Source of the DNA: a virus | Lineage: Duplodnaviria > Caudoviricetes | Virus record (IMG/VR): IMGVR_UViG_3300005200_000008 | Span: 25,931-89,930 of that record | Reading direction: 5' to 3' (one strand) | DNA: 64,000 nt | Shown: in pieces, positions 1 to 64,000 of the stretch | Layout of the letters: every line of letters begins with the position of its first letter | Position numbering within the stretch: the stretch's first letter is position 1 | The notes under the pieces: generated by a model | Told to the model about the DNA's origin: nothing | Seen by the model: the letters and a program-made list of their open reading frames with translations, nothing else | The model's database searches: none | Made by a program: the position numbers and the translations under genes

Positions 1-576
1 TATATTTTTCATCTGCCGTTCTACTTCGGCATCAACGTCTTTTAACATACCCATCTTCTTGGCTGTTTCCAGTTTCAGCCATTTTTGAAACTTATCCGAT
101 TCGCACAGCCTCTTAAAAGCCCTCTCGCGGTTCGCCTTCTGACTCCGCTCCTCCTGACAGGTTGCCATAGCCCCCGACTTCGGATGGTGTATGCGGCAAG
201 CCATCTCACGCTTGTTTCTATTTTGACCACCTTTACCCTCGCCGTTATAGTACTCGACAACAAAATCACCGGCATCCTTCGACAAAGAGAATATCAATTT
301 GTTTTCTGATTTTTCTTTACTCATTTAGTTTATTTGCCTCGCAATTATGCCTTACCACAGCAGACCCTAAATATTTTGTATCTCTATAAAAATAATCTCC
401 GTCGCTAAACATATTAAGATGTGCTACAATTTTATTCACATACTCATCTGTCGGTTCTGCCTCAGTCTCATAACTAATAAACAATTTTTCACCAGGAATA
501 GCATTATCTCCAAACGCATTCATAAAGTTACAAACTCTGCGATTACACTGAAATACTAAAAATTTATGCCTATAAA

Positions 577-945
577 TCATTCCTCCTCCGGATTCCAATC
601 ATCAGGTGGCGGTACAGGCGGATCGGCAATAACAATTAAATTATTCGGTCTCCAACATTTCGTTTGAAACCAACGATATTCAAGCCAAAAATATTTAACA
701 GGCTCTTGCTTATAATTAAAATTATTTCTATCCCGAAACCTAACCCACACCAACCCATTATCAGAATACGATTTCCCTGTACGTTTCTCATACTCTGAAG
801 GAGTTTCGTAATCAGGTATTAATTCCATTTCTCCATGACTCAAATTGAACGGGCAACACATACCGTCATCGAATAATTCTGTAGTGTCAATACCTTCGCC
901 GATTTCAAACTTCATTCCGCATTTTTTGCAGTAATATTTGCCCAT
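577..945 (-). CDS. hypothetical phage protein with N-terminal Cys motif
   Basis: 122-aa ORF with CKKC and CCP motifs, co-oriented with the replication operon. Confidence 0.5.
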   Translation of the reverse strand: MGKYYCKKCGMKFEIGEGIDTTELFDDGMCCPFNLSHGEMELIPDYETPSEYEKRTGKSYSDNGLVWVRFRDRNNFNYKQEPVKYFWLEYRWFQTKCWRPNNLIVIADPPVPPPDDWNPEEE

Positions 946-959
946 AATGCCTCTTTTCT

Positions 960-1514
960 TTATTCCGTCTTGGCTGCCATTATCTGACTGTTTTTCAGCA
1001 GATACTCATACGCCGTCGCCTCCGTATATTTCCTGTCTTCAAGCAGTTCAAGAAATTTAAGCACCGGCATATAAAGCAGTTTGTATACTGTTTTAACGCC
1101 GGTGCTTACTTCACGCAGAACCAGGGTATTATTATTCAACCCTGTACGGATAATGATATACTTGTTGCTTATTTTCTTTTTACCCGACTGCTCCATTACT
1201 TCGGTAAGCGTTTTTCCCTTATTCAAAAGGGACATCACTTCATCGGCAGGCAACGGCACGGTTTCCTCAGTAATCTTTTCCAGTTGCGGGTACAGAATAT
1301 CTTCGCACTTCCCGATTACAATCCGAACATTCTCCTCCTCGGAAAGGGCGGGATCAAGTTTTATCTCCATTACGTCGCCGGGGTCTGTAAACACCCCGAC
1401 ATAATCAAGACCGAGGATATACGAAATATCGCACGGCGCCGAATCTGCGAAATAATGCCGCAGCCGCCGGTCAAAATCGGTTTGATTAAACAGGATTACC
1501 GATGAGACCAGCAT
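960..1514 (-). CDS. hypothetical protein
   Basis: 184-aa ORF abutting the sliding clamp gene. Confidence 0.5.
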   Translation of the reverse strand: MLVSSVILFNQTDFDRRLRHYFADSAPCDISYILGLDYVGVFTDPGDVMEIKLDPALSEEENVRIVIGKCEDILYPQLEKITEETVPLPADEVMSLLNKGKTLTEVMEQSGKKKISNKYIIIRTGLNNNTLVLREVSTGVKTVYKLLYMPVLKFLELLEDRKYTEATAYEYLLKNSQIMAAKTE

Positions 1515-2621
1515 CTACGCGCTATCCTTAATCCTCGAATAGATGATATGCGTCGAATTATCGCCGACGATTGAAAAAACAAGAGGCGGCTTTTTAAAAT
1601 CAACGGCAATCTCCACAACCGCGTCTTTGGGATTGGGAAGGCACGAAAGGATATTTTTCAGCCACATGGCCGACACCCAAATCTTATTGCCTTTGAAATA
1701 GGAAGTATCGGCCGCCTCGCTATAGGGAATGTGGCGCGAAATGATATTCCCGTCCTCGGTCTTTATTTCCAAAGACGTTGCGTTGAAAATAAACTGGAGC
1801 CTCTGCTGTACGACATTGGATACGAACGGCAAAAAGAACTGTATCATATTGCTCAGAGCGTTTTTGTTCAGCCTGACGCTGTATTCGGATTGATAGTTCG
1901 CCCTAAAAGCGTCGCCGCCGATTTCTTCCGGCAGGAACAATTCGCGGTTGACGGGGAACTGCATGGTAACGTCGGTGGCGATAATCCAAATGCAGTTTTC
2001 ATCAATCTTAATTTTCGGCTCATCCAGATCTTCAATGACAAGGATTTCCCACACGTTGCGAGGCAATATAAGATTGTCGTTTATATCGACTCCCGACAGG
2101 ACTTCCTCGTACATCCTCAGTTTCTCGAAACCGATCATGCTGCCATTACGAACGAACACGCCGTCAAGATTTTTCGCACCGTCTGGAGAAGTGAATACGC
2201 TCGCCCGGCGAATGCAGGGAATATAATCCTTATTCAGGGCGATAGCATCGCTAAAATCAATATCAAACTTCGGAAGCTCAAAGTCGTCGGGGTCGGTGTA
2301 GGCAATCTGAAACGAATCGCCGCTTTCATGCCTAAAGACGTAGCAGTCTTTCTTGTCTTTATCCTTTTTAATTTCCACATCGAGAAGCGACACGGCCTCC
2401 GCGACCGCGATAAAACTCAAAGCGTTCACGCAGAACGGCTTCACGTTTGAATCGTAGTCGGTAACGGGCATGGTAACTTTCCCGAATCCGCGATTGGAAC
2501 CGAAATAAATGCACTGCCCTTCAAAGTCCAGATACAGACTGCTGAATTGCGGATGGCTCGTATCGACAAACTTGGTAATAAGTTTGCTGTAATGCTTTAA
2601 CTCTCTGACATCAATCCTCAT
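1515..2621 (-). CDS. DNA polymerase III beta-like sliding clamp
   Basis: 368 aa (beta-clamp size), LDGVF-type motif, adjacent to clamp loader. Confidence 0.6.
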   Translation of the reverse strand: MRIDVRELKHYSKLITKFVDTSHPQFSSLYLDFEGQCIYFGSNRGFGKVTMPVTDYDSNVKPFCVNALSFIAVAEAVSLLDVEIKKDKDKKDCYVFRHESGDSFQIAYTDPDDFELPKFDIDFSDAIALNKDYIPCIRRASVFTSPDGAKNLDGVFVRNGSMIGFEKLRMYEEVLSGVDINDNLILPRNVWEILVIEDLDEPKIKIDENCIWIIATDVTMQFPVNRELFLPEEIGGDAFRANYQSEYSVRLNKNALSNMIQFFLPFVSNVVQQRLQFIFNATSLEIKTEDGNIISRHIPYSEAADTSYFKGNKIWVSAMWLKNILSCLPNPKDAVVEIAVDFKKPPLVFSIVGDNSTHIIYSRIKDSA

Positions 2622-2784
2622 AAATCCTCCTAATAACCTTTTTCTTCAAGTATTTTTTCCACGGTTTCCCGAACCTTCGGCTCGTAAAATTTTCTATATT
2701 CAGCTTCCTTAACTCCTTTAATCAGGAAATAAGAAAAGATAAACGCGACGATTATCGACACCACGATAAGCAAAACCCCTTTCA

Positions 2785-3873
2785 TTACCTCATCCTTTTA
2801 GACGGCATCTCCGGCGCAACAGCCCCCTGTTTAAAGACTTCCGACAGCCTACAGAAGAAGTACGAAGATTTGAACGCCATGCCAAGATTTTTTTCAACAT
2901 CGGCATAAACCGAAAATATCTGTGAAAGCCTGGGTTCCTGCTTTTCAAACTTTGCGTAATGCTCCGATTTCCAGTCAGCATCGGTAGTTTTTGTTCTGAG
3001 ATATATCAAGCAGTCCATGAGAAACCGGTAAGACGAGAAAAAGAATTCCCTCGCGTCAAGTTTTTTTATTTCTTCAAAAACCTTCACGTCGCCCGTAGCC
3101 ACGGAGAACATAATGTCGGCCAACTTGTTGAGGGAAATCAGCCCGAACTCGCGGCCTATATCCTCGGCGGTGTAAAACCCTCCGGCAAGGCAGCGCTCGA
3201 ATATCTGAATCGACATTCGCACCGAACCCTCGGAGTTCTCCGCAATGGTAAAAAGCCCCTGTTCGACAAAAGCGTCGGGAACTTCGAGTTTCTTACGCTC
3301 GATTATATTAAAGAGGTTTGTGGCAATATCAGTAACACTAGGCGACCTGAACGTATAGAGCAGCCCCCTCGACCTTATCGACTTGTCAAATGCGTCGGGG
3401 TTCATGGTGCAAAGAATAATGTAAGTATCCAGGCGCTTCTTTTCCAAAAGTTTTAAGGTAATGCCCTTGCTTGTTTTTGAAAGTTCCTGAGCTTCGTCAA
3501 TAATCATTACAGTTTTGCCACCGAACAGAGAAGCAGAACCGGCGGTATCTTCCAGTTCCAGCACCTGCTCTTTCGACATCCTGCTCGCATCAAAAAACGA
3601 CGTATTCCTGCCGTACCTTTCAGACAGGATAGCCTTGCTTTCAGGGCTTTCAGGATTGGGATCGCAATGGGTAGCTTTTTTAATCGGCTGCGGGTCGTTT
3701 ATTAAGGCGGCCACAATGTTGGCAAGCGTTGTTTTGCCGGTGCCTGATTCCCCGGCGAAAATCATTACCGAAGGAAAATCGCCGGTAAGCGACCTTTTCT
3801 TAAATTCGTTAATTATTCCTTTTTGGCCGCATATTTCGTCCAAAGAGAACGGCCTGTCGTTAATCGCAATCAT
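2785..3873 (-). CDS. clamp loader, DnaX gamma/tau-like AAA+ ATPase
   Basis: Walker A GESGTGKTT, Walker B IIDEAQ, LKLLE and IRSR motifs. Confidence 0.85.
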   Translation of the reverse strand: MIAINDRPFSLDEICGQKGIINEFKKRSLTGDFPSVMIFAGESGTGKTTLANIVAALINDPQPIKKATHCDPNPESPESKAILSERYGRNTSFFDASRMSKEQVLELEDTAGSASLFGGKTVMIIDEAQELSKTSKGITLKLLEKKRLDTYIILCTMNPDAFDKSIRSRGLLYTFRSPSVTDIATNLFNIIERKKLEVPDAFVEQGLFTIAENSEGSVRMSIQIFERCLAGGFYTAEDIGREFGLISLNKLADIMFSVATGDVKVFEEIKKLDAREFFFSSYRFLMDCLIYLRTKTTDADWKSEHYAKFEKQEPRLSQIFSVYADVEKNLGMAFKSSYFFCRLSEVFKQGAVAPEMPSKRMR

Positions 3874-4552
3874 TTTTATTTTTTCTCCGCTCGATCATTG
3901 ATTTTTATTTGAATAAAATTAGTTAAATTATCCAAACCTATACTTATCATAACAAACATTAAACCTATCAAAGCGAGAGGCCACAATACGCACAACGGTT
4001 TTAATAATTCAAAATCTGAATTAAAAATATACACATTGCCTATCAAACTGATTCCTATATAGACAATCGAACCAATAAACAAATAACCTAAAATAGAAAA
4101 AATAATTATCATCATTCCGCTACCTCTTTTAGTAATTCCGCAAGAGCGTTTTCATGGTATTTAACATTTTTTTCTGCCGATATTTCAGACATAGTTAGTC
4201 TCAGACCTTCATTCTTTTTTAAATTCCCCTTAGTCCTGCGTTCCAAATTATCTGCGATAACCTTTTTAAGACGGCTTTTTGCGGCACTTAATAATCTACG
4301 TTCTCTTTTTATTTGCTCTTTAACATCAATCATTTTTTACCTCAAAACGATATCGACCTTTAACAAAACAAACCCTAAACTTTGTTAATTGCTGACCCGC
4401 CTTTTTACTATTGTCTGGATAAAAAATACTCCAAATAGTACCGTCATCATTAGGCTTCAAAATATACGGTTCGGAACTGCACCAGTACTTACCGATACAT
4501 TCCGTAATCTTTTCAAGACTTGACGCGGAGCCTATTAACCGATATTCTTTGC

Positions 4553-4966
4553 TCATAATAATTTAAAATCCTTTGTCATCTCATCAATGACTTCCGCATC
4601 CCACGGGCCGATTGCTATACAAGTTATTGTCGGTTCATTAAAAACGGTAGTACCGTTATCTTTAATTAATTTATAAGGTATTCCTTGAACTTTAGCCTTT
4701 TCTTCTAATACAAACAAATCGTCAACAGTTTGACATTTCAGTACAATCTTGGCAAAATCTCCCGAAAGCCATTCATGTACCGGCAACGGAACATCCATTT
4801 CATAATGATACACGCCCCCACTATCAGTTCCATAGCCACGAGTGTTACTCATAAAAGTCAAAATCGCTCCCATAGAAGCGTGGGCGACTTGGGCCGCCGT
4901 CTTACCTTTCGGCATATTCAAATCGTTACGAACAATTATTGATTGCTTATATTTATACACGCCCAT
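4553..4966 (-). CDS. pth2: peptidyl-tRNA hydrolase, PTH2 family
   Basis: KQ-IIVR-DL-M-KGK-AAQVAHA, KIVLK, DNG-T, TCIAIGP, ending KLL. Confidence 0.9.
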   Translation of the reverse strand: MGVYKYKQSIIVRNDLNMPKGKTAAQVAHASMGAILTFMSNTRGYGTDSGGVYHYEMDVPLPVHEWLSGDFAKIVLKCQTVDDLFVLEEKAKVQGIPYKLIKDNGTTVFNEPTITCIAIGPWDAEVIDEMTKDFKLL

Positions 4967-5230
4967 ACCTACACCCCTGAATATTTATAATTCAAGCCAA
5001 TAAATCTTTTATTTTATTAACTGCCGAATTTCCATAATTGTTTCTTAAAACATCAGCCATCGATTCTCCATTGTCTTCATAATCCCCAAACTGCTCATGG
5101 AGCCAATCGTCAAATTTCCCCATGTCGATAATCGGCTTTTTCATAATCATCATCAGCATACCATCAAGATAAGGATTAAGAGATATTCCAAACGTGTCAT
5201 GGAAAAATTTATGAGCATTAACAAGCGTCA

Positions 5231-5422
5231 TTATTCATCCACCTTTACACGGTTATTCCATGCGGCGACTGCTTCCTCTTTTGTTTTATAATGCCCACTA
5301 CTGGATTTACATTTCTGACAAAAAACCCAATGAGTATCAAACGATGTATCACGAGTAACTATTACATTATCCCCATCCCCACCGCAAAACGGGCAGGACT
5401 TTAATTCTTTATTATCCGTCAT
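5231..5422 (-). CDS. Lar-family restriction alleviation-like Zn-finger protein
   Basis: LKSCPFCGG...VFCQKC...EEAVAAWNNR. Confidence 0.65.
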   Translation of the reverse strand: MTDNKELKSCPFCGGDGDNVIVTRDTSFDTHWVFCQKCKSSSGHYKTKEEAVAAWNNRVKVDE

Positions 5423-5720
5423 TTTCCAACCTCAAAAGCCTGTCAAGTTCGGCGGCGATTAACGCACCCGCTTTTTCAAGTTCGCGGATGCGGTTATCTG
5501 GCGTAGGTTTCCACCATTGACTTTCCCAGGGCCATAACATTTTAACAAAGTCAATATTTATGGCATTTTTCCATAAATGGAAATCTCTTTCTGGCAAAGC
5601 ATAACAAGCGGCGGCATATGCTAATGCTCCGGTGCCAAAATTATCATCATGCTTCGCCGTCCAGCCTTCTTCCTCAATCTGTCGTTGCCGTTCTGCGGCT
5701 ATAAGTTCGACCCCTGTCAT
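5412..5720 (-). CDS. conserved phage hypothetical protein
   Basis: IAAERQRQ...HDD...AAACYA...WPW...ELEKAGALIAAELDR pattern common in phages. Confidence 0.55.
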   Translation of the reverse strand: MTGVELIAAERQRQIEEEGWTAKHDDNFGTGALAYAAACYALPERDFHLWKNAINIDFVKMLWPWESQWWKPTPDNRIRELEKAGALIAAELDRLLRLENDG

Positions 5721-6199
5721 AATTATCCTCGTTTATCCTTCGCTTATTCTTTCAAGTGCAAAGATATAACAAGCTGATCTTTTATAACTCCGGTAAGCAC
5801 TGTCCTAAATGCTTCTTCCGCAGTTCGTTGATTTGTCCAAGGGTCTGCAACACACTTTTTCGCACTGTCCACCGCCAAGTCATGCAAATCAATGCCGCGC
5901 AATTCTTTTTCTACGGTTTCCTTGATTGCCTGCATTGTCCATTCTTTGATATCCTCACGGGTTATACCCAATTCATTGACCATGAAATTGCGGAATATTT
6001 TATATTTGTTATCACTCATTTTAATCTCCCTCTGCCCGACCGGAGGCGCAGGAGACGGCGCTGCCGGTCTTTTATCTATAGGTCTCGGCTGCGGCTGTTT
6101 CCTGTTATCACCCATAATAAATCTCCTAAAATACGGCATACTTCAAAGTACCCCCGGTATGCCAGCGGAAGGAGGCGCGTGAACAATCGCGCTGGTACT

Positions 6200-7150
6200 T
6201 TAAGCAACCAACTTGGAAAATACTTTATTGATCCTCTGGCTGTCGGTTATGAACTTTGCCGAATGGGGGCTTTCAAGCGAAGCGGAATTCGTAAACAGGT
6301 TGTACACGTCCCACAACTGCGTATCGTCAACGACATTGACGGACGTGCTGATATATTCGGGCTTCAAGTCGGGTTCTTCAAGAAGCACGGCCTTTAGCGG
6401 CGGTTCTTTTTTGCCTTCGATTTCTTTGGTGATTTCGACTTTGCCGTCTTTTTCTAGGGCGGCAAGAACCCTCTTGCGGAGGGAAAGGGAGAACGCCTTT
6501 ACGGAGAATATGTCCTTGTACCGTTCGGAAAGCGACACCTTATCCAAGTCGCGGTACATCGCGGAGATATTTTCCAAATCGTCCAGCACCTTCGCAATCT
6601 GGGCGCTGATGCCGGTCTGCTGCAAACGCGACCAGTTATGGCAGTTCATTCTAAAACCCGAAACGCCCCCCGCCTGAACAATCGCTCCGTTGGAGCATAC
6701 AAACCGGTACGTGCCGACATGGAGTTCCAGCGCCGGCCGCCAGCCGTTGTAACTCGCCCTCATAATGAGCATGGGCGAAATGCTCTTGCCGTCGGGCGCG
6801 TTGACCTCGACACCGAGCATATACTGTTGGAAAAGCGCCTTCGACTTTGTTTCGATTTCCGAGCGGAAAAGTTTGTAATCAACATCCACCGCGTCAAGTT
6901 GGGTATTAACCCAATCCATCGCGTCAGGATAGGGAATGAACGGACGGTTGGCGTTGACCTCGCCCAAGCGGGTAAAATCCTTATCGCCCGGCATTTTGCA
7001 GGAAATCAATTTAAACTTTGAAGACAACCCGTTTTCGTCGGAGTGCAGATCTTCCCGCTTCACCTCGAAAGCGCACTTAGCCTTTTCCTCGGCGAAATCC
7101 AGTTCTTTAACATCAGACCATGACAATATCGACATAGCATACCTCCACAT
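6200..7150 (-). CDS. DUF932-like phage protein
   Basis: G-YRFVCSNG motif preceded by ASYNG; CGGAAGT motif upstream. Confidence 0.55.
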   Translation of the reverse strand: MWRYAMSILSWSDVKELDFAEEKAKCAFEVKREDLHSDENGLSSKFKLISCKMPGDKDFTRLGEVNANRPFIPYPDAMDWVNTQLDAVDVDYKLFRSEIETKSKALFQQYMLGVEVNAPDGKSISPMLIMRASYNGWRPALELHVGTYRFVCSNGAIVQAGGVSGFRMNCHNWSRLQQTGISAQIAKVLDDLENISAMYRDLDKVSLSERYKDIFSVKAFSLSLRKRVLAALEKDGKVEITKEIEGKKEPPLKAVLLEEPDLKPEYISTSVNVVDDTQLWDVYNLFTNSASLESPHSAKFITDSQRINKVFSKLVA

Positions 7151-7204
7151 TTTACAAGCCCTTCTCCAGGGAAAGGCACAATTCCTTATACTAAAGACTT
7201 CCGA

Positions 7205-8203
7205 TTAAGAACCGGATAAGCTCAAAGAAGGGTTGGATTTTTTAGAGAACAAACCAACATCGTCTATCAAAAACTCGTTAAAAGGCCGGGAATTCCCGAT
7301 AGCCTGAATAAGTTCCTGCCTCGTGCCGTCCCCGGGGTCTTTACCGGGGATAACGGCTACCCTGAAATCGCCGGGATAGAATTCTTCAAACGCCTTTATC
7401 GGCTTCCTGCCAGCTTCGTCATCGTCAATAAACAAAATAATATCGTCGAACTCTTTAAGCATTTCTTTTTGGCGTTCTCTCATGTTTATGCCGAACGTGC
7501 AAGTAACATTCGCGGTCACCCACTGCCATATTTTATGAACATCCATAACGCCCTCAACCACAATAAGGGTTTCGTTCATATTCAAATTATCACGGTTAAA
7601 AATAAAATCTACGGAAGTATCTATCGGGTATAAAACTTTTTTCGACTGTTCCCGCGTATAATCCCTGCCTTCAACAGCCTTTACAAGCCCTTCGTCTTTA
7701 TACGGTATTACAAGCCGCTCGCTCCAGGGAACGCCGTTGACCCTGCCGTTTACCAGCGCTTTGAATTCAAACACGTCGATAAAACTGTCTTCAATGCTTC
7801 TGGAATCGCAGTATTCCTTCGCCTTCGGAACATCGCACACGGGCAAGAGTTCGCCGTCAATGTCAACAAGCGTGTCCTGGCTTAAACTTTGGGATTTATT
7901 CTTCTGCCGGTTTTGCAGAACCTTTATCGCCACGTCATGCTGAGGATTGAACATCGTCAGCGACAGGCTTAATTTGCCGTCCCATTCGGCATTCGTTAAA
8001 TCTTTGTAAAAATGCGGGAACGACCGTTCCGTCGCGCAGGAAAAACATTTGAAATATCCGTTATCTTTGTAAATAACCGCCGAAGGGTTTCGGTCGTCGT
8101 GGTACGGGCATTTTAACTGGAGATATTTACCGGCAACCCTGTACTTTACGCCTGAAGCATGGAGAAGCATTTTAATTTCTTCAAGTTCAGGGTTGCGGTA
8201 CAT
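7205..8203 (-). CDS. dnaG: DNA primase (CHC2 Zn finger plus TOPRIM)
   Basis: CPYHDDRNPS...CFSC, VVEGVMD, FIDDDEAG, KDPGD. Confidence 0.85.
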   Translation of the reverse strand: MYRNPELEEIKMLLHASGVKYRVAGKYLQLKCPYHDDRNPSAVIYKDNGYFKCFSCATERSFPHFYKDLTNAEWDGKLSLSLTMFNPQHDVAIKVLQNRQKNKSQSLSQDTLVDIDGELLPVCDVPKAKEYCDSRSIEDSFIDVFEFKALVNGRVNGVPWSERLVIPYKDEGLVKAVEGRDYTREQSKKVLYPIDTSVDFIFNRDNLNMNETLIVVEGVMDVHKIWQWVTANVTCTFGINMRERQKEMLKEFDDIILFIDDDEAGRKPIKAFEEFYPGDFRVAVIPGKDPGDGTRQELIQAIGNSRPFNEFLIDDVGLFSKKSNPSLSLSGS

Positions 8204-9165
8204 TCTTAATGTTTATTTTCCGGCATATCCAGTTTGCCGGCGCCCTTGCCGCTCGGCGCTTTCACGTCCTTGGGCGTAACATGGTCTTCAATAACTTCGA
8301 GACGGCCTTCGTCATACCAGCCGGAACCGTTGTCATCTTTCTTGTTTTTGTCGTCTACCTTAGCCATAAGGCAGACGGTGTTACAGCCGTAAAGATGAAC
8401 GGCAACGGCAGTCGCAACGCCCACAAACTCCGTAACCTTGTCACGGCACAACTTTCCGAGAAGCGAACAATCAACCTCCCGAACGTCCTTTTTCTTACCG
8501 ACACTCATTTTCTTCTCCTTCCAAAAAATATAAGCAACCCGCAGGGTCTTGCTTTATAAATCAGTCCTTACGGCTTTCAATTTTCTTGAAACCTTGGACA
8601 AGCCGGATTCAATATCGCTCAAATCGAATTTTTTAAATAATTTTTCGACATCGCAAACCGCATCTTTAACCGTTTTTCTGAAAGTCTCGATTTCTTCTGA
8701 AAAATTCTTAATTGTTTGCTCGGCATCATCGATAACATCGTTGAAATCTTCCTTGGCCTCGTCTATGCTTTCTATAATTTTCATTTCGTCAAGGAAATCG
8801 TTATACTCGCGGTTGATGACTTCCAAAATAAAATCTTCAAGTTCGCTTTTATCAATTTTGTGTTTTTTCGCAAAGCACTCCGTTTCGTACATATTCAAAC
8901 TGTTAATCCGATTTATCTTATCCATGCACAGGCTCCTTATACGAACATTCGACAGTCCCAGACCAGCCGCCGCGTTTTGTATTGGTTGTTTTGCGGTTGA
9001 ACTGGCATTTTCCGCATACGACCGAACCTACCTTTACGGGCTTGTCAGCTCCGCAACCGTAAGGGCAGGAAGTACTTAAACCGTATTTATTCCTTCTGTA
9101 AGAAATTATCCTGTTGTAGGGAATTACCGTGCTTTTCATAACTTTGCGGGGGGGGGGTAATTGGG

Positions 9166-9615
9166 TTACTCATCCTTTTTATCACCCTTTTCGCCGGAGA
9201 TTTTTTCTTCCAAGACTTCCCCATCCGCATAATCGGAGACGTTAATACGTGTTTCTTCAACCGGCTTGACAAGTCTTGAATGGCTGTTCAAATCAGGACG
9301 GAATTCGACATGCTCCGCGACTATCAGAATTTTTGACTGCGGTTTTCCGTCTTCGCCGTTGAAGCGATCCTGCCGAAGCCTGCCGACTACGCGAAGCCCT
9401 TGACCTTTTTTCCCTCTGCCATGACAGGATTCTCCCATTTTACCCCAGACTTCTACGGTGAAAAAAGAAACTTCTCTTTCAATAACGTCTCCGATTCTAA
9501 AATAACGGTTCGAGGCTACCCTTAATTCACAGACAGAATTGCCTTTCGGAGTGGTGCGAATTTGCGGGTCTCTTACTAAATTACCCTCGATTAGGACACT
9601 ATTCAAATTGTTCAT
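9166..9615 (-). CDS. ssb: single-stranded DNA-binding protein
   Basis: LNSVLIEGNLVRDP...SFFTVEVWG...VVGRLRQDR OB-fold motifs. Confidence 0.9.
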   Translation of the reverse strand: MNNLNSVLIEGNLVRDPQIRTTPKGNSVCELRVASNRYFRIGDVIEREVSFFTVEVWGKMGESCHGRGKKGQGLRVVGRLRQDRFNGEDGKPQSKILIVAEHVEFRPDLNSHSRLVKPVEETRINVSDYADGEVLEEKISGEKGDKKDE

Positions 9616-10244
9616 TCCACATCTCCCATTTCAAATACCAACGGGCATTCCTTACGGCACTGCTCGTACAAAGGTATCATCAGCCTCCGCATATCGGGAT
9701 GGGCCGCCTTGCTGATAGCCCTCAGCCTGAATATGTGCCGCCATTCCCTAAAGTTCGCTTTAACGACAATCTCCGTTTTTACGCAGTTTGGAAGTACTGA
9801 TCTGGCCATTTGTGGCGTCCAGTTATTTGTCTTTAACAAATGGAGATAAAACTCTTCTGCATTACGACAACTTTCCTCCCATACCCCGCCGCTCGGAAGA
9901 TCACCGCCAGGCTGAATAAACGTTAATTCATTGCCGAATTTATCCTGACTGTAATTGCAGTACCTTGTGCTTTCCTGCACGAAGGAACAAAGCCGGTGCC
10001 TTACAATTTCATGGGTAATTCCGCGATCCGTAACAAGCCTCACCGTCATGGAACCGAATTCAATAACTGCTTCGTGACCGCGCCCGATAATCATTTTTAT
10101 AAACTTCTCATAACTGTCAAGGGTCATATGATCTTCGCTTTTATACGCGGTACGGCCGGCTTCTTCAATAAGCCGGCATTCATTACGCCATTCTTCTTCC
10201 GTGGCAGGAAACAGTATTTTATGGCTTTGCTTGACAATCTTCAT
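9612..10244 (-). CDS. thyX: FAD-dependent thymidylate synthase
   Basis: GHEAVIEF, RGITHEIVRHRLCSFVQESTRY, ARSVLP, AHPDMR. Confidence 0.92.
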   Translation of the reverse strand: MKIVKQSHKILFPATEEEWRNECRLIEEAGRTAYKSEDHMTLDSYEKFIKMIIGRGHEAVIEFGSMTVRLVTDRGITHEIVRHRLCSFVQESTRYCNYSQDKFGNELTFIQPGGDLPSGGVWEESCRNAEEFYLHLLKTNNWTPQMARSVLPNCVKTEIVVKANFREWRHIFRLRAISKAAHPDMRRLMIPLYEQCRKECPLVFEMGDVE

Positions 10245-10547
10245 AATTTAACTCCCTTTGCTATCTAAATAATAACTTCCGGCTCTCGCCCTTAATTTTC
10301 AATTTATTTGATTAAATCCCAACGTACAGGACGAAGCCGGCAACCGGGTATCCATATTTTTTTCGGTGCATCATATACCTGAATTTTTTGTATTCCTCAT
10401 ATGCGGGTTTTGATAATTTATACCATGACGATTTTGAAATACTGTCTTGTTCCAAAACCTCCCTGTATAAATTTGGATAGTGTTTTTTCGCCATTCTATG
10501 AATATCGTCGTTGAATATTATTTGCACCGAACAAGTTTTTTTCTCTT

Positions 10548-12659
10548 TCATGCAGCAACCCCTCCCGTAAACGTGAGAACTTGGGCGCCGAATTCGTTTT
10601 CAAGAAGTTCCCGCGTCTGCTCCTTATGGCTTACAATCAAAATTTGATCAAACAGTTTCAGACTGTCGCCGACGGTCTGATAAAACAGCATGGAATTCTT
10701 TTGGCTCGCGGCTGAATCCACTTCGTCCATCATTAAAGTTCGATTGTTTTGTACCCTGGACAAAGCCCATTTCCACGCCAAAGAAAATATGGATTTCTCG
10801 TACCCCGATGCCATGCCAGCGTCCATGCCTTTCGGCCCGTAAACCATGCGCAGGGCGTTTTTCTTGTCTTCCAGTTTCACGGTATACCGGCCGCTGTAGG
10901 TTTTACGCAGGAAGTCGTTCATCGACGTTTCCAAATCCTTGACGATTTTCGATATAACAAAAACAGGGAATTCGTTTTTAAGTATTTTAACGCAGGATTC
11001 CAATTCAGCGACCTCACGGGACACTTCCTGCAATTCAGTATCGAGACGTTTTATTTCCGTTTCATCGGTCTTCTTTTGCTTTGCGGTTTGTTCGTTCTGC
11101 TTAATAGCGGTTTCGCGCTCAGTCCTTACATCCTGATAATTGTCAATTTTCGATTTATTTTCTTTTGCAAGGGCTTGAACCTTCTCCAGTTTCCCCGCAG
11201 GATTTTCCACGGTAACAGCCTTCGCTTTATTCAACAAATCTTCTGTCTTGGCAAGGGAATTTCTTTTTTCTTCCAACAGGCTTTCCAGAATGGCAATTTC
11301 AGACTTTCCGGCTTCCGTCAGTTTTTTAAGATTTTCCGTTTCGCCGGAAAGCGCCGATTTCAAAGACTCCACCGAAGCCCTAGTCTCGCGCAAGTCGGAT
11401 TCATAATTTTGCGCCATCAATTCCCGCTCATGGATAAGTTTTGTTTTTCGGTCTTTATTTTCCTGATTGGTTTTGCTCAACTGGTTTATGCGTTCAGCCT
11501 CTTTTTCCAATACAAGTATGGACGCATATAACTCATTTTCCCTAACCGCATATTTATCCAGTTCCTTCTTCCGTTCCGCAACGGCAGCCTCGTCCTGGGG
11601 AAGTTTCTGACCGCAGGTCGGGCATACGTCGGAAACGGACAGTTCTTTTATTTTTCCCTTCACCACGCCCAATTCGGTTTTCGCTTTATTAAACGAATCC
11701 TGATCAAATTCAGGAACCCGCACAATTTTAATTTCGGCTATCTGCGCATCTTTGGCGGCAAGGCAGGTTGTTTTATTTGCCTCAATCAATTTTATTTCTT
11801 TTTCACCGGAATCAATCTCGATTTCCAACAGTACCGTTCGCTTTTTGCTTTCCAACGGCAGGGACTCCAGCGATTTCTTTTTTTCTTCGACCTGTTTACC
11901 GCACTGGTCTATTTCTTTTCTTGTTTTGTCTGCCTGAACGGTCAAATCGCCGACGGTCTTTATCGCGGTTTCATACTGCTCTTGCTCGGCTTTTAATTTT
12001 CCGATCTGCTCCATATTGGCAGAATACGCCGCCTGTAGCGCGTCGTATTCTTTTTCAGTCATAGGCAGTTCGGGAACGGGGGCATCTTCATATTTCTTAC
12101 TGCGCAAAATATTCAACTGCGTATTCAGCGCTGTTGTTTTTTTGCCGAGGGCGGCAAGGCTGTCGGCGATATTCTGCTGTTGGTTCTTGAATTCCAAATC
12201 GTATATCCGTTTCAGGTATTCCCGGCGGTCTGCCGGTTTAACGGTAACGACATCGATCTGCTGTTCAAGCGAAAGCATCGCCGCTTTAATGAGTTCCTGA
12301 TCGAATATCTTTTTAAGGTAATCCTTCGCTTCCTGACCGACGCGCACGTTATCGGGTGCCGACTTGTCAATAATCTGGCGTTCGGCTGTTTTAGAGCGCA
12401 CGTTATATTTCACGGTAACGTTGTACTGACGGCCTAAATGCTCGAAGTCAATATTTATTTCAAATTCATCGGCGTTCCAGTTTACATAATCGACCAGGGA
12501 ACCTTCATAGGAATCAAACAAGGCAAGGACAATCGCCTTGAATACGGTTGATTTTCCGTTTCCGTTCTCCCCGGAAAGAATAAAAATGCCCTTCCCGAAC
12601 CGGCGGTCAAAACTGCTGATACAGCCGAAGTTTTTGAGTTTGATATTATTAATTATCAT
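10548..12659 (-). CDS. SbcC/gp46-like SMC recombination ATPase
   Basis: GENGNGKST Walker A, long coiled coil, CPTC zinc hook, ASGYE signature, MMDE Walker B. Confidence 0.85.
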   Translation of the reverse strand: MIINNIKLKNFGCISSFDRRFGKGIFILSGENGNGKSTVFKAIVLALFDSYEGSLVDYVNWNADEFEINIDFEHLGRQYNVTVKYNVRSKTAERQIIDKSAPDNVRVGQEAKDYLKKIFDQELIKAAMLSLEQQIDVVTVKPADRREYLKRIYDLEFKNQQQNIADSLAALGKKTTALNTQLNILRSKKYEDAPVPELPMTEKEYDALQAAYSANMEQIGKLKAEQEQYETAIKTVGDLTVQADKTRKEIDQCGKQVEEKKKSLESLPLESKKRTVLLEIEIDSGEKEIKLIEANKTTCLAAKDAQIAEIKIVRVPEFDQDSFNKAKTELGVVKGKIKELSVSDVCPTCGQKLPQDEAAVAERKKELDKYAVRENELYASILVLEKEAERINQLSKTNQENKDRKTKLIHERELMAQNYESDLRETRASVESLKSALSGETENLKKLTEAGKSEIAILESLLEEKRNSLAKTEDLLNKAKAVTVENPAGKLEKVQALAKENKSKIDNYQDVRTERETAIKQNEQTAKQKKTDETEIKRLDTELQEVSREVAELESCVKILKNEFPVFVISKIVKDLETSMNDFLRKTYSGRYTVKLEDKKNALRMVYGPKGMDAGMASGYEKSIFSLAWKWALSRVQNNRTLMMDEVDSAASQKNSMLFYQTVGDSLKLFDQILIVSHKEQTRELLENEFGAQVLTFTGGVAA

Positions 12660-13329
12660 TGAGTTTTACTCCCTGCCACATTGATTTAATATCATCGGGC
12701 TTTACGTTCATTTCAGAAAAAATATTGGAGAGAGCAATCGAAGAAAGGCTGGAACGGGGGCGGCGGCTAGAAGACTCTAATTGAATTCTGTCAAACGTAT
12801 ATTCGGTCAACAGTTCAAGCGCCCTTTTATGCAAATCGCGGTGCAGCAGGGCAACCTTATAATCTTTGGTATAACGTTCAAGAACGTTAAATGATGCTTC
12901 GGTTATGAAATCATCCTCCGGCTTTTTAATAATACGAAGAAGCCGTCTTTGCAATTTTGTTTTTAATTCTTCCAATTCTTTCATTTTCTTTTCATACGGC
13001 GGTATCAAGCCCTCAATAACAAATCTTTTTAATTCGCTATCAAGCGGGTGTCCTTCCGGCACTTTGTCGGCTACTTCGTAAAAAATCGCAAACGCCAGAT
13101 CTTTCGCCTCTTTATCAAAATCAATAGATGCGATGCCGTACAAATCGTAAGTGTCGCGCTGCTTTTTGTCAGACAGAATTTCAAACGCTTTCTTAATTTC
13201 GACAAAGACCTTGGAATCGCCGCTCTCTTTGTTGTCAGGATGATACTTCTTGGATAATACGCGGAAAGCGTTTTTTATCTGCTCCTTGGTGGCGGTTTCG
13301 TCTATTCCCAAAGTCTTATACGGGTTCAT
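12649..13329 (-). CDS. DnaJ-domain protein
   Basis: NPYKTLG...KKYHPD...AFEILSD...YD J-domain with HPD motif. Confidence 0.85.
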   Translation of the reverse strand: MNPYKTLGIDETATKEQIKNAFRVLSKKYHPDNKESGDSKVFVEIKKAFEILSDKKQRDTYDLYGIASIDFDKEAKDLAFAIFYEVADKVPEGHPLDSELKRFVIEGLIPPYEKKMKELEELKTKLQRRLLRIIKKPEDDFITEASFNVLERYTKDYKVALLHRDLHKRALELLTEYTFDRIQLESSSRRPRSSLSSIALSNIFSEMNVKPDDIKSMWQGVKLNDN

Positions 13330-14025
13330 ATATAGGACTTCCGGCTTTTACTTGTGAAAGCTCAAGCAGTTTTTCTTTTTCTTGATTTTTTAGCCAAAGT
13401 TTTCACGTATTCTTCCCGCTCGAATTCGGCGCACTCAGCCGCGATTTTAATTATCTCGCTATCCGACAGACCGCTGAAATCACAGCACGGAAAACAAGAT
13501 CTGTACCCTGTACTGGATATCGCTTCCCCGTAAAAATCAAAATGAGGCATGGTAGGCGTAATATAATGAAAACGCACTTTAACGGCAGCGCCGTCTTTTA
13601 ATGAAATATCGAAATTCAATTCAGAACTTCCCGCCCTCGGAAGCGGTTCCGGCTGAAACAATTCTGTTTGAAAATTATCACGCATAGTTTAACCTTACAA
13701 AGAATCGCTTGAAACAGTATTTATTTCATTAGCAATTATTTCCGCAATCATCATTTCAATTTCATCGTTAAATCTTACCTGCGCGTTGCGTATCATATTT
13801 ATCTTCTCCCTGTTGCTATATCCTGTATGATTATAGGCAGTTTCTATTTCTTTCGCTCTTTCGACTATATACATTGCCCCTCCAACCCCTTTCGGGGTAC
13901 TGGTTTCTAAACAGGCGTTCCCTGTATCCACCGCGATCCCACCTTCACGCTGCCGTCTGAGGGAACAGACTCCCGGATACCCATCCTGTACCATTGCCGC
14001 AGGCCAGCTACGGTTGGTTTTCCCT

Positions 14026-14098
14026 TTACCCCAAGTGGATTTGAACCACTAACCCGCAGATCCAAAATCTGCTGCTCTACCGATTGAGCTACAGGGTA
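14026..14098 (-). tRNA. tRNA-Gln(TTG)
   Basis: cloverleaf: TACCCTG/TGGGGTA acceptor, GCAGA-TTTTGGA-TCTGC anticodon arm, AGTGG-TTCAAAT-CCACT T arm. Confidence 0.85.
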
Positions 14099-14121
14099 TT
14101 AAACAGCATTAGTAGAGACAT

Positions 14122-14226
14122 GGATAAAAGGCGGGAGTCGAACCCGCTCTGGAGACTCTGGGTTTACACGCCATTGTGTACTGTCCCGATACGCCTTCCC
14201 GTGCTTCCGTTACACTACAATCCTCC
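14122..14226 (-). ncRNA. tRNA-like element with enlarged anticodon domain
   Basis: D-like arm GTG-TAACGGAAG-CAC and T arm GCGGG-TTCGACT-CCCGC, but about 45 nt where the anticodon arm should be and an irregular acceptor stem. Confidence 0.4.
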
Positions 14227-14325
14227 AACCCGTCTTTCCGGGTCGCCAATGGATAATTTATACTTACCGCAACCTCGCGGGCCGTACATTAAGGACTTCC
14301 GACTCTTTATAGAAAAAGCTCAAAA

Positions 14326-15231
14326 TTATTCGGTTACTATTTGGGCATCGTCGGCTTTTGCCAACTGCTCCAGACGAACCATAGTACGCTCGATCTTCTG
14401 CAAATCTTCGGCGCTGTATTTGCTGTAAGCCTTTTTGATTTCGTCGTCTTTGTCGGGCGGCCTGCTGACATCCTGGAATATCGACGGCGCGTTCGGAACC
14501 GGCTTGAATATCGACAAAATGCTTTCTGCGGCGATATTGCTTTCGTGGCTCAAAGCGCGGTATAAAGTCATAAGGTCTTCAAAATTCATGCCGCCCGCTT
14601 CAAGTTGGGTTTGGAACTGCTGGTATACCAACTCTTGAAGGTCGTCTTTTTTCTTGATAATGCCAACCCTGTCTTTGAAAAATTGCAGAAGATTTTGTTT
14701 CAAATCTTCATACGGGTCTAAACCTGCAATCCGTAACGCATCATTTTTCAGATGACGGTCTTCCAGCGCCCCCGCTAATTTTCTCGCCTCGTCCTGTACT
14801 TCAGCCATTGTTTTATCCTCCCTCGAAACAGCCTGTAGTTTCTGAGCAAAATCATTATCCATGTTTTTTATTCTTCTGCTTATTGCGATTGAATTAAATT
14901 CAAACGGCACCAGTTCGTGTATTTCAGCCCAATCCTTATCCTCGATTTTTTTGTAATAATAGCAAAGCGTTAAAATAATCGCTTCCTTCAAATCAAGGCT
15001 TGACGGAAACCTTATAGTCCTGCCGCTTAACAGATGGGTAAGCCTGATAAAATTTTCCAGACCGAGAAGCCGGTATATATCGCTCACGTCGGCTATGTTG
15101 GCCGACGACTGGAATACAATACTCAGTATTTGAAACAGCGGGTCTTTCTGCGCTTCCGGCTTCGCCTTAAAAATATCCCTGAGTTGCTGTTCGTACAAAG
15201 TATTGGGCGATTCAAAAAAATCTCCAGCCAT
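14326..15231 (-). CDS. Mor-like activator N-terminal part joined to a second helical domain (internal RBS and ATG at 14808)
   Basis: LLGLENFIRL...GRTIRFP resembles Mor-type proteins; GGAGG-spaced internal ATG. Confidence 0.35.
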   Translation of the reverse strand: MAGDFFESPNTLYEQQLRDIFKAKPEAQKDPLFQILSIVFQSSANIADVSDIYRLLGLENFIRLTHLLSGRTIRFPSSLDLKEAIILTLCYYYKKIEDKDWAEIHELVPFEFNSIAISRRIKNMDNDFAQKLQAVSREDKTMAEVQDEARKLAGALEDRHLKNDALRIAGLDPYEDLKQNLLQFFKDRVGIIKKKDDLQELVYQQFQTQLEAGGMNFEDLMTLYRALSHESNIAAESILSIFKPVPNAPSIFQDVSRPPDKDDEIKKAYSKYSAEDLQKIERTMVRLEQLAKADDAQIVTE

Positions 15232-16074
15232 TTACGCCGCCTCGGATAAACTTTGCAGACGCTGGTAAATAACCAGTTCCCCTTTTTCCACAAAATCCCT
15301 GACTTCGTTACCGGCTATTTCATAGAAGCCGTTCATTGCCCTGTCATTGCGGATAACCAGTTTGTTGTGCAGCCCAATAAGGTAAAGAATTGCCGTCGCT
15401 TCGCTTCTGGTATTTTCTTTAATGATGGATGCCGTTTTTTCAACCAGCCCGCACAGTTCGGCGCCAAGGTCTCTTTCAATTTTATGGTCATGCTCGAACT
15501 TATTATTAATAGTAAGCGTTTCCTCTACAAGATCGCCGTCGTCATTCAGTCTCGCTTCTATCTTGCTTATCGTTTCACCAAATTCGGTATCGTCGCCGAT
15601 GATGTACTGCATGGAATACGTCTGGTCGTTCTCCTTGTCGCTGTATGCCTCGTTTTTGCACAAACGCTTTAAGTAACCGCCGAAACTGATCTTCATGCGG
15701 TGGTCGGGCGTTTTCATAATAACCTCGATAAGCCTGGTAGCGGCATCGTTGGCTTTTTCCTGCAAATTGCCCTGCGACAAGCAGGCTTTCCCTTTGAGCA
15801 GCATTTTAATTAGGTTTTCCGCATACTCGACCATGACGGGGAACATCTTGCCACCGAGGATTCGCGTACTGCCGGTCTTTTCAAAATCGGCGATAAATTC
15901 GTCCTGTAATTTGAAAAGTTTATATTCGATTGGCGGTTTTGAATAATATTTATCCCCACAACCAGGACATACTTCCGGAGCGAGACCTCTCTCCCATTCT
16001 ACTTTTATACCGCAGCATTCGGTTTTCTCAATACGAAAAATTATTTTACCGTTATCAATTATTTTTTCCGACAA
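15232..16074 (-). CDS. possible sigma-like transcription factor with Zn-ribbon
   Basis: CC...CPGC motif plus region-2-like SFGGYL helix; weak resemblance only. Confidence 0.3.
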   Translation of the reverse strand: MSEKIIDNGKIIFRIEKTECCGIKVEWERGLAPEVCPGCGDKYYSKPPIEYKLFKLQDEFIADFEKTGSTRILGGKMFPVMVEYAENLIKMLLKGKACLSQGNLQEKANDAATRLIEVIMKTPDHRMKISFGGYLKRLCKNEAYSDKENDQTYSMQYIIGDDTEFGETISKIEARLNDDGDLVEETLTINNKFEHDHKIERDLGAELCGLVEKTASIIKENTRSEATAILYLIGLHNKLVIRNDRAMNGFYEIAGNEVRDFVEKGELVIYQRLQSLSEAA

Positions 16075-16577
16075 TTTTTTGTCCCCACCAAAAAATTAAT
16101 CCTGCGATTGATCAGAACTTCAGGTCTGAATGATACCAGATCCCGCAGGTTATACGCAAATCCTTGCTTAATATATTCTTCAAGTTGAGCTTTCGTTATG
16201 CTTTTCTGTTCAAGATTAAAAATGAATTCCGGATCAAAAACAAAAAAATAATAACTTTTTCTCGATACCCAAATCCCCAGAATAATGCCGGTTTCCTTGT
16301 TCAAAGATTTTAATTTAAGCAGATTGGCAAACTGGTGTTCTTCAACCCGCGCTTTTGAAAAACAGGCTATTTTATTTTTTATTAATTTGGATTCATAAAA
16401 AAAGGCGAACCCCGGGAAGGCGGCAAAACCGTCAAACGGCCGCTTGCCGGCAAACTCGGTGTCCCTGAATACGGGGTCTGGTATTTTATAAGCAAAGCCC
16501 CCCGCATTCGTAAACAGGTTTACTAAATCGGTATTGAACTTTCTTTCATCCATACACCTAAATAGGCGGGGTTCCAA
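16059..16577 (-). CDS. PD-(D/E)XK nuclease, Holliday junction resolvase-like
   Basis: KIPD...PFD...FYESK...EHQ motif order. Confidence 0.6.
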   Translation of the reverse strand: MEPRLFRCMDERKFNTDLVNLFTNAGGFAYKIPDPVFRDTEFAGKRPFDGFAAFPGFAFFYESKLIKNKIACFSKARVEEHQFANLLKLKSLNKETGIILGIWVSRKSYYFFVFDPEFIFNLEQKSITKAQLEEYIKQGFAYNLRDLVSFRPEVLINRRINFLVGTKNCRKK

Positions 16578-16617
16578 AACGCCCGTTATGACATTTTTTA
16601 TATATTTGTAAGCGCAA

Positions 16618-17577
16618 TCAGGAAAATAATTGCGTCTGGCATAAGCCCTGGCGTATTTTCTTTATTCGCAAGTTGGCAAGTTTGACATATTTGGGATTGA
16701 TTTCAATGCCCACATAGCCACGCCCTTCTTTTAAGGCGACCGCCGCCGTCGTGCCGCTGCCCAAAAACGGGTCTAAAACTATACCGCCTTTCCTGCTTCC
16801 CGCCATAATGCAGGGGCGAATCAGATCGGGAGGAAACACCGCGAAATGAGCGCCTTTGTAGGGCTTTGTCGTTACCGTCCATACATCCCTTCGATTGCGC
16901 GTTACGACAGGTTCTGTACGACCCCCCCCCGCGTGTTCTTGTTTTCTGCGCCCGCTGTTCACCCTCATCACTCCCTTACTTCCCCTCGGCGGGTTCGGGT
17001 CTCCATTAACGGCGGGTTCCTTTACGGCATCGTTGTCAAAATAATAACGCGGCGACTTGCTCAGAAGAAAAATGTATTCATGGGCTTTCGTACACCGATC
17101 GGTTACGCTTTCGGGCATGGAATTGGTTTTATGCCATATAATATCCTGCCTCAAATACCATCCGTCGGCACGAAGGGCGAAAGCCAGCATCCACGGAACG
17201 CCGATAAGGTCTTTCGACTTGCAATTAGGTGTTTTGACTTTAGTGGTTGCGACAGCGCCGAGCATACCCTTACTCGTTCCCTGTTTGTATTTTTTCGCGT
17301 TTTCAGGATACGCCGCGCCGCCTTTGCCGCTTCCGGCATAACTGTCGGCTATGACTATCCACAAAGTGCCGTCATCCCGAAGAACGCGCTTTACTTCACG
17401 GAAAACTTCAACCAATTTGGCAATATACTCGTCGGGCGTTTCTTCAAGCCCTATCTGGCCGTTTATACCGTAGTCTCGCAGGCCAAAATAAGGCGGCGAC
17501 GTAACGCACGTATCGATTATGCCGTCAGGCAGCGTCTTTAATCCTTGCAATACGTCCGATGTAATTATTTCCTGCAT
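16618..17577 (-). CDS. DNA N4-cytosine/N6-adenine methyltransferase
   Basis: TSPPYF catalytic motif, HFAVFP, VLDPFLGSGTT, YVGIE. Confidence 0.9.
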   Translation of the reverse strand: MQEIITSDVLQGLKTLPDGIIDTCVTSPPYFGLRDYGINGQIGLEETPDEYIAKLVEVFREVKRVLRDDGTLWIVIADSYAGSGKGGAAYPENAKKYKQGTSKGMLGAVATTKVKTPNCKSKDLIGVPWMLAFALRADGWYLRQDIIWHKTNSMPESVTDRCTKAHEYIFLLSKSPRYYFDNDAVKEPAVNGDPNPPRGSKGVMRVNSGRRKQEHAGGGRTEPVVTRNRRDVWTVTTKPYKGAHFAVFPPDLIRPCIMAGSRKGGIVLDPFLGSGTTAAVALKEGRGYVGIEINPKYVKLANLRIKKIRQGLCQTQLFS

Positions 17578-17583
17578 AACCCG

Positions 17584-17955
17584 TCACTTTTTTTCTTCTG
17601 CCTTTACTTCTGGCCTGTCGTCTTTGGGGCATTTCAATAATATGCTTTGTTCCCAGTCAATGCCGAATTTCCGGCACATCATAGGACGGTGTTCATACAC
17701 CTTGCAGAATGTTTTGCCATCTTCGCCGGTTCCCATAAACGGGCATATCATATCCTTCGGGTTCATATTGTCTACGCCGTGGCTTGCTTTCTTTACGATA
17801 GACCTGACAAAATACGCGGTATGCCCCTCAACTTTTTGTTTTACGAAAGTAACATGGAGTTTATGCGCGATTCGCATAACGGCCTTATATTCGCTTTTTT
17901 CCCAAGGCACAAGACCGCAGCACCGACCGCATCGTTTACAGACAAATTCAGCCAT
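17584..17955 (-). CDS. YkgJ-family Cys-cluster protein
   Basis: CKRCGRCC, CPF, CKVYEHRPMMCRKF. Confidence 0.8.
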   Translation of the reverse strand: MAEFVCKRCGRCCGLVPWEKSEYKAVMRIAHKLHVTFVKQKVEGHTAYFVRSIVKKASHGVDNMNPKDMICPFMGTGEDGKTFCKVYEHRPMMCRKFGIDWEQSILLKCPKDDRPEVKAEEKK

Positions 17956-18291
17956 TTTCTATATTCCTTTTTTCCTTATTCCTTTTTTCCTTGTATTTTC
18001 TTATCTTTTCCAGCATCGGTCTCGCTTCGTCTTCGGGTAATTGGGAGATGAGCCATTCATCAAGCGGTTTGCCCAACAACCATTCCGGCACGAGACCGGC
18101 GGGTATCATATTACGAGCTTCTTTACTTTTTCGTTTCACCCGACCAACATCCCATACCGTTAAATTTTTTTACTTGCCAACCGCAGGAACATTTATCTTT
18201 AGCCGTACCGTTCCCGCCTCGGTCACATTCAGAACAGGCAGTCCATTTCATACCGTTTTTATCCGTGTAACTATGTTTTTTTCCGCTCATA

Positions 18292-18642
18292 CTAAATAAC
18301 TTCCGGTCTGCGGTTGGCGATATCGAATGTATTCGCGTTTTTTACCAGTTCTTTGAGATATTGCGGATATTTTTTCTTTGTCAGTTTGTGATTAACAAGC
18401 CATAACTCAAACGCCGCGTAATGGAGGTATCGCCGGGCATCTTTTATCGCTTCAAATGACAGGTTCTCCAGGGCGAACGCATAGCGTTCTTTGGCGGCGA
18501 TTACGTCACGGAACCTTCGTTTGCAGTTTCTTTGGTTTGTCTGGTCTTTGGCAAAGGAAGATGAAACCTCCGTTTTCCCGGAGAGGTCTCTCATTAAAGA
18601 ATCTATTTCGTCTTGGGATAATTGCTCTGCAAAAGCCGCCAT
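18292..18642 (-). CDS. protein with N-terminal FliM-like CheY-binding peptide
   Basis: begins MAAFAEQLSQDEIDSLM; compare [10 protein letters not shown] in the FliM at 58221. Confidence 0.6.
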   Translation of the reverse strand: MAAFAEQLSQDEIDSLMRDLSGKTEVSSSFAKDQTNQRNCKRRFRDVIAAKERYAFALENLSFEAIKDARRYLHYAAFELWLVNHKLTKKKYPQYLKELVKNANTFDIANRRPEVI

Positions 18643-18645
18643 AAT

Positions 18646-18671
18646 AAAAAAGGCGGGATTTTACCCGCCTT
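18646..18671 (-). terminator. intrinsic terminator
   Basis: AAGGCGGG/CCCGCCTT stem followed by a T run on the minus strand. Confidence 0.55.
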
Positions 18672-19524
18672 CGTTACGGGCCGCCAGACTCCGCTATCCA
18701 GCGGCCGCCGGCTAAATCATCACATAATAAATATCGTCATTTTTTGTTCCGACGCTTTAGAGCAGCCCGAAACGGGCATCACCTCCTGCGTCGAAAAAAC
18801 GCCAACGGTATTCGGGGTAGCGATAACACAACTGCCGCCTATAATCGCGTCGGGCAGCGTATATTCGCTTAAAACGGTATAAATTATAATTCCCTCATAA
18901 TTGACAACCGCTTCACGGCTGGCAATATCCGCAAAAACGGCGCCGGTTTCAAAAAGACCCGGGCCGTTGTTATGAACCGGCAGCGCGAAAGCGAAAACGG
19001 CTCCCATTACCAATCCCATCAAAAGCAGAATCAGCAATTTCTTCATGCAGACCTCCATCTGTTTAAGATACATAAATAGGCATATTTGTTTTCGCCCTGT
19101 GTATAAGGACTTTCAGTTAGGGCGAAGAATTTGCTTCTTTTATTTTCTTAATCCTAGCTTTCGCCCAACGGATAAAAAGTTCGGCCTGAAATTCGTATTT
19201 TTTAAGGATAGGAGGGCTTTTCCCGCCCTTAGAATTGTTTTCGGCGCTTTTTACGGCAAGTTCTACGCCCGTATTCCAATCCACGCTGTTTTGTTTTTCC
19301 GAGGGGCTGACCGCCGACCACCCGAACGATTCGTCATCGACCAGTATAACCATAACGCCCAAACGTTTCCCGCGATTTTCCTGACGGAAAACCGTGCCGT
19401 TAATTACTTTTTTACGCCCGGGGTAGCCTTCCCGTATGTAGCGTATCAAAACTTTATTAGGATCAAAATTCATTGCGCCCTCCAATTTGCTTTATACAAA
19501 GGACTTCCGCTCGGAGGAACTCGT

Positions 19525-20214
19525 TTATTCTTTTACAGCAATGATATTGTTCAATACGGCGATAATTTTTGATATTTCCGCAAGTTTGCGTTCTTTCTCA
19601 ATTTTTTCAAGGACGGCAGAAAGTTTTATGATACGGGATTCCTTGATAAACTCGGAAAACGTCATATCGTTTTCCAGGGAAGGGTCTGGGTTTGTCTCGT
19701 ATACAAAAACCGCATCGCCGCCGAAATAAGATTCAAGTTTTTTGAAAGTTGACACCACGGCGGTAAGTTTTTCAGTTTTTTCGATTGTTTTCCTGCCGAC
19801 GGCGACCGTATGAGGGGGTAGGAAAACATCGTCTTTCAGTTCCGTGCCGGAACTTATGAAAGAGAACTCGCCAATCTTACACCGCCTTCCCAGTATAGCC
19901 TTTTTTTGAATAACGGAGTGCCTGCCGATGGAGACATCGGGGGCGACAATTACACCGTTTTCAACGACGGTATGCGTGCCGATAGACGAGCCTTTGCCGA
20001 AAAAACAATATTCCCCAATCGTTACGGCATCTTCAATGTAGCAGTCTTTTTCAAAAACCGTATTTTTGCCGACGTATATTCTATGAATGAGAAGCTTCTG
20101 GAAAATATCTTTTTCTTCCGTTCCGGTTGGAACCCATTGCGGCGGGGATTTTTTATTCGGCTTGCTATCCGCAGTTTCCAAAACGTAAATCATCGGTTTT
20201 TTCATTATCGGCAA
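19525..20214 (-). CDS. hexapeptide-repeat (left-handed beta-helix) protein
   Basis: VTIGEY-CFFGKG-SSIGTH-TVVENG-VSIGRH-SVIQKK-CKIGEF repeats. Confidence 0.75.
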   Translation of the reverse strand: MPIMKKPMIYVLETADSKPNKKSPPQWVPTGTEEKDIFQKLLIHRIYVGKNTVFEKDCYIEDAVTIGEYCFFGKGSSIGTHTVVENGVIVAPDVSIGRHSVIQKKAILGRRCKIGEFSFISSGTELKDDVFLPPHTVAVGRKTIEKTEKLTAVVSTFKKLESYFGGDAVFVYETNPDPSLENDMTFSEFIKESRIIKLSAVLEKIEKERKLAEISKIIAVLNNIIAVKE

Positions 20215-20344
20215 GAACTGTAAAAAAATCTATGCTTCGCGCCGCCGCCCTTTCCTAAATTTTAATTATTAAATTTAAAGACAGATCTAAAATAAATTTA
20301 TTTTAAAACAGAAGCTATAATTTATTTTTTTAATCTATACTATG

Positions 20345-20680
20345 AGGAAACGGTGAAGTGTACACACCTAGCCCATAGGATGAACCGTTTTTTCGACGTT
20401 CATCGCTCTGAGCAGGCGTGCCAGAGGTTCCATGAGTCTAACGGAGCCGTGCGACACTGGTTACCCGTTGTGCGGGATTTACTTGCTTTGGCGATTGAGC
20501 AGACCCAACGCTTTCATCCCTCGCCCACTTTGGCCGGTAACCATCCAAACCTTTGCCAAGACCATCCCAAGCAGGGTATCCCGGTGTGGTCTTTTAAGCC
20601 GAACTGCACCCACGGGGGCTAGACCTTCGATGCAGAACGCGGGATTTCTCCCGTTATCCCTGAGAAATGGGATAAACTTA
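20345..20680 (-). ncRNA. candidate structured ncRNA of about 330 nt, family unknown
   Basis: multiple perfect 7-8 bp complementary pairs in a GC-richer intergenic block downstream of a CGGAAAT promoter-like motif. Confidence 0.45.
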
Positions 20681-20809
20681 TACTAATGATTTCCGGGTGA
20701 ATCAGACTCGTGATAGATATTTGGGAAAAAATTTTTATTTTTTTTCTGTGTTAGCTGCAATTCTACCAACCTTCCTAAAAAGTTTCACGGGAAACCGGAA
20801 GTTATTAGT

Positions 20810-22525
20810 ATGGGCGAAACATCAAATAAAATTCAAGTGCTGAAGAACGACGGGCAGGATTTTGAGTGGTATCCGACTACCCCCGAAATTATGAAAGCTA
20901 TGAAAGATGATTTATGGAAGTATCTTCAAAGCCATGAAAGGGATTATGATGCCCGAAGAAAAGAAAACATTGAAATACGCACCGATTCCGAATATGTCGG
21001 AAAGCGGGAAAAAATAACGCATAGGCTGGAGATTGGCTCATTTTTGGATATCGGCGCCGGCGACGGGCGCGTCCTCGATTTGTTTGACGCAGACAAAAAA
21101 TACGGCATTGAAATCGCAAGGGCGCAGGCAGACGACCTTATTCGCAGGGGCATTTTTATAATCGGGCGAAATTATTGGGACGTGTCATTATGCGAACAGT
21201 ATTTTTCCCTTATATACAGCAACCCTCCCTTTTCGCAGTTTGAGCGTTGGGTAAATAAGATTCTTGTCGATTGTAATTTTTGCGTTCTTTACCTTGTAAT
21301 GCCGGTGCGCTGGCAAAACAAAGAAGAAATTATGAGGGAAATGAAACGCTATGAAGCGACCATTGTCGGCGAATTTGATTTTTCAAATGCCGACAGGGAA
21401 GCGCGTGGAAGGGTAAATCTTGTTCGTGTAAACGCGCCGTGGGAAAAAATTGAAGACGGCGAAGGCGGGAAACGCAGGTATGAGTATTACCAGCAGACAG
21501 TCGAAGATGCCTTTGAACGTTTTGTAAAAGAACAAATTGCCGACTTTGAAGAAAAGCCGGATTTAAGTTGGGAGGAAGAACGAGAACAGGGGCTTGCCCT
21601 GAAACAAACGCCTATTGACCAACTTATATCTGATTATGACCGTGAAAGGGAAAATCTTGGCAGCGCGTTTAAGGCTATTGGAAAACTTGACCCGCAGATT
21701 ATAAAACTTCTGGGGCAGGATAAGAAATCCATGCTGGAAATAATAAAAAAATCCATTGAAGGATTGAAATCAAAATATTGGAGAGCGGCTTTTGGCAAAC
21801 TTGAACCGGTGCGTAAACGGATGACGCATGAAACCCGCAGAAGAATATTTCAGAACATTGAAGAATTCCGCACTCTCGATTTTAACGCCGATAACGTTTA
21901 TTCGATTGTAATTTGGATTATCAATAATTCCAATATCGGCATACTAGATCAGATTGGCGAAGTTTTTGACAAGATGACAACGCCCGAATATATAGAGGCT
22001 TACGTGTCAAACAAACACTGGGTAAAGAGCGATTGGCGAAATGCTAAGGATGCCAGGGATAATTGGAGATACAGTAAACTGCCGTCGCGTTGGAAATTGG
22101 GGCTTGATTACCGCATTGTTGTTCAGGCTCATAACCAACACACATACGATTCAATGGGCAGATATACTGTTGTTGATGATTTTATTGTTATCTGCGGTAA
22201 TCTCGGATTTCCTATCGCTGATAGAGAACCGAGATATGACATACATCAATCTGAGCAAAGATTTTTTACCGAAGACGGTGAATTGGCGTTTACAATGAGA
22301 TATTATACCGGCAACCATAACGCGCATTTAAAAATAAACAAAAAACTTTTAATGAAATTCAACATTGAAGTTGCGAAAATACGCAAATGGATGTCTGCTC
22401 CTGACGATGTTGTTGAAGAATACTCTGTTCCGAAAGATGAAGCGGTCAGGTTGTGGAACAGCGGTATTGCCCTTTTGGGAAATAATGATGTAAATATGCT
22501 GGAATACAAGGGTGAAACTAAATGA
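20810..22525 (+). CDS. class I SAM methyltransferase (DUF4942-like)
   Basis: DFEWYPT, LDIGAGDG, NPPF motifs. Confidence 0.7.
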   Translation: MGETSNKIQVLKNDGQDFEWYPTTPEIMKAMKDDLWKYLQSHERDYDARRKENIEIRTDSEYVGKREKITHRLEIGSFLDIGAGDGRVLDLFDADKKYGIEIARAQADDLIRRGIFIIGRNYWDVSLCEQYFSLIYSNPPFSQFERWVNKILVDCNFCVLYLVMPVRWQNKEEIMREMKRYEATIVGEFDFSNADREARGRVNLVRVNAPWEKIEDGEGGKRRYEYYQQTVEDAFERFVKEQIADFEEKPDLSWEEEREQGLALKQTPIDQLISDYDRERENLGSAFKAIGKLDPQIIKLLGQDKKSMLEIIKKSIEGLKSKYWRAAFGKLEPVRKRMTHETRRRIFQNIEEFRTLDFNADNVYSIVIWIINNSNIGILDQIGEVFDKMTTPEYIEAYVSNKHWVKSDWRNAKDARDNWRYSKLPSRWKLGLDYRIVVQAHNQHTYDSMGRYTVVDDFIVICGNLGFPIADREPRYDIHQSEQRFFTEDGELAFTMRYYTGNHNAHLKINKKLLMKFNIEVAKIRKWMSAPDDVVEEYSVPKDEAVRLWNSGIALLGNNDVNMLEYKGETK

Positions 22526-22870
22526 TGACAGAATTTGAATATAGTTCCATGACGCTTGAAGAATTGGAATTCTATCTTCCGATAACCGTTCAGCGTAGCG
22601 AAAAGAGAGAAAGGCTTTGTTCTGATTGCAAACAAAGTTTTGCGGAAGTAACGGTTAATTACGAACAGCGTCTTTTTCGGTCGGATGATTACGGCATTCA
22701 TGGTTTGTCCAACCAGAGAAAAAAACGCTGGTATGAAATATCGTATATTAAAGCGTTTTCTGATATACCGTTGTTTAGAACGGAGCGGTATTATAATTTT
22801 AAGGACGCTTTGATAGAAGCCCATAAAAGGCTTGACGAAATGGGGTTAAAGTCAAGGGAGGATTACAAAA

Positions 22871-24034
22871 ATGCTTCTGAGGGGTAAATACTGCGAAGCG
22901 GTTATTCATACCGATTTTGTGGAAAACGAGGCGATCTCTCAGATTATCAATATATTGAACCAGCCCATGATGGAGGGCGTAAAAGTCAGAATTATGCCTG
23001 ACGTTCATGCCGGAGCTGGCATCTGTATCGGGTATACCGCCACGCTGAATGATTATGTCGTGCCTAACTTTATCGGCGTTGATATCGGCTGCGGTTTGAC
23101 GGGTTTACCGTTGGGGAAACTGACTTCCGACCAGATTAATTTTCAGGGGTTGGATGATCATATCCGGAAAACTATCCCGTCGGGAACCAGCGTTCATCAA
23201 AAAGTATTGACTGACAGGATACACGGAGTATTTGACGGCGCTAAAATTATTAATGACCATTTTCTTGATTTTTCGGAATTCTGTAATTTTTTAGTCGATA
23301 CCTGCAAAGAAATAGGGATTGATTACGGCAGGGTGTTAGCGGCTATCGGGTCTTTAGGCGGCGGCAATCATTTTATTTCCATTGACCGGGGGGCTGAGGG
23401 GGATTGCTATTTGGTGGTTCATTCAGGTTCGAGAAATTTTGGTAAATGCGTTGCCGAGTATTATCAGAAAAAAGCGGCAAAAGGACAAAAGAGTACCGGC
23501 CTTGAATACCTCGAAGGTATCAACAAAGATCGTTATTTGGCATGGATGGAATTCGCTCAGATGTACGCCGCCTTAAACCAGCGCGTGATTATTGATCTTA
23601 TCGGTGATTTTTTTTCCGTTTCCCGCGATGATAATATGCTGATTGAGTCTGTTCACAATTATATCAGTTTCAAGGATAAGATAATACGGAAAGGCGCCAT
23701 TTCAGCAAACGATGGCGAAATGATAATGATACCGCTTTCTATGGCTGACGGCATTTTGTATTGCCAGGGTAAAGGAAATTCTGAATGGAATTGTTCTGCC
23801 CCGCACGGCGCGGGCCGATTGATGTCAAGATCGAAGGCGAAGCAGTCAATATCTTTGGACGACTACCGCAGGCGCATGGAGGAAGCCGGCGTATGGAGTT
23901 CGTGCGTAGGAACCGAAACGCTTGACGAATCCCCGCAGGCTTATAAAGACCCGGAGATGATTTCAGAAGCGGTTGGGGACACGGCAGAAATAATCGACCA
24001 TTGGAAAGAAATTTATAATTTTAAGGCGGCATGA
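22871..24034 (+). CDS. rtcB: RNA ligase RtcB
   Basis: MPDVHAG, GVDIGCG, GSLGGGNHF, HSGSR, HNY, SAPHGAGR, ESPQAYKD. Confidence 0.95.
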   Translation: MLLRGKYCEAVIHTDFVENEAISQIINILNQPMMEGVKVRIMPDVHAGAGICIGYTATLNDYVVPNFIGVDIGCGLTGLPLGKLTSDQINFQGLDDHIRKTIPSGTSVHQKVLTDRIHGVFDGAKIINDHFLDFSEFCNFLVDTCKEIGIDYGRVLAAIGSLGGGNHFISIDRGAEGDCYLVVHSGSRNFGKCVAEYYQKKAAKGQKSTGLEYLEGINKDRYLAWMEFAQMYAALNQRVIIDLIGDFFSVSRDDNMLIESVHNYISFKDKIIRKGAISANDGEMIMIPLSMADGILYCQGKGNSEWNCSAPHGAGRLMSRSKAKQSISLDDYRRRMEEAGVWSSCVGTETLDESPQAYKDPEMISEAVGDTAEIIDHWKEIYNFKAA

Positions 24035-24534
24035 TTATGACCAAAAATTTGTATCGCGGAAAACCGGTAGCCGGGACTGTTTCCGAGCCTTGGGTATACG
24101 GCGCTTATTACAGACACGAGCCTCCCCTTATTGCTTTCGGAGAACAGAAGGAAAAAATTAAGCCGTTTATTGTCAGAACGGCGTTTGCCGACTGGAATAT
24201 GCCGAGGCAAGCCGAGCATGTTCCAATCGTGGAAGGAAGCCAGGGGCAGTTTACAGGACTTTTTGCGGTTGAAAGCCATCGCGGAGAAAAAGAGGAAGAT
24301 TTGATGATCTTCGAGGGCGATATTCTTGATTTTGAAGACAACCATAAAACCCGTTTGGTAATTTTTGATCAAGGCAGTTTTCAAGTACTTTGGAGCGGTG
24401 GTTTTTCGCCGTTAAGGTATACGCTTACACGCGATAACCTCTCTCTGAGGGCAAAAATTATCGGAGATAAAACTTATAATTTTGATTTAATTAAAGGCAT
24501 CAAACTGTATGAAAGTTTTCTCGGAACGACTTAA
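24031..24534 (+). CDS. YopX-family protein
   Basis: LYRGK...WVYG...GQFTG...IFEGDIL...IIG. Confidence 0.7.
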   Translation: MIMTKNLYRGKPVAGTVSEPWVYGAYYRHEPPLIAFGEQKEKIKPFIVRTAFADWNMPRQAEHVPIVEGSQGQFTGLFAVESHRGEKEEDLMIFEGDILDFEDNHKTRLVIFDQGSFQVLWSGGFSPLRYTLTRDNLSLRAKIIGDKTYNFDLIKGIKLYESFLGTT

Positions 24535-24838
24535 ATTAGCGCGGCAGTTACGGCATATGACACAATCGGAGTTGGAGAAAAAGGCGGGGATATTCCGCAC
24601 TTCGGTTGCCCAGTTTGAATTGGGAAGCCGGGCGCCGTCGTTGAATTCGTTCGCAAAATTGGCTAAGGCTTTGAATGTAAGCGCAGACTACTTTCTCGGC
24701 ATTAGCGACGTTCCCGAAGCCGTTACGTCGCATACCGTAATGGCGAAGGCGATCAATACACTGTCTCTTAACGATCTTGAAATTATGGAAGGACTGGTAG
24801 ATATTCTGCTGAAGCGTAACGCGGGGCGTGTTATCTGA
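24509..24838 (+). CDS. XRE-family helix-turn-helix regulator
   Basis: RLKLARQLRHMTQSEL...AQFELGSRAPS...ALNVSADYFLG. Confidence 0.9.
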   Translation: MKVFSERLKLARQLRHMTQSELEKKAGIFRTSVAQFELGSRAPSLNSFAKLAKALNVSADYFLGISDVPEAVTSHTVMAKAINTLSLNDLEIMEGLVDILLKRNAGRVI

Positions 24839-24930
24839 TAAAATGTTATGGAAAATGTTTTCTGTAATTCATTATGCGGTAAGGAATTACGGCTTATTTG
24901 TCATTCAAAATGTTTGGTAAAATGTAAAAA

Positions 24931-25019
24931 AATGTCCTAGCAACCGGAGGCAATCCCGATGGTTGAGCGTATGAGACATACGCCCGGCGGCAGCCAATCC
25001 CGCCCCTCTGCTGGACATT
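24931..25019 (-). ncRNA. cloverleaf small RNA resembling C4 antisense RNA
   Basis: terminal stem plus three hairpins with GATTGG and GGATTG loops; TTGACA upstream at 25046-25051. Confidence 0.4.
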
Positions 25020-25663
25020 ATAAATATCTCATAAAAATACGATTGTGTCAAGCCCTATTTTTATATGTTGGTGTTTCAGGAATCGCAGTCAAATGACTGG
25101 CTTGAAAAAGCTATCGCCCAGAGCATTGCAAACGGCTCTATGGAAATTGTATGGAATCCCGATAAAGCGGCCATAAACCCGAAACTCAGGAAGGAACTCG
25201 ATAAGTATATGAAAAACGCCAAAAAGAAACCCTAGCCAGGGCGCAGATTGATTACCTTCTTTATCCTGTTGAAATCCTGTTCCGTAAATTCCTTTTTGAC
25301 GCCCTCTACGATAAAAGTATACGGGAACGCCGGCCGCTTGGTTCTTTTTGAAAAAAGGGCGTGCCTCCCTGGATTGCCGTCTGCGTCTGGATATTCGGCA
25401 TAATATGTGCCGTGCTGGTAAACGATTGAAAATCCGTCAAATTCAAAAGATTTCGATAATTCCACTTCTGGGGCGCTGCCGAATACGGGGTCGTCTGGAT
25501 TGTACGGTATGCCGTTTTTATCCCCTGTTATGAGTTCGCTCCAATCCTCGTAAAATTTGCGTTTTTCATGTTCCGAAAAGGTTTTGGGCATTATCTTATA
25601 TTATCGGCTAAACTGCGGTTTTTTGCTATTGACAATTCAAATACCAGCTTTTAATCTTGAAAC

Positions 25664-26338
25664 ATGAGAAAGGTATTGTTTGTTGCGTTTATTTTAACCA
25701 GGTTTTGGGCGTTCGGGCAAAGCGAGGACAGTTTCGCTATTTTGCAGGGCAAAGACGGCGGTATAACCGTTACCGGCTACACCGGCTCCCAAAAGGAAAT
25801 TGTAATCCCTGAGAAGATAAGCGGTCTGCCGGTAACCATAATCGGGAAGAACGCTTTCAGCAATAAAAGTTTGACAAAGGTTTCTATTCCCCGCACTGTC
25901 ACAATGGTTGACGAAAGGGCTTTTGCCGGTAACGCGATTACCGAAGTAACTATTGCTAACGGCGTAAAAGTAATTTGGAACGAGGCGTTTGCCGACAACC
26001 AGATAAAAAGCATAACGCTTCCAAACTCCATAACCGACGTGGGCGGTTCGGCTTTCCGCAATAATAAAATTACATCGGTCGTATGGCCGGCTAGTCTGGA
26101 TTTTGTGCGTATCGGCGTATTCCAGAATAATCCTGTAGAGACCGTTACCTTCGGCGGCGCCAAAACAATATCCGACAGGTCGTTTGAGGGTTCCGATATT
26201 TCATCTATTACCATAGCCAAGGATGTTTTAATTAATATCGAATCGGGGCTGGACAGGTCGTTTATCAATTTTTACAATAGCAACGGAAAACGTGCAGGCA
26301 CCTACATCAAAAACAACCGCATTTGGTCGGCAAAGTAA
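25664..26338 (+). CDS. exported BspA/TpLRR-type leucine-rich repeat protein
   Basis: signal peptide, ITVTGYTGS...IPEKISGLPVTIIG, repeated AF-N-IT-VTI-N units. Confidence 0.85.
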   Translation: MRKVLFVAFILTRFWAFGQSEDSFAILQGKDGGITVTGYTGSQKEIVIPEKISGLPVTIIGKNAFSNKSLTKVSIPRTVTMVDERAFAGNAITEVTIANGVKVIWNEAFADNQIKSITLPNSITDVGGSAFRNNKITSVVWPASLDFVRIGVFQNNPVETVTFGGAKTISDRSFEGSDISSITIAKDVLINIESGLDRSFINFYNSNGKRAGTYIKNNRIWSAK

Positions 26339-26437
26339 TTTTATAATTTTCCCATTTTAATTTATTTTCTCTTTATAAAAAGCGCTTCCAAGTCGGAAGT
26401 ACTTAGTATAACCTTTGCCTATTTCAACGGAGGGCTT

Positions 26438-26653
26438 ATGAGTTACGAAGATGAAGATGATGACGATTTTGATAATGCCGGCTGTTATTACAAGGACGAG
26501 GATCTGGAAGATGAGGACTTTGACGATGAAGATGAGGATGATGACAGCGAGGATGACTTCGATGAAGACGACTTTGACGAGGACGATGAGGACGACAGCG
26601 ACTATGATGAAGACGAATATGACGATGATGATTCCGAGGATTATGACGGGTAG
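26438..26653 (+). CDS. hyperacidic small protein
   Basis: 49 of 71 residues are D/E; GGAGGG RBS and CGGAAGT motif upstream. Confidence 0.65.
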   Translation: MSYEDEDDDDFDNAGCYYKDEDLEDEDFDDEDEDDDSEDDFDEDDFDEDDEDDSDYDEDEYDDDDSEDYDG

Positions 26654-26683
26654 ATTTAAGGCTTATGCCTGAAAATAAAATTA

Positions 26684-26902
26684 ATGTTTGGAGGATTTTT
26701 TATGGAAGGAACGCTTGAAACCTGCAAAATGAGCAGAACCAGAATGAACGTTTCCACTACGGCCAAAGGTCTGGTTCAGTGGGAAGTTACCGCCGAGTAC
26801 GAAAGCCCTGAAGAAGCGGCGAAAGCCCTGTCCGAGGCTATCGACAAAGTTCGGGAAGTAATCAAAGGCAAAGGGTTGACCGAAGCCAGTGCCGCCGCTT
26901 AA
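26684..26902 (+). CDS. hypothetical protein (likely start 26702)
   Basis: GGAGG RBS before MEGTLE; followed by terminator. Confidence 0.55.
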   Translation: MFGGFFMEGTLETCKMSRTRMNVSTTAKGLVQWEVTAEYESPEEAAKALSEAIDKVREVIKGKGLTEASAAA

Positions 26903-26920
26903 ACCGAATTTCAAAAAAAG

Positions 26921-26949
26921 AAAAGCCCTGCGGCGTGCAGGGCTTTTTT
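26921..26949. terminator. bidirectional intrinsic terminator
   Basis: AAAAGCCCTGC-GGCGT-GCAGGGCTTTTTT between convergent genes. Confidence 0.7.
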
Positions 26950-26972
26950 AATGCTCATTTTTTGCTGACGGC

Positions 26973-27071
26973 TTATTTCTTTTTTGCCGTTGTTTTCTTT
27001 GCTGCGGTTTTTTTGGCTGCGGGCTTTTTAGCCGCAGGTTTCTTTTCGGCGGTTTTCTTTGCTGCTGGCAT
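26973..27071 (-). CDS. 32-aa histone H1-like Lys/Ala peptide (not in ORF track)
   Basis: MPAAKKTAEKKPAAKKPAAKKTAAKKTTAKKK-stop, with AGGAGAG RBS. Confidence 0.7.
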   Translation of the reverse strand: MPAAKKTAEKKPAAKKPAAKKTAAKKTTAKKK

Positions 27072-27138
27072 TTAATCTCTCCTTTTAATAAAAGATGTTA
27101 TTATTATCGGCTTATTATTTGAATTTATTTAATAGGGA

Positions 27139-27540
27139 CTATGCTGTGGGAAGATTTGATAAGACGGAACTGTCTAAAGGGAAGGATTTTGTCAATCCTT
27201 CTACGATATTCAATGCCACTTTTTTTCCTTCGTCGTTGAGGTTTTCCGCTGCGTAGGCAATTTGAATCGATATACTTGAAATTTTTGACATATTTCGATC
27301 TTTCCCGTCTATGAAGTATTCCATAGATATGCCGAGATAGTTGCATATGTCATAAGCCTCTTTAATGTTAGGAAGTGTATCGTTCTGTACTTGTTTGTTG
27401 AGGGTTTGCTGTATTATGCCTACGTTTCTGGCTAATTCTGTTAGAGTTATCTTTCTTTTTTTAATTTCGTCATCTATTCGTTGCCAACATTCAAGCATAT
27501 CTTCGTATTTTTTACTCGGTTTTTCAGCTTTTTTGGGCAT
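27139..27540 (-). CDS. XRE/CI-like repressor
   Basis: ITLTELARNVGI-QQTLN...LPN...ICNYLGISMEYF; divergent from the sigma factor gene. Confidence 0.8.
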   Translation of the reverse strand: MPKKAEKPSKKYEDMLECWQRIDDEIKKRKITLTELARNVGIIQQTLNKQVQNDTLPNIKEAYDICNYLGISMEYFIDGKDRNMSKISSISIQIAYAAENLNDEGKKVALNIVEGLTKSFPLDSSVLSNLPTA

Positions 27541-27592
27541 AATTCATTTTCGACTGGTTTCAAAAAAAATACAACTTTTTTCGTAAAAGCTC

Positions 27593-27646
27593 TTGACAGA
27601 TACAACCGATGTTGTATATAATGAGATATATACAACGAAAGTTGTA
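27593..27646 (+). promoter_or_regulatory. sigma70 promoter overlapped by two palindromic operators
   Basis: TTGACA at 27593, TATAAT at 27617; TACAAC-N4-GTTGTA at 27601-27616 and 27631-27646. Confidence 0.7.
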
Positions 27647-27794
27647 TGGCATTGAATGGCTTAAAAGGGCTGGAAGACTTTTAAGCCGGTTAAACGGCGG
27701 CTCCGAGGCGTCTTCCAGCGCTAAGGAGCATTTTTTATGGGAATCGCAGGAAGCCGCAGGCTGCCTGAAATTATATTCCAATGAGGTGTGTGAA

Positions 27795-28457
27795 ATGGAA
27801 AAGGTAGGATCAAACCAAGTAGCCCAAAGTCAGCCAGAGACTGAATTCTCCATTGTGTGCCGCGCCAAAAACGGCGACCAGGACGCTGTTGAATGGATAT
27901 GGCGCAAGTACAGGAAACTCATGGTCGGCATGATCGGCAAGTACTGGTGGTATCACCGACTTTCCGAAGGGGAAATGGAAAGCGAAGCAACTATGGCTAT
28001 GCTACACAAACTTGAGATATTTAAGCCTGAGAGGGTTAAGAAATCTCCCGAAGAATGGGAGTTTAAGTATATGCTTATCAACGCGGCGTACCATTGCCGG
28101 AGCCGTCTCAAAACGGCGGCAAAAAGGAAACAAGAAGAAGACGGCGAATCTTTTGAGGAAATCGAGGAGTATTCGCATGATAGAACAATGTTGAAGGATA
28201 TGGTTGTAAACAACGAACACCAATATTATGTTTATAACCCCGAAGACATTGCAATCCGCAGCATGGACGAAACGCCGGAAGAAAAAGCGGAGCGCTTAAT
28301 GTCAATGTTGACGCCAATTCAAAAAACGTTGCTTGAACTCCGCAGGAAAGAAATGACGGTACAGGAAATAGCGGATCACATGGGTTGGGGTTTTACCAAA
28401 GTACGCAAACAGATTGTACAGGCCCGCGAACTCGCGCATGTCGTTTTCGGGGTGTAG
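27795..28457 (+). CDS. sigma-70-family (ECF-like) RNA polymerase sigma factor
   Basis: RAKNGDQDAVE-IWRKY region 2, LTPIQK...MTVQEIADHMG region 4 HTH; GAGGTG RBS. Confidence 0.75.
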   Translation: MEKVGSNQVAQSQPETEFSIVCRAKNGDQDAVEWIWRKYRKLMVGMIGKYWWYHRLSEGEMESEATMAMLHKLEIFKPERVKKSPEEWEFKYMLINAAYHCRSRLKTAAKRKQEEDGESFEEIEEYSHDRTMLKDMVVNNEHQYYVYNPEDIAIRSMDETPEEKAERLMSMLTPIQKTLLELRRKEMTVQEIADHMGWGFTKVRKQIVQARELAHVVFGV

Positions 28458-28459
28458 TT

Positions 28460-29455
28460 ATGAACGGAAAAAAAGCCGCAATCTTTCATATAGACCTTGA
28501 CGGTTTGGGGTGTGCCGTTCTCGAAAAACTTTATCACAAACAACTTGGTTTTGATGAAGTTTATTACCTTGATTACGGGTGGGAAGAAGATTTGGAAGTG
28601 GTCGGCAAACTGTCGCAGTATGCGGAATTGGTGTTTGCCGATATGTCGTGTTCCGAAATGCAATTTGACTGGTGGAAGACGACGGAAATGGCGGTTACTA
28701 TTTATGACCACCACGAATCCGCAAAACCGCTTCAAGACAAGCCTGGTTGTACTATCGATGAAACAAGATGTGGTACTAAAATATTTTGGGACGAGTATGT
28801 ACTTCCGCGCATTGGGCGCTACCGCCCTATTGTAAAAGATTTTATTGATTTAGTTCAAACGTATGATCTTTGGCAACTGGATGATCCGTTATGGCCGAAG
28901 GCGCTTGATTTGAACAGGGTACTGTACAAATACGCCTGTTGGAATGCGGCTGAATTTGAAAACAAGCACGAACGCTTTTTCAACTCCATACTGCGAAAAC
29001 TTATTAATGACAAAGAATTTTTATTCAACTCAACCGAACTGCGGTATATTGCGGAAAGCAAAGAGAAAGAGGAAGAAGCGTACCAGAGGGCTTTAAGCAC
29101 TTTGAAGATACGGAAAGACCACTGGGGCAGAACGTTCGGCGTGTTTTTGGCATGGGGGAAAATATCCATAGTCGCAAGCCGTCTGCTGTATGAAACGCCG
29201 GGGATGCCGAAATTTGACTATGTTATTGCCGTGCAAGATTACAACAAAGAATACGGCAAACTTAGTATTCGCGCAAGGCGGGGCGGTGATTTTTATTGTA
29301 CGGATTTGGGGCTGTTTAACGGCCACGTCGAAGCCTCCGGCTGCACTTTAACTCCCGATCAGGCTTTGCGCCTATATAATCAGGATGTTTGTTTTCGATA
29401 CAAAAGGGAAATCAAAAATGAGGAAGACATTTTTATCGAAAGCGCAGCTGCCTGA
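28460..29455 (+). CDS. DHH/DHHA1 phosphoesterase
   Basis: HIDLDG, FADMS, YDHH, SIR, GH..ASG motifs. Confidence 0.85.
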   Translation: MNGKKAAIFHIDLDGLGCAVLEKLYHKQLGFDEVYYLDYGWEEDLEVVGKLSQYAELVFADMSCSEMQFDWWKTTEMAVTIYDHHESAKPLQDKPGCTIDETRCGTKIFWDEYVLPRIGRYRPIVKDFIDLVQTYDLWQLDDPLWPKALDLNRVLYKYACWNAAEFENKHERFFNSILRKLINDKEFLFNSTELRYIAESKEKEEEAYQRALSTLKIRKDHWGRTFGVFLAWGKISIVASRLLYETPGMPKFDYVIAVQDYNKEYGKLSIRARRGGDFYCTDLGLFNGHVEASGCTLTPDQALRLYNQDVCFRYKREIKNEEDIFIESAAA

Positions 29456-30578
29456 ACGTATGGAGGCTAGTTTATGAAATTTAATACAAGTCCGATACCC
29501 AAGAGGGTTTTTAAGGGTATCTTTGAAATTATCGAGTATGTTAGGGAACTGACCGGCGAAAACGATCTTTCCGGTATACCAGATCGCATAAATCTTAAAG
29601 CAATTTCCATCGACCTTAAAGAATCGTGGGTTATTTTCTCGGCCTGTGCTGATGATAAAATGCCGGTTTATATTCAAACTCTCGTAAAAAATAATAACGT
29701 CGTTCAGGGGTCTGTTCATTGCGGTAACGAAGGCGCGGAGCCGGTAAAAGGCGGGTTTTCGTTTGATATTTTTATAGATTTGTTCCGCGATGTTCGGCGA
29801 ATTGAAGAATTCGTTGATACCGTTAAAGGTGCCGACGGCAGTGATATCCGGCAGGTTGTGATTGCGGTATATTTGAATAACGAAGATATGCGGATTACGA
29901 TATTGAAAGAGGGAGAAGTAAAGGATGCTCCGGTAATCGAAGCGCCTGTTCAACCTGAAAATCCTGTCATTGAAGAAACGCCCGACGAATCAGAAACTAA
30001 TTCTGATAATTCAGATGATGAAAATGAAGATGACGAAAATCCCGCATGGCCGTAAAACAAGGATTACAAATTAACTGTATTTTCTTAATATACAGTCTAT
30101 CCATTCCGGTATTTCCTGCGGTAATTTGAATCTTTGCATTATCTCGGAAAAAGGTACTTGAAATAATTTTTGTTTTTGATTGCTGGTTAATGCGGTAAGA
30201 GTAAATAAAAAAGTAGTCCATTGCTTGTATTGGATGGGATTTTCCTGTTTTGCCAAAGCGTCAGTATATTCGTCTACAATATTTCTTATATTGATTCCCC
30301 ACTGTTTTGTTTGAATTTTTTTAATTTTATTTTCAGCGAATAAACCGATAATAATATATTTTCCTTCTTTGTACTGATAAGGTCTGAGGTCAAAAGAATC
30401 TTTTCTGTACCGTTTGTGGTAATTTGGCAGGGTGTGGTCTGATATTCGTATGGTGTATGTTTTGTTTTTAATACTGAATAAAATATACTTGGAATCCGAT
30501 GAAGCGGTTTTGCTTTTCTTTACGGTACATATTACCGCGTATTTGTTTATAATGTCAACAAGGAATTTTGCCAGTTTG

Positions 30579-31046
30579 TCAATTTTCGATTTTCCGAGTT
30601 GTGCGGAATTGTTTATAGGCTTCATATACCGGCTTAACTCCAAAATGCAGATTTAGTTTCGGGAACGTCTCCTCTTTTACCCATCCGGCTTTGCTGAATT
30701 CGTGTGAAATTTTCAGCCTTATGTGGGCATCAGTCACGTATATGAAAGTTTTCCATTGGAATAACGGCGCCTTGATTTCGTACTCGTCAATGTATTGAGC
30801 TTTCAAAGTAGCAAGTTTTACGCCTGTTTCTTCGTAGAATTCCCTCCATGCCGTGTGCAGCGCGTTTTCTTTCGGTTCCGCACTCCCGCCTGGGAAAGTC
30901 CATAATCCTTTGCCCGGGTGGTATGCTCGTTTTCCAAGGAAAACGCTGAATGCCCCTTTGGGTTCTTCGCGGAATAACGCTATTCCCGCACCCTTATAGC
31001 CGATGCGTTCATAAAAAGATTGTAGTTCCTCATTAAATAGGATCAT
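30579..31046 (-). CDS. NUDIX hydrolase
   Basis: FPGGSAEPKENALHTAWREFYEETG Nudix box. Confidence 0.9.
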   Translation of the reverse strand: MILFNEELQSFYERIGYKGAGIALFREEPKGAFSVFLGKRAYHPGKGLWTFPGGSAEPKENALHTAWREFYEETGVKLATLKAQYIDEYEIKAPLFQWKTFIYVTDAHIRLKISHEFSKAGWVKEETFPKLNLHFGVKPVYEAYKQFRTTRKIEN

Positions 31047-31115
31047 GCGTATTATTTAGGACTTCCGGTATTGTTTTGGGAGTTGCCGTAAGGTGTGTTT
31101 TTCGAATTCATTTAC

Positions 31116-31868
31116 TTACCACCATTTAAAAACAAAATGTCCGATAGCCCAAAAACCGCCCGTTACAGCTACAGTACCCACGCCAGTCCAGGTCATTGTT
31201 GAATTATCCGTCATAATGCCCTGTGTTATTAAAGGAACCCCTACGCCGAAGCCCACGCTGCCGAAAGCAAAACTGATAGCCGATCCACGCCGGGCTTTTG
31301 ACACTTCCTGCCGGAGCAGGATAATGTTCGCTTCCGCAAGTTTAGCCTTCTGAAAAATCGAATTGTTCTCGTCAAGCAATGCCAGCGCCCCTTCTTCGGA
31401 GTCTTGGATACGTTCAAGGGCGCAGGCCAAGTTCCATTCTAAGTTGTCGATTATCCTCTTTAATTCCTGCAACGAGTTCATCAATGCGGTATTGTCTTCT
31501 CTCAAGCCTCTCGATAATGTCTGTAGTGTCGTCCACTGTGTTTTCAAACTTTGCAAGTCGGTCATCTGATCGTTGAGCAATTTCAGCAATTCGTCCTCGT
31601 TCGGTTCGGAGTTCTCTTGCGTCGTCAACGGCTGATTCGACGTTTCTTCGGAGTTCAGCATTATTGTTCTGTAACTTAACAATGGTATCCCGTTGAGATT
31701 CCACAAGTTCAACCAATTCGCTTCCCCCGGCTTCGTCAACAACGGATCGAAGGGCGACGTATTTATTGTAAAAACAGATTCCGGCAACGGTTCCGCCGAC
31801 AGCCCATGCAAGCAGAACAGCCAGAACAATAAACTTAAAACGGTTAATTTTGGCTTGGCTGGTTTCAT
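31116..31868 (-). CDS. candidate spanin-like protein overlapping 31414-31872
   Basis: N-terminal signal-like stretch, coiled coil, C-terminal hydrophobic segments, in lysis cassette. Confidence 0.4.
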   Translation of the reverse strand: MKPAKPKLTVLSLLFWLFCLHGLSAEPLPESVFTINTSPFDPLLTKPGEANWLNLWNLNGIPLLSYRTIMLNSEETSNQPLTTQENSEPNEDELLKLLNDQMTDLQSLKTQWTTLQTLSRGLREDNTALMNSLQELKRIIDNLEWNLACALERIQDSEEGALALLDENNSIFQKAKLAEANIILLRQEVSKARRGSAISFAFGSVGFGVGVPLITQGIMTDNSTMTWTGVGTVAVTGGFWAIGHFVFKWW

Positions 31869-31872
31869 TCAT
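31414..31872 (-). CDS. candidate i-spanin (TM plus coiled coil)
   Basis: N-terminal TM helix then heptad-rich domain, downstream of holin and endolysin. Confidence 0.5.
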   Translation of the reverse strand: MNETSQAKINRFKFIVLAVLLAWAVGGTVAGICFYNKYVALRSVVDEAGGSELVELVESQRDTIVKLQNNNAELRRNVESAVDDARELRTERGRIAEIAQRSDDRLAKFENTVDDTTDIIERLERRQYRIDELVAGIKEDNRQLRMELGLRP

Positions 31873-31881
31873 AACCCATCC

Positions 31882-32214
31882 TTATTTTTTGAATCCGGCA
31901 GCCGCGCTTACGATTCCTTTTATGTCTTCCCAAGTCGTGAAAAATAAAAGGATTATGCACGATACTAAAAAAGCAATGCACGGTATGAACATTGGAATAA
32001 AAACTTTCCAATCGATAGAAGCGGCCGCGTTTACGGCGGCAGCCGCTTCAGTAGCCGGTGTTTCAACCGGAGTAACGGCTTTCAGAATGATAATCAGCGC
32101 GAAAACAGCCGCGCCGATAGCCGACAGCAGGCAAAGCGCCGCCGCTAACCGCCTCATTGACAACGGCCCGGGAGTTCCGTCTTCTTTATTCGCTTCTCTT
32201 AAAAAACTAAACAT
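31882..32214 (-). CDS. putative holin
   Basis: 110 aa with two TM segments, directly after the amidase. Confidence 0.55.
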   Translation of the reverse strand: MFSFLREANKEDGTPGPLSMRRLAAALCLLSAIGAAVFALIIILKAVTPVETPATEAAAAVNAAASIDWKVFIPMFIPCIAFLVSCIILLFFTTWEDIKGIVSAAAGFKK

Positions 32215-32806
32215 TTAAAGCCTCCAATAATTTGTTTACCCGTTCTTTAAATTCCGTAAAGAGGGCGGGATTATTTGTCCAAAGCCGGGGGCAGTCTTTC
32301 CACCCCACAATTTCATGGTGGGTGGTTAAAGCGTCTGCCGGCAGTTTGTTCCGGTGCAGAATGTCGGCGGCAAGTTCTGCGGCGGCTTGCAAAGTCGCTT
32401 CGCTGAAATCGCCGGGGTTGTTGTTGAGATGGCTCATTTCGATTCCGATGGAGAAAAAGTTCGGCGTTATCCAGTATCCGTTCGGCGTTTTTCCGGCAAA
32501 CGCTTCGGGCCCAAGCAGCGCCCTTGCCTTATCGGTGTATATCCGTCCCGATGCGGGATCGGCTTGTGATGATCCGACATGGTAGCCGATTTCGTTCTCA
32601 GGTAGCGTCTGCATGACGGTTCCGTCGGTGCCGATCACGTAGTGGGCAGATCCTATCGCTTGTTCGCTTTCCCACCAACTTCTTGTATTAACCGGTTTCT
32701 GGTTTGGCGCCGCCAGCCAGTGCATGACAATCATTTTCAATTTGATTATCTTTTCGCCGGGGCGGTTTTTCTTTCCCAAGGTAAGTAAGTTTTCAGTTAT
32801 GTTCAT
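32207..32806 (-). CDS. N-acetylmuramoyl-L-alanine amidase (endolysin)
   Basis: IVMHW, SAHYVIG, YHVG, SIGIE, HHEIVGWKDCP. Confidence 0.9.
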   Translation of the reverse strand: MNITENLLTLGKKNRPGEKIIKLKMIVMHWLAAPNQKPVNTRSWWESEQAIGSAHYVIGTDGTVMQTLPENEIGYHVGSSQADPASGRIYTDKARALLGPEAFAGKTPNGYWITPNFFSIGIEMSHLNNNPGDFSEATLQAAAELAADILHRNKLPADALTTHHEIVGWKDCPRLWTNNPALFTEFKERVNKLLEALNV

Positions 32807-33155
32807 CTTTGCCTTCTCCTTCTCTTTTGTAAAATTTGTCGCCTGTCAGTTCAAAAAGGATGTTGTCTATTTTCGCTTTCGCGTTAATGGCGGGTTCTCT
32901 GTATTTTTCAATGTTGTAAAACATATTTCTTATAAGATTTATATGTTCATATAATTCTTTGAGGTCAGAAATTAGTTTTTCAGTTTCGTAGGTCATTGTT
33001 ATTTTCCTTAAAGAACCGCTATATTACCAACGGGCATTGTTGAAAGATCAGCTTTTATTACGCCCTGCATTATTCTTTCTGTCTCTGAAATAAATAGGGA
33101 ATTTTGAATTAAAAACTTAAATTGCGGGGTCGCGCCTATTTATTCGGAGATATAA

Positions 33156-33938
33156 GTGGCCAAAATACCGTCAGTCGGAGCCGTTAAAGATTACGTCAAA
33201 AATTTCACCGCAAAACTACGGGCATTCCGAAAATGGGATAAAGATTTCCAATATGAGCCTGATGACCCTACTTATTACAGGGGGAAATTCTACTACGCGA
33301 ATCCCGACAACCCGCCTGATAAAGGGCAAGACCCTGAAAGCTTTATAGACCGTTGGAATTTAATGACCGGCGGGGGTGAAGGCGGCGCGGTTCAGACGAT
33401 ACGCCGCAGGATAAAGGTTGCGCGTCCGGGGGTTAAGGTTCTGAACATTAAAAACGATCTTAACCTTTCCGAAAGCCTTCAATACCGCATTACTCCCGTG
33501 CTTGCTTCAAACTATCAGTATTTCCGGCATATTTTCGTGGAACGGCGCGGGGATGATTTGTGGATTTATCTGTATTCGGATACCGAGCCGTACACTTATC
33601 CCCGCATTGGCTATCTTTACGGTTCCACCGTCGGAACCAATGTAAAAATCGGGAGCAAACTGGTAGGCACTTTTTACCTCGGCAGGGTTCGCCCCGTTGA
33701 GGAAATCCCGCCTCCGTTGGAAACAGAACTGGTGGTCGGCGCGGAACTTATAGTCGGCCAGTTTATTGTCGGTTATGTTCCTGAACCTGAAAAAAATATT
33801 GTGATGGTCGGCGATCTTATCGTCGGGCTGTTTATTGTCGGTCAGAAAATGCAGGAGGAGGAAGATGTCGAGGAAGAAACGCCCGACGAGGAACTCCCGG
33901 GCATTTTTATAGATTTATTTATCCAGAGGGAGGTTTAA
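33156..33938 (+). CDS. putative tail fibre-associated protein
   Basis: first gene of the operon containing the Mtd-like adhesin; LVVG-LIVG-FIVG repeat. Confidence 0.35.
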   Translation: MAKIPSVGAVKDYVKNFTAKLRAFRKWDKDFQYEPDDPTYYRGKFYYANPDNPPDKGQDPESFIDRWNLMTGGGEGGAVQTIRRRIKVARPGVKVLNIKNDLNLSESLQYRITPVLASNYQYFRHIFVERRGDDLWIYLYSDTEPYTYPRIGYLYGSTVGTNVKIGSKLVGTFYLGRVRPVEEIPPPLETELVVGAELIVGQFIVGYVPEPEKNIVMVGDLIVGLFIVGQKMQEEEDVEEETPDEELPGIFIDLFIQREV

Positions 33939-33940
33939 CT

Positions 33941-34228
33941 GTGGTAGGTATTCCGCAAACTATCAACACGAAGCAGGATTGGCTCAATACGTTTAATTAC
34001 GTCGCCGCCGATGCTTTGAACGTTGATAAGAAAAAACAATTTGTTTCTTCGCTGAAAGCTCTTAAAAGTACCGGTTCCATGCTCGTACTGAAATCAGGCG
34101 CGGCGAAAAAAGATCCGGAGGATCAGACCCCAGAAGATTTTGAATCGGTCATAGACCCGAATTCTTCTTTGGCTAGGTCTGGTCTCACCATTGCCGACAT
34201 TGACGCGATGATCGCCCAGTTGTCATAA
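33941..34228 (+). CDS. hypothetical tail fibre accessory protein
   Basis: 95-aa ORF between tail-associated gene and Mtd-like gene. Confidence 0.4.
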   Translation: MVGIPQTINTKQDWLNTFNYVAADALNVDKKKQFVSSLKALKSTGSMLVLKSGAAKKDPEDQTPEDFESVIDPNSSLARSGLTIADIDAMIAQLS

Positions 34229-34242
34229 AAAGGAGAGTTACA

Positions 34243-35439
34243 ATGCTTCAAAGATTTATTCTGGACAATGTAAGCCGCGCCGACGATGCTTTGTTCAGTA
34301 ACATGCTGAATTATTCTGTCAAGGACAGCGTTATCCTTGCCAAGAAAAATCCGTTCAGTTATACGCAAAACGTTTTGCTGGTAAAGGCGAGCAATATTTT
34401 AACGCTGAAAAACAGCCTTTGGAAAAGTTATATTCTGACCGACGATGTGGAACTGACGGTCGCCAATTTAGACCAAGGCTCCACTTTCCAAGTCGGGAAG
34501 GATTATTACGTTTACCTGGTTGACGACGGCAATACGAACGGTAAATTCCTTATCAGCCTTAACAGCACGTTCCCGCAGGGTTATACCGCAGAGAACACCC
34601 GGAAAATCGGCGGTTTCCATTACGGGCATATTCGTGCGGTTTCTTCTGACTGGGTGCCGGTTGATCCTTCCGGTGTGAAATACGGCACCGGTAGCAACGG
34701 CTGGCAGAAAAACGTTACCGTCGGCATTGTGCCGAACAGCGTGTGGGATCTGAATAACCGTCCCAAATGCGCCCCCGAAGGCATGGTCAAGGTCGGGAAC
34801 CTGTGGCTCGATATTTATATAGCGAGCGCCGAGGAAGCCATTGCCGTGGAAGGCGATGCGACCCTTGGGGCGGTTACGACCGGCAAACTTCAATCCAAAT
34901 ACGGCCAGATCCCCGTCACCGGTACTGAAAAATTGACGTGGTATTCTTTCCAGGAACTCGCCGCAAGAGTCGGAAAGCGTCTCCCCTCCTATGGAGAGTG
35001 GATCGGTGCGGCTTTCGGAAATCCCGGCGGTCAGGATGCCGCCGATGATTACGGCTGGACGAAAACAGCCAACACAGCCCGCGCCAGAACGGGTTGTCGT
35101 GTGGATAATACAACCGGGGAATACAGCGCCGGAGCGGGTATAAAACCCTATGCTATCAGTGCTTATAACCTTGTGGATTGTGTCGGCAATGTTTGGGAGT
35201 GGCTGGACGAATTTTCATATCGTCAAGACGGAAATGCGGCTGGTTGGACATGGCGTAATGTTTTGGGTGCTGATAAAGGTCAGGCACATTTATACAATGA
35301 TGTTGGTCTCGTTGCTTTACTTGCCGGTGGCCGCTGGAACGATGGCGTGAGTTGTGGTTCTCGTGCCGTGGATGCGGCCGATTATCCCTGGTACTCGTAC
35401 TCGAGCCACGGTGGGCGTCTCGTCTGTGATAGCCTGTAG
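34243..35439 (+). CDS. Mtd-like tail adhesin with C-type lectin fold; DGR target
   Basis: RKIGGFH, PEGMV, KRLPS..EW, DCVGNVWEW, GG.W...CGSR motifs; 3' end is a VR. Confidence 0.88.
   Translation: MLQRFILDNVSRADDALFSNMLNYSVKDSVILAKKNPFSYTQNVLLVKASNILTLKNSLWKSYILTDDVELTVANLDQGSTFQVGKDYYVYLVDDGNTNGKFLISLNSTFPQGYTAENTRKIGGFHYGHIRAVSSDWVPVDPSGVKYGTGSNGWQKNVTVGIVPNSVWDLNNRPKCAPEGMVKVGNLWLDIYIASAEEAIAVEGDATLGAVTTGKLQSKYGQIPVTGTEKLTWYSFQELAARVGKRLPSYGEWIGAAFGNPGGQDAADDYGWTKTANTARARTGCRVDNTTGEYSAGAGIKPYAISAYNLVDCVGNVWEWLDEFSYRQDGNAAGWTWRNVLGADKGQAHLYNDVGLVALLAGGRWNDGVSCGSRAVDAADYPWYSYSSHGGRLVCDSL
35325..35430 (+). repeat. DGR variable repeat (VR)
   Basis: 106-nt match to TR with 14 mismatches, all opposite TR adenines. 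Confidence 0.95.
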
Positions 35440-35450
35440 TCTGAAATCTG

Positions 35451-35487
35451 AATTTCTGGTTTCTGCCAATCACGGAAACCAGAAATT
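35451..35487 (+). promoter_or_regulatory. DGR post-VR hairpin/cruciform
   Basis: AATTTCTGGTTTC / GAAACCAGAAATT 13-bp inverted repeat 20 nt after VR. Confidence 0.7.
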
Positions 35488-35604
35488 TAGTTCAGAAAAA
35501 AACGTAGAAATCGATCAATTTAAAAACTAACCGGAAATTCTTTTATAGGTAAGCTTTATTAATTTTTAAGATTCCCCCTCGTAAATTCATAAAACGGGGG
35601 AAAT

Positions 35605-35988
35605 TTGCCTATTTCTTATAGCAAGGAGGTTTTTACGGCAAATAACAATTTTATCCTATTGCAAAAAGCAGAGGACTTCGCCGACTATTTTTTTCCGATA
35701 GTAGACAGGTTCCCAAAATATGAAAAATTTGCTCTTTGCACGGAAATTAAAAATGATTGTTATTCATTAATCCGGCTTATTTATTTAATGAATAAAGTCC
35801 GTGATAAAAAAGAACGTTTGATGAAGCTTGAAGAAATAGACTCCTATATCGCATTGATTAGGTTTCTTATTCGTCATAGTTACAACAGAAAATACCTCGC
35901 CATGAACAGCTACGAGACAGCCGGAAAGATGATTGACGAGGTAGGACGCATTATCGGTGCGTTCATAAAGGAGTGCAATACAAATTAA
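35605..35988 (+). CDS. avd: DGR accessory protein Avd
   Basis: 127 aa, FPKYEKFAL, EVGRIIG; located between target gene and TR. Confidence 0.85.
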   Translation: MPISYSKEVFTANNNFILLQKAEDFADYFFPIVDRFPKYEKFALCTEIKNDCYSLIRLIYLMNKVRDKKERLMKLEEIDSYIALIRFLIRHSYNRKYLAMNSYETAGKMIDEVGRIIGAFIKECNTN

Positions 35989-35990
35989 TA

Positions 35991-36096
35991 CGGTGGCAAC
36001 TGGAACAATGGCGTGAATTGTGGTTCTCGTGCCGTGAATGCGAACAATTATCCCTGGAACACGAACACGAACAACGGTGGGCGTCTCGTCTGTGAT
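35991..36096 (+). repeat. DGR template repeat (TR)
   Basis: AAC/AAT-rich copy of VR, 26 adenines. Confidence 0.95.
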
Positions 36097-36243
36097 GGTA
36101 ATAATTTTGGAGACAATGGTTATTACGGTAATCATTGCAGTGATAGAAAATTACTATCAGATTGCAGTCCTTGTCTGAGTGGCAAAAATATGAGGGCATC
36201 CTTCTTACGAGTCGGATGCCGTTTTTTTCCTATTTAGTGTGGT

Positions 36244-37275
36244 ATGAAAGCGTATAAAGATGTTTATGAATTTTCAAATTTATATTCTGCATACCTGCAA
36301 TCGAGAAAACATAAAAGGTATCACGAAGAAATCCTTGAATTTACATATAATCTTGAACCGAATCTGCTTCAAATCCAAAGAGAATTAAAAGAGAAAACTT
36401 ATCGGGTAGGCAGATACCGGCCTTTTACCGTATATGAGCCGAAGCAAAGATTGGTTGTCGCGTTGCCGTTCCGTGATCGTATTGTGCAGCACGCGGTATG
36501 TAATATAATCGGCGACGAACTTGATAGGCGTATGATTTACGATTCTTACGCTTGTCGTACCGGAAAAGGTATGCACGGCGCGGCTAAGCGCGTATCTACT
36601 TTTATATCAAATCATAATAACAATTATTTTTTGAAACTGGATATTAAATCTTATTTTGCTTCGGTTAATCAGGATATACTTATTAACATTTTGGAAAGGT
36701 ATATTTCAGATCCCGATATAATGAATTTGCTTAAAATAATTATTCATAGCCGGTATGAAATCGGCATTCCTATAGGTAATCTTTGTAGCCAGTTTTTCGC
36801 AAACCTTTATTTGAATGATATGGATTATTACGCAAAACAAACTTTGAAATTGCAGTATTACGTCAGGTATATGGATGATATGGTCATCATTCATCCCGAT
36901 AAAAAGTACCTGCGCCAAGTGTGGCTCGATATGGAGAAATTTGCCAACGAACGCCTTGCTTTGCAACTTAATTCAAAATCGCATATCGGCAGGATTGCAG
37001 ACGGTATCGAATTTGTGGGTTATCGCATTTTTCGCGGTTACCGCCTGGTTAAAAAGCAGTCGCTTATGCGTATGAAGAAAAAATATATGGCTTGGGTGCA
37101 TGGCAAAAAAAGCGATGCGAAGTATTTCGCCTCGGTGGGTTCTTGGATGGGTCACTGTCTGGATACCGATAGCCACAGGTTTGTCGAGAAAATCATGCTG
37201 GACAGCCTATATTATAGTATGGAGAAAACAAAAAATCTTCAACAAAAACTCAAAGAACATAAGCTCATAAGATGA
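36244..37275 (+). CDS. DGR reverse transcriptase
   Basis: FRDRIVQHA, LKLDIKSYF, GIPIGNLCSQ, YVRYMDD. Confidence 0.95.
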   Translation: MKAYKDVYEFSNLYSAYLQSRKHKRYHEEILEFTYNLEPNLLQIQRELKEKTYRVGRYRPFTVYEPKQRLVVALPFRDRIVQHAVCNIIGDELDRRMIYDSYACRTGKGMHGAAKRVSTFISNHNNNYFLKLDIKSYFASVNQDILINILERYISDPDIMNLLKIIIHSRYEIGIPIGNLCSQFFANLYLNDMDYYAKQTLKLQYYVRYMDDMVIIHPDKKYLRQVWLDMEKFANERLALQLNSKSHIGRIADGIEFVGYRIFRGYRLVKKQSLMRMKKKYMAWVHGKKSDAKYFASVGSWMGHCLDTDSHRFVEKIMLDSLYYSMEKTKNLQQKLKEHKLIR

Positions 37276-37362
37276 ACAACCGGAAGTCTTTATATATCGG
37301 TAGTTCGGCCGCCATTCCGCAGGCGGTCGGAAATGCCAAGATAAAATTTATGGAGGTGTCAA

Positions 37363-38727
37363 ATGACACAATCGGAAAAGTTCCAAAAAGCGGTTACGAA
37401 AAGCCGCGAAGAACAAGCAGCGAGAGATTCTAAGGGTAGCGGAGGCGGTTTTACCAAAATAATTTATGCCCCGCTTATCACCAATGCGAACCGGGCGTTC
37501 CGGTTTACGGGCCTTCCCCATAGCGTAAGGGAAAAACCGACCGATTCAAAGCGCGTTCACATAGCGCAGATTATCGGCGACGATGGGAAGAAATTCTTCG
37601 TCAACGGCCCCGATCCTGAAACGAACAAAAGCTGGATTTTGTACAGGATCATCAACAAGGTTCTGTCCTACACATGGGACGATCAGACGCCGAACCCGAA
37701 AACGGGCAAAAAGGGTATGAGGGTTTACAACTACATCACTACCCATCCCGCGATTTTTAACATGGTCAACAAAAACGGAAATCCAGGAAACGACTTTGAA
37801 AAAGGCTGGAATTTTTCGCCCACGATTTTGACCAATGTAATCGACCGCGCTGACATGGCCTACCACCGGGAAAACAAAAAACTCAAGGTGTTGTCGAAGA
37901 AAGTATCGACCACCGCAAAAGGCGACTCGTGGTATGATCGCGGCTATCCCGAAATGCTGTACAACCTTATCATGGACGATATTGTTGCAAACTTTGGTGA
38001 TTGGGAAGATTACGATCTTGTTATTTTCAAGAAAGAAAAACTTCCGTTCTACAAAGTTTTCCACGGCGTTGAGGATTCCAGGCATTTCGCCGACGTTGCC
38101 GAACTTATGTCCCTTATAGGAAAGGGCAAAATGACCGCCGAGGAAAGAACATGGGCGGGGTGGGATTTCGACGCGCTGTTTGCCGTTACCCCCTGTATCA
38201 GAATTCAGAAGAACCTCGGTGACAGTATCCGGCGTATCAGCAAGGAACTGAAAACCCCCTTCGATGAGGAACTTGCCGAATTGGTCGAAAAAGAGGAAGC
38301 CGAGAAATCGGCGAGGAAAGATCAGGATTCTGTCTCGCAGCCTACAGGCGCGAGTGGATCGAAACAGGATGAAGATATCCCCGATGACGTGGGTAACGAA
38401 TCTTCCGAAGAAGAACAAGCGCAGGAAGAACAGCCTGCCGTCGCTTCCGAGCCGGTTCAGCAGCCGGTACAAAGGGTACGGCAGGGGCAAAGCCCCGCGC
38501 CGAAGGTGGATGTCGATAAGATATTGCACAACCCCAAATACAAAGGGGCGCATCTGCTTACCCCCGCCGAAAAAGCGTGGATTACCGGAGTGGATGAAAA
38601 CGGCACAATCCTTTGGTCTCCCGAAGCCGGCGAACTGCTTCCAGACGCCGAAAATCAGGATCAGTATGTGCCTGAAAAGGTGCATTGCAATCCGTATAAC
38701 GGGCGCGTCTACGAACAGGCGGCTTAA
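37363..38727 (+). CDS. possible phage ssDNA-binding protein (gp32-like) with acidic tail
   Basis: architecture and acidic low-complexity C-terminal region only. Confidence 0.35.
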   Translation: MTQSEKFQKAVTKSREEQAARDSKGSGGGFTKIIYAPLITNANRAFRFTGLPHSVREKPTDSKRVHIAQIIGDDGKKFFVNGPDPETNKSWILYRIINKVLSYTWDDQTPNPKTGKKGMRVYNYITTHPAIFNMVNKNGNPGNDFEKGWNFSPTILTNVIDRADMAYHRENKKLKVLSKKVSTTAKGDSWYDRGYPEMLYNLIMDDIVANFGDWEDYDLVIFKKEKLPFYKVFHGVEDSRHFADVAELMSLIGKGKMTAEERTWAGWDFDALFAVTPCIRIQKNLGDSIRRISKELKTPFDEELAELVEKEEAEKSARKDQDSVSQPTGASGSKQDEDIPDDVGNESSEEEQAQEEQPAVASEPVQQPVQRVRQGQSPAPKVDVDKILHNPKYKGAHLLTPAEKAWITGVDENGTILWSPEAGELLPDAENQDQYVPEKVHCNPYNGRVYEQAA

Positions 38728-38736
38728 CCTGAAATA

Positions 38737-38770
38737 AAAAGGCGCTATCCTGAAAGATAGCGCCTTTTTT
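38737..38770 (+). terminator. intrinsic terminator
   Basis: AAAAGGCGCTATC-CTGAAA-GATAGCGCCTTTTTT. Confidence 0.75.
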
Positions 38771-38784
38771 ACGCCTATTTTTAT

Positions 38785-40893
38785 GTGGAAACTACTCTTG
38801 CCAGTCCCGATGCCCCGTTTCTAATTCAAGATTTAACGCAAGGCGATGAATCGGTCGCCAAGCGTGAATTGTTTGAAAATCTTAATGAAGACGATATTGT
38901 TGCCGGTCTTAAAGTTATCAAAAATGATTTAAGCCTCAGTGAATCTACAAAAGCCGAAATATACGCGAACCTTTGGAGAATAAATTATAAACAGCGCCCT
39001 CCGACCATTGAGGAATTCCTGACCGAAGACTGGGTGGGGCCGATGTGCGAATCGCTATATCCCCATGCCCGTAATATCTTAATCGACTTTTGGAAGCAGG
39101 GTTCTCCCTATAGAAATCTGATTATGGCTATGGCAATCGGCACCGGAAAATCCACCATATCGGCCATTCATAATCTGTTTGTCACGACGCAGTTGTTTCT
39201 TATGCGTAACCCGAAAAAGTTTTTCGGTCTGGCCCCGTCAACAAGCGTTGTACAGGCTCTTATATCTTTTTCTATGGAGAAGGCAGAACAGTTATTGTTG
39301 CAGCCGTTTTTACAGATCTTGCTTACGTCGAAGCGGTATCACAGGGTAAAGCAGGAAGAACATTTGCAAAGGCATCAGGAAGACAATCCCGACAAAGTGT
39401 GCTGGACTACGGCGGGGCGTATCGGCAAACTCCAGTTTCCGAACGACATACACTATATAATCGCCTCCACCCCTTATCAATTATTAGGCTTGAATCTTAT
39501 TCACGCGACGCTTTCCGAGATTTCGTTTTTTATCGAGCGCGGTCTCTCTCCCGATTATATATGGCGTATATTTCAGGACTGTAAAGGCCGTATTCAGGCA
39601 AGGTTTGGCGCTGATAAGCGTCTGTGCGGCGTAGTACTTGATTCATCCCCCAACGATATAGATGCCAGCCCGATAGATAAATATATATTCAATGGCGAAG
39701 CGTCAAAAGACCCTAAAAATTACGTGGTTACCGGTTCGCAGTGGAAGATGTTTGAACAGGATCCGGAATTAAAAAGGATAAAAGAGAACTATCCGATATA
39801 CGCAAAGACGAAAGAAACGTTCAAAGTGTTTCGGGGAAGTTCCACGCTGCCCGCCGAAATTGTTACCGACGAAAGGGCGAAGGAATTCCCCGCCGATGAA
39901 ATACAGGAAACCCCTATCGACCTTTTAACGATCTATAAAGAAAATACGACAAAATGCGTGAAGGATTACGGCGGTTGGCCGGCAGGCACTACTGACAAAC
40001 TTATTCAGGAAACAAGCCTTATTGAAAACATATTTACCCCCCAATTAAAAAACTTTTACACTTATATTTACGCGCCTTCGACAAAATCCGCGAAAGAACT
40101 GTTATGGAACCAGGTCAGGGATAAATTCTTTATTAAGATTGGCGAGCGCAGGTACGAGTTCTACCGTTCGCCCCGTGAATTAAGGTGGCTGCATTTTGAC
40201 CAAGCCGAAACAGGCGATATTGCGGGTATCGTGGCTTCGCATCCGGAGTACGATATGGAGAAAAAGGAAATTATAATCGTCCATGATTTTACTATCGCCA
40301 TATCTCCCGGCAAAGGAAGGATAAACCTTGATGCCATTCGCACGTTTCCCGAAGACTTGCGGGATAAAGGCGGTATGGCTATTCAAAAAATCACATTCGA
40401 CCATTACGAAGCGGCGACAACATTGCAGTATCTGAAAGGACAGGGATTTGACGCGGAGCATTTTTCGGTCGATACTGACAAAAAGCCTTATTTGGATTAT
40501 GTGGCGTTAATAAATACCGGCAGGGTAAAATCTGGAAGAAATATATTTTTGAAAAACAATTTGAAATCAATCCGTGAAGTTCCTGTCGGTTCCAACAGCA
40601 AAAAAACAAAAATAGATCACCTTATTGGAAAAAATGTTTATGAAGACGGCGCCGATTGGGAACTTAGTTTAATGGGAATGAACGCGAAAGACGTAAGCGA
40701 CTGCGGTGCGGCGACGGCGTTCCTCATTATAAACAATTATAAGGGAGTACCCCGTTACACATGGAAGGATATTGTTGTAAAGAATGAAATTCCAACTCCG
40801 CAGAAATCGGAAAATAATGAAGCCTTCAAAGAAGCGTACCGTTCGCAAATGCGCGAGAATTTACAGGCGCTTGGGCTTTATATAAAAACTTAA
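38785..40893 (+). CDS. terminase large subunit
   Basis: AIGTGKST Walker A, C-terminal nuclease HFD...DIAG, TFDHYE, KDVSD motifs; likely GTG start. Confidence 0.8.
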   Translation: METTLASPDAPFLIQDLTQGDESVAKRELFENLNEDDIVAGLKVIKNDLSLSESTKAEIYANLWRINYKQRPPTIEEFLTEDWVGPMCESLYPHARNILIDFWKQGSPYRNLIMAMAIGTGKSTISAIHNLFVTTQLFLMRNPKKFFGLAPSTSVVQALISFSMEKAEQLLLQPFLQILLTSKRYHRVKQEEHLQRHQEDNPDKVCWTTAGRIGKLQFPNDIHYIIASTPYQLLGLNLIHATLSEISFFIERGLSPDYIWRIFQDCKGRIQARFGADKRLCGVVLDSSPNDIDASPIDKYIFNGEASKDPKNYVVTGSQWKMFEQDPELKRIKENYPIYAKTKETFKVFRGSSTLPAEIVTDERAKEFPADEIQETPIDLLTIYKENTTKCVKDYGGWPAGTTDKLIQETSLIENIFTPQLKNFYTYIYAPSTKSAKELLWNQVRDKFFIKIGERRYEFYRSPRELRWLHFDQAETGDIAGIVASHPEYDMEKKEIIIVHDFTIAISPGKGRINLDAIRTFPEDLRDKGGMAIQKITFDHYEAATTLQYLKGQGFDAEHFSVDTDKKPYLDYVALINTGRVKSGRNIFLKNNLKSIREVPVGSNSKKTKIDHLIGKNVYEDGADWELSLMGMNAKDVSDCGAATAFLIINNYKGVPRYTWKDIVVKNEIPTPQKSENNEAFKEAYRSQMRENLQALGLYIKT

Positions 40894-40905
40894 CGGGTGT
40901 CTGAT

Positions 40906-41538
40906 TTATAATTTTCCTAATTTTCGTCTGATTCTTAATGAAATTCTTCCGAAACCCCGATTTCTTGATCCAGTAGTAGATAATTGACTATTACAGTTTG
41001 GACAAACTAATCTTAAATTACTATGAAGGTGGTTTCTCCAATTTCCATCAATATGATCGAGAATAAAACCTAATGTTTTATTATTCCATAAATTTGAAAT
41101 ACCGCATATTGAACAGGAATAATTTTGTTCTTCTAAAATAGCTTTTTTAAAAAGACCTTTATATACCATATTTAATTCTTCATTTTCATAACTTACTTCT
41201 TTTGATACATCACTTCCTGATTTCCAACGTTTTAAAATATCGTTGTATTTGCTTAATTTTTTGTCTTTTTTAATTTTAATACATGATGAGCATAATTGTT
41301 GATTTCTGTTAGCTTCTCTTGTTTTTAATAAATTTCCACAAGAACAGTATTTGGGTTTATATGCTGGATTTTTTAATTGAATAAATTCAAGGCGTTTATC
41401 ATTAGCCCACGATTTTTGAAGATCGATTCTTTTATTTGCACATGATCTTGAACAAAATTGTGGTGTCTTTTTTCGTAATTTTCTAGACTTTCTATAATCG
41501 TCAGTAAATTCTTTTCCACAACATTTACAGATAAACAT
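40906..41538 (-). CDS. HNH endonuclease
   Basis: CSICG...LDHIDGNWRNH...NLRLVCPNCNSQ. Confidence 0.9.
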   Translation of the reverse strand: MFICKCCGKEFTDDYRKSRKLRKKTPQFCSRSCANKRIDLQKSWANDKRLEFIQLKNPAYKPKYCSCGNLLKTREANRNQQLCSSCIKIKKDKKLSKYNDILKRWKSGSDVSKEVSYENEELNMVYKGLFKKAILEEQNYSCSICGISNLWNNKTLGFILDHIDGNWRNHLHSNLRLVCPNCNSQLSTTGSRNRGFGRISLRIRRKLGKL

Positions 41539-41584
41539 TATTTGTCTCTATAAATGACTTCCGAATTGATTAATATTTATTCAA

Positions 41585-41657
41585 TGCCAGAGATGGGAAT
41601 CGCACCCATGACAAACGGATTTTCAATCCGTTGCTCTACTAGCTGAGCTACCCCGGC
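41585..41657 (-). tRNA. tRNA-Phe(GAA)
   Basis: GCCGGGG/CTCTGGC acceptor, ACGGA-TTGAAAA-TCCGT. Confidence 0.9.
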
Positions 41658-41662
41658 GAATC

Positions 41663-41733
41663 TGAGCATAGATGGACTCGAACCATCCTGAGTGGATTAA
41701 AAGTCCACGGCAGAACCTCTCTGCAATATGCTC
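41663..41733 (-). tRNA. tRNA-Lys(TTT)
   Basis: GAGCATA/TATGCTC acceptor, GTGGA-CTTTTAA-TCCAC. Confidence 0.88.
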
Positions 41734-41739
41734 ATTCTA

Positions 41740-41826
41740 CGGAACCGACAGGAATCGAACCTGCGAGTCGTATCCCTACGAACTACGGTTTTCGAGACCG
41801 TTTCCCATGCCAACTGGGTCAGTTCC
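41740..41826 (-). tRNA. tRNA-Ser(CGA)
   Basis: ACGGT-CTCGAAA-ACCGT, long variable arm, G73. Confidence 0.9.
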
Positions 41827-41833
41827 ATTAAGA

Positions 41834-41915
41834 CGGAAGGGGTGGGTTCCGACCCCACGCGCCCGAAAGCGACGGTTTAGCAAACCGCCCGTTTTGCCAA
41901 TTCACGCACCCTTCC
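41834..41915 (-). tRNA. tRNA-Ser(GCT)
   Basis: GCGGT-TTGCTAA-ACCGT, long variable arm, G73. Confidence 0.85.
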
Positions 41916-41925
41916 AAAAAAGCAT

Positions 41926-41959
41926 AAAAAAGGCGATAAACCGATGAGGTCTATCGCCT
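41926..41959 (-). terminator. attenuator terminator upstream of tRNA-Ser/Ser/Lys/Phe
   Basis: AGGCGATAGACC-TCATC-GGTTTATCGCCT-TTTTT. Confidence 0.85.
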
Positions 41960-41988
41960 AAAATTACATACCTAATTCTTATGTATGC

Positions 41989-42078
41989 TTAGACGACACC
42001 TCCGTTGAAATCGCTATGATCGCAACTAAACGATTTGGGTGAGAAGAATGAAGGTTTGGACGGCTTCAAAACATACAT
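41989..42078 (-). CDS. Ser/Lys/Phe-rich leader peptide (29 aa)
   Basis: MYVLKPSKPSFFSPKSFSCDHSDFNGGVV-stop; ATG 6 nt after the -10 box. Confidence 0.75.
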   Translation of the reverse strand: MYVLKPSKPSFFSPKSFSCDHSDFNGGVV

Positions 42079-42084
42079 AATCAT

Positions 42085-42113
42085 ATTGTCTCAAAAAATA
42101 CTTTTTTTGTCAA
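42085..42113 (-). promoter_or_regulatory. sigma70 promoter for leader A
   Basis: TTGACA-17 bp-GACAAT (TGn-extended). Confidence 0.7.
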
Positions 42114-42139
42114 GAGTATTTTTGAATAATTTTTAAAAA

Positions 42140-42225
42140 TGGGCAGGGAGGGATTCGAACCCCCATGTTTAGCACGCGGCAACTGATTTACAGTCAGCCC
42201 CCTTCACCAATTTGGATACCTGCCC
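42140..42225 (-). tRNA. tRNA-Tyr(GTA)
   Basis: GGGCAGG/CCTGCCC, GCTGA-CTGTAAA-TCAGT, long variable arm. Confidence 0.9.
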
Positions 42226-42229
42226 GTTG

Positions 42230-42302
42230 CTCCCGCAGAGGGACTTGAACCCCCAACCAACGGATTAACAATCCGCTGCTCTGCCGATTGAGCTACACGG
42301 GA
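42230..42302 (-). tRNA. tRNA-Asn(GTT)
   Basis: TCCCGTG/TGCGGGA, GCGGA-TTGTTAA-TCCGT. Confidence 0.9.
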
Positions 42303-42310
42303 ATAAAAAT

Positions 42311-42383
42311 AGCGGGAGGGGAAATCGAATCCTCAACATGACACTTTTGAGGTGTCCCTCTCTTCCAGATTGGAGTATCCCGC
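42311..42383 (-). tRNA. atypical tRNA with CAA anticodon (Leu by anticodon; short variable loop)
   Basis: GACAC-CTCAAAA-GTGTC; 6-bp acceptor GCGGGA/TCCCGC, U discriminator, irregular T stem. Confidence 0.55.
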
Positions 42384-42389
42384 CATATA

Positions 42390-42471
42390 TGCACAAGAGA
42401 GGACTTGCACCTCCACGCCCGAAGGCATTAGTTTCTAAGACTAACGCGGCTCCTAATTACGCCACTTGTGC
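42390..42471 (-). tRNA. tRNA-Leu(TAG)
   Basis: GCACAAG/CTTGTGC, TTAGT-CTTAGAA-ACTAA, long variable arm, A73. Confidence 0.9.
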
Positions 42472-42494
42472 TTAAAATCAACATTTTGGCAAAT

Positions 42495-42530
42495 AAAAAA
42501 GGCGGTTGCCCTTTATAGAGGACAACCGCC
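42495..42530 (-). terminator. attenuator terminator upstream of tRNA-Leu/Leu/Asn/Tyr
   Basis: GGCGGTTGTCC...GGGCAACCGCC-TTTTTT. Confidence 0.85.
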
Positions 42531-42559
42531 TTTTCATCCGGCTATGGATTATACCGAAT

Positions 42560-42640
42560 TCAGACTTGTCCCCTAAAATGGTAATAATAATTACCGAGGT
42601 TGAGGAATAATGAATTCAGGCACAAAACTTTCCGTTTCAT
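42560..42640 (-). CDS. Leu/Asn/Tyr-rich leader peptide (26 aa)
   Basis: MKRKVLCLNSLFLNLGNYYYHFRGQV-stop; ATG 6 nt after the -10 box. Confidence 0.75.
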   Translation of the reverse strand: MKRKVLCLNSLFLNLGNYYYHFRGQV

Positions 42641-42646
42641 ATTGCT

Positions 42647-42675
42647 ATAATACTAAAATTATAATTGTTTGTCAA
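42647..42675 (-). promoter_or_regulatory. sigma70 promoter for leader B
   Basis: TTGACA-17 bp-TATTAT. Confidence 0.75.
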
Positions 42676-42820
42676 GTGTCTTATTTAATATTTTTATTTT
42701 TTTTCAAAAAAACCTATTTTAACGATCCTCCTTTTTGTCAACGGCATTTCCGGGCAGGGTGCCGTTGACGCTTTTATTATAAAACCGGAAGTCCTTTATT
42801 ATAGGGAGGGTTGTATTTTT

Positions 42821-43495
42821 ATGAAGTTATTTACAGTTTTATTATGCTTTTTTACATTGCTGGTTACCTCATATTCTTTTTACAGTTCTGAAATTGTTTT
42901 ACCTTTTAAATTTGCTTGCGAACTGGAAAATATGACAGTTGTCGAGGATAAGCTTCTGTCCGTTAATTCCGATTTTATTGACGAAGGGTACGATTTGGAC
43001 GGCATTGTTTTATATATTAAAGAACAGTGCCACTTGGTAGGCGTAAATTACTCTTTTGCCGTTGCTTTACTGCGGGAAGAAAATTCTGCATTTTTCGGAT
43101 TGCTTGAAGGCGGGACAGTTTGCGAATATGCGTTTGAAACGTGCCACAACAATCTTGATAATGCTTCGGAAGTTGCTTCCCGCGATCTTGGCTTGTGGCA
43201 GTTAAATGACAGTTATTTGTGGGATGATTTTGTTCCAAGGCATTGGCACGGTAAAACCGATTTCGATTGGAAAAATCCGTATCATAGCACGTATGTAGCC
43301 GTTCGTCATATTAATTGGCTGTATAACGTAATTCAAGACAACTGGATTGCAAAAGGAATTCCGCAGTTTCAAAATACGTTGTATTGGGAAACGGCGATTG
43401 CTTACAATGCCGGCGTTACAAGAGTTTTAAACAAAGATATTCCTGCTTCCGCTTTAGATTACGCTTCCCGTGTCATGGAAAAGTTTTTTGAATAA
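42821..43495 (+). CDS. SLT-type lytic transglycosylase
   Basis: ALLREEN catalytic Glu, DLGLWQLN, NPY, AIAYNAG; N-terminal hydrophobic segment. Confidence 0.8.
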   Translation: MKLFTVLLCFFTLLVTSYSFYSSEIVLPFKFACELENMTVVEDKLLSVNSDFIDEGYDLDGIVLYIKEQCHLVGVNYSFAVALLREENSAFFGLLEGGTVCEYAFETCHNNLDNASEVASRDLGLWQLNDSYLWDDFVPRHWHGKTDFDWKNPYHSTYVAVRHINWLYNVIQDNWIAKGIPQFQNTLYWETAIAYNAGVTRVLNKDIPASALDYASRVMEKFFE

Positions 43496-43506
43496 CCTAT
43501 TTCCCT

Positions 43507-44010
43507 ATGGGGATGTACGATAAGATCAACGGCTCTCAGGTCGGCGTTCAGAGAAAGCTTTTTGATTATTCTGTCCAGACTAACGGGCGAACGGTCGAAA
43601 TGACGCGCATAAGCGTTGATTCGGACATATGGGGGAATGAAGACCGTACCCCTCTTTCCCAGGATGTAATTACCGCCGTAGTGCATTTCCCGCCCGGGGA
43701 ACTTCCAATCCTGCGGTTTCGTGAAGCGGGATCGGAATCAGTGGCAAATTCTTCCTTGTTTTTTTATGACGTTCTCCCTGTCGAAGTATATTTTCAATTC
43801 AAAGACAGGGTGGAAAAGGATGATATTTTTTATTTTACCGTTGATGACGAGACTGATAAAAAACTGCCGATTATCCTTAAAGTCGCTGAATTGGCCGGCG
43901 CTGTCACTACCGCTGTAATTTGGAAAAAATATTTATGTACGCCCGTCACCGGTTTGCATGAATTGGAAAAAGAAGTTGCCGACAGGGTATTGGAAAAAAT
44001 AAAGACATGA
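43507..44010 (+). CDS. putative head-tail joining/neck protein
   Basis: position at the start of the structural operon. Confidence 0.35.
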   Translation: MGMYDKINGSQVGVQRKLFDYSVQTNGRTVEMTRISVDSDIWGNEDRTPLSQDVITAVVHFPPGELPILRFREAGSESVANSSLFFYDVLPVEVYFQFKDRVEKDDIFYFTVDDETDKKLPIILKVAELAGAVTTAVIWKKYLCTPVTGLHELEKEVADRVLEKIKT

Positions 44011-44957
44011 GAAACGAACGCGCAGTTAGATTAAAAAAACTTCTCCAACTCGATAATCTTCCCCGCGTGTATTTTGCGAGAGTGATTGGGATTGCGGCAT
44101 ATACTATTTATTTTATTTTTTATGACACGAAAAGACCGTATGTAAATATAACGACCGCCGAGGCGCATAAGAAAGAATTTCCCGCCGTTACGCCGTTTAA
44201 CGGAACCGATAGGCTGTCGCTTACCATTCTCAGGCCGATTGAGGAATTCCACGGCATTTTCGCAGGTTCGATTTTCGTGCGGGTTGATATGAGTGGCAGA
44301 TTCGGCAATACCCGCCAGTATTACCGGGAGCGGCGCGGGATCGCGTTAATTGAAGACATGACGCTTAAAGACTTCAAAAGCGCGGCGGCAATTTCGGCGT
44401 TTACTCAGCGCCATCGGCGAATAAGAAAAGCGTATCTTACCGGAAACCAGATAAAGTATACGAGGCTGGTAAACTGCCTGATTGATCAGCAGGAGGATTG
44501 GGTTCTGTTTGAATTCCTGTCAATCGCAACGCCGAATACCATTCAGAAAAAAGAAGCAGACCCGTTTGCCAATTTTTCTCTTAAATATGACCCTTCAAAA
44601 TTATATGAACTGAAAATAAGGCTTGACGGTTTTTTTACGTGGCTTTTGGGAACGTTGCCGGAAGGCCAGGCCGTGGCAAAGAAGGATTTGCTGGACGCGA
44701 TGAATATTTGTGCCATTAAAGTATGGAGTTCAAGTCCCGCGTTTCATTGGCAGGGGCATAATTACAATATATCTCAACTTGGGGCGGCGCTTTATCCGAC
44801 GAATATCGCGCCGAAGCTCTGGAACCAGCCGCATTTGCATGGCGAAGACGCTTTTCTCGATAAACATCTGGCAAACCTATTTATGAGTATAGATTTTTAC
44901 GCGCAGCAAATGGCTCAGGCTCTTAATAAGAAGCTTAAAGCCAACCATATTATTTAA
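44007..44957 (+). CDS. hypothetical virion morphogenesis protein
   Basis: 316-aa ORF in structural operon. Confidence 0.4.
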   Translation: MRNERAVRLKKLLQLDNLPRVYFARVIGIAAYTIYFIFYDTKRPYVNITTAEAHKKEFPAVTPFNGTDRLSLTILRPIEEFHGIFAGSIFVRVDMSGRFGNTRQYYRERRGIALIEDMTLKDFKSAAAISAFTQRHRRIRKAYLTGNQIKYTRLVNCLIDQQEDWVLFEFLSIATPNTIQKKEADPFANFSLKYDPSKLYELKIRLDGFFTWLLGTLPEGQAVAKKDLLDAMNICAIKVWSSSPAFHWQGHNYNISQLGAALYPTNIAPKLWNQPHLHGEDAFLDKHLANLFMSIDFYAQQMAQALNKKLKANHII

Positions 44958-45367
44958 GGAGAAGCCAAATGGTATACGCTTATCGTTCAAAAAACACGAG
45001 TGATCAGGGCAGGGTTATTGAAGGGTTCGGCATACGGCGAACATGGCAGTATTCGTCTGACCCGAAAGTGAAGGTTCTTTCAAAGTGGTCTCCCAAGGTC
45101 GTTCTTTTGGAAGCTAACGACATTACTTCGTTGAAAGCGTTAATCAACAAGTATGAGAAGGAAACCAAAGGAGAACCCGCAGGGGAATCCCCCGACTCGT
45201 CTGGGCAGCCCGGTTCTGGCGAAAGGGTGCTGCAAACCAAACTTAACGCCATGAATTTGTCGGAATTAAAACAGTTTGCTAAGGAAAAGGGGCTTCCCGA
45301 AGCGGAGTACAGCGCCTATACCCGGTCGAAACTTATCGAATATCTGCTTTTGGCGGTGAATGAGTAA

Positions 45368-46183
45368 ATGGATGACGTTTTCAAAGTCAAGGGAAACCCG
45401 TTTTACAAAAAAACATTTTATTCAACGCTTTTTTCGACCAATATTGCCGTTTACCGTCATTTGGCCGAGACCGTTTTTGACGGTGACCTCAACCGTATAG
45501 TATGGGCTTCCAACGAGAGAACTTTTAGAAAACGTCAGGAACAGGTTACAAAACGCAATGATGCCTTTATCGGCACTTTGGATTTGCCTTACTGCTCTTT
45601 CCGGCTTGCCCAAGACGGTATTGAAGGTAAAGCTCAAAACCGCCAATGGTTTAACCAAGCGTTGAACGTCGAGGGCGAATGGACTGAGGAACTTGGGCGA
45701 AAAGTCAGGCTTACACCCGCGCAGTTGCGGTATGAAGGCGTTGTCTGCTTGCAGCATGATACCGATGTGTATTGGCTGCAACAGCTTTTATTGTGGCAGT
45801 CCAGTAATGAAATAATTCTCAAACCGACGTTGGAAACGACGGGCGATGACGGAAAGCCCCGTGAAATTCAAAATATTGCGATACTTACCCTTACCCCCCA
45901 CATGAATACCCGTTTCTCAGAAGTGGATTGGATGCAGAACAATAAAATACAGGCAATCGATATGGATATCCAGATTGATACTTACCTTCTTATGGATAAC
46001 AGAGCCGGCTACTGGCTCACAAAATCCTCCATGCTTAAATTTGCCGAAGACACCCTGCCTCAGTTCGGCGTTCGCAGAAACAAGGACGGCACTACCGAAG
46101 ATTTGGGAGTTATCGACAATTCCGCTCTCGAAAACGAAGACCTTGAAGAAATAATCAAAACCGAGATTTTCAACGATTCCTAG
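45368..46183 (+). CDS. putative tail completion protein
   Basis: immediately upstream of tail sheath gene. Confidence 0.4.
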   Translation: MDDVFKVKGNPFYKKTFYSTLFSTNIAVYRHLAETVFDGDLNRIVWASNERTFRKRQEQVTKRNDAFIGTLDLPYCSFRLAQDGIEGKAQNRQWFNQALNVEGEWTEELGRKVRLTPAQLRYEGVVCLQHDTDVYWLQQLLLWQSSNEIILKPTLETTGDDGKPREIQNIAILTLTPHMNTRFSEVDWMQNNKIQAIDMDIQIDTYLLMDNRAGYWLTKSSMLKFAEDTLPQFGVRRNKDGTTEDLGVIDNSALENEDLEEIIKTEIFNDS

Positions 46184-46237
46184 TTTTTCATAATCGCTCC
46201 CCTATTTTTCTATGACTGCTTTATAAGGGGAAAAATT

Positions 46238-48070
46238 ATGGATTCCTGGAGAATAATTGTAAATCTTATTAATCGCTCAAACAGTATTAAAAGCCCTCCT
46301 CCTAGCGGTATGGGGGCTTTGGTCATTCCCGCCGTTCGCGGCAAAGGAAAGCCGGTAAAAATTCACAAAGGACAGACATCGAGAATTTTACAGCTTTACG
46401 GAAGTGAAACTTACCATGTGCTTGAAGCAATCGCCTATAACGACAAATACCCGCTTTGGATTTGCGCTCCGCATAAAAACGGTATTTTCAGCGCACTGCT
46501 TCTGACTAATGACGGCCTCGCGCCGATTACCGTCCTGAGCGATGATGTCGATTTCACGGCGCTGCTTACGTCTGCGTCAATGGGCAAAGGGCAGGACGGC
46601 GTGAAGATGTACGCGGTAACGCTTCCTTACGCCGACAAACTGACGAAGGCGCGTAGGCTGTCTTTAATGGTCGGCGGCGTGATGAACGAATTAACCGTTA
46701 GCGATAGCGGCGATCCCGACGTGCTTAACGTAGTGTGTCCTCTCGGCACCGGCACCCTCAATACCGATACCGGCCAGTTGGAATTTGAATTTACTAACGA
46801 ACCCGGCGTTGGAATTCCCATTTATACCCGGTACGAGGTGGATATTTCCGGCATTGCCTATGCCGTTTTCGGCATGGCGTTTCCGTGCGAAGACTTCCTC
46901 GGTTTTTCGGTCAACAAAACGGAAAAAGGAAACAACCTGAGCATCTCCCTTGCCGAAAAGAGCAACGGCGTTTATTCAAGATTGCCTAACTTCCCGATGG
47001 AAGTGTCTTTGAAGAAGGGAATGAAGAACGATGCCGGCAAAGTAATTTTTATCGGCGAAATGCTGAAAGATCACGATTTGATTTTTGCGAAAGTCAATGC
47101 CAAGAAACCTTTCGATATTTCGCTATGGGATGCCGGGGAAACCGCTTATACCGACTTTACTGGCGGCAACAGGGGCGATGAAGTTACCGGCGTTGAATTG
47201 ACGAAAGGCTGGATGGAATTCAAATCCTTGCGTAAATATCCCGCCGACATTTATTTCGATACGACAGGCGAGCAGGCTGTTAAAGCCGCGATGATCGCGC
47301 TCCGCAACGGGCCGATACCGTATAAACGGTTCCTTGCTCCGGTTGCGGTAGGATTCCCCAACGTGGACGACGTTCTGGCGATAGAAGGCTTGCCTTCAAA
47401 CCGTGGTTTGAGCGTGTTCTGGGGAGCCGCTTATATACAGAACCCGTATGCTCCTACTGGCGATTTGCTGTCTACGCTTATGGGCGAAGTCGCCGCCAAA
47501 TTTGCCGATGCCTTGGTGTTCTCTTATGGCGGCCGCGCCGTTTCGTGGAGTGATGAAAACAATGTCGGCGGCCAGTTGACTGGTGGCCGTATTATTTCGT
47601 TCCTATATGACGCAGATCCCGTGACGGAACTGAAAGACATGGACAAGAAACGGATTAACCCGATTGTCCAGCACGAATTATTCGGCCCGATGATCGCTTC
47701 GCGGCGCACTACCGACACGTCGGAAAGCGATTATTCGTATACCGACTATTCGGCTATCGTGGACTACTGCGTGGAACGCCTGGTCAACGAAGTCCTTCCG
47801 TATCAGATCACCAAATTTAACGACGATATTCATCGCGCAGACGTCGCTACCCGTTCCGAACTTATCATCAAACCGCTTACCGTGCCGCCTAACAACGTAA
47901 TCAGGGAGTACGCCATTAAATGTGATGCGGAAAACAATGATGACGAGGTAATGGCCCGTCAGGAATTCATTCTTACGGTCGGCATCAAGGTTACCCCGAA
48001 ATCCGAGATGGTCATTCTTAACTTCATCAACGCGGGTCAGACAATGCGCGTTGAGGAACTGGTGAAATAA
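46238..48070 (+). CDS. tail sheath protein
   Basis: 610 aa, C-terminal INPIV...CDAENN...QEF...VGIKVTP-SE-VILNF sheath-type motifs. Confidence 0.75.
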   Translation: MDSWRIIVNLINRSNSIKSPPPSGMGALVIPAVRGKGKPVKIHKGQTSRILQLYGSETYHVLEAIAYNDKYPLWICAPHKNGIFSALLLTNDGLAPITVLSDDVDFTALLTSASMGKGQDGVKMYAVTLPYADKLTKARRLSLMVGGVMNELTVSDSGDPDVLNVVCPLGTGTLNTDTGQLEFEFTNEPGVGIPIYTRYEVDISGIAYAVFGMAFPCEDFLGFSVNKTEKGNNLSISLAEKSNGVYSRLPNFPMEVSLKKGMKNDAGKVIFIGEMLKDHDLIFAKVNAKKPFDISLWDAGETAYTDFTGGNRGDEVTGVELTKGWMEFKSLRKYPADIYFDTTGEQAVKAAMIALRNGPIPYKRFLAPVAVGFPNVDDVLAIEGLPSNRGLSVFWGAAYIQNPYAPTGDLLSTLMGEVAAKFADALVFSYGGRAVSWSDENNVGGQLTGGRIISFLYDADPVTELKDMDKKRINPIVQHELFGPMIASRRTTDTSESDYSYTDYSAIVDYCVERLVNEVLPYQITKFNDDIHRADVATRSELIIKPLTVPPNNVIREYAIKCDAENNDDEVMARQEFILTVGIKVTPKSEMVILNFINAGQTMRVEELVK

Positions 48071-48081
48071 GGAGTATTCAA

Positions 48082-48606
48082 ATGATTGAAAGCGTTTACA
48101 AACAGGGTGACGATGCCTTACAGAATATGGCTGAACTTCAATTCCCCGTATTCAATCTATTCGGCTTGGCTGATCCTCTTAAATTCCGTACAACCCAGAT
48201 CAGCATTCCCGAATATACGGTCGGTATGTACGAAGTCCACTGGAAGACCCAAAAGTTCGAGAAGCCTTCCGGCAAAGACGAATCGCCTAAAAACATGACG
48301 TTCACTTTCCGTATAGACAAATACTATACGGTTTACAAAGCGCTCATGGCGTGGTGGCAGTTTATCTGTAACTCCGATTCGGGGGCGATGGCCGAAGACG
48401 TTGGAGCCGTTACCGGAACGTCGAACATACGGTGCGATTTCCAAGTGCGGTGCGTTGACAGTAACAACGTAACCACGACCGAAGGCTGGAAATTTATCGG
48501 CGCGTGGATCAAAGGCATTCAGGGCGTTGAATTTGACCAGACGACCGGCGATCCTATCATGTGCCAGGTAACAATGTCCTACGTTAAAGCTGTGCCGCAG
48601 TTTTAA
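48082..48606 (+). CDS. tail tube protein
   Basis: 174 aa after sheath, WWQF, GAW...VEFD...VTMSY tube-like pattern. Confidence 0.7.
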   Translation: MIESVYKQGDDALQNMAELQFPVFNLFGLADPLKFRTTQISIPEYTVGMYEVHWKTQKFEKPSGKDESPKNMTFTFRIDKYYTVYKALMAWWQFICNSDSGAMAEDVGAVTGTSNIRCDFQVRCVDSNNVTTTEGWKFIGAWIKGIQGVEFDQTTGDPIMCQVTMSYVKAVPQF

Positions 48607-48617
48607 TCTTAAAAATA

Positions 48618-48645
48618 AGGCTCCCTTCGCGGGGAGCCTATTTTT
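48618..48645 (+). terminator. intrinsic terminator
   Basis: AGGCTCCC-TTCGCG-GGGAGCCT-ATTTTT. Confidence 0.65.
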
Positions 48646-48651
48646 GTATAT

Positions 48652-49737
48652 ATGTCGATTGATGCCGTTTTCAAAGATACGAATATAGCCCTCAAAACTC
48701 TATGGGAAGCGGTCTTGCTTGATCAGGACGGCGGGGAGATTGCGTGGACGAAGCCGCTTATAACGGCGGTATCTACGCCGAGGCTGAAACTTACTTTGAA
48801 CCCGGTTGACGGCGGCGCCAACAAAGCATATGTCGGTTACGAACTTCCCGACAACATATCTCTCACCATGTATGAAACGGCAGACCGGAAAGTCGAGAAG
48901 TATTTAGACGGCTGGATGTTCGGCCCTAACGGTGTATTTAACAAAGAAACGGGGCAGTTCAGAAAACGCGATAAGACGAAGGTAACCAATATTTACCGGG
49001 GGTTGAAATTTATCACTACCGTTTGGACTAACGATACTTCCGGCAAGGATACCGGCGTAGGGTTGCAGGAAAACAATCAGGAGATAAAGGATGTCGGTTT
49101 AGAGTTACAAGAAAACAATCAGGAAATACAGGAAATAATCATAAAAAAAGTAGAGAAAATAGCAGGAAGGATTCTTAATTTTAAAGAAATTGAAGAAGTC
49201 GGAATTTATACCGGGAATATATTGAACAGCCCCGCAGGAATGCAGGCGCGTATTTTAAAAATACAGCAGATACTTCCGCAATTAACCGCTATCGCTGCGC
49301 AGGCGGCTAATCAGGTTCTTGGTATTGTCCCCGGTATGTTCATGCCGAGGGTTGTTATACCGCCTCCGTTAATAGTGGTTCCTGCTGTTAAACCGAAAAT
49401 AATTGCACCGAAAATATCTACGCGAACCGAACGTTCCGCAATATCTTCAAAAATAGATGAAGAACAGATTTCTTTGCGTAAACAGGTGAGTACGTCTAAA
49501 GGAAATTCAAAACAATCTTTGTCGGAAGCAAGTACGTCTAAAGAAAATTCAAAACAAGCCTTGCCGGAAGGAAGCAAGATAAAAACTTACGAACATAAAG
49601 AGAAACGTGTGTCTGTTACAACGTATACCTGTGCTATAGAGGGTTACGAGCCGTCGTCTTACGACTATGAAAGCGGAGGGGCTGTGACTTATACGGTCAA
49701 CCTTTCGACGCTGAATTATAGAACTGCTTACAGTTAG
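48652..49737 (+). CDS. tube-like/baseplate protein with low-complexity insert
   Basis: tube-like N- and C-terminal ends around duplicated LQENNQEI and STSK.NSKQ repeats. Confidence 0.4.
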   Translation: MSIDAVFKDTNIALKTLWEAVLLDQDGGEIAWTKPLITAVSTPRLKLTLNPVDGGANKAYVGYELPDNISLTMYETADRKVEKYLDGWMFGPNGVFNKETGQFRKRDKTKVTNIYRGLKFITTVWTNDTSGKDTGVGLQENNQEIKDVGLELQENNQEIQEIIIKKVEKIAGRILNFKEIEEVGIYTGNILNSPAGMQARILKIQQILPQLTAIAAQAANQVLGIVPGMFMPRVVIPPPLIVVPAVKPKIIAPKISTRTERSAISSKIDEEQISLRKQVSTSKGNSKQSLSEASTSKENSKQALPEGSKIKTYEHKEKRVSVTTYTCAIEGYEPSSYDYESGGAVTYTVNLSTLNYRTAYS

Positions 49738-49758
49738 AAAATTTTAGGGAGGATTGTT

Positions 49759-50763
49759 ATGCCTGAAAAAGAAGGAATTTCTTTGGACAAAGTGGATTCA
49801 AAAACTCTGTACGGTAAAAAGGGAACGGAGAGGAAAAAAGTTGTTGCCGTAAATAACGGCAAAATGGAAGAAGATTCGGTGTGCGAAGTAAAATTCTGCA
49901 CGAGCGGGAAACTGTCGGCACCGGAGGTGCTTCATTTTTACGATTACAACATGATGTCTGCCCAGTTGATTTCCGAACTGGCTTCAAAAGACAACTATAT
50001 GCCCCTCATTATCAAGATTTTGAATTCGATGGTGGTAGAGGATTTTGATTGCGGTCTGCTGCACATTGAAGAAATCAAAGAAGTGTTGCTGAACGTATAC
50101 GCGAAATGGTGGGGGCCGCTGCTTCACGATTTCCCGTATTTTTTGAAACCCGAACTTGAAGGGGATGCCCTGCTTGATAAGGCAAATATAAGTTACGCGG
50201 AAATACCGATTGCGAATTTGAAGATTAAGCCCCTGCCTTCGCACATCGCGGAACCGATAAATATTTCCCATAACGGCACGACTGTTAAATTCATTTTTCC
50301 GAGATCGCAGATTAGCGGGATAACGGACGAAGCGATGAAGGTAAGGTTTGCCGAACAGGAACAAAGGTTCTTTAAAACGAAGCAGATGGTAAAGGCGAAG
50401 AAAACGGAGGATGTGCCGGTCGCCGAGTTGGAAGAATATCAGGAATATCTTGCGGAGAGGGCCGAATGGAAACTGCTTCTGACCCGGGCGCAGTGGATTT
50501 ACGCCGTGAACGACGATGTTTTTGAAACTTTGGAGGATCAGGTTAATGCGCTGAAAACAAACAAGTGCATTAGCATGAGACATTTTGAACTTTATAACAA
50601 GTTCCTTGAAAACGAAGGCGCGTTTGGTTTGCAGGACGAGGTAGAATTCTACAGTGATGTCCTTGACCAAAAGGTAAAGCGCCCCTTTCGATTTCGCACC
50701 TATAACCTTATTCCATCGCTGGACTCCAAACGGGATGATGAGAACAAGATATCTTTTGGCTAA
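49759..50763 (+). CDS. baseplate hub/tail assembly chaperone-like protein
   Basis: precedes tape measure gene. Confidence 0.45.
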   Translation: MPEKEGISLDKVDSKTLYGKKGTERKKVVAVNNGKMEEDSVCEVKFCTSGKLSAPEVLHFYDYNMMSAQLISELASKDNYMPLIIKILNSMVVEDFDCGLLHIEEIKEVLLNVYAKWWGPLLHDFPYFLKPELEGDALLDKANISYAEIPIANLKIKPLPSHIAEPINISHNGTTVKFIFPRSQISGITDEAMKVRFAEQEQRFFKTKQMVKAKKTEDVPVAELEEYQEYLAERAEWKLLLTRAQWIYAVNDDVFETLEDQVNALKTNKCISMRHFELYNKFLENEGAFGLQDEVEFYSDVLDQKVKRPFRFRTYNLIPSLDSKRDDENKISFG

Positions 50764-50914
50764 ACAATTCGGCTGGACGTGGGAACAATTTAAGCATACC
50801 GAAGCGCATTATATACGCCAATACATCTCGTCTATACAGAAGGATAAACAGACCTTTAGTATGGGAGACCCCCGAGCTTCCCACGAGCGTATGAAATCCA
50901 GAGGATTGCTGTAG
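50735..50914 (+). CDS. small +1-frame ORF (59 aa) overlapping the 3' end of 49759-50763
   Basis: MMRTRYLLAKQFGWTWEQF...; fills the gap before the tape measure gene. Confidence 0.5.
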   Translation: MMRTRYLLAKQFGWTWEQFKHTEAHYIRQYISSIQKDKQTFSMGDPRASHERMKSRGLL

Positions 50915-50932
50915 TGGAGAACCTATTAATAT

Positions 50933-53900
50933 ATGGCCGCTGAAAAAAAAGATATGCCGGAGGGATTAACCAGGCTTCCCGAAGAATATCAGACAACTAA
51001 CGAAGGCATAGAACGCCTTATTTCCCTTATTGCCAAAACCGATGCCGATTCCAAAAAGCAGGTTACGGCTTTGGCGAAGGAATACCGCAAAGAGATACTC
51101 AAAATTGTCAGCGATCAGGATAAAGTTCAAAAAGAAGTCGCCCATTACATAGTCGAACTTAAAAAGGCGGGAGCTACCGATAAAGAAATTTCCGCGTACT
51201 TGCAAAAAAACGGTAAATTAAAAACCGGCGAAGAAGAACTTTCAAGAGCGATGAAAGATATGCAGGACAAACTTTCTTCAATGGCCGATTCAACCAAGTT
51301 TAAAACCGAAGAAGACCGCAAACTTGCGGAACGTCAGGCAAAAACGCTGGAAAAATACTTTAAGGATAAAGAGAAGCCGAAATCGCAGTCATGGGTGGGT
51401 GAAAAAGCAAAGGCGGCTAAAGAAGAAACCGGCGGCGCTTTAAAAGACAGCCTTGCAAAAGGTCTCGGTGTCGGTTTTCAGACAATGCTCGGCCCTTTGC
51501 GTCTGATAGTCGATCCTATCCTCAAACTCGGCGGCACGGATTCGCTTTCACTGTTTGATAAAATAATTGAGAAATCGAGGGATTCCGAAGCGGCGCGTAA
51601 CGAGGATATGATTGACCGCTTTAGCGATTTGAATGATCTTTACAGCGAGGAAGAAGAACGAAAAAAAGAAGAAAGAAAAAACGGGAAGAAAAAATCTGTT
51701 TCCAAGCGTGAAGATAATGTAGATGAATTGCTTGGGGACGTTCGTGAGACGCTTTCTGATAATAAAAAACAAAAAACCGTAAAAAAGAAACCTAAAAAAA
51801 GCAAGGCTGCCGATGATGAATTGTTTCCTGCGCCTATGCCGGAGACGAAGCGTGAAGATAATGTAGATGAATTGCTTGGGGATAACGCCGGCACTCTGGT
51901 CGATCTTGTTACTGAAATCCGCAATATGCTTTCCGATTCAGAAACCGAACATACGGATTTGGCAAAGCCTGACGACACGCCCCCGATAAAAATGCCTTTA
52001 GAAAAAAGCGAAAAATCATTTGATGATTTATTGGATGAAAATAAAACTCCCGGTATTTTTGACGACGGAAAAGAAACGGAAAGCCTTGAAGGTTTAATGG
52101 ACTACATTCAGCCTACCCGCAGCGCGTTGCTGAAACAGGGCGGCGTGATTGGCGCCGCCGCGATTTTTCTTGCCGATTTGCTTACATCGGGGGAAGGGAA
52201 AGGGCTGGAAGCCGAAGGTGAAGAAGGGGGCGGTTTTAATTTTTTTGGAGGCATACCCGGCGGCGTGAAAGGCTTTGTAACAAAAATGCTTCCCGCATTA
52301 AAGGTTGCCGTACCGTTTGCGGTTGCCGCCGCTGGAGCGGCGATGGTAGCCGGAGGGCTGCATTTACAAAAAAGGGACACTGCCGATGCAAAAAAATACG
52401 CAGATAAAGGCAGATATGGAAAAGCTACTGAAACATTTTTACTCGGCGACAGCGAACGGGTAACAGAAGAGAATGCTAATTCCGAATTAGGCAGGGCTGT
52501 TGGCAAAAATACGTTAATGGTCGGCGGCGCTGGATTGGCGGTTGCAGGCGGCGCGGGTATAGCCGCGATGGGAAGCACGGTTGCCGCAGGCGGCGGTATA
52601 GCCGCGATGGGCGGTCTCGGCGCGGCTGCGGGGGCGGCAGGCACGGCGGGTTTAGCCGCAGTGGGGGCGGTGGTGCCTCCGGTTTTAATTGCGGCCGCGA
52701 TTGTGGCTGCCGCGACTGCCGTGGCGAAAGGAACGCAGGAAGCGTACAAACTCGAATATGATAAAAATGCCGCTTCGATACAAAAAGAACTCAACCGCGT
52801 TCTTTTAGACGAGGAAGCGCCGTTTCTGAAGCGCGTTGGCGCGGGATTCAAAAGTGATTGGAGGGCGCTTACATCTACTCTTGCCGGCGGGATACGCGGT
52901 ATTACTAATGTAGTCGATGTGGAAACAGAACGACAGTTTCAGAACCAGTTGGATACGCTACGAAAAGAGGCTGACGAAGGCAATGCCGAAAGTGCGCGTC
53001 TTTATGAAATTATGAGCCAGCAAAGTTTTCGTGAAATGACGGAGAAAGAAAAAGAACGTCTGTTAAGAAGCGAAGGTTTATACGGAGCCTATGTCGAAGT
53101 TGTTGATAAATGTGAAACGAGTTTTTGGGAAAAACTTAAAATAGCGGCAAAGGCGGGTTTGAAAGGTATTCAGAACGCCGCCAATACAGTAAACGAGAGC
53201 ATGAAAGGAAGAATGACGGCTGAATGGGAAAATGAAACGCTGAAAGGAATGGATGATACTTTAAGAAAAGACCCAGAACGTGTGGAACGACTTAAAAACA
53301 GCGATGCGTATCAGAAAGCCCTTGAAGACGGCGGCGATCCCTTAAAAGCCATGCAGGAAGCGTTTCTTGACGAAGAACGCCAAATGGCAATGGCATCGGG
53401 AGACCTTGATACGAACGGCATGGTCGTTAGTCTTTTTGATAAAGTAAAACTCGGCTTCAAGTCGTTTACCGATATTTCTGACGAAGCGATAAGACAATCA
53501 ACCGAATTTGATACGCGGAGGCTGCAACTTCTTGCTGAAGGAAAAAGCGCGGAAGAAGCAGATCAGCAGGCAATGGAGGAACAGCGCGAACTTTTGAATA
53601 ACCAGATGAATCTCCGGTTGAAACAGACAAAAGAATACAAAGAAGCGTTTAAGAAGGCGCTTGAAGAAGGAAAGGATTTAAAGACCGCCGAACGCGAGGC
53701 GTTGGCTAAAACAAAACAGAATACGAGAAATCTGAGGTCTTTTGGCGAAACTTTAAGTGAAGGTTTAAGAGGGCTTTGGGACGGCGCACGGGGTTTGGGT
53801 ACTCGTATATGGGATTGGGTTTCAGGCAGGGGCGGTTCTTCTACTCCCGCTCCTGCCGCTCCCGATACCGAAATCCATGACGGCATTGTCTATAAAGACG

Positions 53901-54163
53901 GCAAAGTAATTGCCGTTGACGACGACGATCACATTATCGCTACGAAAAACGAGCCTTTTATCGGCGACAAGGAAGTTCGGCAAGCCGATGCCGTGCCGGT
54001 AACGCCGGTAGTAGAAAATAAATTCTCCGACGTGAACATAGTGGACGTTCTGACAAAAATATTAAACGCGCTTGATAATAAAAACTTTAGCCCGACTATT
54101 AACAATGTAAGCGAGGATAGCGGCATGAGTTTTGACGGTTTGCGTATGGCGGGGGTTTTGTAA
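50933..54163 (+). CDS. tape measure protein
   Basis: 1076 aa, helical, Gly/Ala-rich hydrophobic core, IHDG...K.EP C-terminal motif. Confidence 0.7.
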   Translation: MAAEKKDMPEGLTRLPEEYQTTNEGIERLISLIAKTDADSKKQVTALAKEYRKEILKIVSDQDKVQKEVAHYIVELKKAGATDKEISAYLQKNGKLKTGEEELSRAMKDMQDKLSSMADSTKFKTEEDRKLAERQAKTLEKYFKDKEKPKSQSWVGEKAKAAKEETGGALKDSLAKGLGVGFQTMLGPLRLIVDPILKLGGTDSLSLFDKIIEKSRDSEAARNEDMIDRFSDLNDLYSEEEERKKEERKNGKKKSVSKREDNVDELLGDVRETLSDNKKQKTVKKKPKKSKAADDELFPAPMPETKREDNVDELLGDNAGTLVDLVTEIRNMLSDSETEHTDLAKPDDTPPIKMPLEKSEKSFDDLLDENKTPGIFDDGKETESLEGLMDYIQPTRSALLKQGGVIGAAAIFLADLLTSGEGKGLEAEGEEGGGFNFFGGIPGGVKGFVTKMLPALKVAVPFAVAAAGAAMVAGGLHLQKRDTADAKKYADKGRYGKATETFLLGDSERVTEENANSELGRAVGKNTLMVGGAGLAVAGGAGIAAMGSTVAAGGGIAAMGGLGAAAGAAGTAGLAAVGAVVPPVLIAAAIVAAATAVAKGTQEAYKLEYDKNAASIQKELNRVLLDEEAPFLKRVGAGFKSDWRALTSTLAGGIRGITNVVDVETERQFQNQLDTLRKEADEGNAESARLYEIMSQQSFREMTEKEKERLLRSEGLYGAYVEVVDKCETSFWEKLKIAAKAGLKGIQNAANTVNESMKGRMTAEWENETLKGMDDTLRKDPERVERLKNSDAYQKALEDGGDPLKAMQEAFLDEERQMAMASGDLDTNGMVVSLFDKVKLGFKSFTDISDEAIRQSTEFDTRRLQLLAEGKSAEEADQQAMEEQRELLNNQMNLRLKQTKEYKEAFKKALEEGKDLKTAEREALAKTKQNTRNLRSFGETLSEGLRGLWDGARGLGTRIWDWVSGRGGSSTPAPAAPDTEIHDGIVYKDGKVIAVDDDDHIIATKNEPFIGDKEVRQADAVPVTPVVENKFSDVNIVDVLTKILNALDNKNFSPTINNVSEDSGMSFDGLRMAGVL
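51704..51882 (+). repeat. 35-bp exact direct repeat within tape measure gene
   Basis: AAGCGTGAAGATAATGTAGATGAATTGCTTGGGGA at 51704 and 51848. Confidence 0.9.
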
Positions 54164-54846
54164 TGGCGGCAGAATATAATCACATAACCGTTCCCGCAGG
54201 ATCAACCATAACCATTGCCAACCATGAGGGTGAGTATATTGCCGGGGGAGCGTTACTTGAAGATTATACCATTTCTTTAAGTTCCGAATTCGGGCAGTTG
54301 ATTGATTCGGGAAGCAACGATGCGTTTACCGCTTTGGGCGGCGCGTTGAAATCAATGTCGGGCGGCCGCTTCGGTTTTTCATCGCAGTTTAAACAGATGG
54401 GATTCCAAATTTGGAAGGGGACGGAGCCGATACAGTTACAATTCAGTTTGGAATTCCACTATACCTATGATGCCCATGCCGAGGTCGTAGTGCCTATCCG
54501 CAATCTCAGCAAACTGCCGTTGCCGGGCGACGGCCCTTTCGGTAACCTGATACCCCCGGGGCCTTCTGTTCTGGAAGCCATATCGGGGACGAACGCTTCA
54601 AACGTGCCTCCGAACGGCGAGTCGCCCCCTCCCGCAGAAATCGATCAGGAATCGACAAAAAGGACTGCCGATACTTACGTGAATATCAGAGTCGGCAATA
54701 TGCTGTTCATGGGCTGTATTGTAAAGAGTGCGGAGCCTACTTTCAGTAAATATGTTGATGAGGGAAATTCGCCGATTTACGGCAGGGTCGCTATTACGGC
54801 GATTACGATGTATACCGCTACAAAAGAATCTCTTGATCGCTGGTAA
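54163..54846 (+). CDS. putative baseplate/tube initiator protein
   Basis: follows tape measure gene; L.PPGP motif. Confidence 0.45.
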   Translation: MAAEYNHITVPAGSTITIANHEGEYIAGGALLEDYTISLSSEFGQLIDSGSNDAFTALGGALKSMSGGRFGFSSQFKQMGFQIWKGTEPIQLQFSLEFHYTYDAHAEVVVPIRNLSKLPLPGDGPFGNLIPPGPSVLEAISGTNASNVPPNGESPPPAEIDQESTKRTADTYVNIRVGNMLFMGCIVKSAEPTFSKYVDEGNSPIYGRVAITAITMYTATKESLDRW

Positions 54847-55351
54847 AGATAAATAAAAAATTAATTATGCGGCAGAATATGAACCGTCTGTTTTGACTGC
54901 ATCACAAAATAAAAAGACATATAATCGGTTTCCTTATCTTCGGCGAATTCGGCATTAACGATATTTTTGGGGTATAAGTAGAAACTGTTGTAGGCTGAAA
55001 TCGTATTTTGAAACATAATTCTCTGGCTTTCAATTTTTACTTTATTAAAAATACCGTCCATTTCGGTATTATCGTTTCCTGAAAAACTTAAATGCACTCT
55101 GAAACCTTTATTCTTTTTTATCCAGTCTATGAACATACCGTACACGTCTTTAGGCGATACCGCAGTATATTCGATTTTTTCCTGTAACGGTTTATCGTTT
55201 CGCGGTTGTTCGTTAAACACCAACATATAAAAATAGGTCTCGATTTTAAGGAATAGATAAAATCTTTTAAGCCGATATCATACGTGAAATAAACCTGTCG
55301 GAAGTACTTAATGCAGGGTTGCGGCAGTTATGCGGTTCCCTACACACCTCG

Positions 55352-55384
55352 AAAGCCGGGTATTTATGATGCCCGGCTTTTTTT
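55352..55384 (+). terminator. intrinsic terminator ending a short transcript
   Basis: AAAGCCGGGTAT...ATGCCCGGCTTTTTTT, about 45 nt after the CGGAAGT motif at 55299. Confidence 0.7.
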
Positions 55385-55430
55385 GAAAAAAAAAGAGCTA
55401 ATGCCGAAAAGTATCGGAAGTCCTTATTAG

Positions 55431-55495
55431 TGGGATGCTGAAGAACGGGGTTACTTAATTTGGGTTTAACATTCCCCGCTTGCTGCTCGCTCCCA
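55431..55495 (+). ncRNA. minimal Y-like RNA upstream of Ro60
   Basis: GGGA-T-GCTGAAG ... CTCGC-TCCC bulged helix plus inner CGGGG/CCCCG stem. Confidence 0.6.
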
Positions 55496-55556
55496 AATTT
55501 TAATCGCCCCCCCCCCCGCAATAGCGGGTGCGGTCGAAAGTATCAAGGAGTGAATT

Positions 55557-56924
55557 ATGGCCTCTACGAATACGAGGGTGCGCAATACCCGTAAAACGCA
55601 TGAAGGCGGCCCGGCTTCGATAATCAAGCCGTTGGAGCAACTTAAACGTTCCGTTATGTCGTGCTTGTTGTGGGAAGATTCTTTTTACGAGGACGGCGTA
55701 TCCATTGCCGACCGCGTAAAGGAACTCGTCGGGAAAGTGTCCGAGGAGGAAGCGCGGCAGGTTCTTTTCGATGCGAAGTTTAAGTCGAAACTCCGGCATA
55801 TGCCGTTGTATCTGCTGACTATTCTGGCCGAAAAGAAATGGCTGAAAAAGGACGACGTAGCCAGGGTCTGCACCCGCGTTGATGACATGACCAAACTTTT
55901 GTCGCTGTATTGGAAGGACGGCAAAAAACCGTTAAGCCACCAGTTGATTAAGGGCTTGGCTCAGGCAATCCCTACGTTTGACGAATACAAACTGGCGAAG
56001 TATAACCGCTCCAAGGCGGTGAAACTCAGGGACGTGTTCCGCATTGCAAGGCCGAAGCCGGCAAACGAAGCGCAGTCTGCCCTCTGGAAACGGGTCGTCG
56101 CCGATGAATTGAAAGTTCCTGATACGTGGGAAGTCGCCATTAGCGCCTGCGGCAGTGATAACCAGAAGAAGGCTCAGGAATTTACCCGGCTGCTGACTGA
56201 AAAAGTTCGTGACGAGGAAACCGGCAAAGAGTTCAACAAACTCGGTGATCTGGCTTTTCTTCGCAACATACGGAAGATGAAGGAAGTCGGCGTTGAGGAA
56301 GATTTGATTCGTAAATCTTTTGAAGACCGGAAATGGGGGTGGATTATCCCTTACCAGTTCATTACCGCCGCTTCGCACAATCCGGTTTTTGAGGACGTAC
56401 TGGAAAACGCGATGTACAAATGCCTGGGCGAACAGGAACCTATTGAAGATAAGGCCGCCCTGCTGGTTGACGTGTCAGGTTCGATGGACAGCAAAATTTC
56501 CGACAAGTCGGAAGTCAAGCGTTACGATGTCGCTATCAGCCTTGCTATTCTGCTCCGCGAAATCTGCAAGGACGTGAAACTGTATACTTTTGACAATGAA
56601 CTTCATGTTATCCCGCCACGGCGCGGTTTCGCCCTGCGTGATACGATACGCAAGCAGGTAGGCGGCGGGACGAGTATGTGGAGCGCGGCAAGAGGCGCCG
56701 CGAAAGATCGGCGCAACAGGGTAATGGTGATTATCACCGACGAGCAGACGCAGGATAGCGGCAGGTATTCAGATGCCAATGCCGATCTGCTGGTAATCAT
56801 CAACGTCGCTTCTTATGAGAACGGCGTAGGCTACGAAAAAGGTTGTGTTCACATCAATTCTTGGTCTGACAATATCGTAGATTATCTGCGGGAACTTTTG
56901 AAAAATATGGAATTTGTAGTTTAA
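55557..56924 (+). CDS. Ro60/TROVE-domain RNA-binding protein with vWA domain
   Basis: KTHEGG, LWEDSFYE, LRHMP, TWEV..S, LVDVSGSM MIDAS, GGTSM, ITDEQ. Confidence 0.93.
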   Translation: MASTNTRVRNTRKTHEGGPASIIKPLEQLKRSVMSCLLWEDSFYEDGVSIADRVKELVGKVSEEEARQVLFDAKFKSKLRHMPLYLLTILAEKKWLKKDDVARVCTRVDDMTKLLSLYWKDGKKPLSHQLIKGLAQAIPTFDEYKLAKYNRSKAVKLRDVFRIARPKPANEAQSALWKRVVADELKVPDTWEVAISACGSDNQKKAQEFTRLLTEKVRDEETGKEFNKLGDLAFLRNIRKMKEVGVEEDLIRKSFEDRKWGWIIPYQFITAASHNPVFEDVLENAMYKCLGEQEPIEDKAALLVDVSGSMDSKISDKSEVKRYDVAISLAILLREICKDVKLYTFDNELHVIPPRRGFALRDTIRKQVGGGTSMWSAARGAAKDRRNRVMVIITDEQTQDSGRYSDANADLLVIINVASYENGVGYEKGCVHINSWSDNIVDYLRELLKNMEFVV

Positions 56925-56990
56925 ACTTGGGAGGGGATTTAAAAATAAATAAATTTTTTATTGGGAGGTAATTGAAACTGTAACGTTTTG

Positions 56991-57124
56991 TGGTAGGTAG
57001 GCAAATGGTAAAGCCGAAGGTAATAAAAAGAGCCTGTGCGTTTCTTGCTCCTGAAAAGGATGTCGTAGTGTAGGAATTCTTAATCAGGAACCTTTGTTTG
57101 ATGGTTCAAGTCCATCCCTACCAA
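56991..57124 (+). ncRNA. tRNA-Y chimera 1 (68-nt insert in place of the anticodon loop)
   Basis: TGGTAGG/CCTACCA acceptor, D and T arms, AAGGT/ACCTT stem enclosing CTTGC-TCC...GGA-T-GTCGTAG. Confidence 0.7.
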
Positions 57125-57455
57125 AAAAGGCTTTTGGTTAAAAAATAGCAAGTTGAGCCTGAAAGGTTAATAACCTTTTAAATCAATTCCGGTGAACGTG
57201 TGGTTCAGCCTACACTTGGTGTTATTGACTTGGCTATCTAACCCGCACTACTGGAGTGCGGGTATGTCTTGAATACATCGGGGAGTAGGGGTTAATCGGG
57301 TAGGTATAAGTTACGGTGCGTTGGAGTTCGGAGCGTGCAAGGTTTGAATCACTACACCCCGCCAGCGATGAGTATGCCAATACCGAGCTAAATCCGGCAG
57401 TCAAGGCAGTAAGAGTAATCTTACTGCCTTGGCTGTACTAGACAATTCGTTAATT

Positions 57456-57525
57456 AGGGTGCTGACAAAGCAGGGTTTCATATTCATTTGGAGAATAACC
57501 AGATCCCTGTTTGACACTTGCCCCT
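57456..57525 (+). ncRNA. minimal Y-like RNA
   Basis: AGGG-T-GCTGAC ... CTTGC-CCCT plus GCAGGG/CCCTGT stem. Confidence 0.55.
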
Positions 57526-57537
57526 ATTTATATATTA

Positions 57538-57640
57538 GGGAGTGTTGCCTAGTTGGTAAGGCAATCTTTTTTCAATCCTTACTCTCGCAAGAGATGTCGG
57601 CGAAAAGAGATACATATTAGTTCAAATCTAATCACTCCCG
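57538..57640 (+). ncRNA. tRNA-Y chimera 2
   Basis: GGGAGTG/CACTCCC acceptor; insert CTTAC-TCTC-GCAA-GAGA-T-GTCGGCG. Confidence 0.7.
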
Positions 57641-57641
57641 T

Positions 57642-57754
57642 AGGGTGCTGTAGGCGCCGGTTACATAGGTAAATAATTTTTTTTGAAAAAATTTAGCGGG
57701 TTCAAGTCCCGCAAGCCCTTCGGGGTCAGCCGGTGCCGCCTCTCGCCCCTTTTT
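57642..57754 (+). ncRNA. YrlA-like RNA
   Basis: AGGG-T-GCTGTAG ... CTCGC-CCCT-TTTT; internal T arm GCGGG-TTCAAGT-CCCGC and UUCG-closed stem. Confidence 0.65.
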
Positions 57755-57760
57755 ACATGG

Positions 57761-57890
57761 GAAAGCGTAGCTCAGTTGGTAGAGCAATAGCAAAAATGTT
57801 CTTTCGTTGCTTTTTACTCCTACGGGATGTTGTAGACGAGAGTTACTTAATCAGGGCTGTGGGTCATTGGTTCGAGTCCAATCGTTTTCC
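57761..57890 (+). ncRNA. tRNA-Y chimera 3
   Basis: GAAAGCG/CGTTTTC acceptor, canonical D and T arms; insert TTTAC-TCC-TACG-GGA-T-GTTGTAG. Confidence 0.7.
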
Positions 57891-58122
57891 TGAAGGAGTT
57901 TTATTATGAAAATTACGAAAGCGCAGAACCCATACAATGTAAAAATCGGGCAGGTATGGGCAGACAGGGATTCTTCCCGTAAAAATACGTTTGTAATTAA
58001 AAGGTTGCTTATTGATAAAGACGGGCTGGGATTCGCTCTAGTATTCCGTGAAAAAACTAGAGCAAAAACATGGATTAGGCTTAATCGGTTTAACAAGTAT
58101 TTTAAAAAATAGATTTTTTTAT

Positions 58123-58194
58123 GCGTTATAGGTGTTGATGGATACACGCCGGTCTTCCAAACCGGAGTAAACGGATCGTTACCGTTATGACGCT
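58123..58194 (+). tRNA. tRNA-Gly(TCC)
   Basis: GCGTTAT/ATGACGC, CCGGT-CTTCCAA-ACCGG, U73; T loop ATCGTTA. Confidence 0.8.
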
Positions 58195-58220
58195 TGTAGG
58201 AGAGGGGCCTATTTAATTAA

Positions 58221-59246
58221 ATGACAGAAGTTTTAAGCCAGGACGAAATCGATCAGTTGCTTACTGCCATATGCGCAGGCAATGACGAGCCAGAAGATCA
58301 TCGCCCCGCAAGAGACAGTAGAAAAATAAAAATCTATGATTTTAGGCGCCCTGATAAATTTTCAAAAGAACAGATCAGAACAATCTCTATAATGCACGAA
58401 ACTTTTGCCCGTCTGACAACTACCACTCTTTCAACGCAACTCCGCAGTATGGTTCATGTCCATGTCGCTTCGGTAGACCAATTAACCTACGAGGAGTTTA
58501 TCCGTTCAATACCGACCCCCACGACGTTGGCTATAATCAATTTAGACCCGCTCAGAGGGAATGCCATTCTTGAAATTGATCCCGCCATAACTTTTTCCAT
58601 TATCGACCGAATTTGCGGCGGCCGTGGAGAAGGAAATAAATGCCAGCATGAAATGACCGACATCGAGCAGTCGCTCATGGAAGGGATAATTATTCGACTA
58701 TTGGCAGATGTGAGGGAGGCTTGGACTACCGTTATCGACCTTCGCCCCCGCCTTGGGCAGATCGATACGAACCCGCAGTTCGCACAGATTGTACCCCCTA
58801 CCGAAATGGTCGTCCTTGTTACCCTGGAAACAAAAGTGGGCGATGTGGAAGGGCTGATGAACATTTGCATACCCTACATAGCAATCGAGTCTATAATGGG
58901 TAAATTATCCGCTACTTACTGGTATCACGGCAACAGAGCGGGGCGCGACGAGAATACGGTTGTTGACATCATTAACCATATAGACGAAATGAGTACCACT
59001 ATAGTTGCCGAAGTCGGCAGGGTTGACGTTCCTGTCAGAGACATACTTGCCATTAAGCCCGGCGATGTTTTCAAACTGCCTGTTAAGCAGAATTCCGATT
59101 TACTGGTTAGGGTTGAAGGCAGGCCGAAGTTTGCCTGCCGTCCCGGTATATCGGGGGCTAATAAGGCGATGCAAATCGTAAATAAAATAAATTACTTTCA
59201 AGGAGACGACTATGGCGAACAGCAAGAAGACGGATGCGGCGAATAA
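58221..59246 (+). CDS. fliM: flagellar motor switch protein FliM
   Basis: [51 protein letters not shown]-terminal SPOA domain. Confidence 0.95.
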
Positions 59247-59577
59247 TGCTGAAAAGGTACAGAATATACAATTCCCCAGTTTAATACCCGGCCGGCGCGG
59301 AGATGATGCCGACCGTAGCAATATCGGCCTTCTCATGGATGTCCCTATGGAGATGTCCGTAGAACTTGGGCGTACCCGCAAATTGGTGAAAGAAATCCTT
59401 GCAATGGGGGAAGGCACAATCATCGAATTGGACAAACTTGCCGGAGAGCCTGTTGACGTTCTTGTAAACCAGAGGCTTGTAGCCAAAGGCGAGGTTGTGG
59501 TTATTGACGAGAATTTCGGAGTTCGCATTACCGAAATTGTTTCCCCCGGTTTGCTCCAGCCTGCGGTTTCCGAATAG
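59212..59577 (+). CDS. fliN: flagellar motor switch protein FliN (FliY C-terminal-like)
   Basis: [15 protein letters not shown]...[17 protein letters not shown]...[18 protein letters not shown]. Confidence 0.93.
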
Positions 59578-59585
59578 GAGAAGAA

Positions 59586-60800
59586 ATGGTTTATTACGCC
59601 ATTATTATATCTATTGCCGGTCTTTTGATAGCGTTTTTTATAGCCAGTTATGTTATCGGGCGTAAAAAAAATAAGAATGAAAAACTTCCAGAACAGGATA
59701 AAATAGAGCCGCTTTCAATAACTAAAGACCTTATAAGCGAACAGCCGAAAAATGCTGCCCAACTTATTAGAACCTGGCTTGTGGACAAATCACAAAGCGG
59801 TTGTATGGAATATACCGCTATTCAAAAAGCGGCTATATTTTTTATTACCGTCGGTATTGAGTATTCCTCAATGATATTCCAATATATGCGCGAAGATGAA
59901 ATTGAAACCGTAGTATTTGAAATAACAAGAATTGAATCTGTCGGTTATAATCAGAAATGCGCGATATTAAACGAATTCAATGAATTAATGGAAGCGGGTA
60001 ATCTTGTTTCTAACGGCGGTATTGAGTATGCCCGGGAACTGTTGGAAAAATCGTTAGGCTGTCAAAAAGCAATAGATATTCTTAATCGTTTAACATCCGG
60101 TTTGCAGATACGCCCTTTTGACTTTATACGCCGCGCCGACCCTTCGTACCTTATAAATTTTATCCAGCAGGAACACCCGCAGATTATAGCCCTTATTCTT
60201 TCGCATTTGGAACCGAGCAAGGCTTCTAAAATTTTGGAAAATTTACCGCACGAAGTACAAAGCGATGTCGCACGGCGCATTGCGATAATGGACAGAACAA
60301 GCCCTGAAACATTGCGGGAAATAGAGCGGGTACTCGAAAGGAAACTTTCAACCCTGTCAAGCGAAGATTACGCTACCGTCGGCGGCGTGGAAAGCATTGT
60401 GGAAATCCTCAATTTGGTTGATCGCGCTTCGGAGAAGCAGATTATTGAATCGTTAGAAGACGAAGACCCCGAACTTGCCGAAGAAATTAAAAAACGGATG
60501 TTTGTGTTTGAAGACATTATTATGCTGGACGATCAAGCTGTTCAGAAGTTTATGCGGGAAGTGGATACGCCGGAACTTGCCAAAGCCTTGAAAACAGTCG
60601 ATTCGGAAGTGCAAAACAAAATATTCAACAACATGAGCAAAAGCGCCGCCGCTTCGCTCAGGGAAGATATAGAGCATATGGGGCCTGTTCGCTTAAAAGA
60701 CATTGAAGAAGTCCAACAGAAAATTGTCTCAATAATCAGGCATTTGGAAGACGAAGGCGAGATTGTTATTTTAAGAGCCGGCGAAGACGAACTTGTATAA
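59586..60800 (+). CDS. fliG: FliG with N-terminal TM helix and FliF-C-terminal-like segment
   Basis: QKAAIF, GGIEYARELL, EHPQIIALILSHL, GGVESIVEIL, MFVFEDI, GPVRLKD; N-terminal YYAIIISIAGLLIAFFIA and PKNAAQLIRTWL. Confidence 0.92.
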   Translation: MVYYAIIISIAGLLIAFFIASYVIGRKKNKNEKLPEQDKIEPLSITKDLISEQPKNAAQLIRTWLVDKSQSGCMEYTAIQKAAIFFITVGIEYSSMIFQYMREDEIETVVFEITRIESVGYNQKCAILNEFNELMEAGNLVSNGGIEYARELLEKSLGCQKAIDILNRLTSGLQIRPFDFIRRADPSYLINFIQQEHPQIIALILSHLEPSKASKILENLPHEVQSDVARRIAIMDRTSPETLREIERVLERKLSTLSSEDYATVGGVESIVEILNLVDRASEKQIIESLEDEDPELAEEIKKRMFVFEDIIMLDDQAVQKFMREVDTPELAKALKTVDSEVQNKIFNNMSKSAAASLREDIEHMGPVRLKDIEEVQQKIVSIIRHLEDEGEIVILRAGEDELV

Positions 60801-60909
60801 ACGTTCAAAAATTTTCAACGGTTTATCGGCTTTTCCGTGATTTGATCGGAAGTCCTTATTAATGGCTATAATTTTCTCTTTAATCAAAAGTATCGGAGTT
60901 AATAGGTAA

Positions 60910-61677
60910 ATGGATAAAATCGGCCCTTGTAAAAAATGCGGAGGGACTAATTATTTCGCAAAACACGTCGGCAAAGAAGACGGTTATTTGAACGACGAAA
61001 GCTATAAAATAAAATGTCGTTCCTGCGGTCATATAGTCGTGTCCGAAGTCTCGGCCGAAAATGCTATTAAAGAATGGAACACATGGGAAACCGGGCCTGA
61101 ACTGCCGCCAGACCCGAACATACCAATATCCCCTGACGGTAAATTTCAAATATACAGGGTGCAAGTAAAGCGTGAAGGCGTACACAAAATTATATACGTC
61201 GTGCCGTGTACGGCAGATTCTACCGGCCACGGCGATACGCTTCACGACGATTTGCAAGAAGCGATAAAGGTAGCAGATTTTAACCGCAAAAAAGCCGAAG
61301 AAAGGGAAAAGAGGGAAGCCGAAGAAAAAATCAACAGGGTGAAGCGCATAGAAGAACAGAAAAAACGCGAGTATATGTACGGTTTCGGCGACGATCTTCC
61401 CCCTATCAGGAAAGGGAAAATTATACAGCATATGCAGAAGGTATGGAATTTTACGGAAGCCTCGATAAACAAAACCATGACCATGAAGGATTTCATTCAT
61501 TTTGTATACCTTCAAGGCAATCCTGAAATGAAAATAATAACGGAAAAATATGATGCCCGGGGGCATGAACGGGCGGAGCCGAAACTTACTTATTGCATAA
61601 ACCGAACAGAGGTCGGAAAAATCGCTTACGATTATTTGCAATACCTTATTAAAAACAAAATAAAGGTAGAGGGCTGA
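60910..61677 (+). CDS. hypothetical protein with Lar-like Zn finger
   Basis: PCKKCGG...KCRSCG...AIKEWN. Confidence 0.5.
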   Translation: MDKIGPCKKCGGTNYFAKHVGKEDGYLNDESYKIKCRSCGHIVVSEVSAENAIKEWNTWETGPELPPDPNIPISPDGKFQIYRVQVKREGVHKIIYVVPCTADSTGHGDTLHDDLQEAIKVADFNRKKAEEREKREAEEKINRVKRIEEQKKREYMYGFGDDLPPIRKGKIIQHMQKVWNFTEASINKTMTMKDFIHFVYLQGNPEMKIITEKYDARGHERAEPKLTYCINRTEVGKIAYDYLQYLIKNKIKVEG

Positions 61678-61679
61678 TT

Positions 61680-62297
61680 TTGAATTTGCCGGGTTCCGCG
61701 CTTTCAGGCGGCAAGTCAACAAGCCGCGAGCGCGTCAAGGATGATTTTTATGCTACCCCGATAGAAGCGACATTGGCGTTACTTGATCATGAAACTTTTA
61801 CAGGTTCTATATTGGAACCCGCCTGCGGCCAGGGGCATATTGTTAAAGCGCTGAAAATGAGATACCCGGGCGCGATGATCCGCAGTTCAGATTTGGTATT
61901 AAGGGATGATGTTTTTAATTTATCAAATACGCAGGAATACGGTTTATTTTTAGAAGCCGATTTTTTAGGGAATACGTTTTTTACCGGCTGCATTGATAAC
62001 GTTATAACAAACCCGCCGTTTTCGCTTGCTCAGTCGTTTATTGAAAAGGCTCTTGATGTCGCAAGAATGAAAGTTGCCATGTTCTGTAAAATCCAACTTC
62101 TCGAAGGCGTAGCGAGAAAAGATATGTTTGAGAATACGCCGCTTAAAACGGTTTATGTTTTCAGCAAGCGGGTTAATCCTTTAAGAAACGGGGAAGAACT
62201 TGACGAGAACGGAAAACCCTGGGCGAGTACCATGTGCTTCGCTTGGTTCGTATGGGATAAGGAATACAAACACAAGCCCGTAATCGAATGGATTTAA
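61680..62297 (+). CDS. phage N6-adenine DNA methyltransferase-like protein
   Basis: DDFYATP, ILEPACGQGH, VITNPPF, FAWFVW; TTG start. Confidence 0.8.
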   Translation: MNLPGSALSGGKSTSRERVKDDFYATPIEATLALLDHETFTGSILEPACGQGHIVKALKMRYPGAMIRSSDLVLRDDVFNLSNTQEYGLFLEADFLGNTFFTGCIDNVITNPPFSLAQSFIEKALDVARMKVAMFCKIQLLEGVARKDMFENTPLKTVYVFSKRVNPLRNGEELDENGKPWASTMCFAWFVWDKEYKHKPVIEWI

Positions 62298-62304
62298 TGT
62301 AAAG

Positions 62305-62829
62305 ATGAAGCAGGCAATTATCAACTATGCAAAAAATGAAAAGTCCGATCATTTTATAACGCCTGCTTACGCGATAACGCCTCTGCTCCCTTACATACCG
62401 AAGCATTGGAAGATCTGGGAATGTACCGATACGAAAGGCGACAGCCTTATACCGGATATACTGCGGGAGCGTGGGTGCGACGTTGTATCTACGGGAATGG
62501 ACAAATTGAATTTTCTTTTTGACAAGCCCGATTTCGATTTTGACTGCATTATTACAAACCCGCCTTATACGTTAAAAGACGAATTTATCAAACAGTGTTA
62601 CCGGTATAAAAAGCCCTGGGCGATGCTCATGCCTTTGACTACTTTGGAAGGCGTGGAAAGGGGTAAGTGGTTCGGTTTTTACGGTATAGAACTTTTGGTT
62701 TTTGACAAGCGGGTTGAATTTGTGGGAGGGGGCGCGTGTTGGTTTTCTACAGGCTGGTTCTGCCATAATATTTTGCCGGAAAAACTTATGTTTGTCAACC
62801 TTGAAAAGCCAAAAAAAGAAAGGCTTTAG
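62305..62829 (+). CDS. phage adenine methyltransferase-like protein
   Basis: DHFITP, IWECTD, IITNPPY. Confidence 0.75.
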   Translation: MKQAIINYAKNEKSDHFITPAYAITPLLPYIPKHWKIWECTDTKGDSLIPDILRERGCDVVSTGMDKLNFLFDKPDFDFDCIITNPPYTLKDEFIKQCYRYKKPWAMLMPLTTLEGVERGKWFGFYGIELLVFDKRVEFVGGGACWFSTGWFCHNILPEKLMFVNLEKPKKERL

Positions 62830-62890
62830 AATTTGGAAAATTATGTGATGTGTTTCAGCTTTTTTATTTTTTAATCGGAAGTCCTTATGT

Positions 62891-64000
62891 ATGGATCGGA
62901 AAATAATCTATCAGGTAGAATCTGGCTCCCAACTGTACGGCACGTCTACGCCGGCTTCCGACACCGATTATTCCTCGGTTTTCATGCCTACGCCTTATGA
63001 TTTGTTTTCGCTTCAAAAATGCGAGTACATAGACAACAGCACCAAGAACTCGGCAAGTAACCGGCGCAATACCGCCGACGACGTGGACGATCAAATGTAT
63101 TCGATAAGCCGGTATCTCCATCTTGTTTTAAACGGCAATCCGAACCTGATAGAAATTCTTTTTTGCAATAAGCCGGTTATTGAAGAACCGGTATTTACCG
63201 AAATAAAAAAGAATTATCAAAAACTGCTATCCAAAAGGATTTATGATTCGTTTACCGGTTTTGCCATAAGCCAGAGAAGGAAACTGGAATATAAAGCCCT
63301 GCGTTTTGGCCAGTTGAGAAAAACTTTAAAATGGCTTGAAGAAAACAGATCGGCGGTTGTCGCGGATCCGTCTGCCCAAATGAGCTTGGAAGACGCCGAT
63401 ACGCTCAATTCAATGCTTTCCGAATACAAGGGTGATAAAAGCAACAAACAGCATTTCCATGAAAATCTGCCTTGGAAAATAATTTATGAGAAAATTAAAA
63501 AGGAATATGAAACCTACGGTTGGCGTGTAAAAACAGACACGTTTGAAACGCTCGGTTATGACGTGAAATTCGCTTCCCATGCCATACGGCTTTTCCATGA
63601 AGGGAAACAACTCATGCTGACCGGCAGATTGGAGTTTCCTATTACTGGTCAGCCTTACGACGATATTATGTCTATTCGGCGCGGTGAAGTTTCACTGGAA
63701 TCTTTTTACAACGTTTGCGACCGCTATGAAGAAGAGAACCGGCAAGCGAAAGAAAAGTCAATCCTTCCCGAACAGGCAGATTGGAAATGGGCGAACCAAT
63801 ATCTTGTTGACACGCTGGAAAAGCATATTGTACGCCTGTCGAAATTTGGCGACAAGCCGAATTGCTGGAATTGCAAATTTTCAGAAGAGACCGGCAACGA
63901 GGTATGGCCTATCAGATGTAAGGTTCCGGGATTAAATCCTGTTAATATCCGAAAAAACGCGAAAATTCTTCAAGAAGGAGAGTATTGCCGGGGTTTTGCA
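62891..64000 (+). CDS. DNA polymerase beta-superfamily nucleotidyltransferase (runs off window end; not in ORF track)
   Basis: MDRKIIYQVESGSQLYGTSTPASDTD, NGNPNLIEILF, GYDVKFASHAIRL; no stop before base 64000. Confidence 0.85.
   Translation, partial: MDRKIIYQVESGSQLYGTSTPASDTDYSSVFMPTPYDLFSLQKCEYIDNSTKNSASNRRNTADDVDDQMYSISRYLHLVLNGNPNLIEILFCNKPVIEEPVFTEIKKNYQKLLSKRIYDSFTGFAISQRRKLEYKALRFGQLRKTLKWLEENRSAVVADPSAQMSLEDADTLNSMLSEYKGDKSNKQHFHENLPWKIIYEKIKKEYETYGWRVKTDTFETLGYDVKFASHAIRLFHEGKQLMLTGRLEFPITGQPYDDIMSIRRGEVSLESFYNVCDRYEEENRQAKEKSILPEQADWKWANQYLVDTLEKHIVRLSKFGDKPNCWNCKFSEETGNEVWPIRCKVPGLNPVNIRKNAKILQEGEYCRGFA

What the first reader, a model, noticed from the sequence alone, without database searches (positions are those of the whole stretch)
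41585..42113. Leader-peptide attenuator in front of a phage tRNA cluster: Ser/Lys/Phe-rich leader ahead of tRNA-Ser, Ser, Lys, Phe
Seen in sequence (minus strand): TTGACA-17-GACAAT, then an ATG 6 nt later (leaderless) opening MYVLKPSKPSFFSPKSFSCDHSDFNGGVV. Eleven of the 14 residues K5-S18 are Ser, Lys or Phe. The codons include AGT/AGC, TCG, AAA/AAG and TTC/TTT, matching the four downstream anticodons GCT, CGA, TTT and GAA. A strong terminator (41926-41959) separates leader from tRNAs. The last leader codons plus stop (TGTCGTCTAA, 41989-41998) can pair over 10 bp with the terminator 5' arm (TTAGGCGATA, 41952-41961), and upstream GCGAT can sequester GTCGT. This is the 1:2/2:3/3:4 layout of trp/his-type attenuators (established knowledge). 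Inference: ribosome stalling caused by scarce or cleaved host tRNAs switches on phage replacement tRNAs, for example as an inducible counter to anticodon-nuclease defences. I know attenuation for amino-acid biosynthesis and synthetase genes, not for phage tRNA arrays.
Basis: partly seen in the sequence, partly recalled or inferred. Interest (0 to 1): 0.96.

Follow-up and report, generated by a model that had tools for sequence, protein, structure and literature searches.

The report
Leader-peptide attenuators gating phage tRNA genes
In this uncultured 90-kb phage, each of the two tRNA gene blocks sits behind a tiny "test" gene written mostly in the codons those tRNAs read, followed by a switchable transcription stop, so the phage probably makes these tRNAs only when ribosomes read those codons slowly.

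Summary
A near-consensus promoter (42113-42085, minus strand) puts an ATG at the predicted transcript start. A 29-codon frame rich in Ser, Lys and Phe follows, then a strong terminator (41959-41931) whose T-tract abuts tRNA-Ser.

A second unit of the same build lies just upstream (42675-42497). Its Leu/Asn/Tyr-rich frame precedes tRNA-Leu, Leu, Asn and Tyr.

Six metagenomic relatives (terminase about 80% identical) keep both units, with:
- frames kept open, and all indels in multiples of three
- peptides that change fast but stay within the downstream tRNA set
- codon-level tracking. With four Ser tRNAs present, the four matching Ser codons occur once each. A missing Ser(CGA), Ser(GCU) or Leu tRNA goes with missing codons.

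In all 14 leaders the last codons plus the stop can pair with the terminator's 5' arm, an antiterminator that a ribosome at the stop codon would cover. No promoter fits between terminator and tRNAs.

I read this as ribosome-mediated attenuation applied to tRNA genes (confidence 0.7). Translation and stall-dependent read-through are not shown. Six searches of the held paper library found no description. This scan has noted the same design in other phages, as unchecked AI notes.

The parts
42085..42113 (-). Unit B promoter: -35 TTGACA (42113-42108), 17-nt spacer ending in TG, -10 GACAAT (42090-42085)
   Evidence: The -35 hexamer is invariant in all 14 homologous units.
41989..42078 (-). Unit B leader ORF, 29 codons plus TAA. 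The ATG is 6 nt after the -10, so the mRNA is predicted to be leaderless. An alternative in-frame ATG lies at 42084.
   Evidence: 13 of 30 residues are Ser, Lys or Phe. The frame is open in all 7 genomes, while the other two frames mostly carry stops.
42007..42026 (-). Conserved small hairpin inside the unit B ORF, just 5' of the antiterminator strand. It is a candidate RNA polymerase pause element.
   Evidence: 88% of cells paired against 17-43% when slid, and 2 pairs with compensatory changes.
41989..42003 (-). Unit B antiterminator 5' strand: the last four codons (Gly-Gly-Val-Val) plus the stop codon
   Evidence: It is the best partner of the terminator's 5' arm. Covariation is shown.
41966..41988 (-). 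Small hairpin enclosed by the unit B antiterminator
41931..41963 (-). Unit B intrinsic terminator. The stem is 41959-41931. Its 5' arm and loop (41963-41943) are shared with the antiterminator.
   Evidence: dG about -19 kcal/mol; 99% of cells paired
41916..41930 (-). T-tract of the unit B terminator, abutting tRNA-Ser. There is no room for a promoter.
41585..41916 (-). tRNA block B: Ser(GCU) 41916-41832, Ser(CGA) 41827-41739, Lys(UUU) 41734-41662, Phe(GAA) 41657-41585
42647..42675 (-). Unit A promoter: TTGACA (42675-42670), 17-nt spacer, TATTAT (42652-42647)
42560..42640 (-). Unit A leader ORF, 26 codons plus TGA, with the ATG 6 nt after the -10. It holds 5 Leu, 3 Asn and 3 Tyr codons.
   Evidence: 11 of 25 cognate against 17% expected; 2 of 282 short ORFs score as high
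42602..42622 (-). Unit A region 1 (codons 7-13, Leu/Asn control codons). It pairs with region 2 when no ribosome is present.
   Evidence: 89% of cells paired, 4 pairs with compensatory changes
42580..42595 (-). Apex hairpin over the Asn-Tyr-Tyr-Tyr codons of unit A
   Evidence: One pair switches U-A to C-G in three relatives.
42554..42576 (-). Unit A region 2: a G-rich stretch, the last codons, the stop and 6 nt beyond. It pairs either with region 1 or with the terminator's 5' arm.
42497..42534 (-). Unit A intrinsic terminator, about -26 to -28 kcal/mol. Its 5' arm and loop are 42534-42513. tRNA-Leu starts 25 nt further on.
42140..42471 (-). tRNA block A: Leu(UAG) 42471-42390, Leu(CAA) 42385-42309, Asn(GUU) 42302-42229, Tyr(GUA) 42225-42140
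40906..41538 (-). HNH endonuclease gene 46 nt downstream of tRNA-Phe, with no promoter match in the scan. It is probably co-transcribed with block B.
   Evidence: PHROG HNH endonuclease, E 2e-20

Best explanation
Each tRNA block is a self-contained cassette of strong sigma-70-type promoter, short ORF at the transcript start, antiterminator/terminator switch, and tRNA genes. It most likely works as a ribosome-mediated transcription attenuator.

- Ribosomes start on the 5'-terminal AUG and read a 'checklist' of the codons served by the tRNAs downstream.
- If decoding is fast, the ribosome reaches the stop codon and covers the last codons. These cannot then pair with the terminator's 5' arm, so the terminator forms and only a roughly 145-nt leader RNA is made.
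- If the ribosome stalls at any checklist codon because that tRNA is scarce, uncharged or cleaved, the ORF's 3' end stays free. It pairs with the terminator's 5' arm as that arm emerges, and RNA polymerase runs into the tRNA genes.
- The new tRNAs relieve the stall and shut the unit off again, giving demand-driven feedback.

Shown here: the anatomy, its conservation, the codon-to-tRNA match, and the mutually exclusive folds in silico. Inferred: the transcription start, translation of the frame, the direction of the switch, and the physiological trigger.
For: 1. There are two independent units in the window. The leaders are unrelated, and each is enriched in its own block's amino acids: A 44% against 17% expected, B 43% against 19%. 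At codon level, leader A is read 0.31-0.55 by set A and 0.08-0.31 by set B. Leader B is read 0.36-0.66 by set B and 0.00-0.14 by set A.
2. Six relatives keep both units.
   - Unit A leaders are 55-61% Leu/Asn/Tyr in the five relatives that carry Leu tRNAs (P down to 2.5e-7).
   - One unit B leader has 20 consecutive cognate residues.
3. The frames are maintained. All ORF indels are multiples of three and the other frames mostly carry stops. The peptides diverge fast, with non-synonymous changes at least as common as synonymous in most pairs. So composition is conserved, not sequence.
4. Leader codons track the tRNAs.
   - L003 and L101 have four Ser tRNAs and the codons AGU, UCC, UCA and UCG once each.
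   - L102 lacks Ser(CGA) and has UCA where L003 has UCG.
   - L104 lacks Ser(GCU) and has no AGY codon.
   - L103 lacks all Leu tRNAs and has 4 Leu codons, against 5-10 elsewhere.
   - Pairing unit B leaders with their own tRNA sets beats 5009 of 5040 permutations.
5. The switch is present in silico.
   - With a ribosome stalled mid-ORF and the 3' arm not yet made, the ORF end pairs with the terminator's 5' arm and loop in 14 of 14 leaders. The fold energy of that unmasked, truncated stretch is -21 to -30 kcal/mol.
   - A ribosome at the last ~8 codons or the stop (more in L103 and L104) cuts the number of sequestered arm bases in most leaders, though not in unit A of L001.
   - The best upstream partner of the arm is the ORF end in 13 of 14.
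   - 88% of antiterminator cells are paired, against 32-57% when slid. Unit B has 5 pairs with compensatory changes.
   - Unit A also has a covarying 1:2 hairpin.
6. The tRNAs depend on read-through. Only 15 nt (unit B) and 25 nt (unit A) separate the terminator stem from the first tRNA.
7. The ATG lies 29-32 nt after the -35 hexamer in 12 of 14 units, which places it at or within 3 nt of the predicted +1.
8. Controls: the small ORFs in phage T5's tRNA region, and the region upstream of a Ralstonia jumbo-phage tRNA cluster, show no such match.
Against: - No expression data could be obtained.
- The transcription start is inferred from promoter spacing only. Two relatives (L003, L109) carry a ~110-nt structured insert between promoter and ATG, so leaderless initiation is not universal.
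- The window's unit B leader keeps Pro, Asp, Cys and His codons although those tRNAs are absent. Only 10 of its 28 sense codons after the initiator are read by its own tRNAs under strict wobble.
- Most checklist codons occur once. In classical attenuators single codons give weak sensitivity.
- Unit B has no convincing 1:2 'protector', so without translation it would be predicted to read through.
- Antiterminator duplex energies beat 95% of shuffles in only 5 of 14 leaders.
- Unit A's antiterminator is too conserved to show covariation, and unit A's permutation test is not significant (968 of 5040).
- The seven genomes are related, so the statistics across them are not independent.
Confidence: 0.7

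Rival explanations
1. The same switch exists, but it reads something other than tRNA scarcity. It could respond to amino-acid starvation through charged-tRNA levels, or to general translation capacity, for example host shut-off or ribosome-targeting defence. The phage tRNAs would then be part of a broader stress or timing programme.
For: Classical attenuators respond to charged tRNA, and a ribosome cannot tell missing, uncharged and cleaved tRNA apart (established knowledge). Unit B lists up to 11 amino acids, so it behaves almost like a general translation-speed gauge. With no ribosome at all, unit B is predicted to read through.
Against: Making more tRNA does not help amino-acid starvation. 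The two leaders partition cleanly by block, and the synonymous-codon tracking of Ser isoacceptors is hard to explain unless specific tRNA species matter.
Confidence: 0.14
2. The terminators are overcome by a phage or host antitermination factor, or are simply leaky dampers. The short frames are not sensors.
For: Strong promoters followed by terminators are used with processive antiterminators in lambdoid phages (established knowledge). Translation of the frames is not shown.
Against: This does not explain four observations:
- two unrelated frames each written in their own block's codons
- maintenance of the frames through 3n indels
- loss of codons together with loss of tRNAs
- the stop codon sitting inside the antiterminator strand

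Confidence: 0.07
3. The promoter-to-terminator units are independent genes for a small RNA or a 26-31-residue micropeptide with its own function. The match to neighbouring tRNAs is incidental or secondary.
For: Each unit is a complete promoter-terminator transcription unit of about 145 nt with conserved structure. Terminated attenuator RNAs and leader peptides can act in trans, as rnTrpL and peTrpL do in Sinorhizobium (PMC6614838, PMC7298713).
Against: The peptide sequences evolve too fast for a folded or binding peptide. The tRNAs have no other promoter. The units move together with their tRNA blocks: the order of A and B is swapped between the window and its relatives. A trans role would add to attenuation rather than replace it.
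Confidence: 0.06

Closest known systems
Leader-peptide transcription attenuators of enterobacterial amino-acid operons (trpL, hisL, pheL, leuL, thrL, and ilvL for several amino acids)
   Same: Promoter-proximal short ORF enriched in control codons, an intrinsic terminator before the regulated genes, and an antiterminator that shares the terminator's 5' arm and is masked by a ribosome at the stop codon. Unit A also has a 1:2 hairpin.
   Different: - The regulated genes are tRNAs, not biosynthetic enzymes, so the loop closes on decoding capacity itself.
- The leaders list many different codons (3 to about 11 amino acids), mostly once or a few times each, including one codon per Ser isoacceptor.
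- The ATG sits at the predicted transcript start with no Shine-Dalgarno sequence.
- The element is carried by a phage.
pheST (phenylalanyl-tRNA synthetase) attenuator of E. coli
   Same: Leader-peptide attenuation applied to a component of the translation machinery rather than to biosynthesis (established knowledge).
   Different: It controls a protein gene for one amino acid. Nothing homologous is present here.
T-box riboswitches
   Same: They also monitor tRNA status to decide between terminator and antiterminator.
   Different: T-boxes bind uncharged tRNA directly through a specifier codon and the T-box motif, and need no translation. No T-box or any other Rfam family matches the leaders. 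The conserved reading frames here point to the ribosome as the sensor.
Leaderless polycysteine short ORFs of mycobacteria (Canestrari et al., 10.1101/834739)
   Same: Short sensory ORFs that begin at the 5' end of a leaderless mRNA. Ribosome stalling at cognate codons remodels downstream RNA structure.
   Different: Those control translation, by unmasking a ribosome-binding site, of cysteine-metabolism genes. Here the output is transcription termination in front of tRNA genes.
Codon-matched leader/terminator units before tRNA blocks in other phages, noted earlier by this scan (unchecked AI notes)
   Same: The same design is described: a short cognate-codon ORF and a switchable terminator ahead of each tRNA block.
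   Different: Those are other genomes, described as giant or Bacteroidota-type phages. I could not see their sequences. The leaders here matched nothing beyond tRNA genes in the cultured-phage collection, and two terminator-motif scans of IMG/VR gave only chance hits. This lineage probably infects spirochaetes, so it looks like an independent instance.

Membership tests
Ribosome-mediated (leader-peptide) transcription attenuator | Short ORF close to the promoter, upstream of the regulated genes | tested here: met
   ORFs of 26-36 codons lie in all 14 units. The ATG is 29-32 nt after the -35 hexamer in 12 of 14.
Ribosome-mediated (leader-peptide) transcription attenuator | Control codons cognate to what the regulated genes supply | tested here: met
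   Enrichment is seen in every unit, with cross-unit and permutation controls and codon-level tracking. It is weakest in the window's own unit B.
Ribosome-mediated (leader-peptide) transcription attenuator | Intrinsic terminator between the leader ORF and the regulated genes, with no intervening promoter | tested here: met
   GC-rich stems of 12-17 bp with T-tracts. Only 15-25 nt separate them from the first tRNA.
Ribosome-mediated (leader-peptide) transcription attenuator | Antiterminator mutually exclusive with the terminator, with its 5' strand covered by a ribosome at the stop codon | tested here: met
   Predicted in 14 of 14 leaders. 88% of cells are paired, and unit B has 5 compensatory pairs. 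This is in silico only.
Ribosome-mediated (leader-peptide) transcription attenuator | Protector or pause hairpin (1:2) that prevents antitermination when the leader is not translated | tested here: inconclusive
   Unit A has a covarying 1:2 hairpin. Unit B has only a small intra-ORF hairpin that does not sequester the antiterminator strand.
Ribosome-mediated (leader-peptide) transcription attenuator | The leader is translated, and stalling at control codons raises read-through | not testable with these tools
   No sequencing run was listed for this DNA. Reporter, Term-seq or Ribo-seq experiments are needed.
T-box riboswitch | Specifier loop, T-box motif and stem I architecture | tested here: not met
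   A permissive Rfam scan of 41000-43000 gave only tRNAs and chance-level hits.
Stand-alone small RNA gene | Own promoter and terminator, with conservation explained by RNA structure alone | tested here: not met
   Promoter and terminator are present. However, 3n indels, frame maintenance and codon composition that tracks the tRNAs are not explained by structure alone.

The most novel reading that the evidence does not exclude
The units are inducible counter-defence switches. Each leader is a checklist of the codons whose host tRNAs can be destroyed or depleted during infection, for example by anticodon nucleases and other tRNA-targeting immune effectors. A long stall at even a single listed codon acts as an OR gate that turns on the whole block of replacement tRNAs, and the block shuts off once decoding recovers. 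More generally, phages would measure the host's decoding capacity codon by codon and regulate tRNA supply by ribosome-mediated feedback, a control principle not described for tRNA genes in any organism.
Probability: 0.3. Interest if true: 0.95.

Novelty: new variant of a known kind. Interest (0 to 1): 0.85.

Why it matters
How phages control their tRNA genes is largely unknown. They are usually treated as constitutive passengers that fix codon-usage mismatch or replace tRNAs cut by host defences (PMC12409363).

A ribosome-read codon checklist wired to a terminator would mean the tRNA supply is regulated by demand. It would be the first attenuator whose output is tRNA itself, and a natural multi-input sensor of decoding speed.

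It gives testable predictions about which host tRNAs are limiting or attacked in a given phage-host pair. It offers compact parts for synthetic tRNA-responsive switches. It also gives annotators a rule for recognising regulated tRNA cassettes in uncultured phages.

The comparative data here make the idea directly testable with small synthetic constructs, without having the phage in culture. Those data are two units, seven genomes, and codon loss accompanying tRNA loss.

Tried and rejected
**Searches for relatives**
- A terminase search of IMG/VR found no relative.
- Exact terminator-motif scans of IMG/VR gave 61 loci, none followed by tRNAs, so all were chance hits.
- The metagenome scan with a terminase profile gave 35 loci. 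Only the ~80%-identity group carries tRNAs next to the terminase. Relatives at 61% identity or less do not.
- Four close contigs have no tRNAs in reach: L004, L106, L110 and L111.
- No cultured phage matches the 1-kb stretch holding both leaders beyond its tRNA genes. The nearest cultured terminases are only 23-28% identical.

**Cultured phages checked**
- Maribacter phage Molly_1 has no tRNA genes.
- The Ralstonia phage FLC4-3B cluster has no leader or terminator upstream.
- Phage T5's small ORFs among its tRNAs show no cognate enrichment.
- These serve as negative controls, not examples.

**Other dead ends**
- Rfam has no family for the leaders.
- Sequencing runs: none was listed, and no RNA holder was listed.
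- The unit A leader against tRNA-set permutation test was not significant.
- Phage codon usage gave no insight without a host genome.
- I considered and rejected a decayed protein gene or a tRNA remnant as the origin of the leaders. They have no homology to either, and the frames and composition are maintained.

Full report
**Observation**

- The promoter is TTGACA (42113-42108), a 17-nt spacer ending in TG, and GACAAT (42090-42085).
- Six bases later an ATG (42078) opens a 29-codon frame that ends with TAA at 41991-41989. Eleven of residues 5-18 are Ser, Lys or Phe.
- A 12-bp GC-rich hairpin (41959-41931) follows. Its T-tract (41930-41916) runs straight into tRNA-Ser(GCU), then Ser(CGA), Lys(UUU) and Phe(GAA).
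- The claimed 10-bp complementarity between the last codons plus stop (41998-41989) and the terminator's 5' arm (41961-41952) is real.

**A second unit**

A second unit of identical geometry lies directly upstream.
- It has TTGACA-17-TATTAT (42675-42647), an ATG six bases later, and a 26-codon frame (42640-42560) with five Leu, three Asn and three Tyr codons.
- A strong terminator (42534-42497) follows, and 25 nt later come tRNA-Leu(UAG), Leu(CAA), Asn and Tyr.
- The two peptides are unrelated.
- So every multi-tRNA block in this 89.9-kb virus record has its own promoter-ORF-terminator head. The two lone tRNAs (Gln, Gly) do not.

**Relatives**

- The adjacent gene (38785-40893) is a distant terminase large subunit with many metagenomic homologues.
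- Contigs encoding the ~80%-identical group carry homologous tRNA islands with both units. These are L001, L003, L101, L102, L103 and L104, plus unit A in L109.
- More distant relatives have no tRNAs near the terminase.
- In the relatives unit B comes first and unit A second. In the window the order is reversed and the neighbouring transglycosylase gene sits on the other side. The units therefore behave as movable cassettes.

**Is the codon match more than chance?**

Background composition was taken from the phage's own long ORFs.
- Unit A leaders are 44-61% Leu/Asn/Tyr against 17% expected. Binomial P runs from 1e-3 to 2.5e-7, and 0-2 of the genome's 282 short ORFs score as high.
- Unit B leaders are 43-73% cognate against 19-55% expected (P from 1e-5 to 0.04). 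One leader has a run of 20 consecutive cognate residues.
- The internal control is clean. B leaders contain 0-14% Leu/Asn/Tyr, and A leaders are depleted in the B set.
- Under strict wobble rules, own-block tRNAs read 31-66% of leader codons and other-block tRNAs read 0-31%.
- Non-cognate residues cluster in the first few codons and in the last four or five. The last ones form the RNA pairing strand.

**Evidence for translation-level selection**

- All indels within the frames are multiples of three, while indels downstream of the stop are not.
- The other two frames carry stops in nearly every homologue.
- The peptides diverge quickly, and non-synonymous changes are at least as common as synonymous ones in most pairs.
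- This is the signature of a leader whose composition and length matter, not its sequence.

**Tracking of tRNA content**

- L003 and L101 have four Ser tRNAs (GCU, GGA, UGA, CGA). Their leaders use AGU, UCC, UCA and UCG once each.
- L102 lacks Ser(CGA) and has UCA at the position where L003 has UCG.
- L104 lacks Ser(GCU) and has no AGY codon.
- L103 has lost all Leu tRNAs from block A and has four Leu codons, against five to ten elsewhere. Several of the missing Leu positions now hold Pro codons.
- Leaders of relatives with Asp, Cys, His, Arg, Ile, Trp and Thr tRNAs contain those rare residues.
- Assigning unit B leaders to their own tRNA sets beats all but 31 of 5040 permutations. Unit A shows no such signal because its sets are nested.
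- There is a counter-example. The window's unit B has lost the Pro, Asp, Cys and His tRNAs but keeps their codons, which looks like a recent truncation next to an HNH endonuclease gene.

**The RNA switch**

- Full-length leaders fold with the terminator intact, at -14 to -29 kcal/mol.
- I then folded each RNA up to the terminator loop, so that the 3' arm is not yet made, with a ribosome footprint placed mid-ORF. The last four to six codons plus the stop then pair with the whole 5' arm and loop of the terminator in 14 of 14 leaders. The fold energy of the unmasked part of that truncated RNA is -21 to -30 kcal/mol.
- A footprint at the last ~8 codons or the stop (more in L103 and L104) cuts the number of sequestered arm bases in most leaders, though not in unit A of L001.
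- In 13 of 14 leaders the best partner of the arm anywhere upstream is the ORF's end. Individual duplex energies beat 95% of shuffles in only five.
- On the alignments, 88% of antiterminator cells are paired, against 32-57% when slid. Unit B has five pairs with compensatory changes, reached by 10 of 500 shuffles.
- Unit A also has a long hairpin between the control-codon region and the stop region. It is 89% paired with four compensatory pairs, and is the classical 1:2 protector.
- Unit B has only a small covarying hairpin inside the ORF.

**Mechanism proposed**

A ribosome loads on the 5'-terminal AUG and reads the checklist.
- Fast decoding brings it to the stop codon, where it masks the antiterminator strand. 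Transcription then ends at the terminator.
- A stall at a listed codon leaves that strand free. The antiterminator forms first, and RNA polymerase continues into the tRNA genes.
- The tRNAs have no other promoter, so some form of conditional read-through is nearly required.
- The result is feedback: tRNAs are made when their codons are read slowly.
- Shown here: anatomy, conservation, codon match and alternative folds. Inferred: the start site, translation, direction and trigger.

**Rivals**

- The same switch may read amino-acid starvation or general translation speed.
- The terminators may be factor-dependent or leaky, with the ORFs incidental.
- The units may be stand-alone small RNA or micropeptide genes.
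- The last two do not explain the block-specific codon content or the co-loss of codons and tRNAs.

**What is known**

- Six full-text searches found attenuators for amino-acid, synthetase and resistance genes, but none for tRNA genes.
- Leaderless sensory short ORFs are known in mycobacteria.
- Phage tRNAs as counters to tRNA-targeting immunity are established (PMC12409363).
- No Rfam family matches the leaders.
- This scan has already noted the same design in several other phage genomes, and separately noted unit A of this window. Those are unchecked AI notes. I did not see their sequences and they are not independent proof.
- Two cultured phages I checked, T5 and a Ralstonia jumbo phage, lack the design. 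It is therefore not a trivial feature of phage tRNA regions.

**Limits**

- The seven genomes are related to one another.
- The host is unknown. Other notes on this genome suggest a spirochaete, and I did not test that.
- No transcript data could be obtained.
- Two relatives carry a structured ~110-nt insert between promoter and ATG.

Noticed in passing
window 42140-42675 and 41585-42113, compared with L001 9027-10720: The order of the two tRNA cassettes is swapped between the window (A then B) and all relatives (B then A). The transglycosylase gene also lies on the opposite side of the island. The cassettes appear to move as units.
   Followed up: partly
L003 9830-9945 (minus strand); L109 upstream of its unit A leader: A ~110-nt insert lies between the promoter and the leader ATG. 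It folds as a closed three-way junction that looks like a cloverleaf (z -2.5), and no Rfam family matches it. It may be a processed tRNA-like element that would create a new 5' end near the AUG.
   Followed up: partly
L101 5451-5583; L102 7793-7921; L103 4920-5048; L109 5038-5164: A conserved 127-133-nt gap between tRNA-Ile and the next tRNA holds an element with a tRNA-like acceptor stem and T-arm. Neither ARAGORN nor Rfam at gathering score recognises it. Other 73-109-nt gap elements in the relatives also look like tRNAs with inserts or deletions.
   Followed up: no
window 57761-57890 and 14130-14300: These are tRNA-like sequences with large inserts. One has clear acceptor, D and T arms around a ~60-nt insert. 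The other lies just upstream of tRNA-Gln. Another note on this genome calls the first group tRNA/Y-RNA chimeras.
   Followed up: no
window 40906-41538 (minus strand); L003 10095-10682: Homing-type endonuclease genes sit inside or at the end of the tRNA islands: HNH in the window and GIY-YIG in L003. The window's HNH gene has no promoter match in the scan and would be expressed by read-through of attenuator B.
   Followed up: partly
window 42736-42770 (plus strand): A strong plus-strand terminator (14-bp stem) sits between the tRNA island and the transglycosylase gene. It would stop antisense transcription that crosses the island from the terminase side.
   Followed up: no
L106 231-1841: A close relative without tRNAs near its terminase carries a reverse transcriptase plus a bAvd gene there, which indicates a diversity-generating retroelement.
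   Followed up: no
L112 (phage T5) 9628-9756: T5 ORF T5.070, just upstream of tRNA-Cys, has six Cys in 42 residues. They are arranged as paired CxxC motifs like a zinc ribbon, and I read this as coincidence rather than a leader.
   Followed up: partly

Follow-up and report, generated by a model that had tools for sequence, protein, structure and literature searches.

A likely leader-peptide attenuator ahead of a tRNA-Leu/Asn/Tyr block in a phage genome

The enterobacterial leader-peptide attenuators include trpL, hisL, leuL, pheL and thrL, the multivalent ilvL/ivbL leaders and the leader of pheST. They combine a short ORF enriched in regulatory codons, a stop codon beside the second of four regions that form mutually exclusive 1:2, 2:3 and 3:4 pairings, and an intrinsic terminator directly ahead of the regulated genes. 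T-box riboswitches also tie a cis-acting choice between terminator and antiterminator to tRNA charging, but their contact with uncharged tRNA is direct, made by a specifier codon and the T-box bulge; they require no translation, and they govern genes for synthetases, biosynthesis and transporters. At lambda PR'-6S RNA-tR', a constitutive promoter gives a short terminated transcript and the genes are turned on only after antitermination, for which Q targets RNA polymerase, at a DNA site and a pause, independently of any ORF. The purpose of the tRNA genes that phages carry is itself debated, with codon-usage matching, replacement of degraded host tRNA and escape from anticodon nucleases as the current proposals.

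The window analysed here is a 64,000-nucleotide stretch of phage DNA, part of an 89.9-kb IMG/VR virus record with an estimated completeness of ~42%. In it, two adjoining blocks of tRNA genes are each preceded by a promoter, a short ORF and a terminator. We consider it likely that the unit ahead of the Leu/Asn/Tyr block, whose ORF we call leader B, is a ribosome-mediated transcription attenuator controlling a phage operon of tRNA genes, a judgement made without expression data and on a small sample of related loci.

All elements of the leader-B unit lie on the minus strand. The promoter is of the sigma-70 type, with a -35 hexamer TTGACA (42670..42675), a 17-nt spacer and a -10 hexamer TATTAT (42647..42652), together matching 11 of 12 consensus positions. 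The ATG at 42640 begins 6 nt past the -10, from which we infer that the mRNA is leaderless; this geometry is as the earlier note had described it. Such a host-type promoter fits early transcription by the host polymerase. The neighbouring phage genes carry a different motif. The leader ORF (42560..42640) has 26 codons and a TGA stop and encodes MKRKVLCLNSLFLNLGNYYYHFRGQV, including five Leu, three Asn and three Tyr codons. All of these fall within residues 6-20, so that 11 of those 15 residues are Leu, Asn or Tyr, in agreement, codon by codon, with what had been read from the sequence before. The codons had also been said to follow roughly the order of the tRNA genes, which is true only in part: the Tyr codons do come last, but the Leu and Asn codons are interleaved.

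Downstream, an intrinsic terminator (42495..42535) has a 17-bp stem of -31.4 kcal/mol followed by T6, with its 5' arm at 42535-42519, loop at 42518-42513 and 3' arm at 42512-42496. It lies ~146 nt from the promoter and ends 23 nt before the first tRNA gene. The tRNA caller places four genes in the block: tRNA-Leu (UAG) at 42390..42471, a CAA-anticodon tRNA called as Leu at 42309..42385, which is only 77 nt long and has an unusually short body, tRNA-Asn (GUU) at 42229..42302 and tRNA-Tyr (GUA) at 42140..42225. Between the leader-B promoter and the first tRNA there is no space for a second promoter, and the genes upstream of the leader-B promoter are oppositely oriented, which makes it the sole visible source of transcription for the block; every transcript of the block must then pass the terminator. 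The adjoining module A (41585..42113, also minus strand) repeats this architecture, with a promoter, a Ser/Lys/Phe-rich leader ORF (41989..42084), a terminator predicted by folding (41931-41959) and then tRNA-Ser, Ser, Lys and Phe. The two leaders share no peptide similarity, so the earlier description of a neighbouring unit with the same geometry and an unrelated peptide is borne out. No leader unit precedes the tRNA-Gln gene elsewhere in the window (14099-14420), and the 26 kb of the virus record that precede the window contain no additional tRNAs.

Seven independent metagenomic contigs (L004, L006, L008, L009, L010, L011 and L084) carry related loci. Their terminases are 77-81% identical to that of the window phage, and given this divergence and their differing tRNA contents the contigs are not assembly duplicates of one genome. 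They are few, and they are not phylogenetically independent. At the syntenic location each has a minus-strand array of 11-21 tRNAs that starts with a homologue of leader A, and a homologue of leader B precedes the terminal Leu...Asn-Tyr block. Across the window and its relatives 15 units were compared, eight of family B (Leu/Asn/Tyr) and seven of family A (Ser/Lys/Phe). The order of modules A and B in the window is reversed relative to the relatives, which indicates that a module, from its promoter through leader and terminator to its tRNA block, moves as a whole.

All 15 units have TTGACA as the -35 hexamer, and in most of them the ATG lies 6-7 nt past the -10; the spacing is 12 nt in L010 and 9-10 nt in leader A of L004 and L011. 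A leaderless mRNA is therefore the conserved arrangement, but leaderless initiation itself is assumed. L006 and L084 speak against it: an insertion of ~105 nt ahead of leader B places the ORF ~105 nt from the promoter in both, and a convincing Shine-Dalgarno sequence is absent before the leader-B ORF of either.

Translation of the leader ORF is likewise inferred, there being no expression data, but its evolution is that of a reading frame. No stop interrupts frame 0 in any of the 15 leaders, all eight of family B included, and 28 of the 30 shifted frames do contain stops; loss of the upstream ORF in relatives, which the earlier note had named as an outcome that would refute the attenuator, is thus not seen. 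All length differences between leaders are multiples of three, among them a 12-nt insertion that adds Leu-Leu-Asn-Ser. For family B, pooled pN/pS is lowest in the true frame, at 0.40, and rises to 0.74 and 1.20 when the frame is shifted; family A gives 0.68 in frame and ~1.0 when shifted. Leu columns use up to four different synonymous codons, and Asn and Tyr columns exchange AAU with AAC and UAU with UAC. This variety of synonymous codons at fixed columns argues that the selected property is the meaning of the codon at each position and not a protein fold.

Some conservation of the leader ORF is at the RNA level. A 6-bp hairpin within the ORF, predicted by folding from Gly16 to Tyr20 (42580..42595), shows a compensatory change from U-A to C-G between the window and L006, L008 and L009, and with this change the window's third Tyr is Cys in the relatives. 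The hairpin is possibly one at which RNA polymerase pauses. Constraint on RNA structure within the ORF confounds the pN/pS signal. A reading of the ORF as a membrane peptide or type-I toxin was considered and rejected, given the lack of peptide similarity between families and the polar character of leader A.

For codon content, the set Leu+Asn+Tyr was taken a priori from the amino acids of the downstream tRNAs. In the window's leader these residues make up 11 of the 25 that follow Met (44%), where a fraction of 0.17 is expected from the phage's long ORFs, and in leader B of the relatives they make up 15-17 of 25-29, reaching 17/28 (61%). Binomial P values run from 1.5e-3 for the window down to 3e-7 within family B. 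Among the window's short ORFs (20-40 codons, n=207), between none and two reach the fractions seen in the leaders, the figure for the window's own leader being two. The match is less close when strict wobble rules are applied to individual codons: the poorest match is the window's own, where tRNAs of the block read 8 of 21 sensor codons and where the UUA codon and the two CUC codons lack a strict cognate. With the full arrays the match rises to 16/25 for leader B (L008 and L009) and up to 19/25 for leader A.

Leader content also appears to follow tRNA content. The earlier note had proposed, as a check, a shuffle test of leader composition against cluster identity across phage genomes. Within family A, the match between each leader's residues and its own tRNA set is reached in 36 of 5040 permuted leader/cargo pairings; for concordance of presence and absence, 108 of 5040 permutations reach the observed value. 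Phylogeny is left uncontrolled in these permutations. Individual cases can be read directly from the sequences: the family-A blocks of the window and L004 lack Thr, Ile, Arg and Trp tRNAs and their leaders lack those residues, while L011 has the only block without tRNA-Cys and the only leader without Cys. In family B, L010 has lost all Leu tRNAs from its block, and its leader is down to four Leu from the 7-8 of its nearest relatives, three positions having changed from Leu to Pro and one from Leu to Phe. As a single event, this parallel loss is no more than suggestive of leader codons tracking the cargo.

The central element of the proposed switch is a helix that competes with the terminator. 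The last four sense codons of the leader and the first base of its stop codon make up region 2 (42562..42575), which supplies the antiterminator with its 5' strand. Its pairing partner, region 3 (42516..42531), is drawn from the terminator 5' arm and loop. In the window, TAGGGGACAA (42575-42566) pairs with TTGTCCTCTA (42525-42516) over 10 bp, the complementarity that had been noticed earlier between the end of the leader and the terminator arm. It is in fact longer, as four more pairs (GUCU:AGGC) extend it to 14 bp, with a RNAduplex energy of -17.5 kcal/mol; the corresponding duplexes of the relatives range from -13.5 to -19.2 kcal/mol. The helix wraps around a nested 7-bp hairpin of 24 nt, predicted by folding, that fills the gap between stop codon and terminator (42536..42559). 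The loop of this hairpin holds a -10-like TATAAT (42553-42548), and TATAAT or TATTAT is conserved there across leaders.

The minimum free energy fold of the full-length RNA contains the terminator in every leader, and the antiterminator never appears at equilibrium in family B. The equilibrium folds of classical attenuators likewise contain the terminator. Our model therefore requires a kinetic, co-transcriptional competition, which remains an inference, and in place of an equilibrium model we used a co-transcriptional test that folds only the RNA already made when synthesis of the terminator 3' arm has yet to begin. In these truncated folds, every one of the 15 leaders shows the 5' arm paired to the final 11-16 nt of the ORF, at positions -16..0 counted from the stop; L008 has a leader A that runs on for two more codons, and there the partner positions are -19..-6. 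Pairing of the 5' arm gains -15.7 kcal in the window compared with -5.4 +/- 2.4 in dinucleotide shuffles, none of 100 of which reach it, and the leaders as a group span gains of -8 to -19 kcal (z -1.4 to -5.7), leader A of L004 being the weak exception. At least eight partner bases fall within this short stretch at the stop codon in only 69 of 900 shuffle trials.

A simulated ribosome footprint acts on this helix as an attenuator would need. With the A site on the stop codon, region 2:3 pairing is abolished, and with the A site on codons 9-17 it is kept. In ribosome-free RNA, codons 6-13 (region 1, Leu/Asn-rich, 42602..42625) sequester region 2 and the bases around the stop codon, nt 16-39 pairing with nt 68-92 in the minimum free energy fold of the free leader, and comparable folds occur in L006, L008, L009, L010 and L084. 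The core of the terminator 5' arm, AAGGCGGTTGTCC within region 3, is identical in 8 of 8 leaders of family B while the 3' arm drifts through G.U wobble, as is expected if the 5' strand must suit two partners. Support for the antiterminator from covariation is modest. In a fixed-register alignment 85% of cells are paired, compared with 40-62% in slid controls; double changes occur at three pairs, a number that 62 of 500 shuffles also reach, and a comparison of own with cross region 2:3 duplexes gives P ~0.03 for family B and ~0.09 for family A. RNAalifold on the truncated alignment recovers the antiterminator only in part because L004 and L011 use a shifted register.

The notion of a modular multi-amino-acid attenuator, put forward in the earlier note, is thus supported by the conserved frame, the codon enrichment, the pairing at the stop codon, the swapped module order and the tracking of cargo, although control of read-through itself is inferred. 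In the mechanism we propose, host sigma-70-type RNA polymerase would start at or beside the AUG, and 70S ribosomes would translate this leaderless ORF of 26 codons even as transcription of the leader proceeds. A ribosome that passes the Leu, Asn and Tyr codons without delay would reach the UGA and cover region 2, which comprises the final 14 nt of the ORF, leaving region 3 to pair with region 4, the terminator 3' arm, and transcription would halt before the tRNA genes. If these codons are decoded slowly, the ribosome would instead stall in the region 1 stretch (codons 6-18), and free region 2 could capture region 3 as it emerges, so that no terminator forms and polymerase reads through into tRNA-Leu, Leu, Asn and Tyr. 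The stall would come from scarcity of charged tRNA-Leu, tRNA-Asn or tRNA-Tyr, which might arise where phage codon use does not fit the tRNA pool of the host, where tRNAs are damaged or under starvation; tRNA loss during infection and nuclease-based defence are further inferred triggers. The new tRNAs would in turn speed decoding of the leader. Since the tRNAs made would themselves decode the sensor codons, the circuit would amount to negative feedback on tRNA supply.

Both the physiological signal and the response of read-through to charged tRNA are inferred at present, and one consequence of the model counts against it: amino-acid starvation would trigger read-through too, though extra tRNA would be useless then. 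We offer a broader proposal only tentatively, as somewhat more doubtful than not: that the modules are autoregulatory sensors of tRNA supply, each block being transcribed on demand when its own codons are read slowly, including when host tRNAs are depleted by a defence nuclease or by phage-induced turnover, and that promoter, leader, terminator and cargo move and co-evolve as a unit whose leader codons are rewritten upon a change of cargo. A more specific link had been suggested between the Tyr and Asn tRNAs and nucleases of the colicin E5 type. This remains speculation, and it is not favoured by the relatives, in which the other two GUN tRNAs, those for His and Asp, sit in the other block.

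Several other explanations take the same promoter and terminator as their starting point. One is a timed, factor-dependent antitermination of the lambda PR'/6S-tR'/Q type, by which a short RNA would be terminated until a phage or host protein modifies RNA polymerase and the ORF would be incidental. A strong promoter with a terminator ~146 nt on and then the genes is what it predicts, and the conserved -10-like hexamer in the nested hairpin could serve as a sigma-dependent pause or factor-loading site. We nonetheless think it improbable, since it leaves unexplained the open frame with its frame-preserving indels and Leu/Asn/Tyr enrichment, the placing of an antiterminator strand under the stop codon in two unrelated leaders, and the changes in the leader after tRNA loss; nor was an antiterminator gene identified, without a systematic search for one. 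Much the same small likelihood attaches to a hairpin that senses nothing, either a constitutive partial terminator or insulator that fixes a low tRNA level, or a processing or stability element that sets RNase 5' ends. The dominance of the terminator in every equilibrium fold is compatible with this, and a structured 5' leader would be tolerable on tRNA precursors that are processed anyway. A fixed attenuator, however, requires no ORF, no invariant 5' arm beside a drifting 3' arm and no conserved competing helix at the stop codon.

The leader may also be an independent small gene, for a functional peptide of 26-30 residues or a terminated small RNA, with the tRNAs expressed through leak-through. 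The basic N-terminus and partly hydrophobic core of the peptide would suit such a role, and there is precedent for a liberated attenuator RNA and leader peptide acting in trans in the rnTrpL RNA and peTrpL peptide of Sinorhizobium (PMC6614838, PMC7298713). But the two leader families have no peptide sequence in common, conservation centres on Leu/Asn/Tyr codon identity and not on a fold, and the peptide is too polar and too short for a membrane helix, which leaves this a slim prospect; a role in trans would in any case be compatible with a switch in cis. Slightest of all is the case for a chance ORF in an AT-rich spacer between promoter and terminator. Short ORFs are common, as the 207 in the window attest, but conservation, preservation of frame, enrichment and the coincidence of position all oppose it. 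The earlier judgement that chance is unlikely has held up, with only two of those 207 ORFs matching the leader's enrichment, no shuffle in 100 matching its pairing and the unit kept in seven relatives. The attenuator is the reading that we carry forward.

Outside the seven relatives, the unit was not found in the collections searched. Four further contigs (L007, L013, L085 and L086) have the terminase, with no tRNA array in the DNA retrieved. Among the cultured phage genomes of INPHARED, only the tRNA genes match, and no homologue of the leader was detected. In IMG/VR no contig shares the leader, and neither the SLT-like protein nor the terminase, used alone as query, gave a match; a terminase profile identified 10 distant loci of 45-61% identity, none with a tRNA array nearby. 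The pattern of the invariant terminator arm matched 51 times in IMG/VR, all chance terminators, and nine times in JGI metagenomes, where the matches are again chance terminators and one is the known L005 contig. Its 15 matches in GTDB genomes, likewise chance terminators, adjoin no tRNAs, so that this search gave no prophage copy and thereby no host. A different line of evidence suggests a host: the phage FliG is 77-78% identical to the FliG of Treponema sp. and Leadbettera azotonutricia, and on this identity the host is probably a termite-gut-type treponeme. Such a host would probably widen the range of phage groups in which units of this kind can be expected.

A Rfam search of the region (41400-42900, E<=10) returned tRNAs and noise only, with no T-box (RF00230) and no known leader. 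In the literature, including a genome-wide survey of attenuators, we saw no account of tRNA genes under leader-peptide attenuation; our coverage is incomplete and such a report cannot be excluded. If the proposed mechanism is true, this would be the first case of leader-peptide attenuation controlling the decoding molecules themselves. Phage tRNAs would then be made on demand and not constitutively, and the codon content of each leader would be a readable label of the decoding shortage that its block answers. Natural variants point to the key experiments, in particular L010, with its loss of Leu tRNAs and its Leu-to-Pro changes, and the swapped order of the modules.

The phage unit resembles each of the known systems in part. 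With lambda PR'-6S RNA-tR' it shares the constitutive promoter, the short terminated transcript and genes that would be turned on only after antitermination, but in contrast to the action of Q, its competing RNA helix and codon content point to control by the ribosome. With the T-boxes it has in common a cis switch linked to tRNA charging, but its leader has a conserved ORF that looks translated, and its regulated genes are of another kind. The closest likeness is to the enterobacterial attenuators, whose short ORF, stop codon beside region 2, four alternative regions and terminator directly ahead of the regulated genes all recur here; like the thr and ilv leaders, the phage leader reads several amino acids. 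It differs from them in being a phage element with a seemingly leaderless mRNA that lacks a Shine-Dalgarno sequence, and in having regulatory codons that are dispersed and not in a tandem run. It also governs four tRNA genes in place of biosynthetic or synthetase genes, and as tRNAs lie outside the classical scope we have not assigned it to any named leader family. The molecule that the phage unit would sense is thus its own product, once charged.

Several of the tRNAs with leucine anticodons are only 73-77 nt long, including one on the minus strand of the window at 42309-42385 and others in the metagenomic relatives L004, L008 and L009. Class I tRNAs, which lack the long variable arm, have this length, and the amino-acid identity of these short tRNAs is uncertain; whatever that identity, the proposed attenuator would sense the decoding of the codon all the same. 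The tRNA-Ser(CGA) of the window (41739-41827, minus strand) scores best with the Rfam tRNA-Sec model, at 41.2 bits and thus below the 47-bit threshold, and the homologous Ser(UGA) tRNAs of L004 and L010 score above it. These scores probably reflect the long variable arm rather than a true selenocysteine tRNA.

The tRNA arrays of the relatives also hold conserved gaps. One, RNA-like and 127-133 nt long, lies on the minus strand within the arrays of L008 (7793-7921), L009 (5451-5583), L010 (4920-5048) and L084 (5038-5164), and has tRNA-like ends, starting with GGGCC and finishing with GGTCCA, with a long insert between them; this gap is called by neither ARAGORN nor Rfam. Further conserved gaps, of 86-109 nt, are found in L004 (10143-10251 and 9984-10069), L011 (9807-9915), L006 (10966-11053) and L008 (8379-8466).

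In two relatives, an insertion of ~105 nt on the minus strand separates the promoter from the ORF of leader B, the Leu/Asn/Tyr-rich leader, and carries two mini-ORFs of 10-11 codons (L006:9830-9940; L084:4118-4225). Between that ORF and its terminator in the window, the loop of the nested hairpin contains a perfect TATAAT (42548-42553, minus strand), which is kept as a TATTAT-like sequence in relatives. It lacks a good -35 element, and any transcript initiated there would still begin 5' of the terminator. A role as a sigma-dependent pause element is possible. A separate motif, CGGAAGTCCTT, is repeated 5' of phage genes and close to tRNA-Gln, at 42776-42790 on the plus strand and ~14295-14305 on the minus strand of the window. 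This motif is unlike the sigma-70-type promoters that precede the tRNA modules, and may be a promoter specific to the phage.

Genes of homing-endonuclease type are located at or within the tRNA arrays: an HNH-like ORF (window 40906-41538, minus strand) adjoins block A, the unit with the Ser/Lys/Phe-rich leader, and a GIY-YIG gene (L006:10095-10682, minus strand) lies within the L006 array next to tRNA fragments. Such genes may be the cause of the differing array content and of the swapped module order in the window.

The phage also encodes a FliG (window 59586-60800, plus strand) with an N-terminal extension. Over ~83% of its length this protein is 77-78% identical to its FliG counterparts in Treponema sp. 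and Leadbettera azotonutricia, a similarity that points to a treponeme host.

What the first reader, a model, noticed from the sequence alone, without database searches (positions are those of the whole stretch)
56991..57890. tRNA-Y RNA chimeras: intact cloverleaves whose anticodon loop is replaced by a Ro-binding-like helix
Seen in sequence: three RNAs downstream of the Ro60 gene (56991-57124, 57538-57640, 57761-57890) have proper acceptor, D and T arms but about 30-70-nt inserts. All inserts share YTT-R-C-TC(C)-loop-(G)GA-T-GTYG, capped by different loops (TGAAAA, GCAA, TACG). The same two strands occur in the opposite order in linear Y-like RNAs at the locus. RNA 55431-55495 and chimera 3 also share flanks (ACGGGG-TTACTTAAT versus ACGAGAG-TTACTTAAT; CCCCGCTTGC versus CTTTCGTTGC), so the chimeras look like circular permutations. 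Established knowledge: bacterial Y RNAs bind Ro via a bulged helix with a GNCGAAG-like 5' strand, and YrlA has a tRNA-like module with a loop-closed acceptor stem. Inference: here the acceptor ends are free, so these RNAs could be matured by RNase P or CCA-adding enzyme, or aminoacylated, while tethered to Ro60, acting as decoys or adaptors for tRNA-targeting enzymes.
Basis: partly seen in the sequence, partly recalled or inferred. Interest (0 to 1): 0.9.

Follow-up and report, generated by a model that had tools for sequence, protein, structure and literature searches.

The report
tRNA-shaped Y RNAs beside phage Ro60
Downstream of its Ro60 gene this phage encodes three RNAs that are complete tRNA bodies carrying the Ro60-docking hairpin of Y RNAs where the anticodon loop should be; the same unannotated design recurs in dozens of phages, including the cultured gut phage crAss001, and I found no description of it in the papers I could read.

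Summary
Three RNAs at 56991-57124, 57538-57640 and 57761-57890 have 7-bp acceptor stems, D and T arms and all the tRNA tertiary nucleotides. Inserts of 68, 33 and 64 nt sit in the anticodon loop. Each insert is a closed hairpin with the same two strands as the linear Y RNAs of this locus, in reversed order.

A covariance model and a Ro60-independent pattern scan of IMG/VR found 48 distinct homologues. 93% of cells pair and 30 of 33 pairs covary. 27 of 42 tRNA-topology pattern hits lie 100-850 nt from a Ro60 gene on the same strand. One lies unannotated beside the TROVE gene of crAss001.

They are best read as YrlA-type Y RNAs with native tRNA connectivity: open acceptor end, closed Ro60 helix. 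They are not intron-bearing tRNAs. Ro60 binding, RNase P and CCA maturation, and function are inferred, not shown.

Outside this clade most members keep a full anticodon arm (Lys UUU, Thr UGU, Asn GUU). Five fragmentary jumbo-phage records (14-70% complete) carry them without a TROVE gene.

I rate it a new variant of a known kind. This scan noted the same layout earlier on other phage DNA (e1-1940638, e1-5779825). I could not read the paper describing b7a-tRNA, so overlap with it is not excluded.

The parts
55557..56924 (+). Ro60 (TROVE + vWA) gene, 455 aa
   Evidence: Pfam TROVE E 1.6e-5 and VWA_2. Full-length match to Thermus phage phiLo Ro60 structures 9KOP and 9L5Y, E 2e-21. Thousands of homologues, some named 60 kDa SS-A/Ro ribonucleoprotein.
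55428..55503 (+). Linear Y-like RNA upstream of Ro60. 5' strand GGGAUGCUGAAG, helix ACGGGG/CCCCG, UUACUUAAU in the apical part, 3' strand CUUGCUGCUCGCUCCC, then a U-rich tail.
   Evidence: Sequence, motif hit at 55436, same layout upstream of Ro60 in L011 and L012.
56991..57124 (+). Chimera W1. Acceptor 56991-56997/57117-57123, discriminator A 57124, closing stem AAGGU/ACCUU 57017-57021/57090-57094, T arm 57100-57116. 68-nt insert 57022-57089.
   Evidence: ARAGORN -i; R1 83.6 bits, 7/7 acceptor pairs.
57033..57074 (+). Ro-type hairpin of W1. Helix H2 CCUGUGC/GUGUAGG, strand CUUGCUCC, loop UGAAAA 57052-57057, strand GGAUGUCGUAG.
   Evidence: Sequence; aligned to the family consensus.
57456..57530 (+). 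Linear Y-like RNA (AGGGUGCUGAC ... CACUUGCCCCUAUUU)
   Evidence: Sequence only. Same strand order as 55428-55503. Not analysed further here.
57538..57640 (+). Chimera W2. 10-bp stem AUCUUUUUUC/GAAAAGAGAU 57564-57573/57602-57611 in the anticodon-stem position.
   Evidence: Rfam tRNA 47.9 bits; clean cloverleaf fold with z = -5.2; R1 76.9 bits.
57574..57601 (+). Ro-type hairpin of W2. CCUUACUCUC, loop GCAA 57587-57590, GAGAUGUCGGCG.
57642..57758 (+). YrlB-like Y RNA. The Ro helix is formed by its 5' and 3' ends (AGGGUGCUGUAG ... CUCGCCCC + UUUUU). It encloses a T arm (57696-57712) and a small hairpin, with no D arm. It starts 2 nt after W2 and ends 2-3 nt before W3.
   Evidence: Fold; tmRNA/tRNA-type T-arm hit and the weak cross-unit YrlA hit at 29 bits; motif hit at 57646.
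57761..57890 (+). Chimera W3. Acceptor GAAAGCG/CGUUUUC with an extra G-1:C73 pair. Closing stem AUAGC/GCUGU 57787-57791/57856-57860. 64-nt insert.
   Evidence: Rfam tRNA 45.3 bits; R1 110.4 bits; flanks.
57801..57849 (+). Ro-type module of W3. H2 CUUUCGU/ACGAGAG 57801-57807/57836-57842, UUUUUACUCC, loop UACG 57821-57824, GGA-U-GU-UGUAG, then the invariant UUACUUA 57843-57849.
62891..64000 (+). RlaP-type nucleotidyltransferase of RNA-repair systems, cut by the contig end. Context only, 5 kb downstream.
   Evidence: Pfam PF10127, E 1e-16.

Best explanation
W1, W2 and W3 are Y RNAs, that is, partner RNAs of the phage Ro60 protein. They belong to the YrlA kind but have the connectivity of a real tRNA. 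The 5' and 3' ends form the acceptor stem. The D arm, T arm and variable loop build a normal tRNA elbow. The arm in the anticodon position is a helix (H2) topped by the bulged Ro60-binding helix, which is closed by a short loop at the point where linear Y RNAs have their ends.

Shown here: the fold, its conservation and covariation, its sequence motifs shared with the linear and YrlB-like Y RNAs of the same locus, and its frequent position next to Ro60 genes on the same strand.

Inferred: Ro60 docks on the apical hairpin. The RNAs are cut out of a Ro60-Y RNA polycistronic transcript by the host tRNA-processing enzymes (RNase P at the 5' end, 3' trimming, CCA addition). The exposed tRNA body then brings a tRNA-binding partner to Ro60. 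That partner could be an RNA-repair or RNA-decay enzyme, or a tRNA-targeting nuclease. This parallels how Y RNA tethers Ro60 to PNPase in Deinococcus.
For: Three independent programs see tRNA bodies with inserts.

Model R1 separates true members from ordinary tRNAs and from tandem conventional YrlA arrays. True members score 75-115 bits, with 7/7 acceptor pairs and apical loops mostly 2-11 nt. Ordinary tRNAs score at most about 65 bits. YrlA arrays score 20-73 bits, with 2-5 of 7 acceptor pairs and 11-56-nt 'loops' that contain U-tails.

Alignment A5 holds 48 distinct sequences. 93.3% of cells pair, against 64% in shuffles and 40-48% when partners are slid. 30 of 33 pairs have compensatory changes. 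The acceptor stem is 98.8% paired, H2 91.6% and the apical helix 92.9%. RNAalifold on a plain MAFFT alignment recovers the acceptor, D and T arms.

The tRNA tertiary nucleotides are conserved. U8, A14, G18, A21, T54, T55, C56, A58 and C61 are invariant in 48/48, and G19 in 47/48. The Levitt pair 15:48 covaries (G:C 38, A:U 7). The D stem GCUC/GAGC is present in 46/48, as in the Rfam YrlA consensus.

In the Ro module the bulged U is 48/48, followed by G-K-Y-G-N-A-G. This resembles the GNCGAAN0-1G motif that Chen et al. 2014 (PMC4201824) link to Ro60 binding. UUACUU follows H2 in 47-48 of 48. The same module, RTGYYGNAG plus 7 nt plus TTACTT, sits in linear Y RNAs of the same loci. The clade-specific variant (UGCUG or UGUUG here, UGGYG elsewhere) is shared by both forms within a locus.

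A Ro60-independent scan of IMG/VR gave 61 matches where about 0.1 was expected. 42 have at least 6/7 acceptor pairs. 27 of these lie 100-850 nt from a Ro60 gene on the same strand.

Units abut their neighbours by 1-5 nt, as in tRNA operons (W2 to the next Y RNA, L014, L019). CCA is encoded in 5 of 48, against 0.75 expected, and position -1 pairs with 73 in 35 of 48.

Precedent: M. smegmatis YrlA is cut by RNase P and receives CCA in vivo (PMC4201824).
Against: No binding, expression or processing data exist for any member.

The Ro motif here is a variant (GUCGUAG, GUCGGCG, GUUGUAG), not the canonical GNCGAAG.

Linkage to Ro60 is not universal. 15 of 42 tRNA-topology hits have no Ro60 in the fetched locus. 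Five jumbo-phage records (14-70% complete) that carry such RNAs inside tRNA arrays have no TROVE or DUF2828 match.

The closest Ro60 relatives L011, L012 and L020 (78-81% identity) have no chimera.

Alignment A5 was fitted to the model, which inflates pair counts.

Promoter and terminator scans of the locus give no more sites than chance, so the transcript structure is unknown.
Confidence: 0.7

Rival explanations
1. They are ordinary tRNA genes interrupted by short introns. The introns are spliced out to give working tRNAs: ARAGORN proposes Leu-CAG for W1 and W3 and a UCA reader for W2.
For: ARAGORN with introns allowed can leave a 7-nt loop with U33 and a purine at 37 in W1 (AUCAGGA) and W3 (CUCAGGG). 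In other phage clades the anticodon arm is complete.
Against: The proposed 'anticodons' of homologues are arbitrary (cag, agg, aat, atc, tac, gaa). The proposed intron positions range from 30 to 39, not the canonical 37/38. A CAG reader would be tRNA-Leu, yet these RNAs have a 5-nt variable loop and no long arm. The closest relatives L014 and L018 do not conserve UCAGG. The inserts are 33-77 nt, too small for a group I intron, and no intron family was hit at E up to 10. The insert is the most conserved part and carries the Y-RNA motifs. From my own knowledge, no splicing endonuclease is known in bacteria or phages.
Confidence: 0.04
2. They are tRNA-shaped RNAs whose extra arm does not serve Ro60. 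The arm would dock another factor or shield the RNA, so that they act as decoys or resistant substitutes against host anticodon nucleases, independently of Ro60.
For: Members in five jumbo-phage records sit in tRNA arrays with no TROVE gene detected. Many relatives keep full anticodon arms of Lys(UUU), Thr(UGU) and Asn(GUU). These are the three tRNAs cut by PARIS AriB (PMC12409363).
Against: In this window all three lie within 840 nt of Ro60 on the same strand, and no such RNA scored above 75 bits elsewhere in the 64-kb window (the first 25.9 kb of the record were checked only with the Rfam tRNA model). The arm carries the same strands as the linear Y RNAs flanking Ro60. 27 of 42 hits are Ro60-adjacent. 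The TROVE-less records are fragments, and hosts such as Bacteroides encode their own Ro60 (control). The window's RNAs have no closed anticodon loop to act as a decoy.
Confidence: 0.15
3. The tRNA reading is an artefact of tandem arrays. The real RNAs would be conventional permuted YrlAs running from the T arm of one unit to the D arm of the next.
For: Rfam YrlA gives a weak cross-unit hit at 57666-57816 (29 bits against a gathering score of 69) and another in L068 (27 bits). In a tandem array the two readings share the same cyclic order of elements.
Against: W1 stands alone between the Ro60 stop codon and unrelated RNAs. Each unit's 5' strand pairs with its own 3' strand, and acceptor sequences differ between neighbours, for example TGGTAGG, GGGAGTG and GAAAGCG. 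The Ro helix is capped by 4-6-nt loops, including GCAA and UACG tetraloops. The would-be acceptor loop of the cross-unit reading is 55 nt long and contains another RNA's U-tail.
Confidence: 0.03

Closest known systems
YrlA (Y RNA-like A; Rfam RF02553; Chen et al. 2014, PMC4201824; crystal structure preprint 10.1101/312249)
   Same: Encoded next to Ro60 on the same strand. A GNCGAAG-like strand sits in a bulged helix. An intervening helix is followed by an ACU-containing junction, then the variable loop and T arm. The D stem is GCUC/GAGC, and the full set of tRNA tertiary nucleotides is present. The order of elements around the circle is identical.
   Different: In YrlA the RNA ends form the Ro helix and the acceptor stem is closed by a loop, so the T arm lies 5' of the D arm. 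Here the ends form a 7- to 8-bp acceptor stem and the Ro helix is closed by a loop. No element reaches the Rfam YrlA gathering score. The papers I could read call YrlA a circularly permuted tRNA and only raise the possibility that some YrlAs are processed towards canonical tRNA form.
[quoted passage not shown]
   Same: A Y RNA with an open, CCA-tailed acceptor end, which shows that tRNA enzymes can act on Y RNAs.
   Different: That is a two-piece product of cutting a closed acceptor loop. Here the open acceptor end is built into the gene, and 5 of 48 members encode CCA.
D. radiodurans Yrn1 and S. Typhimurium YrlB
   Same: The window's 57642-57758 RNA, and RNAs in L013 and L014, have the Ro helix at the RNA ends with a T arm inside, like these two. 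They coexist with the chimeras in one locus.
   Different: In those RNAs the Ro helix occupies the acceptor position. In the chimeras it occupies the anticodon position.
b7a-tRNA (band-7-associated tRNA-like RNA; Burroughs and Aravind 2016, as quoted in 10.1101/312249)
   Same: A predicted tRNA-like RNA of RNA-repair loci, said to lie occasionally next to Rsr. In crAss001 a band-7/SPFH gene (gp91) lies about 1.9 kb downstream of the chimera.
   Different: It is described as strongly resembling an authentic tRNA, and no Ro-type arm is mentioned in the quotation. The original paper is not held, so I could not check for overlap.
[quoted passage not shown]
   Same: Relatives of the window's RNAs carry exactly these three anticodon loops.
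   Different: The T5 RNAs are working tRNAs with no extra arm and no Ro60 link. The window's own three RNAs lack an anticodon loop.

Membership tests
YrlA (RF02553) | Encoded within a few kb of a Ro60/TROVE gene on the same strand | tested here: met
   W1, W2 and W3 start 67, 614 and 837 nt after the Ro60 stop codon, on the same strand.
YrlA (RF02553) | GNCGAAN0-1G motif on the strand leading into the variable loop and T arm | tested here: inconclusive
   Variants are present at the equivalent place: GUCGUAG, GUCGGCG and GUUGUAG. The family consensus is U(bulge)-G-K-Y-G-N-A-G. This is similar to the published motif but not identical.
YrlA (RF02553) | tRNA-like D and T arms with tertiary-interaction nucleotides | tested here: met
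   Nine tertiary nucleotides are invariant in 48/48 and G19 in 47/48. The Levitt pair covaries. The D stem GCUC/GAGC is present in 46/48.
YrlA (RF02553) | Permuted connectivity: Ro helix formed by the RNA ends, T arm 5' of the D arm, acceptor stem closed by a loop | tested here: not met
   The connectivity is the opposite. The acceptor stem is open (7/7 pairs between the two ends) and the Ro helix is closed by a 4-6-nt loop.
YrlA (RF02553) | Score at or above the Rfam gathering threshold (69 bits) | tested here: not met
   The only hit is a 29-bit cross-unit match at 57666-57816.
tRNA (RF00005) | Cloverleaf that reaches the Rfam gathering score (29 bits) | tested here: met
   W2 scores 47.9 and W3 45.3 bits. 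W1 is not reported by Rfam; only ARAGORN -i and R1 find it.
tRNA (RF00005) | 5-bp anticodon stem closed by a 7-nt loop that presents an anticodon | tested here: not met
   The loop position holds 68-, 33- and 64-nt structured inserts. Many relatives outside this clade do keep a full anticodon arm with the Ro arm inserted between positions 28 and 29.
Intron-bearing tRNA gene | A recognisable intron type (group I, or bulge-helix-bulge) at a consistent position, leaving a consistent anticodon | tested here: not met
   No intron family was hit at E up to 10. The positions and anticodons proposed by ARAGORN vary among homologues. A bulge-helix-bulge motif was checked only by eye at the W3 junctions and not found.
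b7a-tRNA | Features as defined by Burroughs and Aravind 2016 | not testable with these tools
   The paper is not held. Only a one-sentence description is available through 10.1101/312249.

The most novel reading that the evidence does not exclude
These are Ro60-tethered tRNA mimics used in the phage-host conflict over tRNAs. They would be matured, CCA-tailed and perhaps charged like tRNAs. The 8-bp acceptor stem with G-1:C73 is the tRNA-His identity mark, and the Lys-type relatives combine a UUU anticodon with A73. They would present a tRNA body to host anticodon nucleases or to RNA-repair enzymes, so that the Ro60 particle works as a decoy, sensor or repair platform. In relatives that body carries the anticodon loops of Lys, Thr and Asn, the known PARIS targets. 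The tRNA-connected form may also be the ancestral state from which permuted YrlA arose through tandem copies.
Probability: 0.2. Interest if true: 0.9.

Novelty: new variant of a known kind. Interest (0 to 1): 0.7.

Why it matters
Y RNAs are the obligate partners of Ro60, yet what the tRNA-like half of bacterial Y RNAs does is an open question. YrlA has been described as a tRNA mimic that lacks a free CCA end.

A widespread, conserved form with a genuine open acceptor end makes several ideas directly testable: whether Y RNAs are processed, CCA-tailed or even charged like tRNAs, and which tRNA-binding enzyme they bring to Ro60. Some members encode CCA, many have an extra terminal base pair, and many relatives keep a real anticodon arm.

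The family also bears on the published proposal that YrlA arose from tandem tRNA genes. It includes an unannotated gene in crAss001, a cultured member of the most abundant human-gut phage group, so experiments are feasible. In practice these genes can be mis-called as intron-bearing or pseudo tRNAs, or missed altogether.

Tried and rejected
Intron reading. I rejected it for the reasons given under the rivals.

Cross-unit YrlA reading. I rejected it because of acceptor-stem pairing and loop lengths.

Searching the nine nearest IMG/VR Ro60 loci (40-45% identity) gave only conventional YrlA hits. Closer relatives had to come from metagenomes.

MAFFT could not align the variable-length insert. RNAalifold therefore recovered only the tRNA arms, and the insert helices rest on the model-fitted alignment and on single-sequence folds.

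The 5-bp closing stem (P3) in model R1 fits the treponeme-phage clade only. Elsewhere only its first 2-3 pairs hold (helix 4 is 57% paired). Those members have a split anticodon stem instead.

Cultured phages Olaya, CcrColossus, Kabachok, RHph_TM30, Mvi-JY20 and RsoM2USA have no member above 63 bits.

80 bacterial Ro60 loci, mostly Acidobacteriota, gave no clear member. L146, L205 and L207 are ambiguous.

Promoter and terminator scans of the locus were uninformative.

Papers I wanted but which are not held: Burroughs and Aravind 2016, Sim and Wolin 2018, and Sim et al. 2020.
Full report
**What is there**

The window is the last 64 kb of an 89.9-kb IMG/VR virus record that CheckV rates 42% complete. 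ORF 55557-56924 (+) is a Ro60 protein. It has Pfam TROVE and vWA matches. It matches the Thermus phage phiLo Ro60 structures 9KOP and 9L5Y over its full length at E 2e-21. It has thousands of homologues, and one at 75% identity is named from a Treponema MAG.

The kilobase downstream of the gene contains no credible ORF and is packed with structured RNAs, all on the + strand.

**Checking the observation**

The Rfam tRNA model hits 57538-57640 (47.9 bits) and 57761-57890 (45.3 bits). It places 33 and 64 extra nucleotides in the anticodon loop. Default ARAGORN and Rfam miss 56991-57124. ARAGORN with introns allowed finds all three.

Each has a 7-bp acceptor stem, U8, a D arm, a 5-nt variable loop and a canonical T arm. 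The D arm of W1 is weaker, with 3 of 4 pairs. None has an encoded CCA.

Each insert folds as a helix (H2 in W1 and W3; a 10-bp stem in W2) topped by a short bulged hairpin. The hairpins read:
- W1: CUUGCUCC-UGAAAA-GGA-U-GU-CGUAG
- W2: CUUACUCUC-GCAA-GAGA-U-GU-CGGCG
- W3: UUUACUCC-UACG-GGA-U-GU-UGUAG

The linear Y-like RNAs of the locus carry the same two strands in the opposite order. One lies at about 55428-55503, one at 57456-57530, and a YrlB-like RNA lies at 57642-57758. In these, GGGAUGCUGAAG is at the 5' end and CUUGC...UCCC plus a U-run is at the 3' end.

The composite motif TGYYGNAR-N7-WTMCWT occurs three times in the window against 0.08 expected. The hits are the upstream linear Y RNA, the YrlB-like RNA and W3; W1 and W2 do not match this strict form.

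**Is it a family?**

Ro60 homologues at 38-82% identity were fetched from metagenomes, IMG/VR and GTDB genomes, about 215 loci in all. ARAGORN with introns found the same layout next to Ro60 in L014, L018, L019 (two copies), L042, L057, L068 (two copies), L073, L088 (two copies) and L108. 40 of its 42 long-insert calls lie on the Ro60 strand.

I built covariance model R1 from 17 sequences. It separates three classes:
- True members score 75-115 bits, with 7/7 acceptor pairs and an apical loop of 2-8 nt (20 nt in L014).
- Ordinary tRNAs score about 65 bits or less.
- Junctions of tandem conventional YrlA genes score 20-73 bits, with 2-5 of 7 acceptor pairs and 'loops' of 11-56 nt that contain U-tails.

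That third class shows how the two forms relate. The cyclic order of elements is the same, and only the position of the RNA ends differs.

**Linkage to Ro60 without using Ro60 as bait**

I scanned all of IMG/VR with a DNA pattern made of the D arm, the Ro strand, the UACUU motif and the T loop. About 0.1 matches are expected by chance. The scan returned 61 matches in 59 loci.

I read the acceptor strands by fixed offsets, without the model. 42 matches have at least 6/7 pairs, where chance would give about 1%. 27 of the 42 have a Ro60 gene 100-850 nt away on the same strand.

The remaining 15 are of two kinds. Some lie at locus edges. Others sit inside jumbo-phage tRNA arrays among homing-endonuclease genes. 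Five such records, 14-70% complete, have no TROVE or DUF2828 match. Linkage is therefore strong but not universal. Those phages may use host Ro60, or the gene may lie in the missing parts.

**Structure support**

Alignment A5 holds 54 hits, 48 of them distinct.
- 93.3% of cells pair, against 64% in shuffles and 40-48% with slid partners.
- 30 of 33 pairs show compensatory changes.
- The acceptor stem is 98.8% paired, H2 91.6% and the apical helix 92.9%.

The alignment is fitted to the model, so these figures lean high. The offset-based acceptor count and RNAalifold on a plain MAFFT alignment (13 of 16 predicted pairs compensatory) are independent of the model.

U8, A14, G18, A21, T54, T55, C56, A58 and C61 are invariant, and G19 is present in 47 of 48. 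The Levitt pair covaries (G15:C48 in 38, A15:U48 in 7). The D stem is GCUC/GAGC in 46 of 48, the same as the Rfam YrlA consensus.

In the Ro module the bulged U is invariant and is followed by G-K-Y-G-N-A-G. This is close to the GNCGAAN0-1G motif that Chen et al. 2014 tie to Ro60 contact. UUACUU after H2 is nearly invariant.

**What it is not**

It is not a set of intron-bearing tRNA genes.
- The 'anticodons' ARAGORN assigns are arbitrary across homologues.
- The proposed insert positions range from 30 to 39.
- The inserts are 33-77 nt, and no intron family was hit.
- The insert is the best-conserved part.

W1 and W3 could leave AUCAGGA and CUCAGGG loops (Leu-CAG-like). However, they have short variable loops, and the nearest relatives L014 and L018 do not keep this.

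It is not a mis-read conventional YrlA either. W1 stands alone, each unit pairs with itself, and the Ro helix is capped by tight loops.

**Mechanism**

Known from the literature:
- Y RNAs bind Ro60 through the bulged helix and tether it to a partner such as PNPase.
- YrlA's other half is a tRNA mimic with a closed acceptor stem and no free CCA end (PMC4201824; 10.1101/312249).
- M. smegmatis YrlA is nevertheless cut by RNase P and receives CCA.
- Thermus phage Ro60 binds phage Y-like RNAs and host PNPase (PMC12135203).

Inferred here: Ro60 docks on the apical hairpin. The units are released from a polycistronic transcript by tRNA-processing enzymes, because they abut their neighbours by 1-5 nt, as tRNAs do in operons. 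The free tRNA body then recruits a tRNA-binding partner.

Circumstantial support:
- CCA is encoded in 5 of 48 members, against 0.75 expected.
- Position -1 pairs with 73 in 35 of 48, against 37.5% expected.
- All 11 members with C73 have G-1, the tRNA-His signature.
- The phage encodes an RlaP nucleotidyltransferase of RNA-repair systems 5 kb away, at the contig end.

**A wider picture seen in passing**

Outside the treponeme-phage clade, most members keep a complete anticodon arm. The stem is split as 27-28, then linker plus Ro arm plus UUACUUC, then 29-31, a 7-nt loop and 39-43.

The clearly canonical loops are mostly Lys(UUU), with Thr(UGU) and Asn(GUU) in two each and Cys(GCA) in one; several other members carry less standard 7-nt loops. 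Lys, Thr and Asn are the three tRNAs cut by the PARIS effector AriB (PMC12409363).

The window's own three RNAs have no closed anticodon loop.

**A cultured example**

crAss001 (MH675552.1) has a member at complement(96453..96596), scoring 87.6 bits. It lies about 270 nt downstream of the TROVE gene gp96, in a 900-nt gap without annotation. A second variant without a D arm lies 110 nt further on. A band-7/SPFH gene (gp91) lies about 1.9 kb beyond the first member.

**Novelty**

The papers I could read describe YrlA as a permuted tRNA. They only raise the possibility that some YrlAs are processed towards tRNA form. None describes this connectivity.

The b7a-tRNA of Burroughs and Aravind 2016 is quoted as strongly resembling an authentic tRNA. 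I could not check it because the paper is not held.

Two earlier notes of this scan (e1-1940638, e1-5779825) report the same layout in other phages. They agree with this reading but are not independent evidence.

I rate the finding a new variant of a known kind, with interest 0.7.

Noticed in passing
window 62891-64000 (+): An ORF cut by the contig end matches RlaP (PF10127, E 1e-16), the nucleotidyltransferase that accompanies RNA ligases in RNA-repair systems. Any partner ligase would lie beyond the end of the record.
   Followed up: no
L217, L228, L243, L255, L260, L221, L261, L274, L254, L227, L259, L270 (coordinates): Relatives keep a full anticodon arm, with the Ro arm inserted between positions 28 and 29. 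The clearly canonical loops are Lys(UUU), Thr(UGU), Asn(GUU) and one Cys(GCA). The first three are the PARIS AriB targets.
   Followed up: partly
A5 members, flanks listed; window 57760 and 57890 for W3: The acceptor stems are often 8 bp. Position -1 pairs with 73 in 35 of 48. Every member with C73 has G-1, as in bacterial tRNA-His. This includes W3.
   Followed up: partly
L275 4088-4231 and 4343-4481 (crAss001 MH675552.1): Two tRNA-topology Y-like RNAs lie unannotated between TROVE gp96 and gp95. The second has an acceptor stem, T arm and Ro arm but no D arm. An SPFH/band-7 gene (gp91) follows about 1.9 kb beyond the first.
   Followed up: partly
L013 682-751, L015 81-152, L017 3869-3940, L018 339-408, L020 3907-3978: A 70-nt tRNA-Met(CAU)-like gene with an atypical D arm sits just upstream of Ro60 in the closest relatives. 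The window has the linear Y RNA at that position.
   Followed up: no
window 57140-57440: There are further structured segments. A possible fourth Y-like RNA (UAGCAAGUUGAG ... UUGACUUGGCUA) lies at about 57147-57240, followed by a GC-rich hairpin at 57241-57266. A GGGGAGUAG/CUACACCCC-closed element lies at about 57281-57372.
   Followed up: no
window 58123-58194 (+): A tRNA-Gly(UCC) call with a poor D arm scores only 39 bits. It lies between the RNA cluster and fliM.
   Followed up: no
L217, L227, L228, L254: Jumbo-phage tRNA arrays are interspersed with GIY-YIG and DUF559/NUMOD3 homing-endonuclease genes. They hold several long tRNA-like hits each and have no TROVE gene in the record.
   Followed up: partly

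Follow-up and report, generated by a model that had tools for sequence, protein, structure and literature searches.

A phage contig encodes a rebuilt flagellar switch: a fliM-fliN-fliG cassette that is a genuine phage module of host origin, not host contamination, and that has been kept under purifying selection. The contig belongs to a large phage of termite-gut-type spirochaetes. To our knowledge, flagellar switch proteins have been regarded as strictly cellular. Judging from the encoded proteins, the phage probably alters the swimming and steering of the cells that it infects.

The window, by which we mean the whole stretch of DNA that was analyzed, is the final 64 kb of an 89.9-kb IMG/VR virus record. 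The cassette (positions 58221-60800) consists of three neighboring open reading frames on the plus strand, and a Shine-Dalgarno-like sequence (AGGAG or GGAGA) lies close 5' of each of the three starts. The original prediction described these as intact genes for FliM, FliN, and FliG, and both the reading frames and the Pfam matches bear this out. The features that we refer to are as follows.

18292-18642, minus strand: candidate accessory gene (116 amino acids), with an N-terminus that resembles the CheY-P-binding peptide of FliM (EQLSQDEIDSLM)
55415-55432, plus strand: phage promoter-like motif CGGAAGTccttattagt, which precedes Ro60 and is the closest upstream copy to the cassette
55557-56924, upstream of the cassette: Ro60/TROVE gene (phrog_850)
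57538-57640 and 57761-57890, upstream of the cassette: tRNA-like Rfam matches
58123-58194, upstream of the cassette: tRNA-Gly
58221-59246, plus strand: fliM (341 amino acids), encoding a full-length FliM
59212-59577, plus strand: fliN (121 amino acids), which overlaps fliM by 35 nt
59586-60800, plus strand: fliG reading frame (404 amino acids)
59586-59807, plus strand: mini-FliF part of the fliG reading frame (residues 1-74), with a transmembrane helix and a copy of the FliF tail
59808-60800, plus strand: FliG core (residues 75-404), with the Pfam domains FliG_N, FliG_M, and FliG_C
60847-60875, plus strand: promoter-like motif CGGAAGTccttattaatggcTATAAT, which lies 47 nt past the fliG stop codon and heads the Lar-like gene
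60910-61677: Lar-like gene (PHROG match), the first gene after the cassette
61680-62829, downstream of the cassette: two methyltransferase genes (phrog_799)
Downstream of the cassette: nucleotidyltransferase gene (phrog_388)

The surroundings are those of a tailed phage (Caudoviricetes). The window encodes a tail sheath, a terminase, a tail protein, a PmgG-like head protein, RtcB, Ro60, methyltransferases, and a nucleotidyltransferase, and a portal homologue is encoded in the remainder of the record. Phage genes flank the cassette on both sides, with no cellular housekeeping genes around it. The reported setting of the cassette (a tRNA array, methyltransferases, and a CGGAAGT motif at 60847) was recovered with matches to Rfam, to PHROG, and to the motif. 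CGGAAGT occurs 30 times in the window, while 8.4 occurrences are expected (0 of 100 shuffles attained 30), and its copies share an extended consensus. No copy of the promoter-like motif was found from 56509 to fliM. Ro60, the Y/tRNA array, and fliM-fliN-fliG may form a single transcription unit that starts at the 55415 motif. When we compared 23 host flagellar proteins to the whole 89.9-kb record with tblastn, the only matches were to FliM, the C-terminal domain of FliY, the tail of FliF, and FliG. Thus, as had been claimed, genes for export, rod, stator, or filament were not found, and searches of the DNA in hand for MotA, flagellin, PilZ, or response-regulator domains found none either; the record is about 42% complete, so these absences apply solely to that DNA.

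The phage FliM is 67-72% identical to the FliM of termite-gut Treponema/Termitinemataceae. It matches the entire middle-domain profile (PF02154, positions 1-192 of 192, E = 3e-79, 265.8 bits with a cut-off of 27) and has a C-terminal SpoA domain (FliMN_C, E = 4e-18, residues 253-323). Residues 5-14 are predicted from sequence to be the N-terminal CheY-P-binding peptide (LSQxEIDxLL type). Of the residues that are invariant in the hosts, the phage protein retains all 16 in the N-peptide, 145 of the 162 in the middle domain, and 16 of the 24 in the C-terminal domain. The GGxG loop, which contacts the middle domain of FliG, is present (GGRGEG aligns to the host's GGTGEG).

A similar peptide may begin the 116-amino-acid protein encoded at 18292-18642. 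With BLASTP, this protein matched the N-terminus of the window's FliM weakly and over the short motif alone (E = 0.004), and it matched a protein from another phage, L011, that carries the FliM N-peptide (E = 3e-5). It has no Pfam family, and its matches in the ESM Atlas were all below threshold. A CheY-peptide-like N-terminus recurs on separate small proteins in both the window phage and L011.

The phage FliN corresponds to just the C-terminal quarter of the hosts' FliY. Over residues 272-366 of the 374-residue host FliY, the identity is 76%, and the remainder of FliY has no match in the phage protein, whose only Pfam family is FliMN_C (PF01052, E = 1e-26, residues 41-110 of 121). It is therefore a SpoA-only FliN, without the N-terminal CheY-binding peptide and the CheC/CheX-like middle region of FliY. 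Conservation of the SpoA domain is high (dN/dS of 0.08), also in the GEVVVID stretch. The claim that the CheC-like phosphatase domain of FliY is missing holds for the phage protein; as to the host, its FliY does contain the N-peptide, but the region in question is itself only a weak match to CheX (E = 5e-4, residues 101-162).

The FliG core is 77-78% identical to host FliG across comparisons (78% to that of Leadbettera azotonutricia for residues 75-404). All three Pfam domains are present (FliG_N, PF14842, E = 4e-38; FliG_M, PF14841, E = 1e-32; FliG_C, PF01706, E = 6e-45), and the top Foldseek matches of its predicted structure were FliG chains of the Salmonella C-ring. The EHPQ motif of FliG_M, the MFVFED motif, and the K, ED, and PVR positions of the torque helix are retained. 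Among the charged residues of the torque helix that we compared (K264, R281, D288, D289, and R297 of E. coli), the equivalent of R281, which we take to be the main stator-contacting arginine, is a serine in the window's copy (MSKSAA, versus MSKRAA in the hosts and the other phage copies).

The fliG reading frame begins with a miniature piece of FliF. A transmembrane helix (about residues 2-25) comes first; basic residues and a short linker follow, and then a copy of the FliF tail (about residues 36-67, which include AAQLIRTWL). This fusion was absent from the original prediction and is what matters most for the mechanism. Residues 36-68 align to the very end of Leadbettera FliF (residues 543-575 of 575, E = 8e-7 with BLASTP), and the extension as a whole is collinear with the second transmembrane helix (TM2) and tail of FliF. 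The two helices are similarly hydrophobic (Kyte-Doolittle means over 19 residues of 2.68 for FliG and 2.80 for FliF TM2). In four phage FliGs, the best FliF match was to its extreme C-terminus (E = 8e-7, 2e-7, 9e-4, and 1e-3). Against the PDB, the extension matched two sequences, both of them FliF (12dr_A and 5tdy_A), with weak E-values, and an alignment with an engineered Vibrio fusion (8z4d) spans its FliF/FliG junction (residues 42-403 of the phage protein). When we searched with the extension alone, a word-index search returned just the query, and phmmer found one marginal match among 1.84 billion representatives. The 74-residue stretch is not a FliF, which has two transmembrane helices flanking periplasmic ring-building domains: no YscJ_FliF domain was found in the fliG reading frame (with Pfam) or in the whole record (with tblastn).

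We also modeled the tail (residues 30-74) with FliG_N (residues 75-185). The predicted complex scored 0.52, compared to 0.02 for the best control, which is weak support: in the benchmark for this score, 58 of 80 solved complexes and 2 of 110 mismatches reached the mark, and 7 of the 80 and both mismatches did so at 0.60 or below. At least 78% of contacts agreed between runs, and the partner's pLDDT was at least 62. Similar complexes (5TDY and 5WUJ) have been solved and the prediction is possibly based on memory, so we take it as a weak sign of likeness rather than of binding. The AlphaFold2 model of the full fusion is modest (mean pLDDT of 63, pTM of 0.30).

Rearranged versions of the module are found in at least four other phage contigs, L003/L012, L013, L065, and L009 (FliG plus FliM-FliN). 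L009 (IMGVR_UViG_3300010167_000010) is a complete 329-kb genome with terminal repeats. In all of these contigs, FliM is fused to FliN and its C-terminal domain is degenerate, so the window's copy is the sole version with three separate genes. The other versions keep the CheY peptide, and their FliG is often extended at the C-terminus by about 110 amino acids. In the clade of L009 and L065, the order is fliG and then fliM-fliN, the transmembrane helix is absent, and the CheY-P docking peptide is doubled. In L003, the cassette adjoins the portal and head protease genes. L003, L013, L065, and L009 all keep the torque-helix arginine; its change to serine is unique to the window's copy. A remnant of the FliF tail was detected on FliG in four of the five phage versions tested; BLASTP gave no alignment between the N-terminus of the L009 FliG and FliF, although by eye it looks like a degraded FliF tail.

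A metagenome scan with the junction between the tail and FliG_N returned 80 loci, among which only L012, L013, and L065 are real phage-type fusions. In most of the 80, ordinary bacterial fliF and fliG genes share a frame and the alignment runs on past the stop codon. Scans of IMG/VR with FliG (as a single sequence or an alignment) returned nothing; these patterns were too strict and missed L009, even though it is in IMG/VR. A scan of IMG/VR with the terminase gave no match.

Could the cassette be host DNA that was joined to a phage contig during assembly, as has been argued for the "fliM" of Microcystis phage MaAM05/PhiMa05? It lies just 3.2 kb from the end of the contig, and curated "phage" records with fliM or fliG do contain bacterial operons (PMC13623518). 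We nevertheless consider a chimera or contamination extremely unlikely, because the composition and codon usage are phage-like, the genes have been rebuilt, and independent contigs carry the same architecture. The GC content at third codon positions is 0.41-0.53 for the cassette, compared to 0.57-0.69 for the host orthologues (and 0.11-0.13 for the same genes in a phage with 32% GC), and the codon usage (RSCU) of the cassette correlates at 0.79 with the phage genes but at 0.49 with the host orthologues. In treponemes, fliM-fliY is in the flgE-motAB-fliL-...-flhA operon and fliF-fliG is in the flgBC-fliE-...-fliHIJ operon; the host operons that we examined thus agree with the earlier statement that these pairs are separate, and none of them has the gene order or the fusions of the cassette. 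The description of a trimmed, reassembled set also fits: two host operons have been joined and FliY has been cut to its SpoA domain. The cassette is flanked on either side by phage genes and by the phage-specific CGGAAGT motif, and the contigs with the same architecture come from other samples and include the complete 329-kb phage. An assembly chimera, which was named at the outset as something that would refute the prediction, is contradicted by all of this.

It is also very unlikely that the cassette is a decaying passenger, that is, a recently captured piece of host DNA that is useless to the phage. The phage copies do sit on long branches, and FliM_C and FliG_N have lost many host-invariant residues. 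Also, their rate of evolution exceeds that of the host copies by a factor of 6 to more than 30 (host FliGs are about 95% identical to each other), and part of this rate could reflect relaxed constraint. However, the reading frames are intact in at least five phage versions, and their composition is fully adjusted to each phage. Between the window phage and L003, the fli genes are the best conserved of the shared genes: FliM is 74% identical and FliG is 65% identical, compared to 49% for the portal, 57% for the terminase, and 50% for RtcB. For the same pair, dN/dS (NG86) is 0.09 for FliG, 0.016 for the N-terminal and middle parts of FliM, and 0.2 for FliG_N; dS is saturated, so these values are akin to upper bounds (for phage-host pairs, dS is saturated or undefined). 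Ratios of 0.02-0.2, well below 1, contradict the relaxed selection that would mark a decaying fragment. Purifying selection is strong on the middle domain of FliM and on the M and C domains of FliG. In phylogenetic trees, three phage FliGs group together (SH-aLRT of 84, with long branches) and the phage FliMs group with a support of 61; neither tree distinguishes a single capture from multiple captures.

What might the phage gain? We lean, by a modest degree, toward a switch complex that is complete in itself and independent of an MS ring, binds CheY-P without the phosphatase domain of FliY, and competes with the host rotor, which would change motility or chemotaxis. The N domain of FliG normally co-folds with the tail of FliF. 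With the tail built in, the phage FliG could do without a free FliF subunit of the MS ring, both for folding and for its place at the inner membrane. Together with FliM and FliN, it could assemble into switch complexes, singly or in arcs, with no coupling to the rod. Such complexes would bind CheY-P without the phosphatase-like domain, and they would be competitors of the host rotors for FliM/FliY, stator units, and FliH-FliI. An infected spirochaete would then reverse at a different frequency, generate a different torque, or assemble its flagella differently. The loss of the torque-helix arginine from this copy fits a non-driving, dominant-negative, or decoy role. [quoted passage not shown] If so, a virus would directly control its host's proton-driven motor and chemotaxis output; this would be the first remodeled flagellar rotor to be encoded by a virus, and a natural test of how little C-ring assembly requires.

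Several observations count against the competing switch complex: every partner interface is kept, so that functioning host motors might just as well incorporate the proteins; the transmembrane helix is missing from the clade of L009 and L065, so membrane anchoring is not universal; the change from arginine to serine is limited to this copy; the model gives weak support to docking of the tail in cis; and the fast evolution of the phage copies could in part be relaxed constraint. FliM and FliN exchange in working motors, and full-length FliF-FliG fusions can be functional. The phage might resupply exchangeable FliM, FliN, and possibly FliG, like an auxiliary metabolic gene, so that the cell swims despite the shutdown of host expression, much as cyanophage psbA replaces a host protein with fast turnover. 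The conservation of the known assembly interfaces and the CheY-P peptide, together with the strong selection just described, agrees with this, but we think it unlikely: it is not obvious where a FliG with a built-in FliF tail and transmembrane helix would fit on an MS ring that has FliF tails of its own to be paired, the N-peptide and CheC-like region of FliY have been deleted, the relatives have a degenerate FliM_C and a FliM fused to FliN, the window's copy has lost the torque-helix arginine, and substitution rates far above the host's suggest a changed function. Less likely still is a use apart from motility, in which a membrane-tethered FliG-FliM-FliN platform would sequester or redirect the ATPase complex of flagellar type III export (FliH-FliI docks on FliN) or would act as a scaffold, at the pole or the membrane, for phage processes. 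The SpoA domain of FliN is indeed well preserved (the GEVVVID stretch, the identity to the host, and the low dN/dS), and the cassette is apart from any chemotaxis gene; but a CheY-P peptide that is fully kept, doubled in one clade, and found again on separate small phage proteins points to chemotaxis signaling, and nothing links the module to phage assembly genes. The functions that were proposed originally were a rewired or jammed motor, titration of CheY-P, a saving of ion motive force, and the exclusion of flagellum-dependent phages; the last of these looks the least likely, because spirochaete flagella are periplasmic.

Selected and rebuilt FliM, FliN, and mini-FliF-FliG proteins in several jumbo-type spirochaete phages would mean that viruses act on the flagellar rotor from inside the cell. 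The natural minimal FliF-FliG fusion could be used to test if the FliF tail alone folds FliG_N and if FliG needs the MS ring for switch complexes. In termite guts and similar ecosystems, spirochaete motility sets the position of the cell, so a phage that controls swimming could influence the ecology of its host as well as its own spread.

Our literature search, whose coverage falls short of all journals, found no paper on phage-encoded FliG/FliM/FliN cassettes, and PHROGs has no family for flagellar switch proteins. Pseudomonas phage proteins Tip and Aqs1 act from inside the cell on PilB, the ATPase of the type IV pilus. What they have in common with the cassette is a cytoplasmic phage factor that is aimed at the motor of a motility organelle; but Tip and Aqs1 are small, unrelated pilus inhibitors, whereas here we find remodeled rotor subunits of the flagellar motor. 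Two records deposited as phages, MW495066 (the "fliM" of Microcystis phage MaAM05/PhiMa05) and MT835480 ("Bacteriophage sp."), contain homologues of FliM/FliN (and FliG). We rejected both as precedents: they contain ordinary bacterial operons (motA-motB-fliL-fliM-fliY and flgC...fliG...fliI...flgE...motAB-fliM) among housekeeping genes. A published comment also argues that the MaAM05/PhiMa05 record is a bacterial fragment (PMC13623518).

Compared to the canonical treponeme FliG, FliM, and FliY (fliF-fliG of Leadbettera azotonutricia, CP001841, and fliM-fliY of termite-gut Treponema), the phage proteins belong to the same families, have the same folds, and keep the CheY peptide, GGxG, EHPQ, and the SpoA domain. 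They differ in that the set joins two operons, FliY is cut to SpoA, FliG gains the TM2 and tail of FliF, an arginine is replaced by serine, and evolution is faster. Spontaneous FliF-FliG fusion mutants of Salmonella exist. An engineered FliF-FliG fusion from Vibrio alginolyticus forms rings (PDB 8z4d/8z4g; PMC10941966). As in these fusions, the C-terminal tail of FliF is covalently joined to the N domain of FliG in the phage protein. However, the known fusions contain a whole ring-forming FliF with two transmembrane helices and build MS rings, whereas the 74-residue extension of the phage FliG comprises just TM2 and the tail; without ring-building periplasmic domains, the protein cannot form an MS ring. 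The extension also aligns to the FliF peptide of 5TDY (Thermotoga maritima), which, like 5WUJ (Helicobacter pylori), is a complex of the FliF tail with FliG_N. In those complexes, the partners are two chains from two genes; in the phage, a linker of about 8 residues connects them within a single polypeptide.

The cassette at window positions 58221-60800 was originally predicted to consist of intact fliM, fliN, and fliG genes lying between a tRNA-type array and methyltransferase genes, and both the reading frames with their Pfam domains and the neighboring genes agree with this. Each gene has an AGGAG/GGAGA ribosome-binding sequence 5' of its start:

58221-59246, + strand: fliM, intact ORF of 341 amino acids; Pfam FliM (3e-79) plus a C-terminal SpoA domain
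59212-59577, + strand: fliN, intact ORF of 121 amino acids; SpoA only (Pfam, 1e-26)
59586-60800, + strand: fliG, intact ORF of 404 amino acids; three Pfam domains (4e-38, 1e-32, and 6e-45)

The first 35 nt of fliN (59212-59246) lie within the end of fliM, in a different frame; in all related phages the two form a single fused ORF. The cassette is flanked by phage genes on both sides. Directly upstream are genes for a PmgG-like head protein and Ro60, then tRNA-like RNAs and tRNA-Gly; RtcB, a tail protein, terminase, and tail sheath are encoded farther upstream. Downstream are a Lar-like protein, two phrog_799 methyltransferases, and a phrog_388 nucleotidyltransferase. The two RNAs that adjoin the Ro60 gene (57538-57640 and 57761-57890, + strand) are tRNA-like with long inserts: they match the Rfam tRNA model, which has 71 positions, over 103 and 130 nt, and ARAGORN did not call either one. 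The source record (an IMG/VR virus record of 89,930 bp, of which the window is the final 64 kb) is about 42% complete according to CheckV, so the phage's full genome is probably around 200 kb. As predicted for the window, no export, rod, stator, or filament genes were found in the record: when 23 host flagellar proteins were compared to the whole record with tblastn, the only matches were to FliM, the C-domain of FliY, the tail of FliF, and FliG. Searches for MotA, flagellin, PilZ, and receiver domains found none.

The motif CGGAAGT is strongly enriched in the window, with 30 matches (8.4 expected) throughout its length, including 55299-62890; examples are at 20796, 26394, 42786, 55415, 60847, and 62876. 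It is part of a longer promoter-like consensus (CGGAAGT-yCTTA-n-TAT...) that immediately precedes many genes in the gene's own orientation, including at 55415, 60847, and 62876. Because an ATG lies only about 8-15 nt 3' of the consensus in several cases (20796 and 62876), the pattern suggests a phage-specific promoter whose transcripts have almost no leader or none at all.

The nearest relatives of the cassette proteins (77-78% identity for the FliG core and 67-72% for FliM) are from treponemes of the termite-gut type: Leadbettera azotonutricia, Treponema primitia, Termitinemataceae, and Hollandina. In these hosts, fliM is followed by fliY (372-374 amino acids) within a flgE-flbD-motAB-fliL-fliM-fliY-fliOPQR-flhBA operon, and fliF is followed by fliG within a separate flgBC-fliE-fliF-fliG-fliHIJ operon. 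Therefore, the cassette was joined from two operons and trimmed, much as had been proposed. The proposed loss of FliY's CheC-like domain also holds: phage FliN aligns only with residues 272-366 of host FliY (76% identity), and it lacks both the CheY-binding N-terminal peptide and the middle region, which is weakly similar to CheX/CheC. T. primitia also has a stand-alone fliM outside the flagellar operons (AEEA01000050; L008:2785-7032), immediately 3' of a gene for a 1010-amino-acid hybrid histidine kinase/response regulator.

The first 74 residues of the phage FliG have no counterpart in host FliG. They begin with a strongly hydrophobic helix (Kyte-Doolittle score of 2.68, versus 2.80 for the second transmembrane helix [TM2] of FliF), followed by GRKKNKNEK and then by a segment matching the final 33 residues of host FliF (543-575 of 575; E = 8e-7). 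The extension is collinear with FliF's TM2 plus tail, so the gene encodes a fusion in which a mini-FliF (TM2 and the FliG-docking tail) precedes a complete FliG; being a fragment, the mini-FliF does not count as a FliF. The corresponding parts of FliG in three other phages match the same FliF terminus (E = 2e-7, 9e-4, and 1e-3). The extension's only matches in the PDB, with weak E-values, were two FliF entries, one of which is the FliF peptide of the FliF_C:FliG_N complex 5TDY. A modelled complex of the tail and FliG_N scored 0.52 (best control, 0.02), which is weak support: among solved complexes, 58 of 80 reached the mark, as did 2 of 110 mismatches, and only 7 of those 80, along with both passing mismatches, reached it with scores of 0.60 or under. 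At least 78% of contacts were shared between model runs, and partner pLDDT was at least 62; since similar complexes had already been solved, the model shows likeness, not binding.

Switch cassettes recur in other phage contigs. L003/L012 and L013 encode a FliM-FliN fusion and then FliG with the transmembrane helix and tail; L065 encodes tail-FliG and then a FliM-FliN fusion; and L009, from a complete genome of 329 kb that has terminal repeats, encodes FliG and then a FliM-FliN fusion. The FliF tail did not match the N terminus of L009's FliG significantly. Of all the versions, the window copy is the closest to the host set and the most complete: fliM, fliN, and fliG are separate, FliM_C is intact, and FliG has both the transmembrane helix and the tail. 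In three of the contigs (L003:11270-11608, L065:9160-9512, and L009:9760-9906), FliG has a C-terminal extension of about 50-110 amino acids that is absent from the window FliG. It is conserved between L003 and L065 and looks like an incomplete repeat of the FliG_C helices; L003 has two Pfam FliG_C stretches. A more distant FliM(N+M)-FliN chimera (L010:9995-10999; IMGVR_UViG_3300001487_000079) is 33-46% identical to FliM and 66% identical to the C-domain of FliY, and there is no FliG within the 32.9 kb of that viral contig.

A CheY-directed theme among these phage proteins is supported by doubled CheY peptides and by small proteins with only a FliM-like N-terminal peptide. The FliM-FliN fusions of the clade without the transmembrane helix (L009:9899-10100 and L065:9509-9760) begin with a second, diverged CheY-binding peptide (YVLDQDDIDDL or ILSQEEIDVL) before the normal one. 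In L011 (IMGVR_UViG_3300006226_001703, classed as a provirus), a 150-amino-acid protein (9923-10375) contains 30 residues of the FliM N terminus (73% identity) followed by a coiled-coil or leucine-zipper-like C terminus. FliG is absent from this 86.6-kb record, whose terminase is 32% identical to the window's. More weakly, a 116-amino-acid ORF in the window (18292-18642, - strand) starts with MAAFAEQLSQDEIDSLM, which is like the CheY-P-binding peptide of FliM; the similarity (E = 0.004 to FliM and 3e-5 to the L011 protein) covers a short motif only, and the remainder has no recognizable family. This protein may be a CheY-P decoy.

We considered whether the cassette might be host DNA joined in an assembly chimera, or a decaying passenger; both are effectively excluded. 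Its GC content at synonymous sites is 0.41-0.53, versus 0.57-0.69 for the host orthologues, and its codon usage correlates at 0.79 with the window's phage genes and at 0.49 with the host orthologues, which argues against host DNA. (In a 32%-GC phage, the same switch genes have GC3 of 0.11-0.13.) A chimera also fits poorly with the recurrence of the architecture on independent contigs. As for decay, L003 comes from a phage that is genuinely related to the window's (portal, 49% identity; terminase, 57%; RtcB, 50%), and the best-conserved genes between them are FliM (74%) and FliG (65%). The original prediction had called for dN/dS, which between these two phages indicates that the genes are not decaying (0.016 for FliM N+M, 0.04 for FliG_C, 0.09 for FliG, and 0.2 for FliG_N; synonymous sites are saturated). 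The phage copies do evolve far faster than host copies: their terminal branches have 0.9-5.6 substitutions per site versus a host median of 0.03, and host FliGs are about 95% identical to each other. Host-invariant residues were lost unevenly. The window copy keeps 16/16 in the CheY peptide of FliM, 145/162 in the FliM middle domain, 57/68 in FliG_M, 92/108 in FliG_C, 66/92 in FliG_N, and 16/24 in FliM_C, so FliG_N and FliM_C drifted the most.

In the flagellar switch, FliG_N co-folds with the FliF tail (5TDY and 5WUJ), FliM_N binds CheY-P, FliM_M and FliG_M bind each other via GGxG and EHPQR, the SpoA domains make up the ring's base and are where FliH docks, and the torque helix of FliG_C contacts MotA. 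Judging from the sequences, the phage set retains all of these known interfaces. Two ties to the host machine would have been removed: dependence on free FliF subunits and the phosphatase-like region of FliY. Our best reading is that a membrane-tethered, self-contained switch complex would form without the MS ring. It could sequester CheY-P, and host rotors could face competition for subunits, stators, or FliH-FliI; the infected cell might show altered reversal behavior, torque, or assembly. This functional interpretation is plausible. The window FliG has Ser at the position equivalent to R281 of E. coli, where its relatives keep Arg, which would fit a non-driving role. If the phage instead resupplied rotor parts and kept the motor running, then we would not expect a FliF tail built into FliG, deleted FliY regions, a fused and degenerated FliM_C in the relatives, or accelerated evolution, so resupply seems unlikely. 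A role in which the cassette acts mainly on the export ATPase, or as a scaffold, is less likely still.

A search of phage databases for fliM and fliG had also been suggested. Other phage contigs do carry cassettes, but the deposited phage records gave only bacterial-looking matches: among 50,697 records searched for FliG, FliM, and FliN, just three groups matched. MT835480 (MT835480.1) carries an entire flagellar operon of bacterial type; short contigs that are labelled "phage" and assigned to Listeria and Salmonella are taken to be host fragments; and Microcystis phage MaAM05 (MW495066.1) has motA-motB-fliL-fliM-fliY among murJ, fabI, and engB. A 2026 comment argues that the MaAM05 record is a bacterial fragment (PMC13623518). 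With ordinary flagellar operons among cellular genes, MT835480.1 and MW495066.1 are probably both bacterial fragments, and including them would distort any count of flagellar genes in phages. PHROGs has no families for FliM, FliN, or FliG. Phage-encoded switch cassettes were not described in any paper that full-text searches turned up; as far as we can tell, they are unpublished.

Overall, the anatomical interpretation of the cassette is supported and extended. The proteins belong to the FliM, FliN, and FliG families, and the whole phage FliG aligns across the FliF/FliG junction of a fusion of these two proteins engineered in Vibrio (8z4d). Trimmed and fused in a phage genome, they form a new variant.
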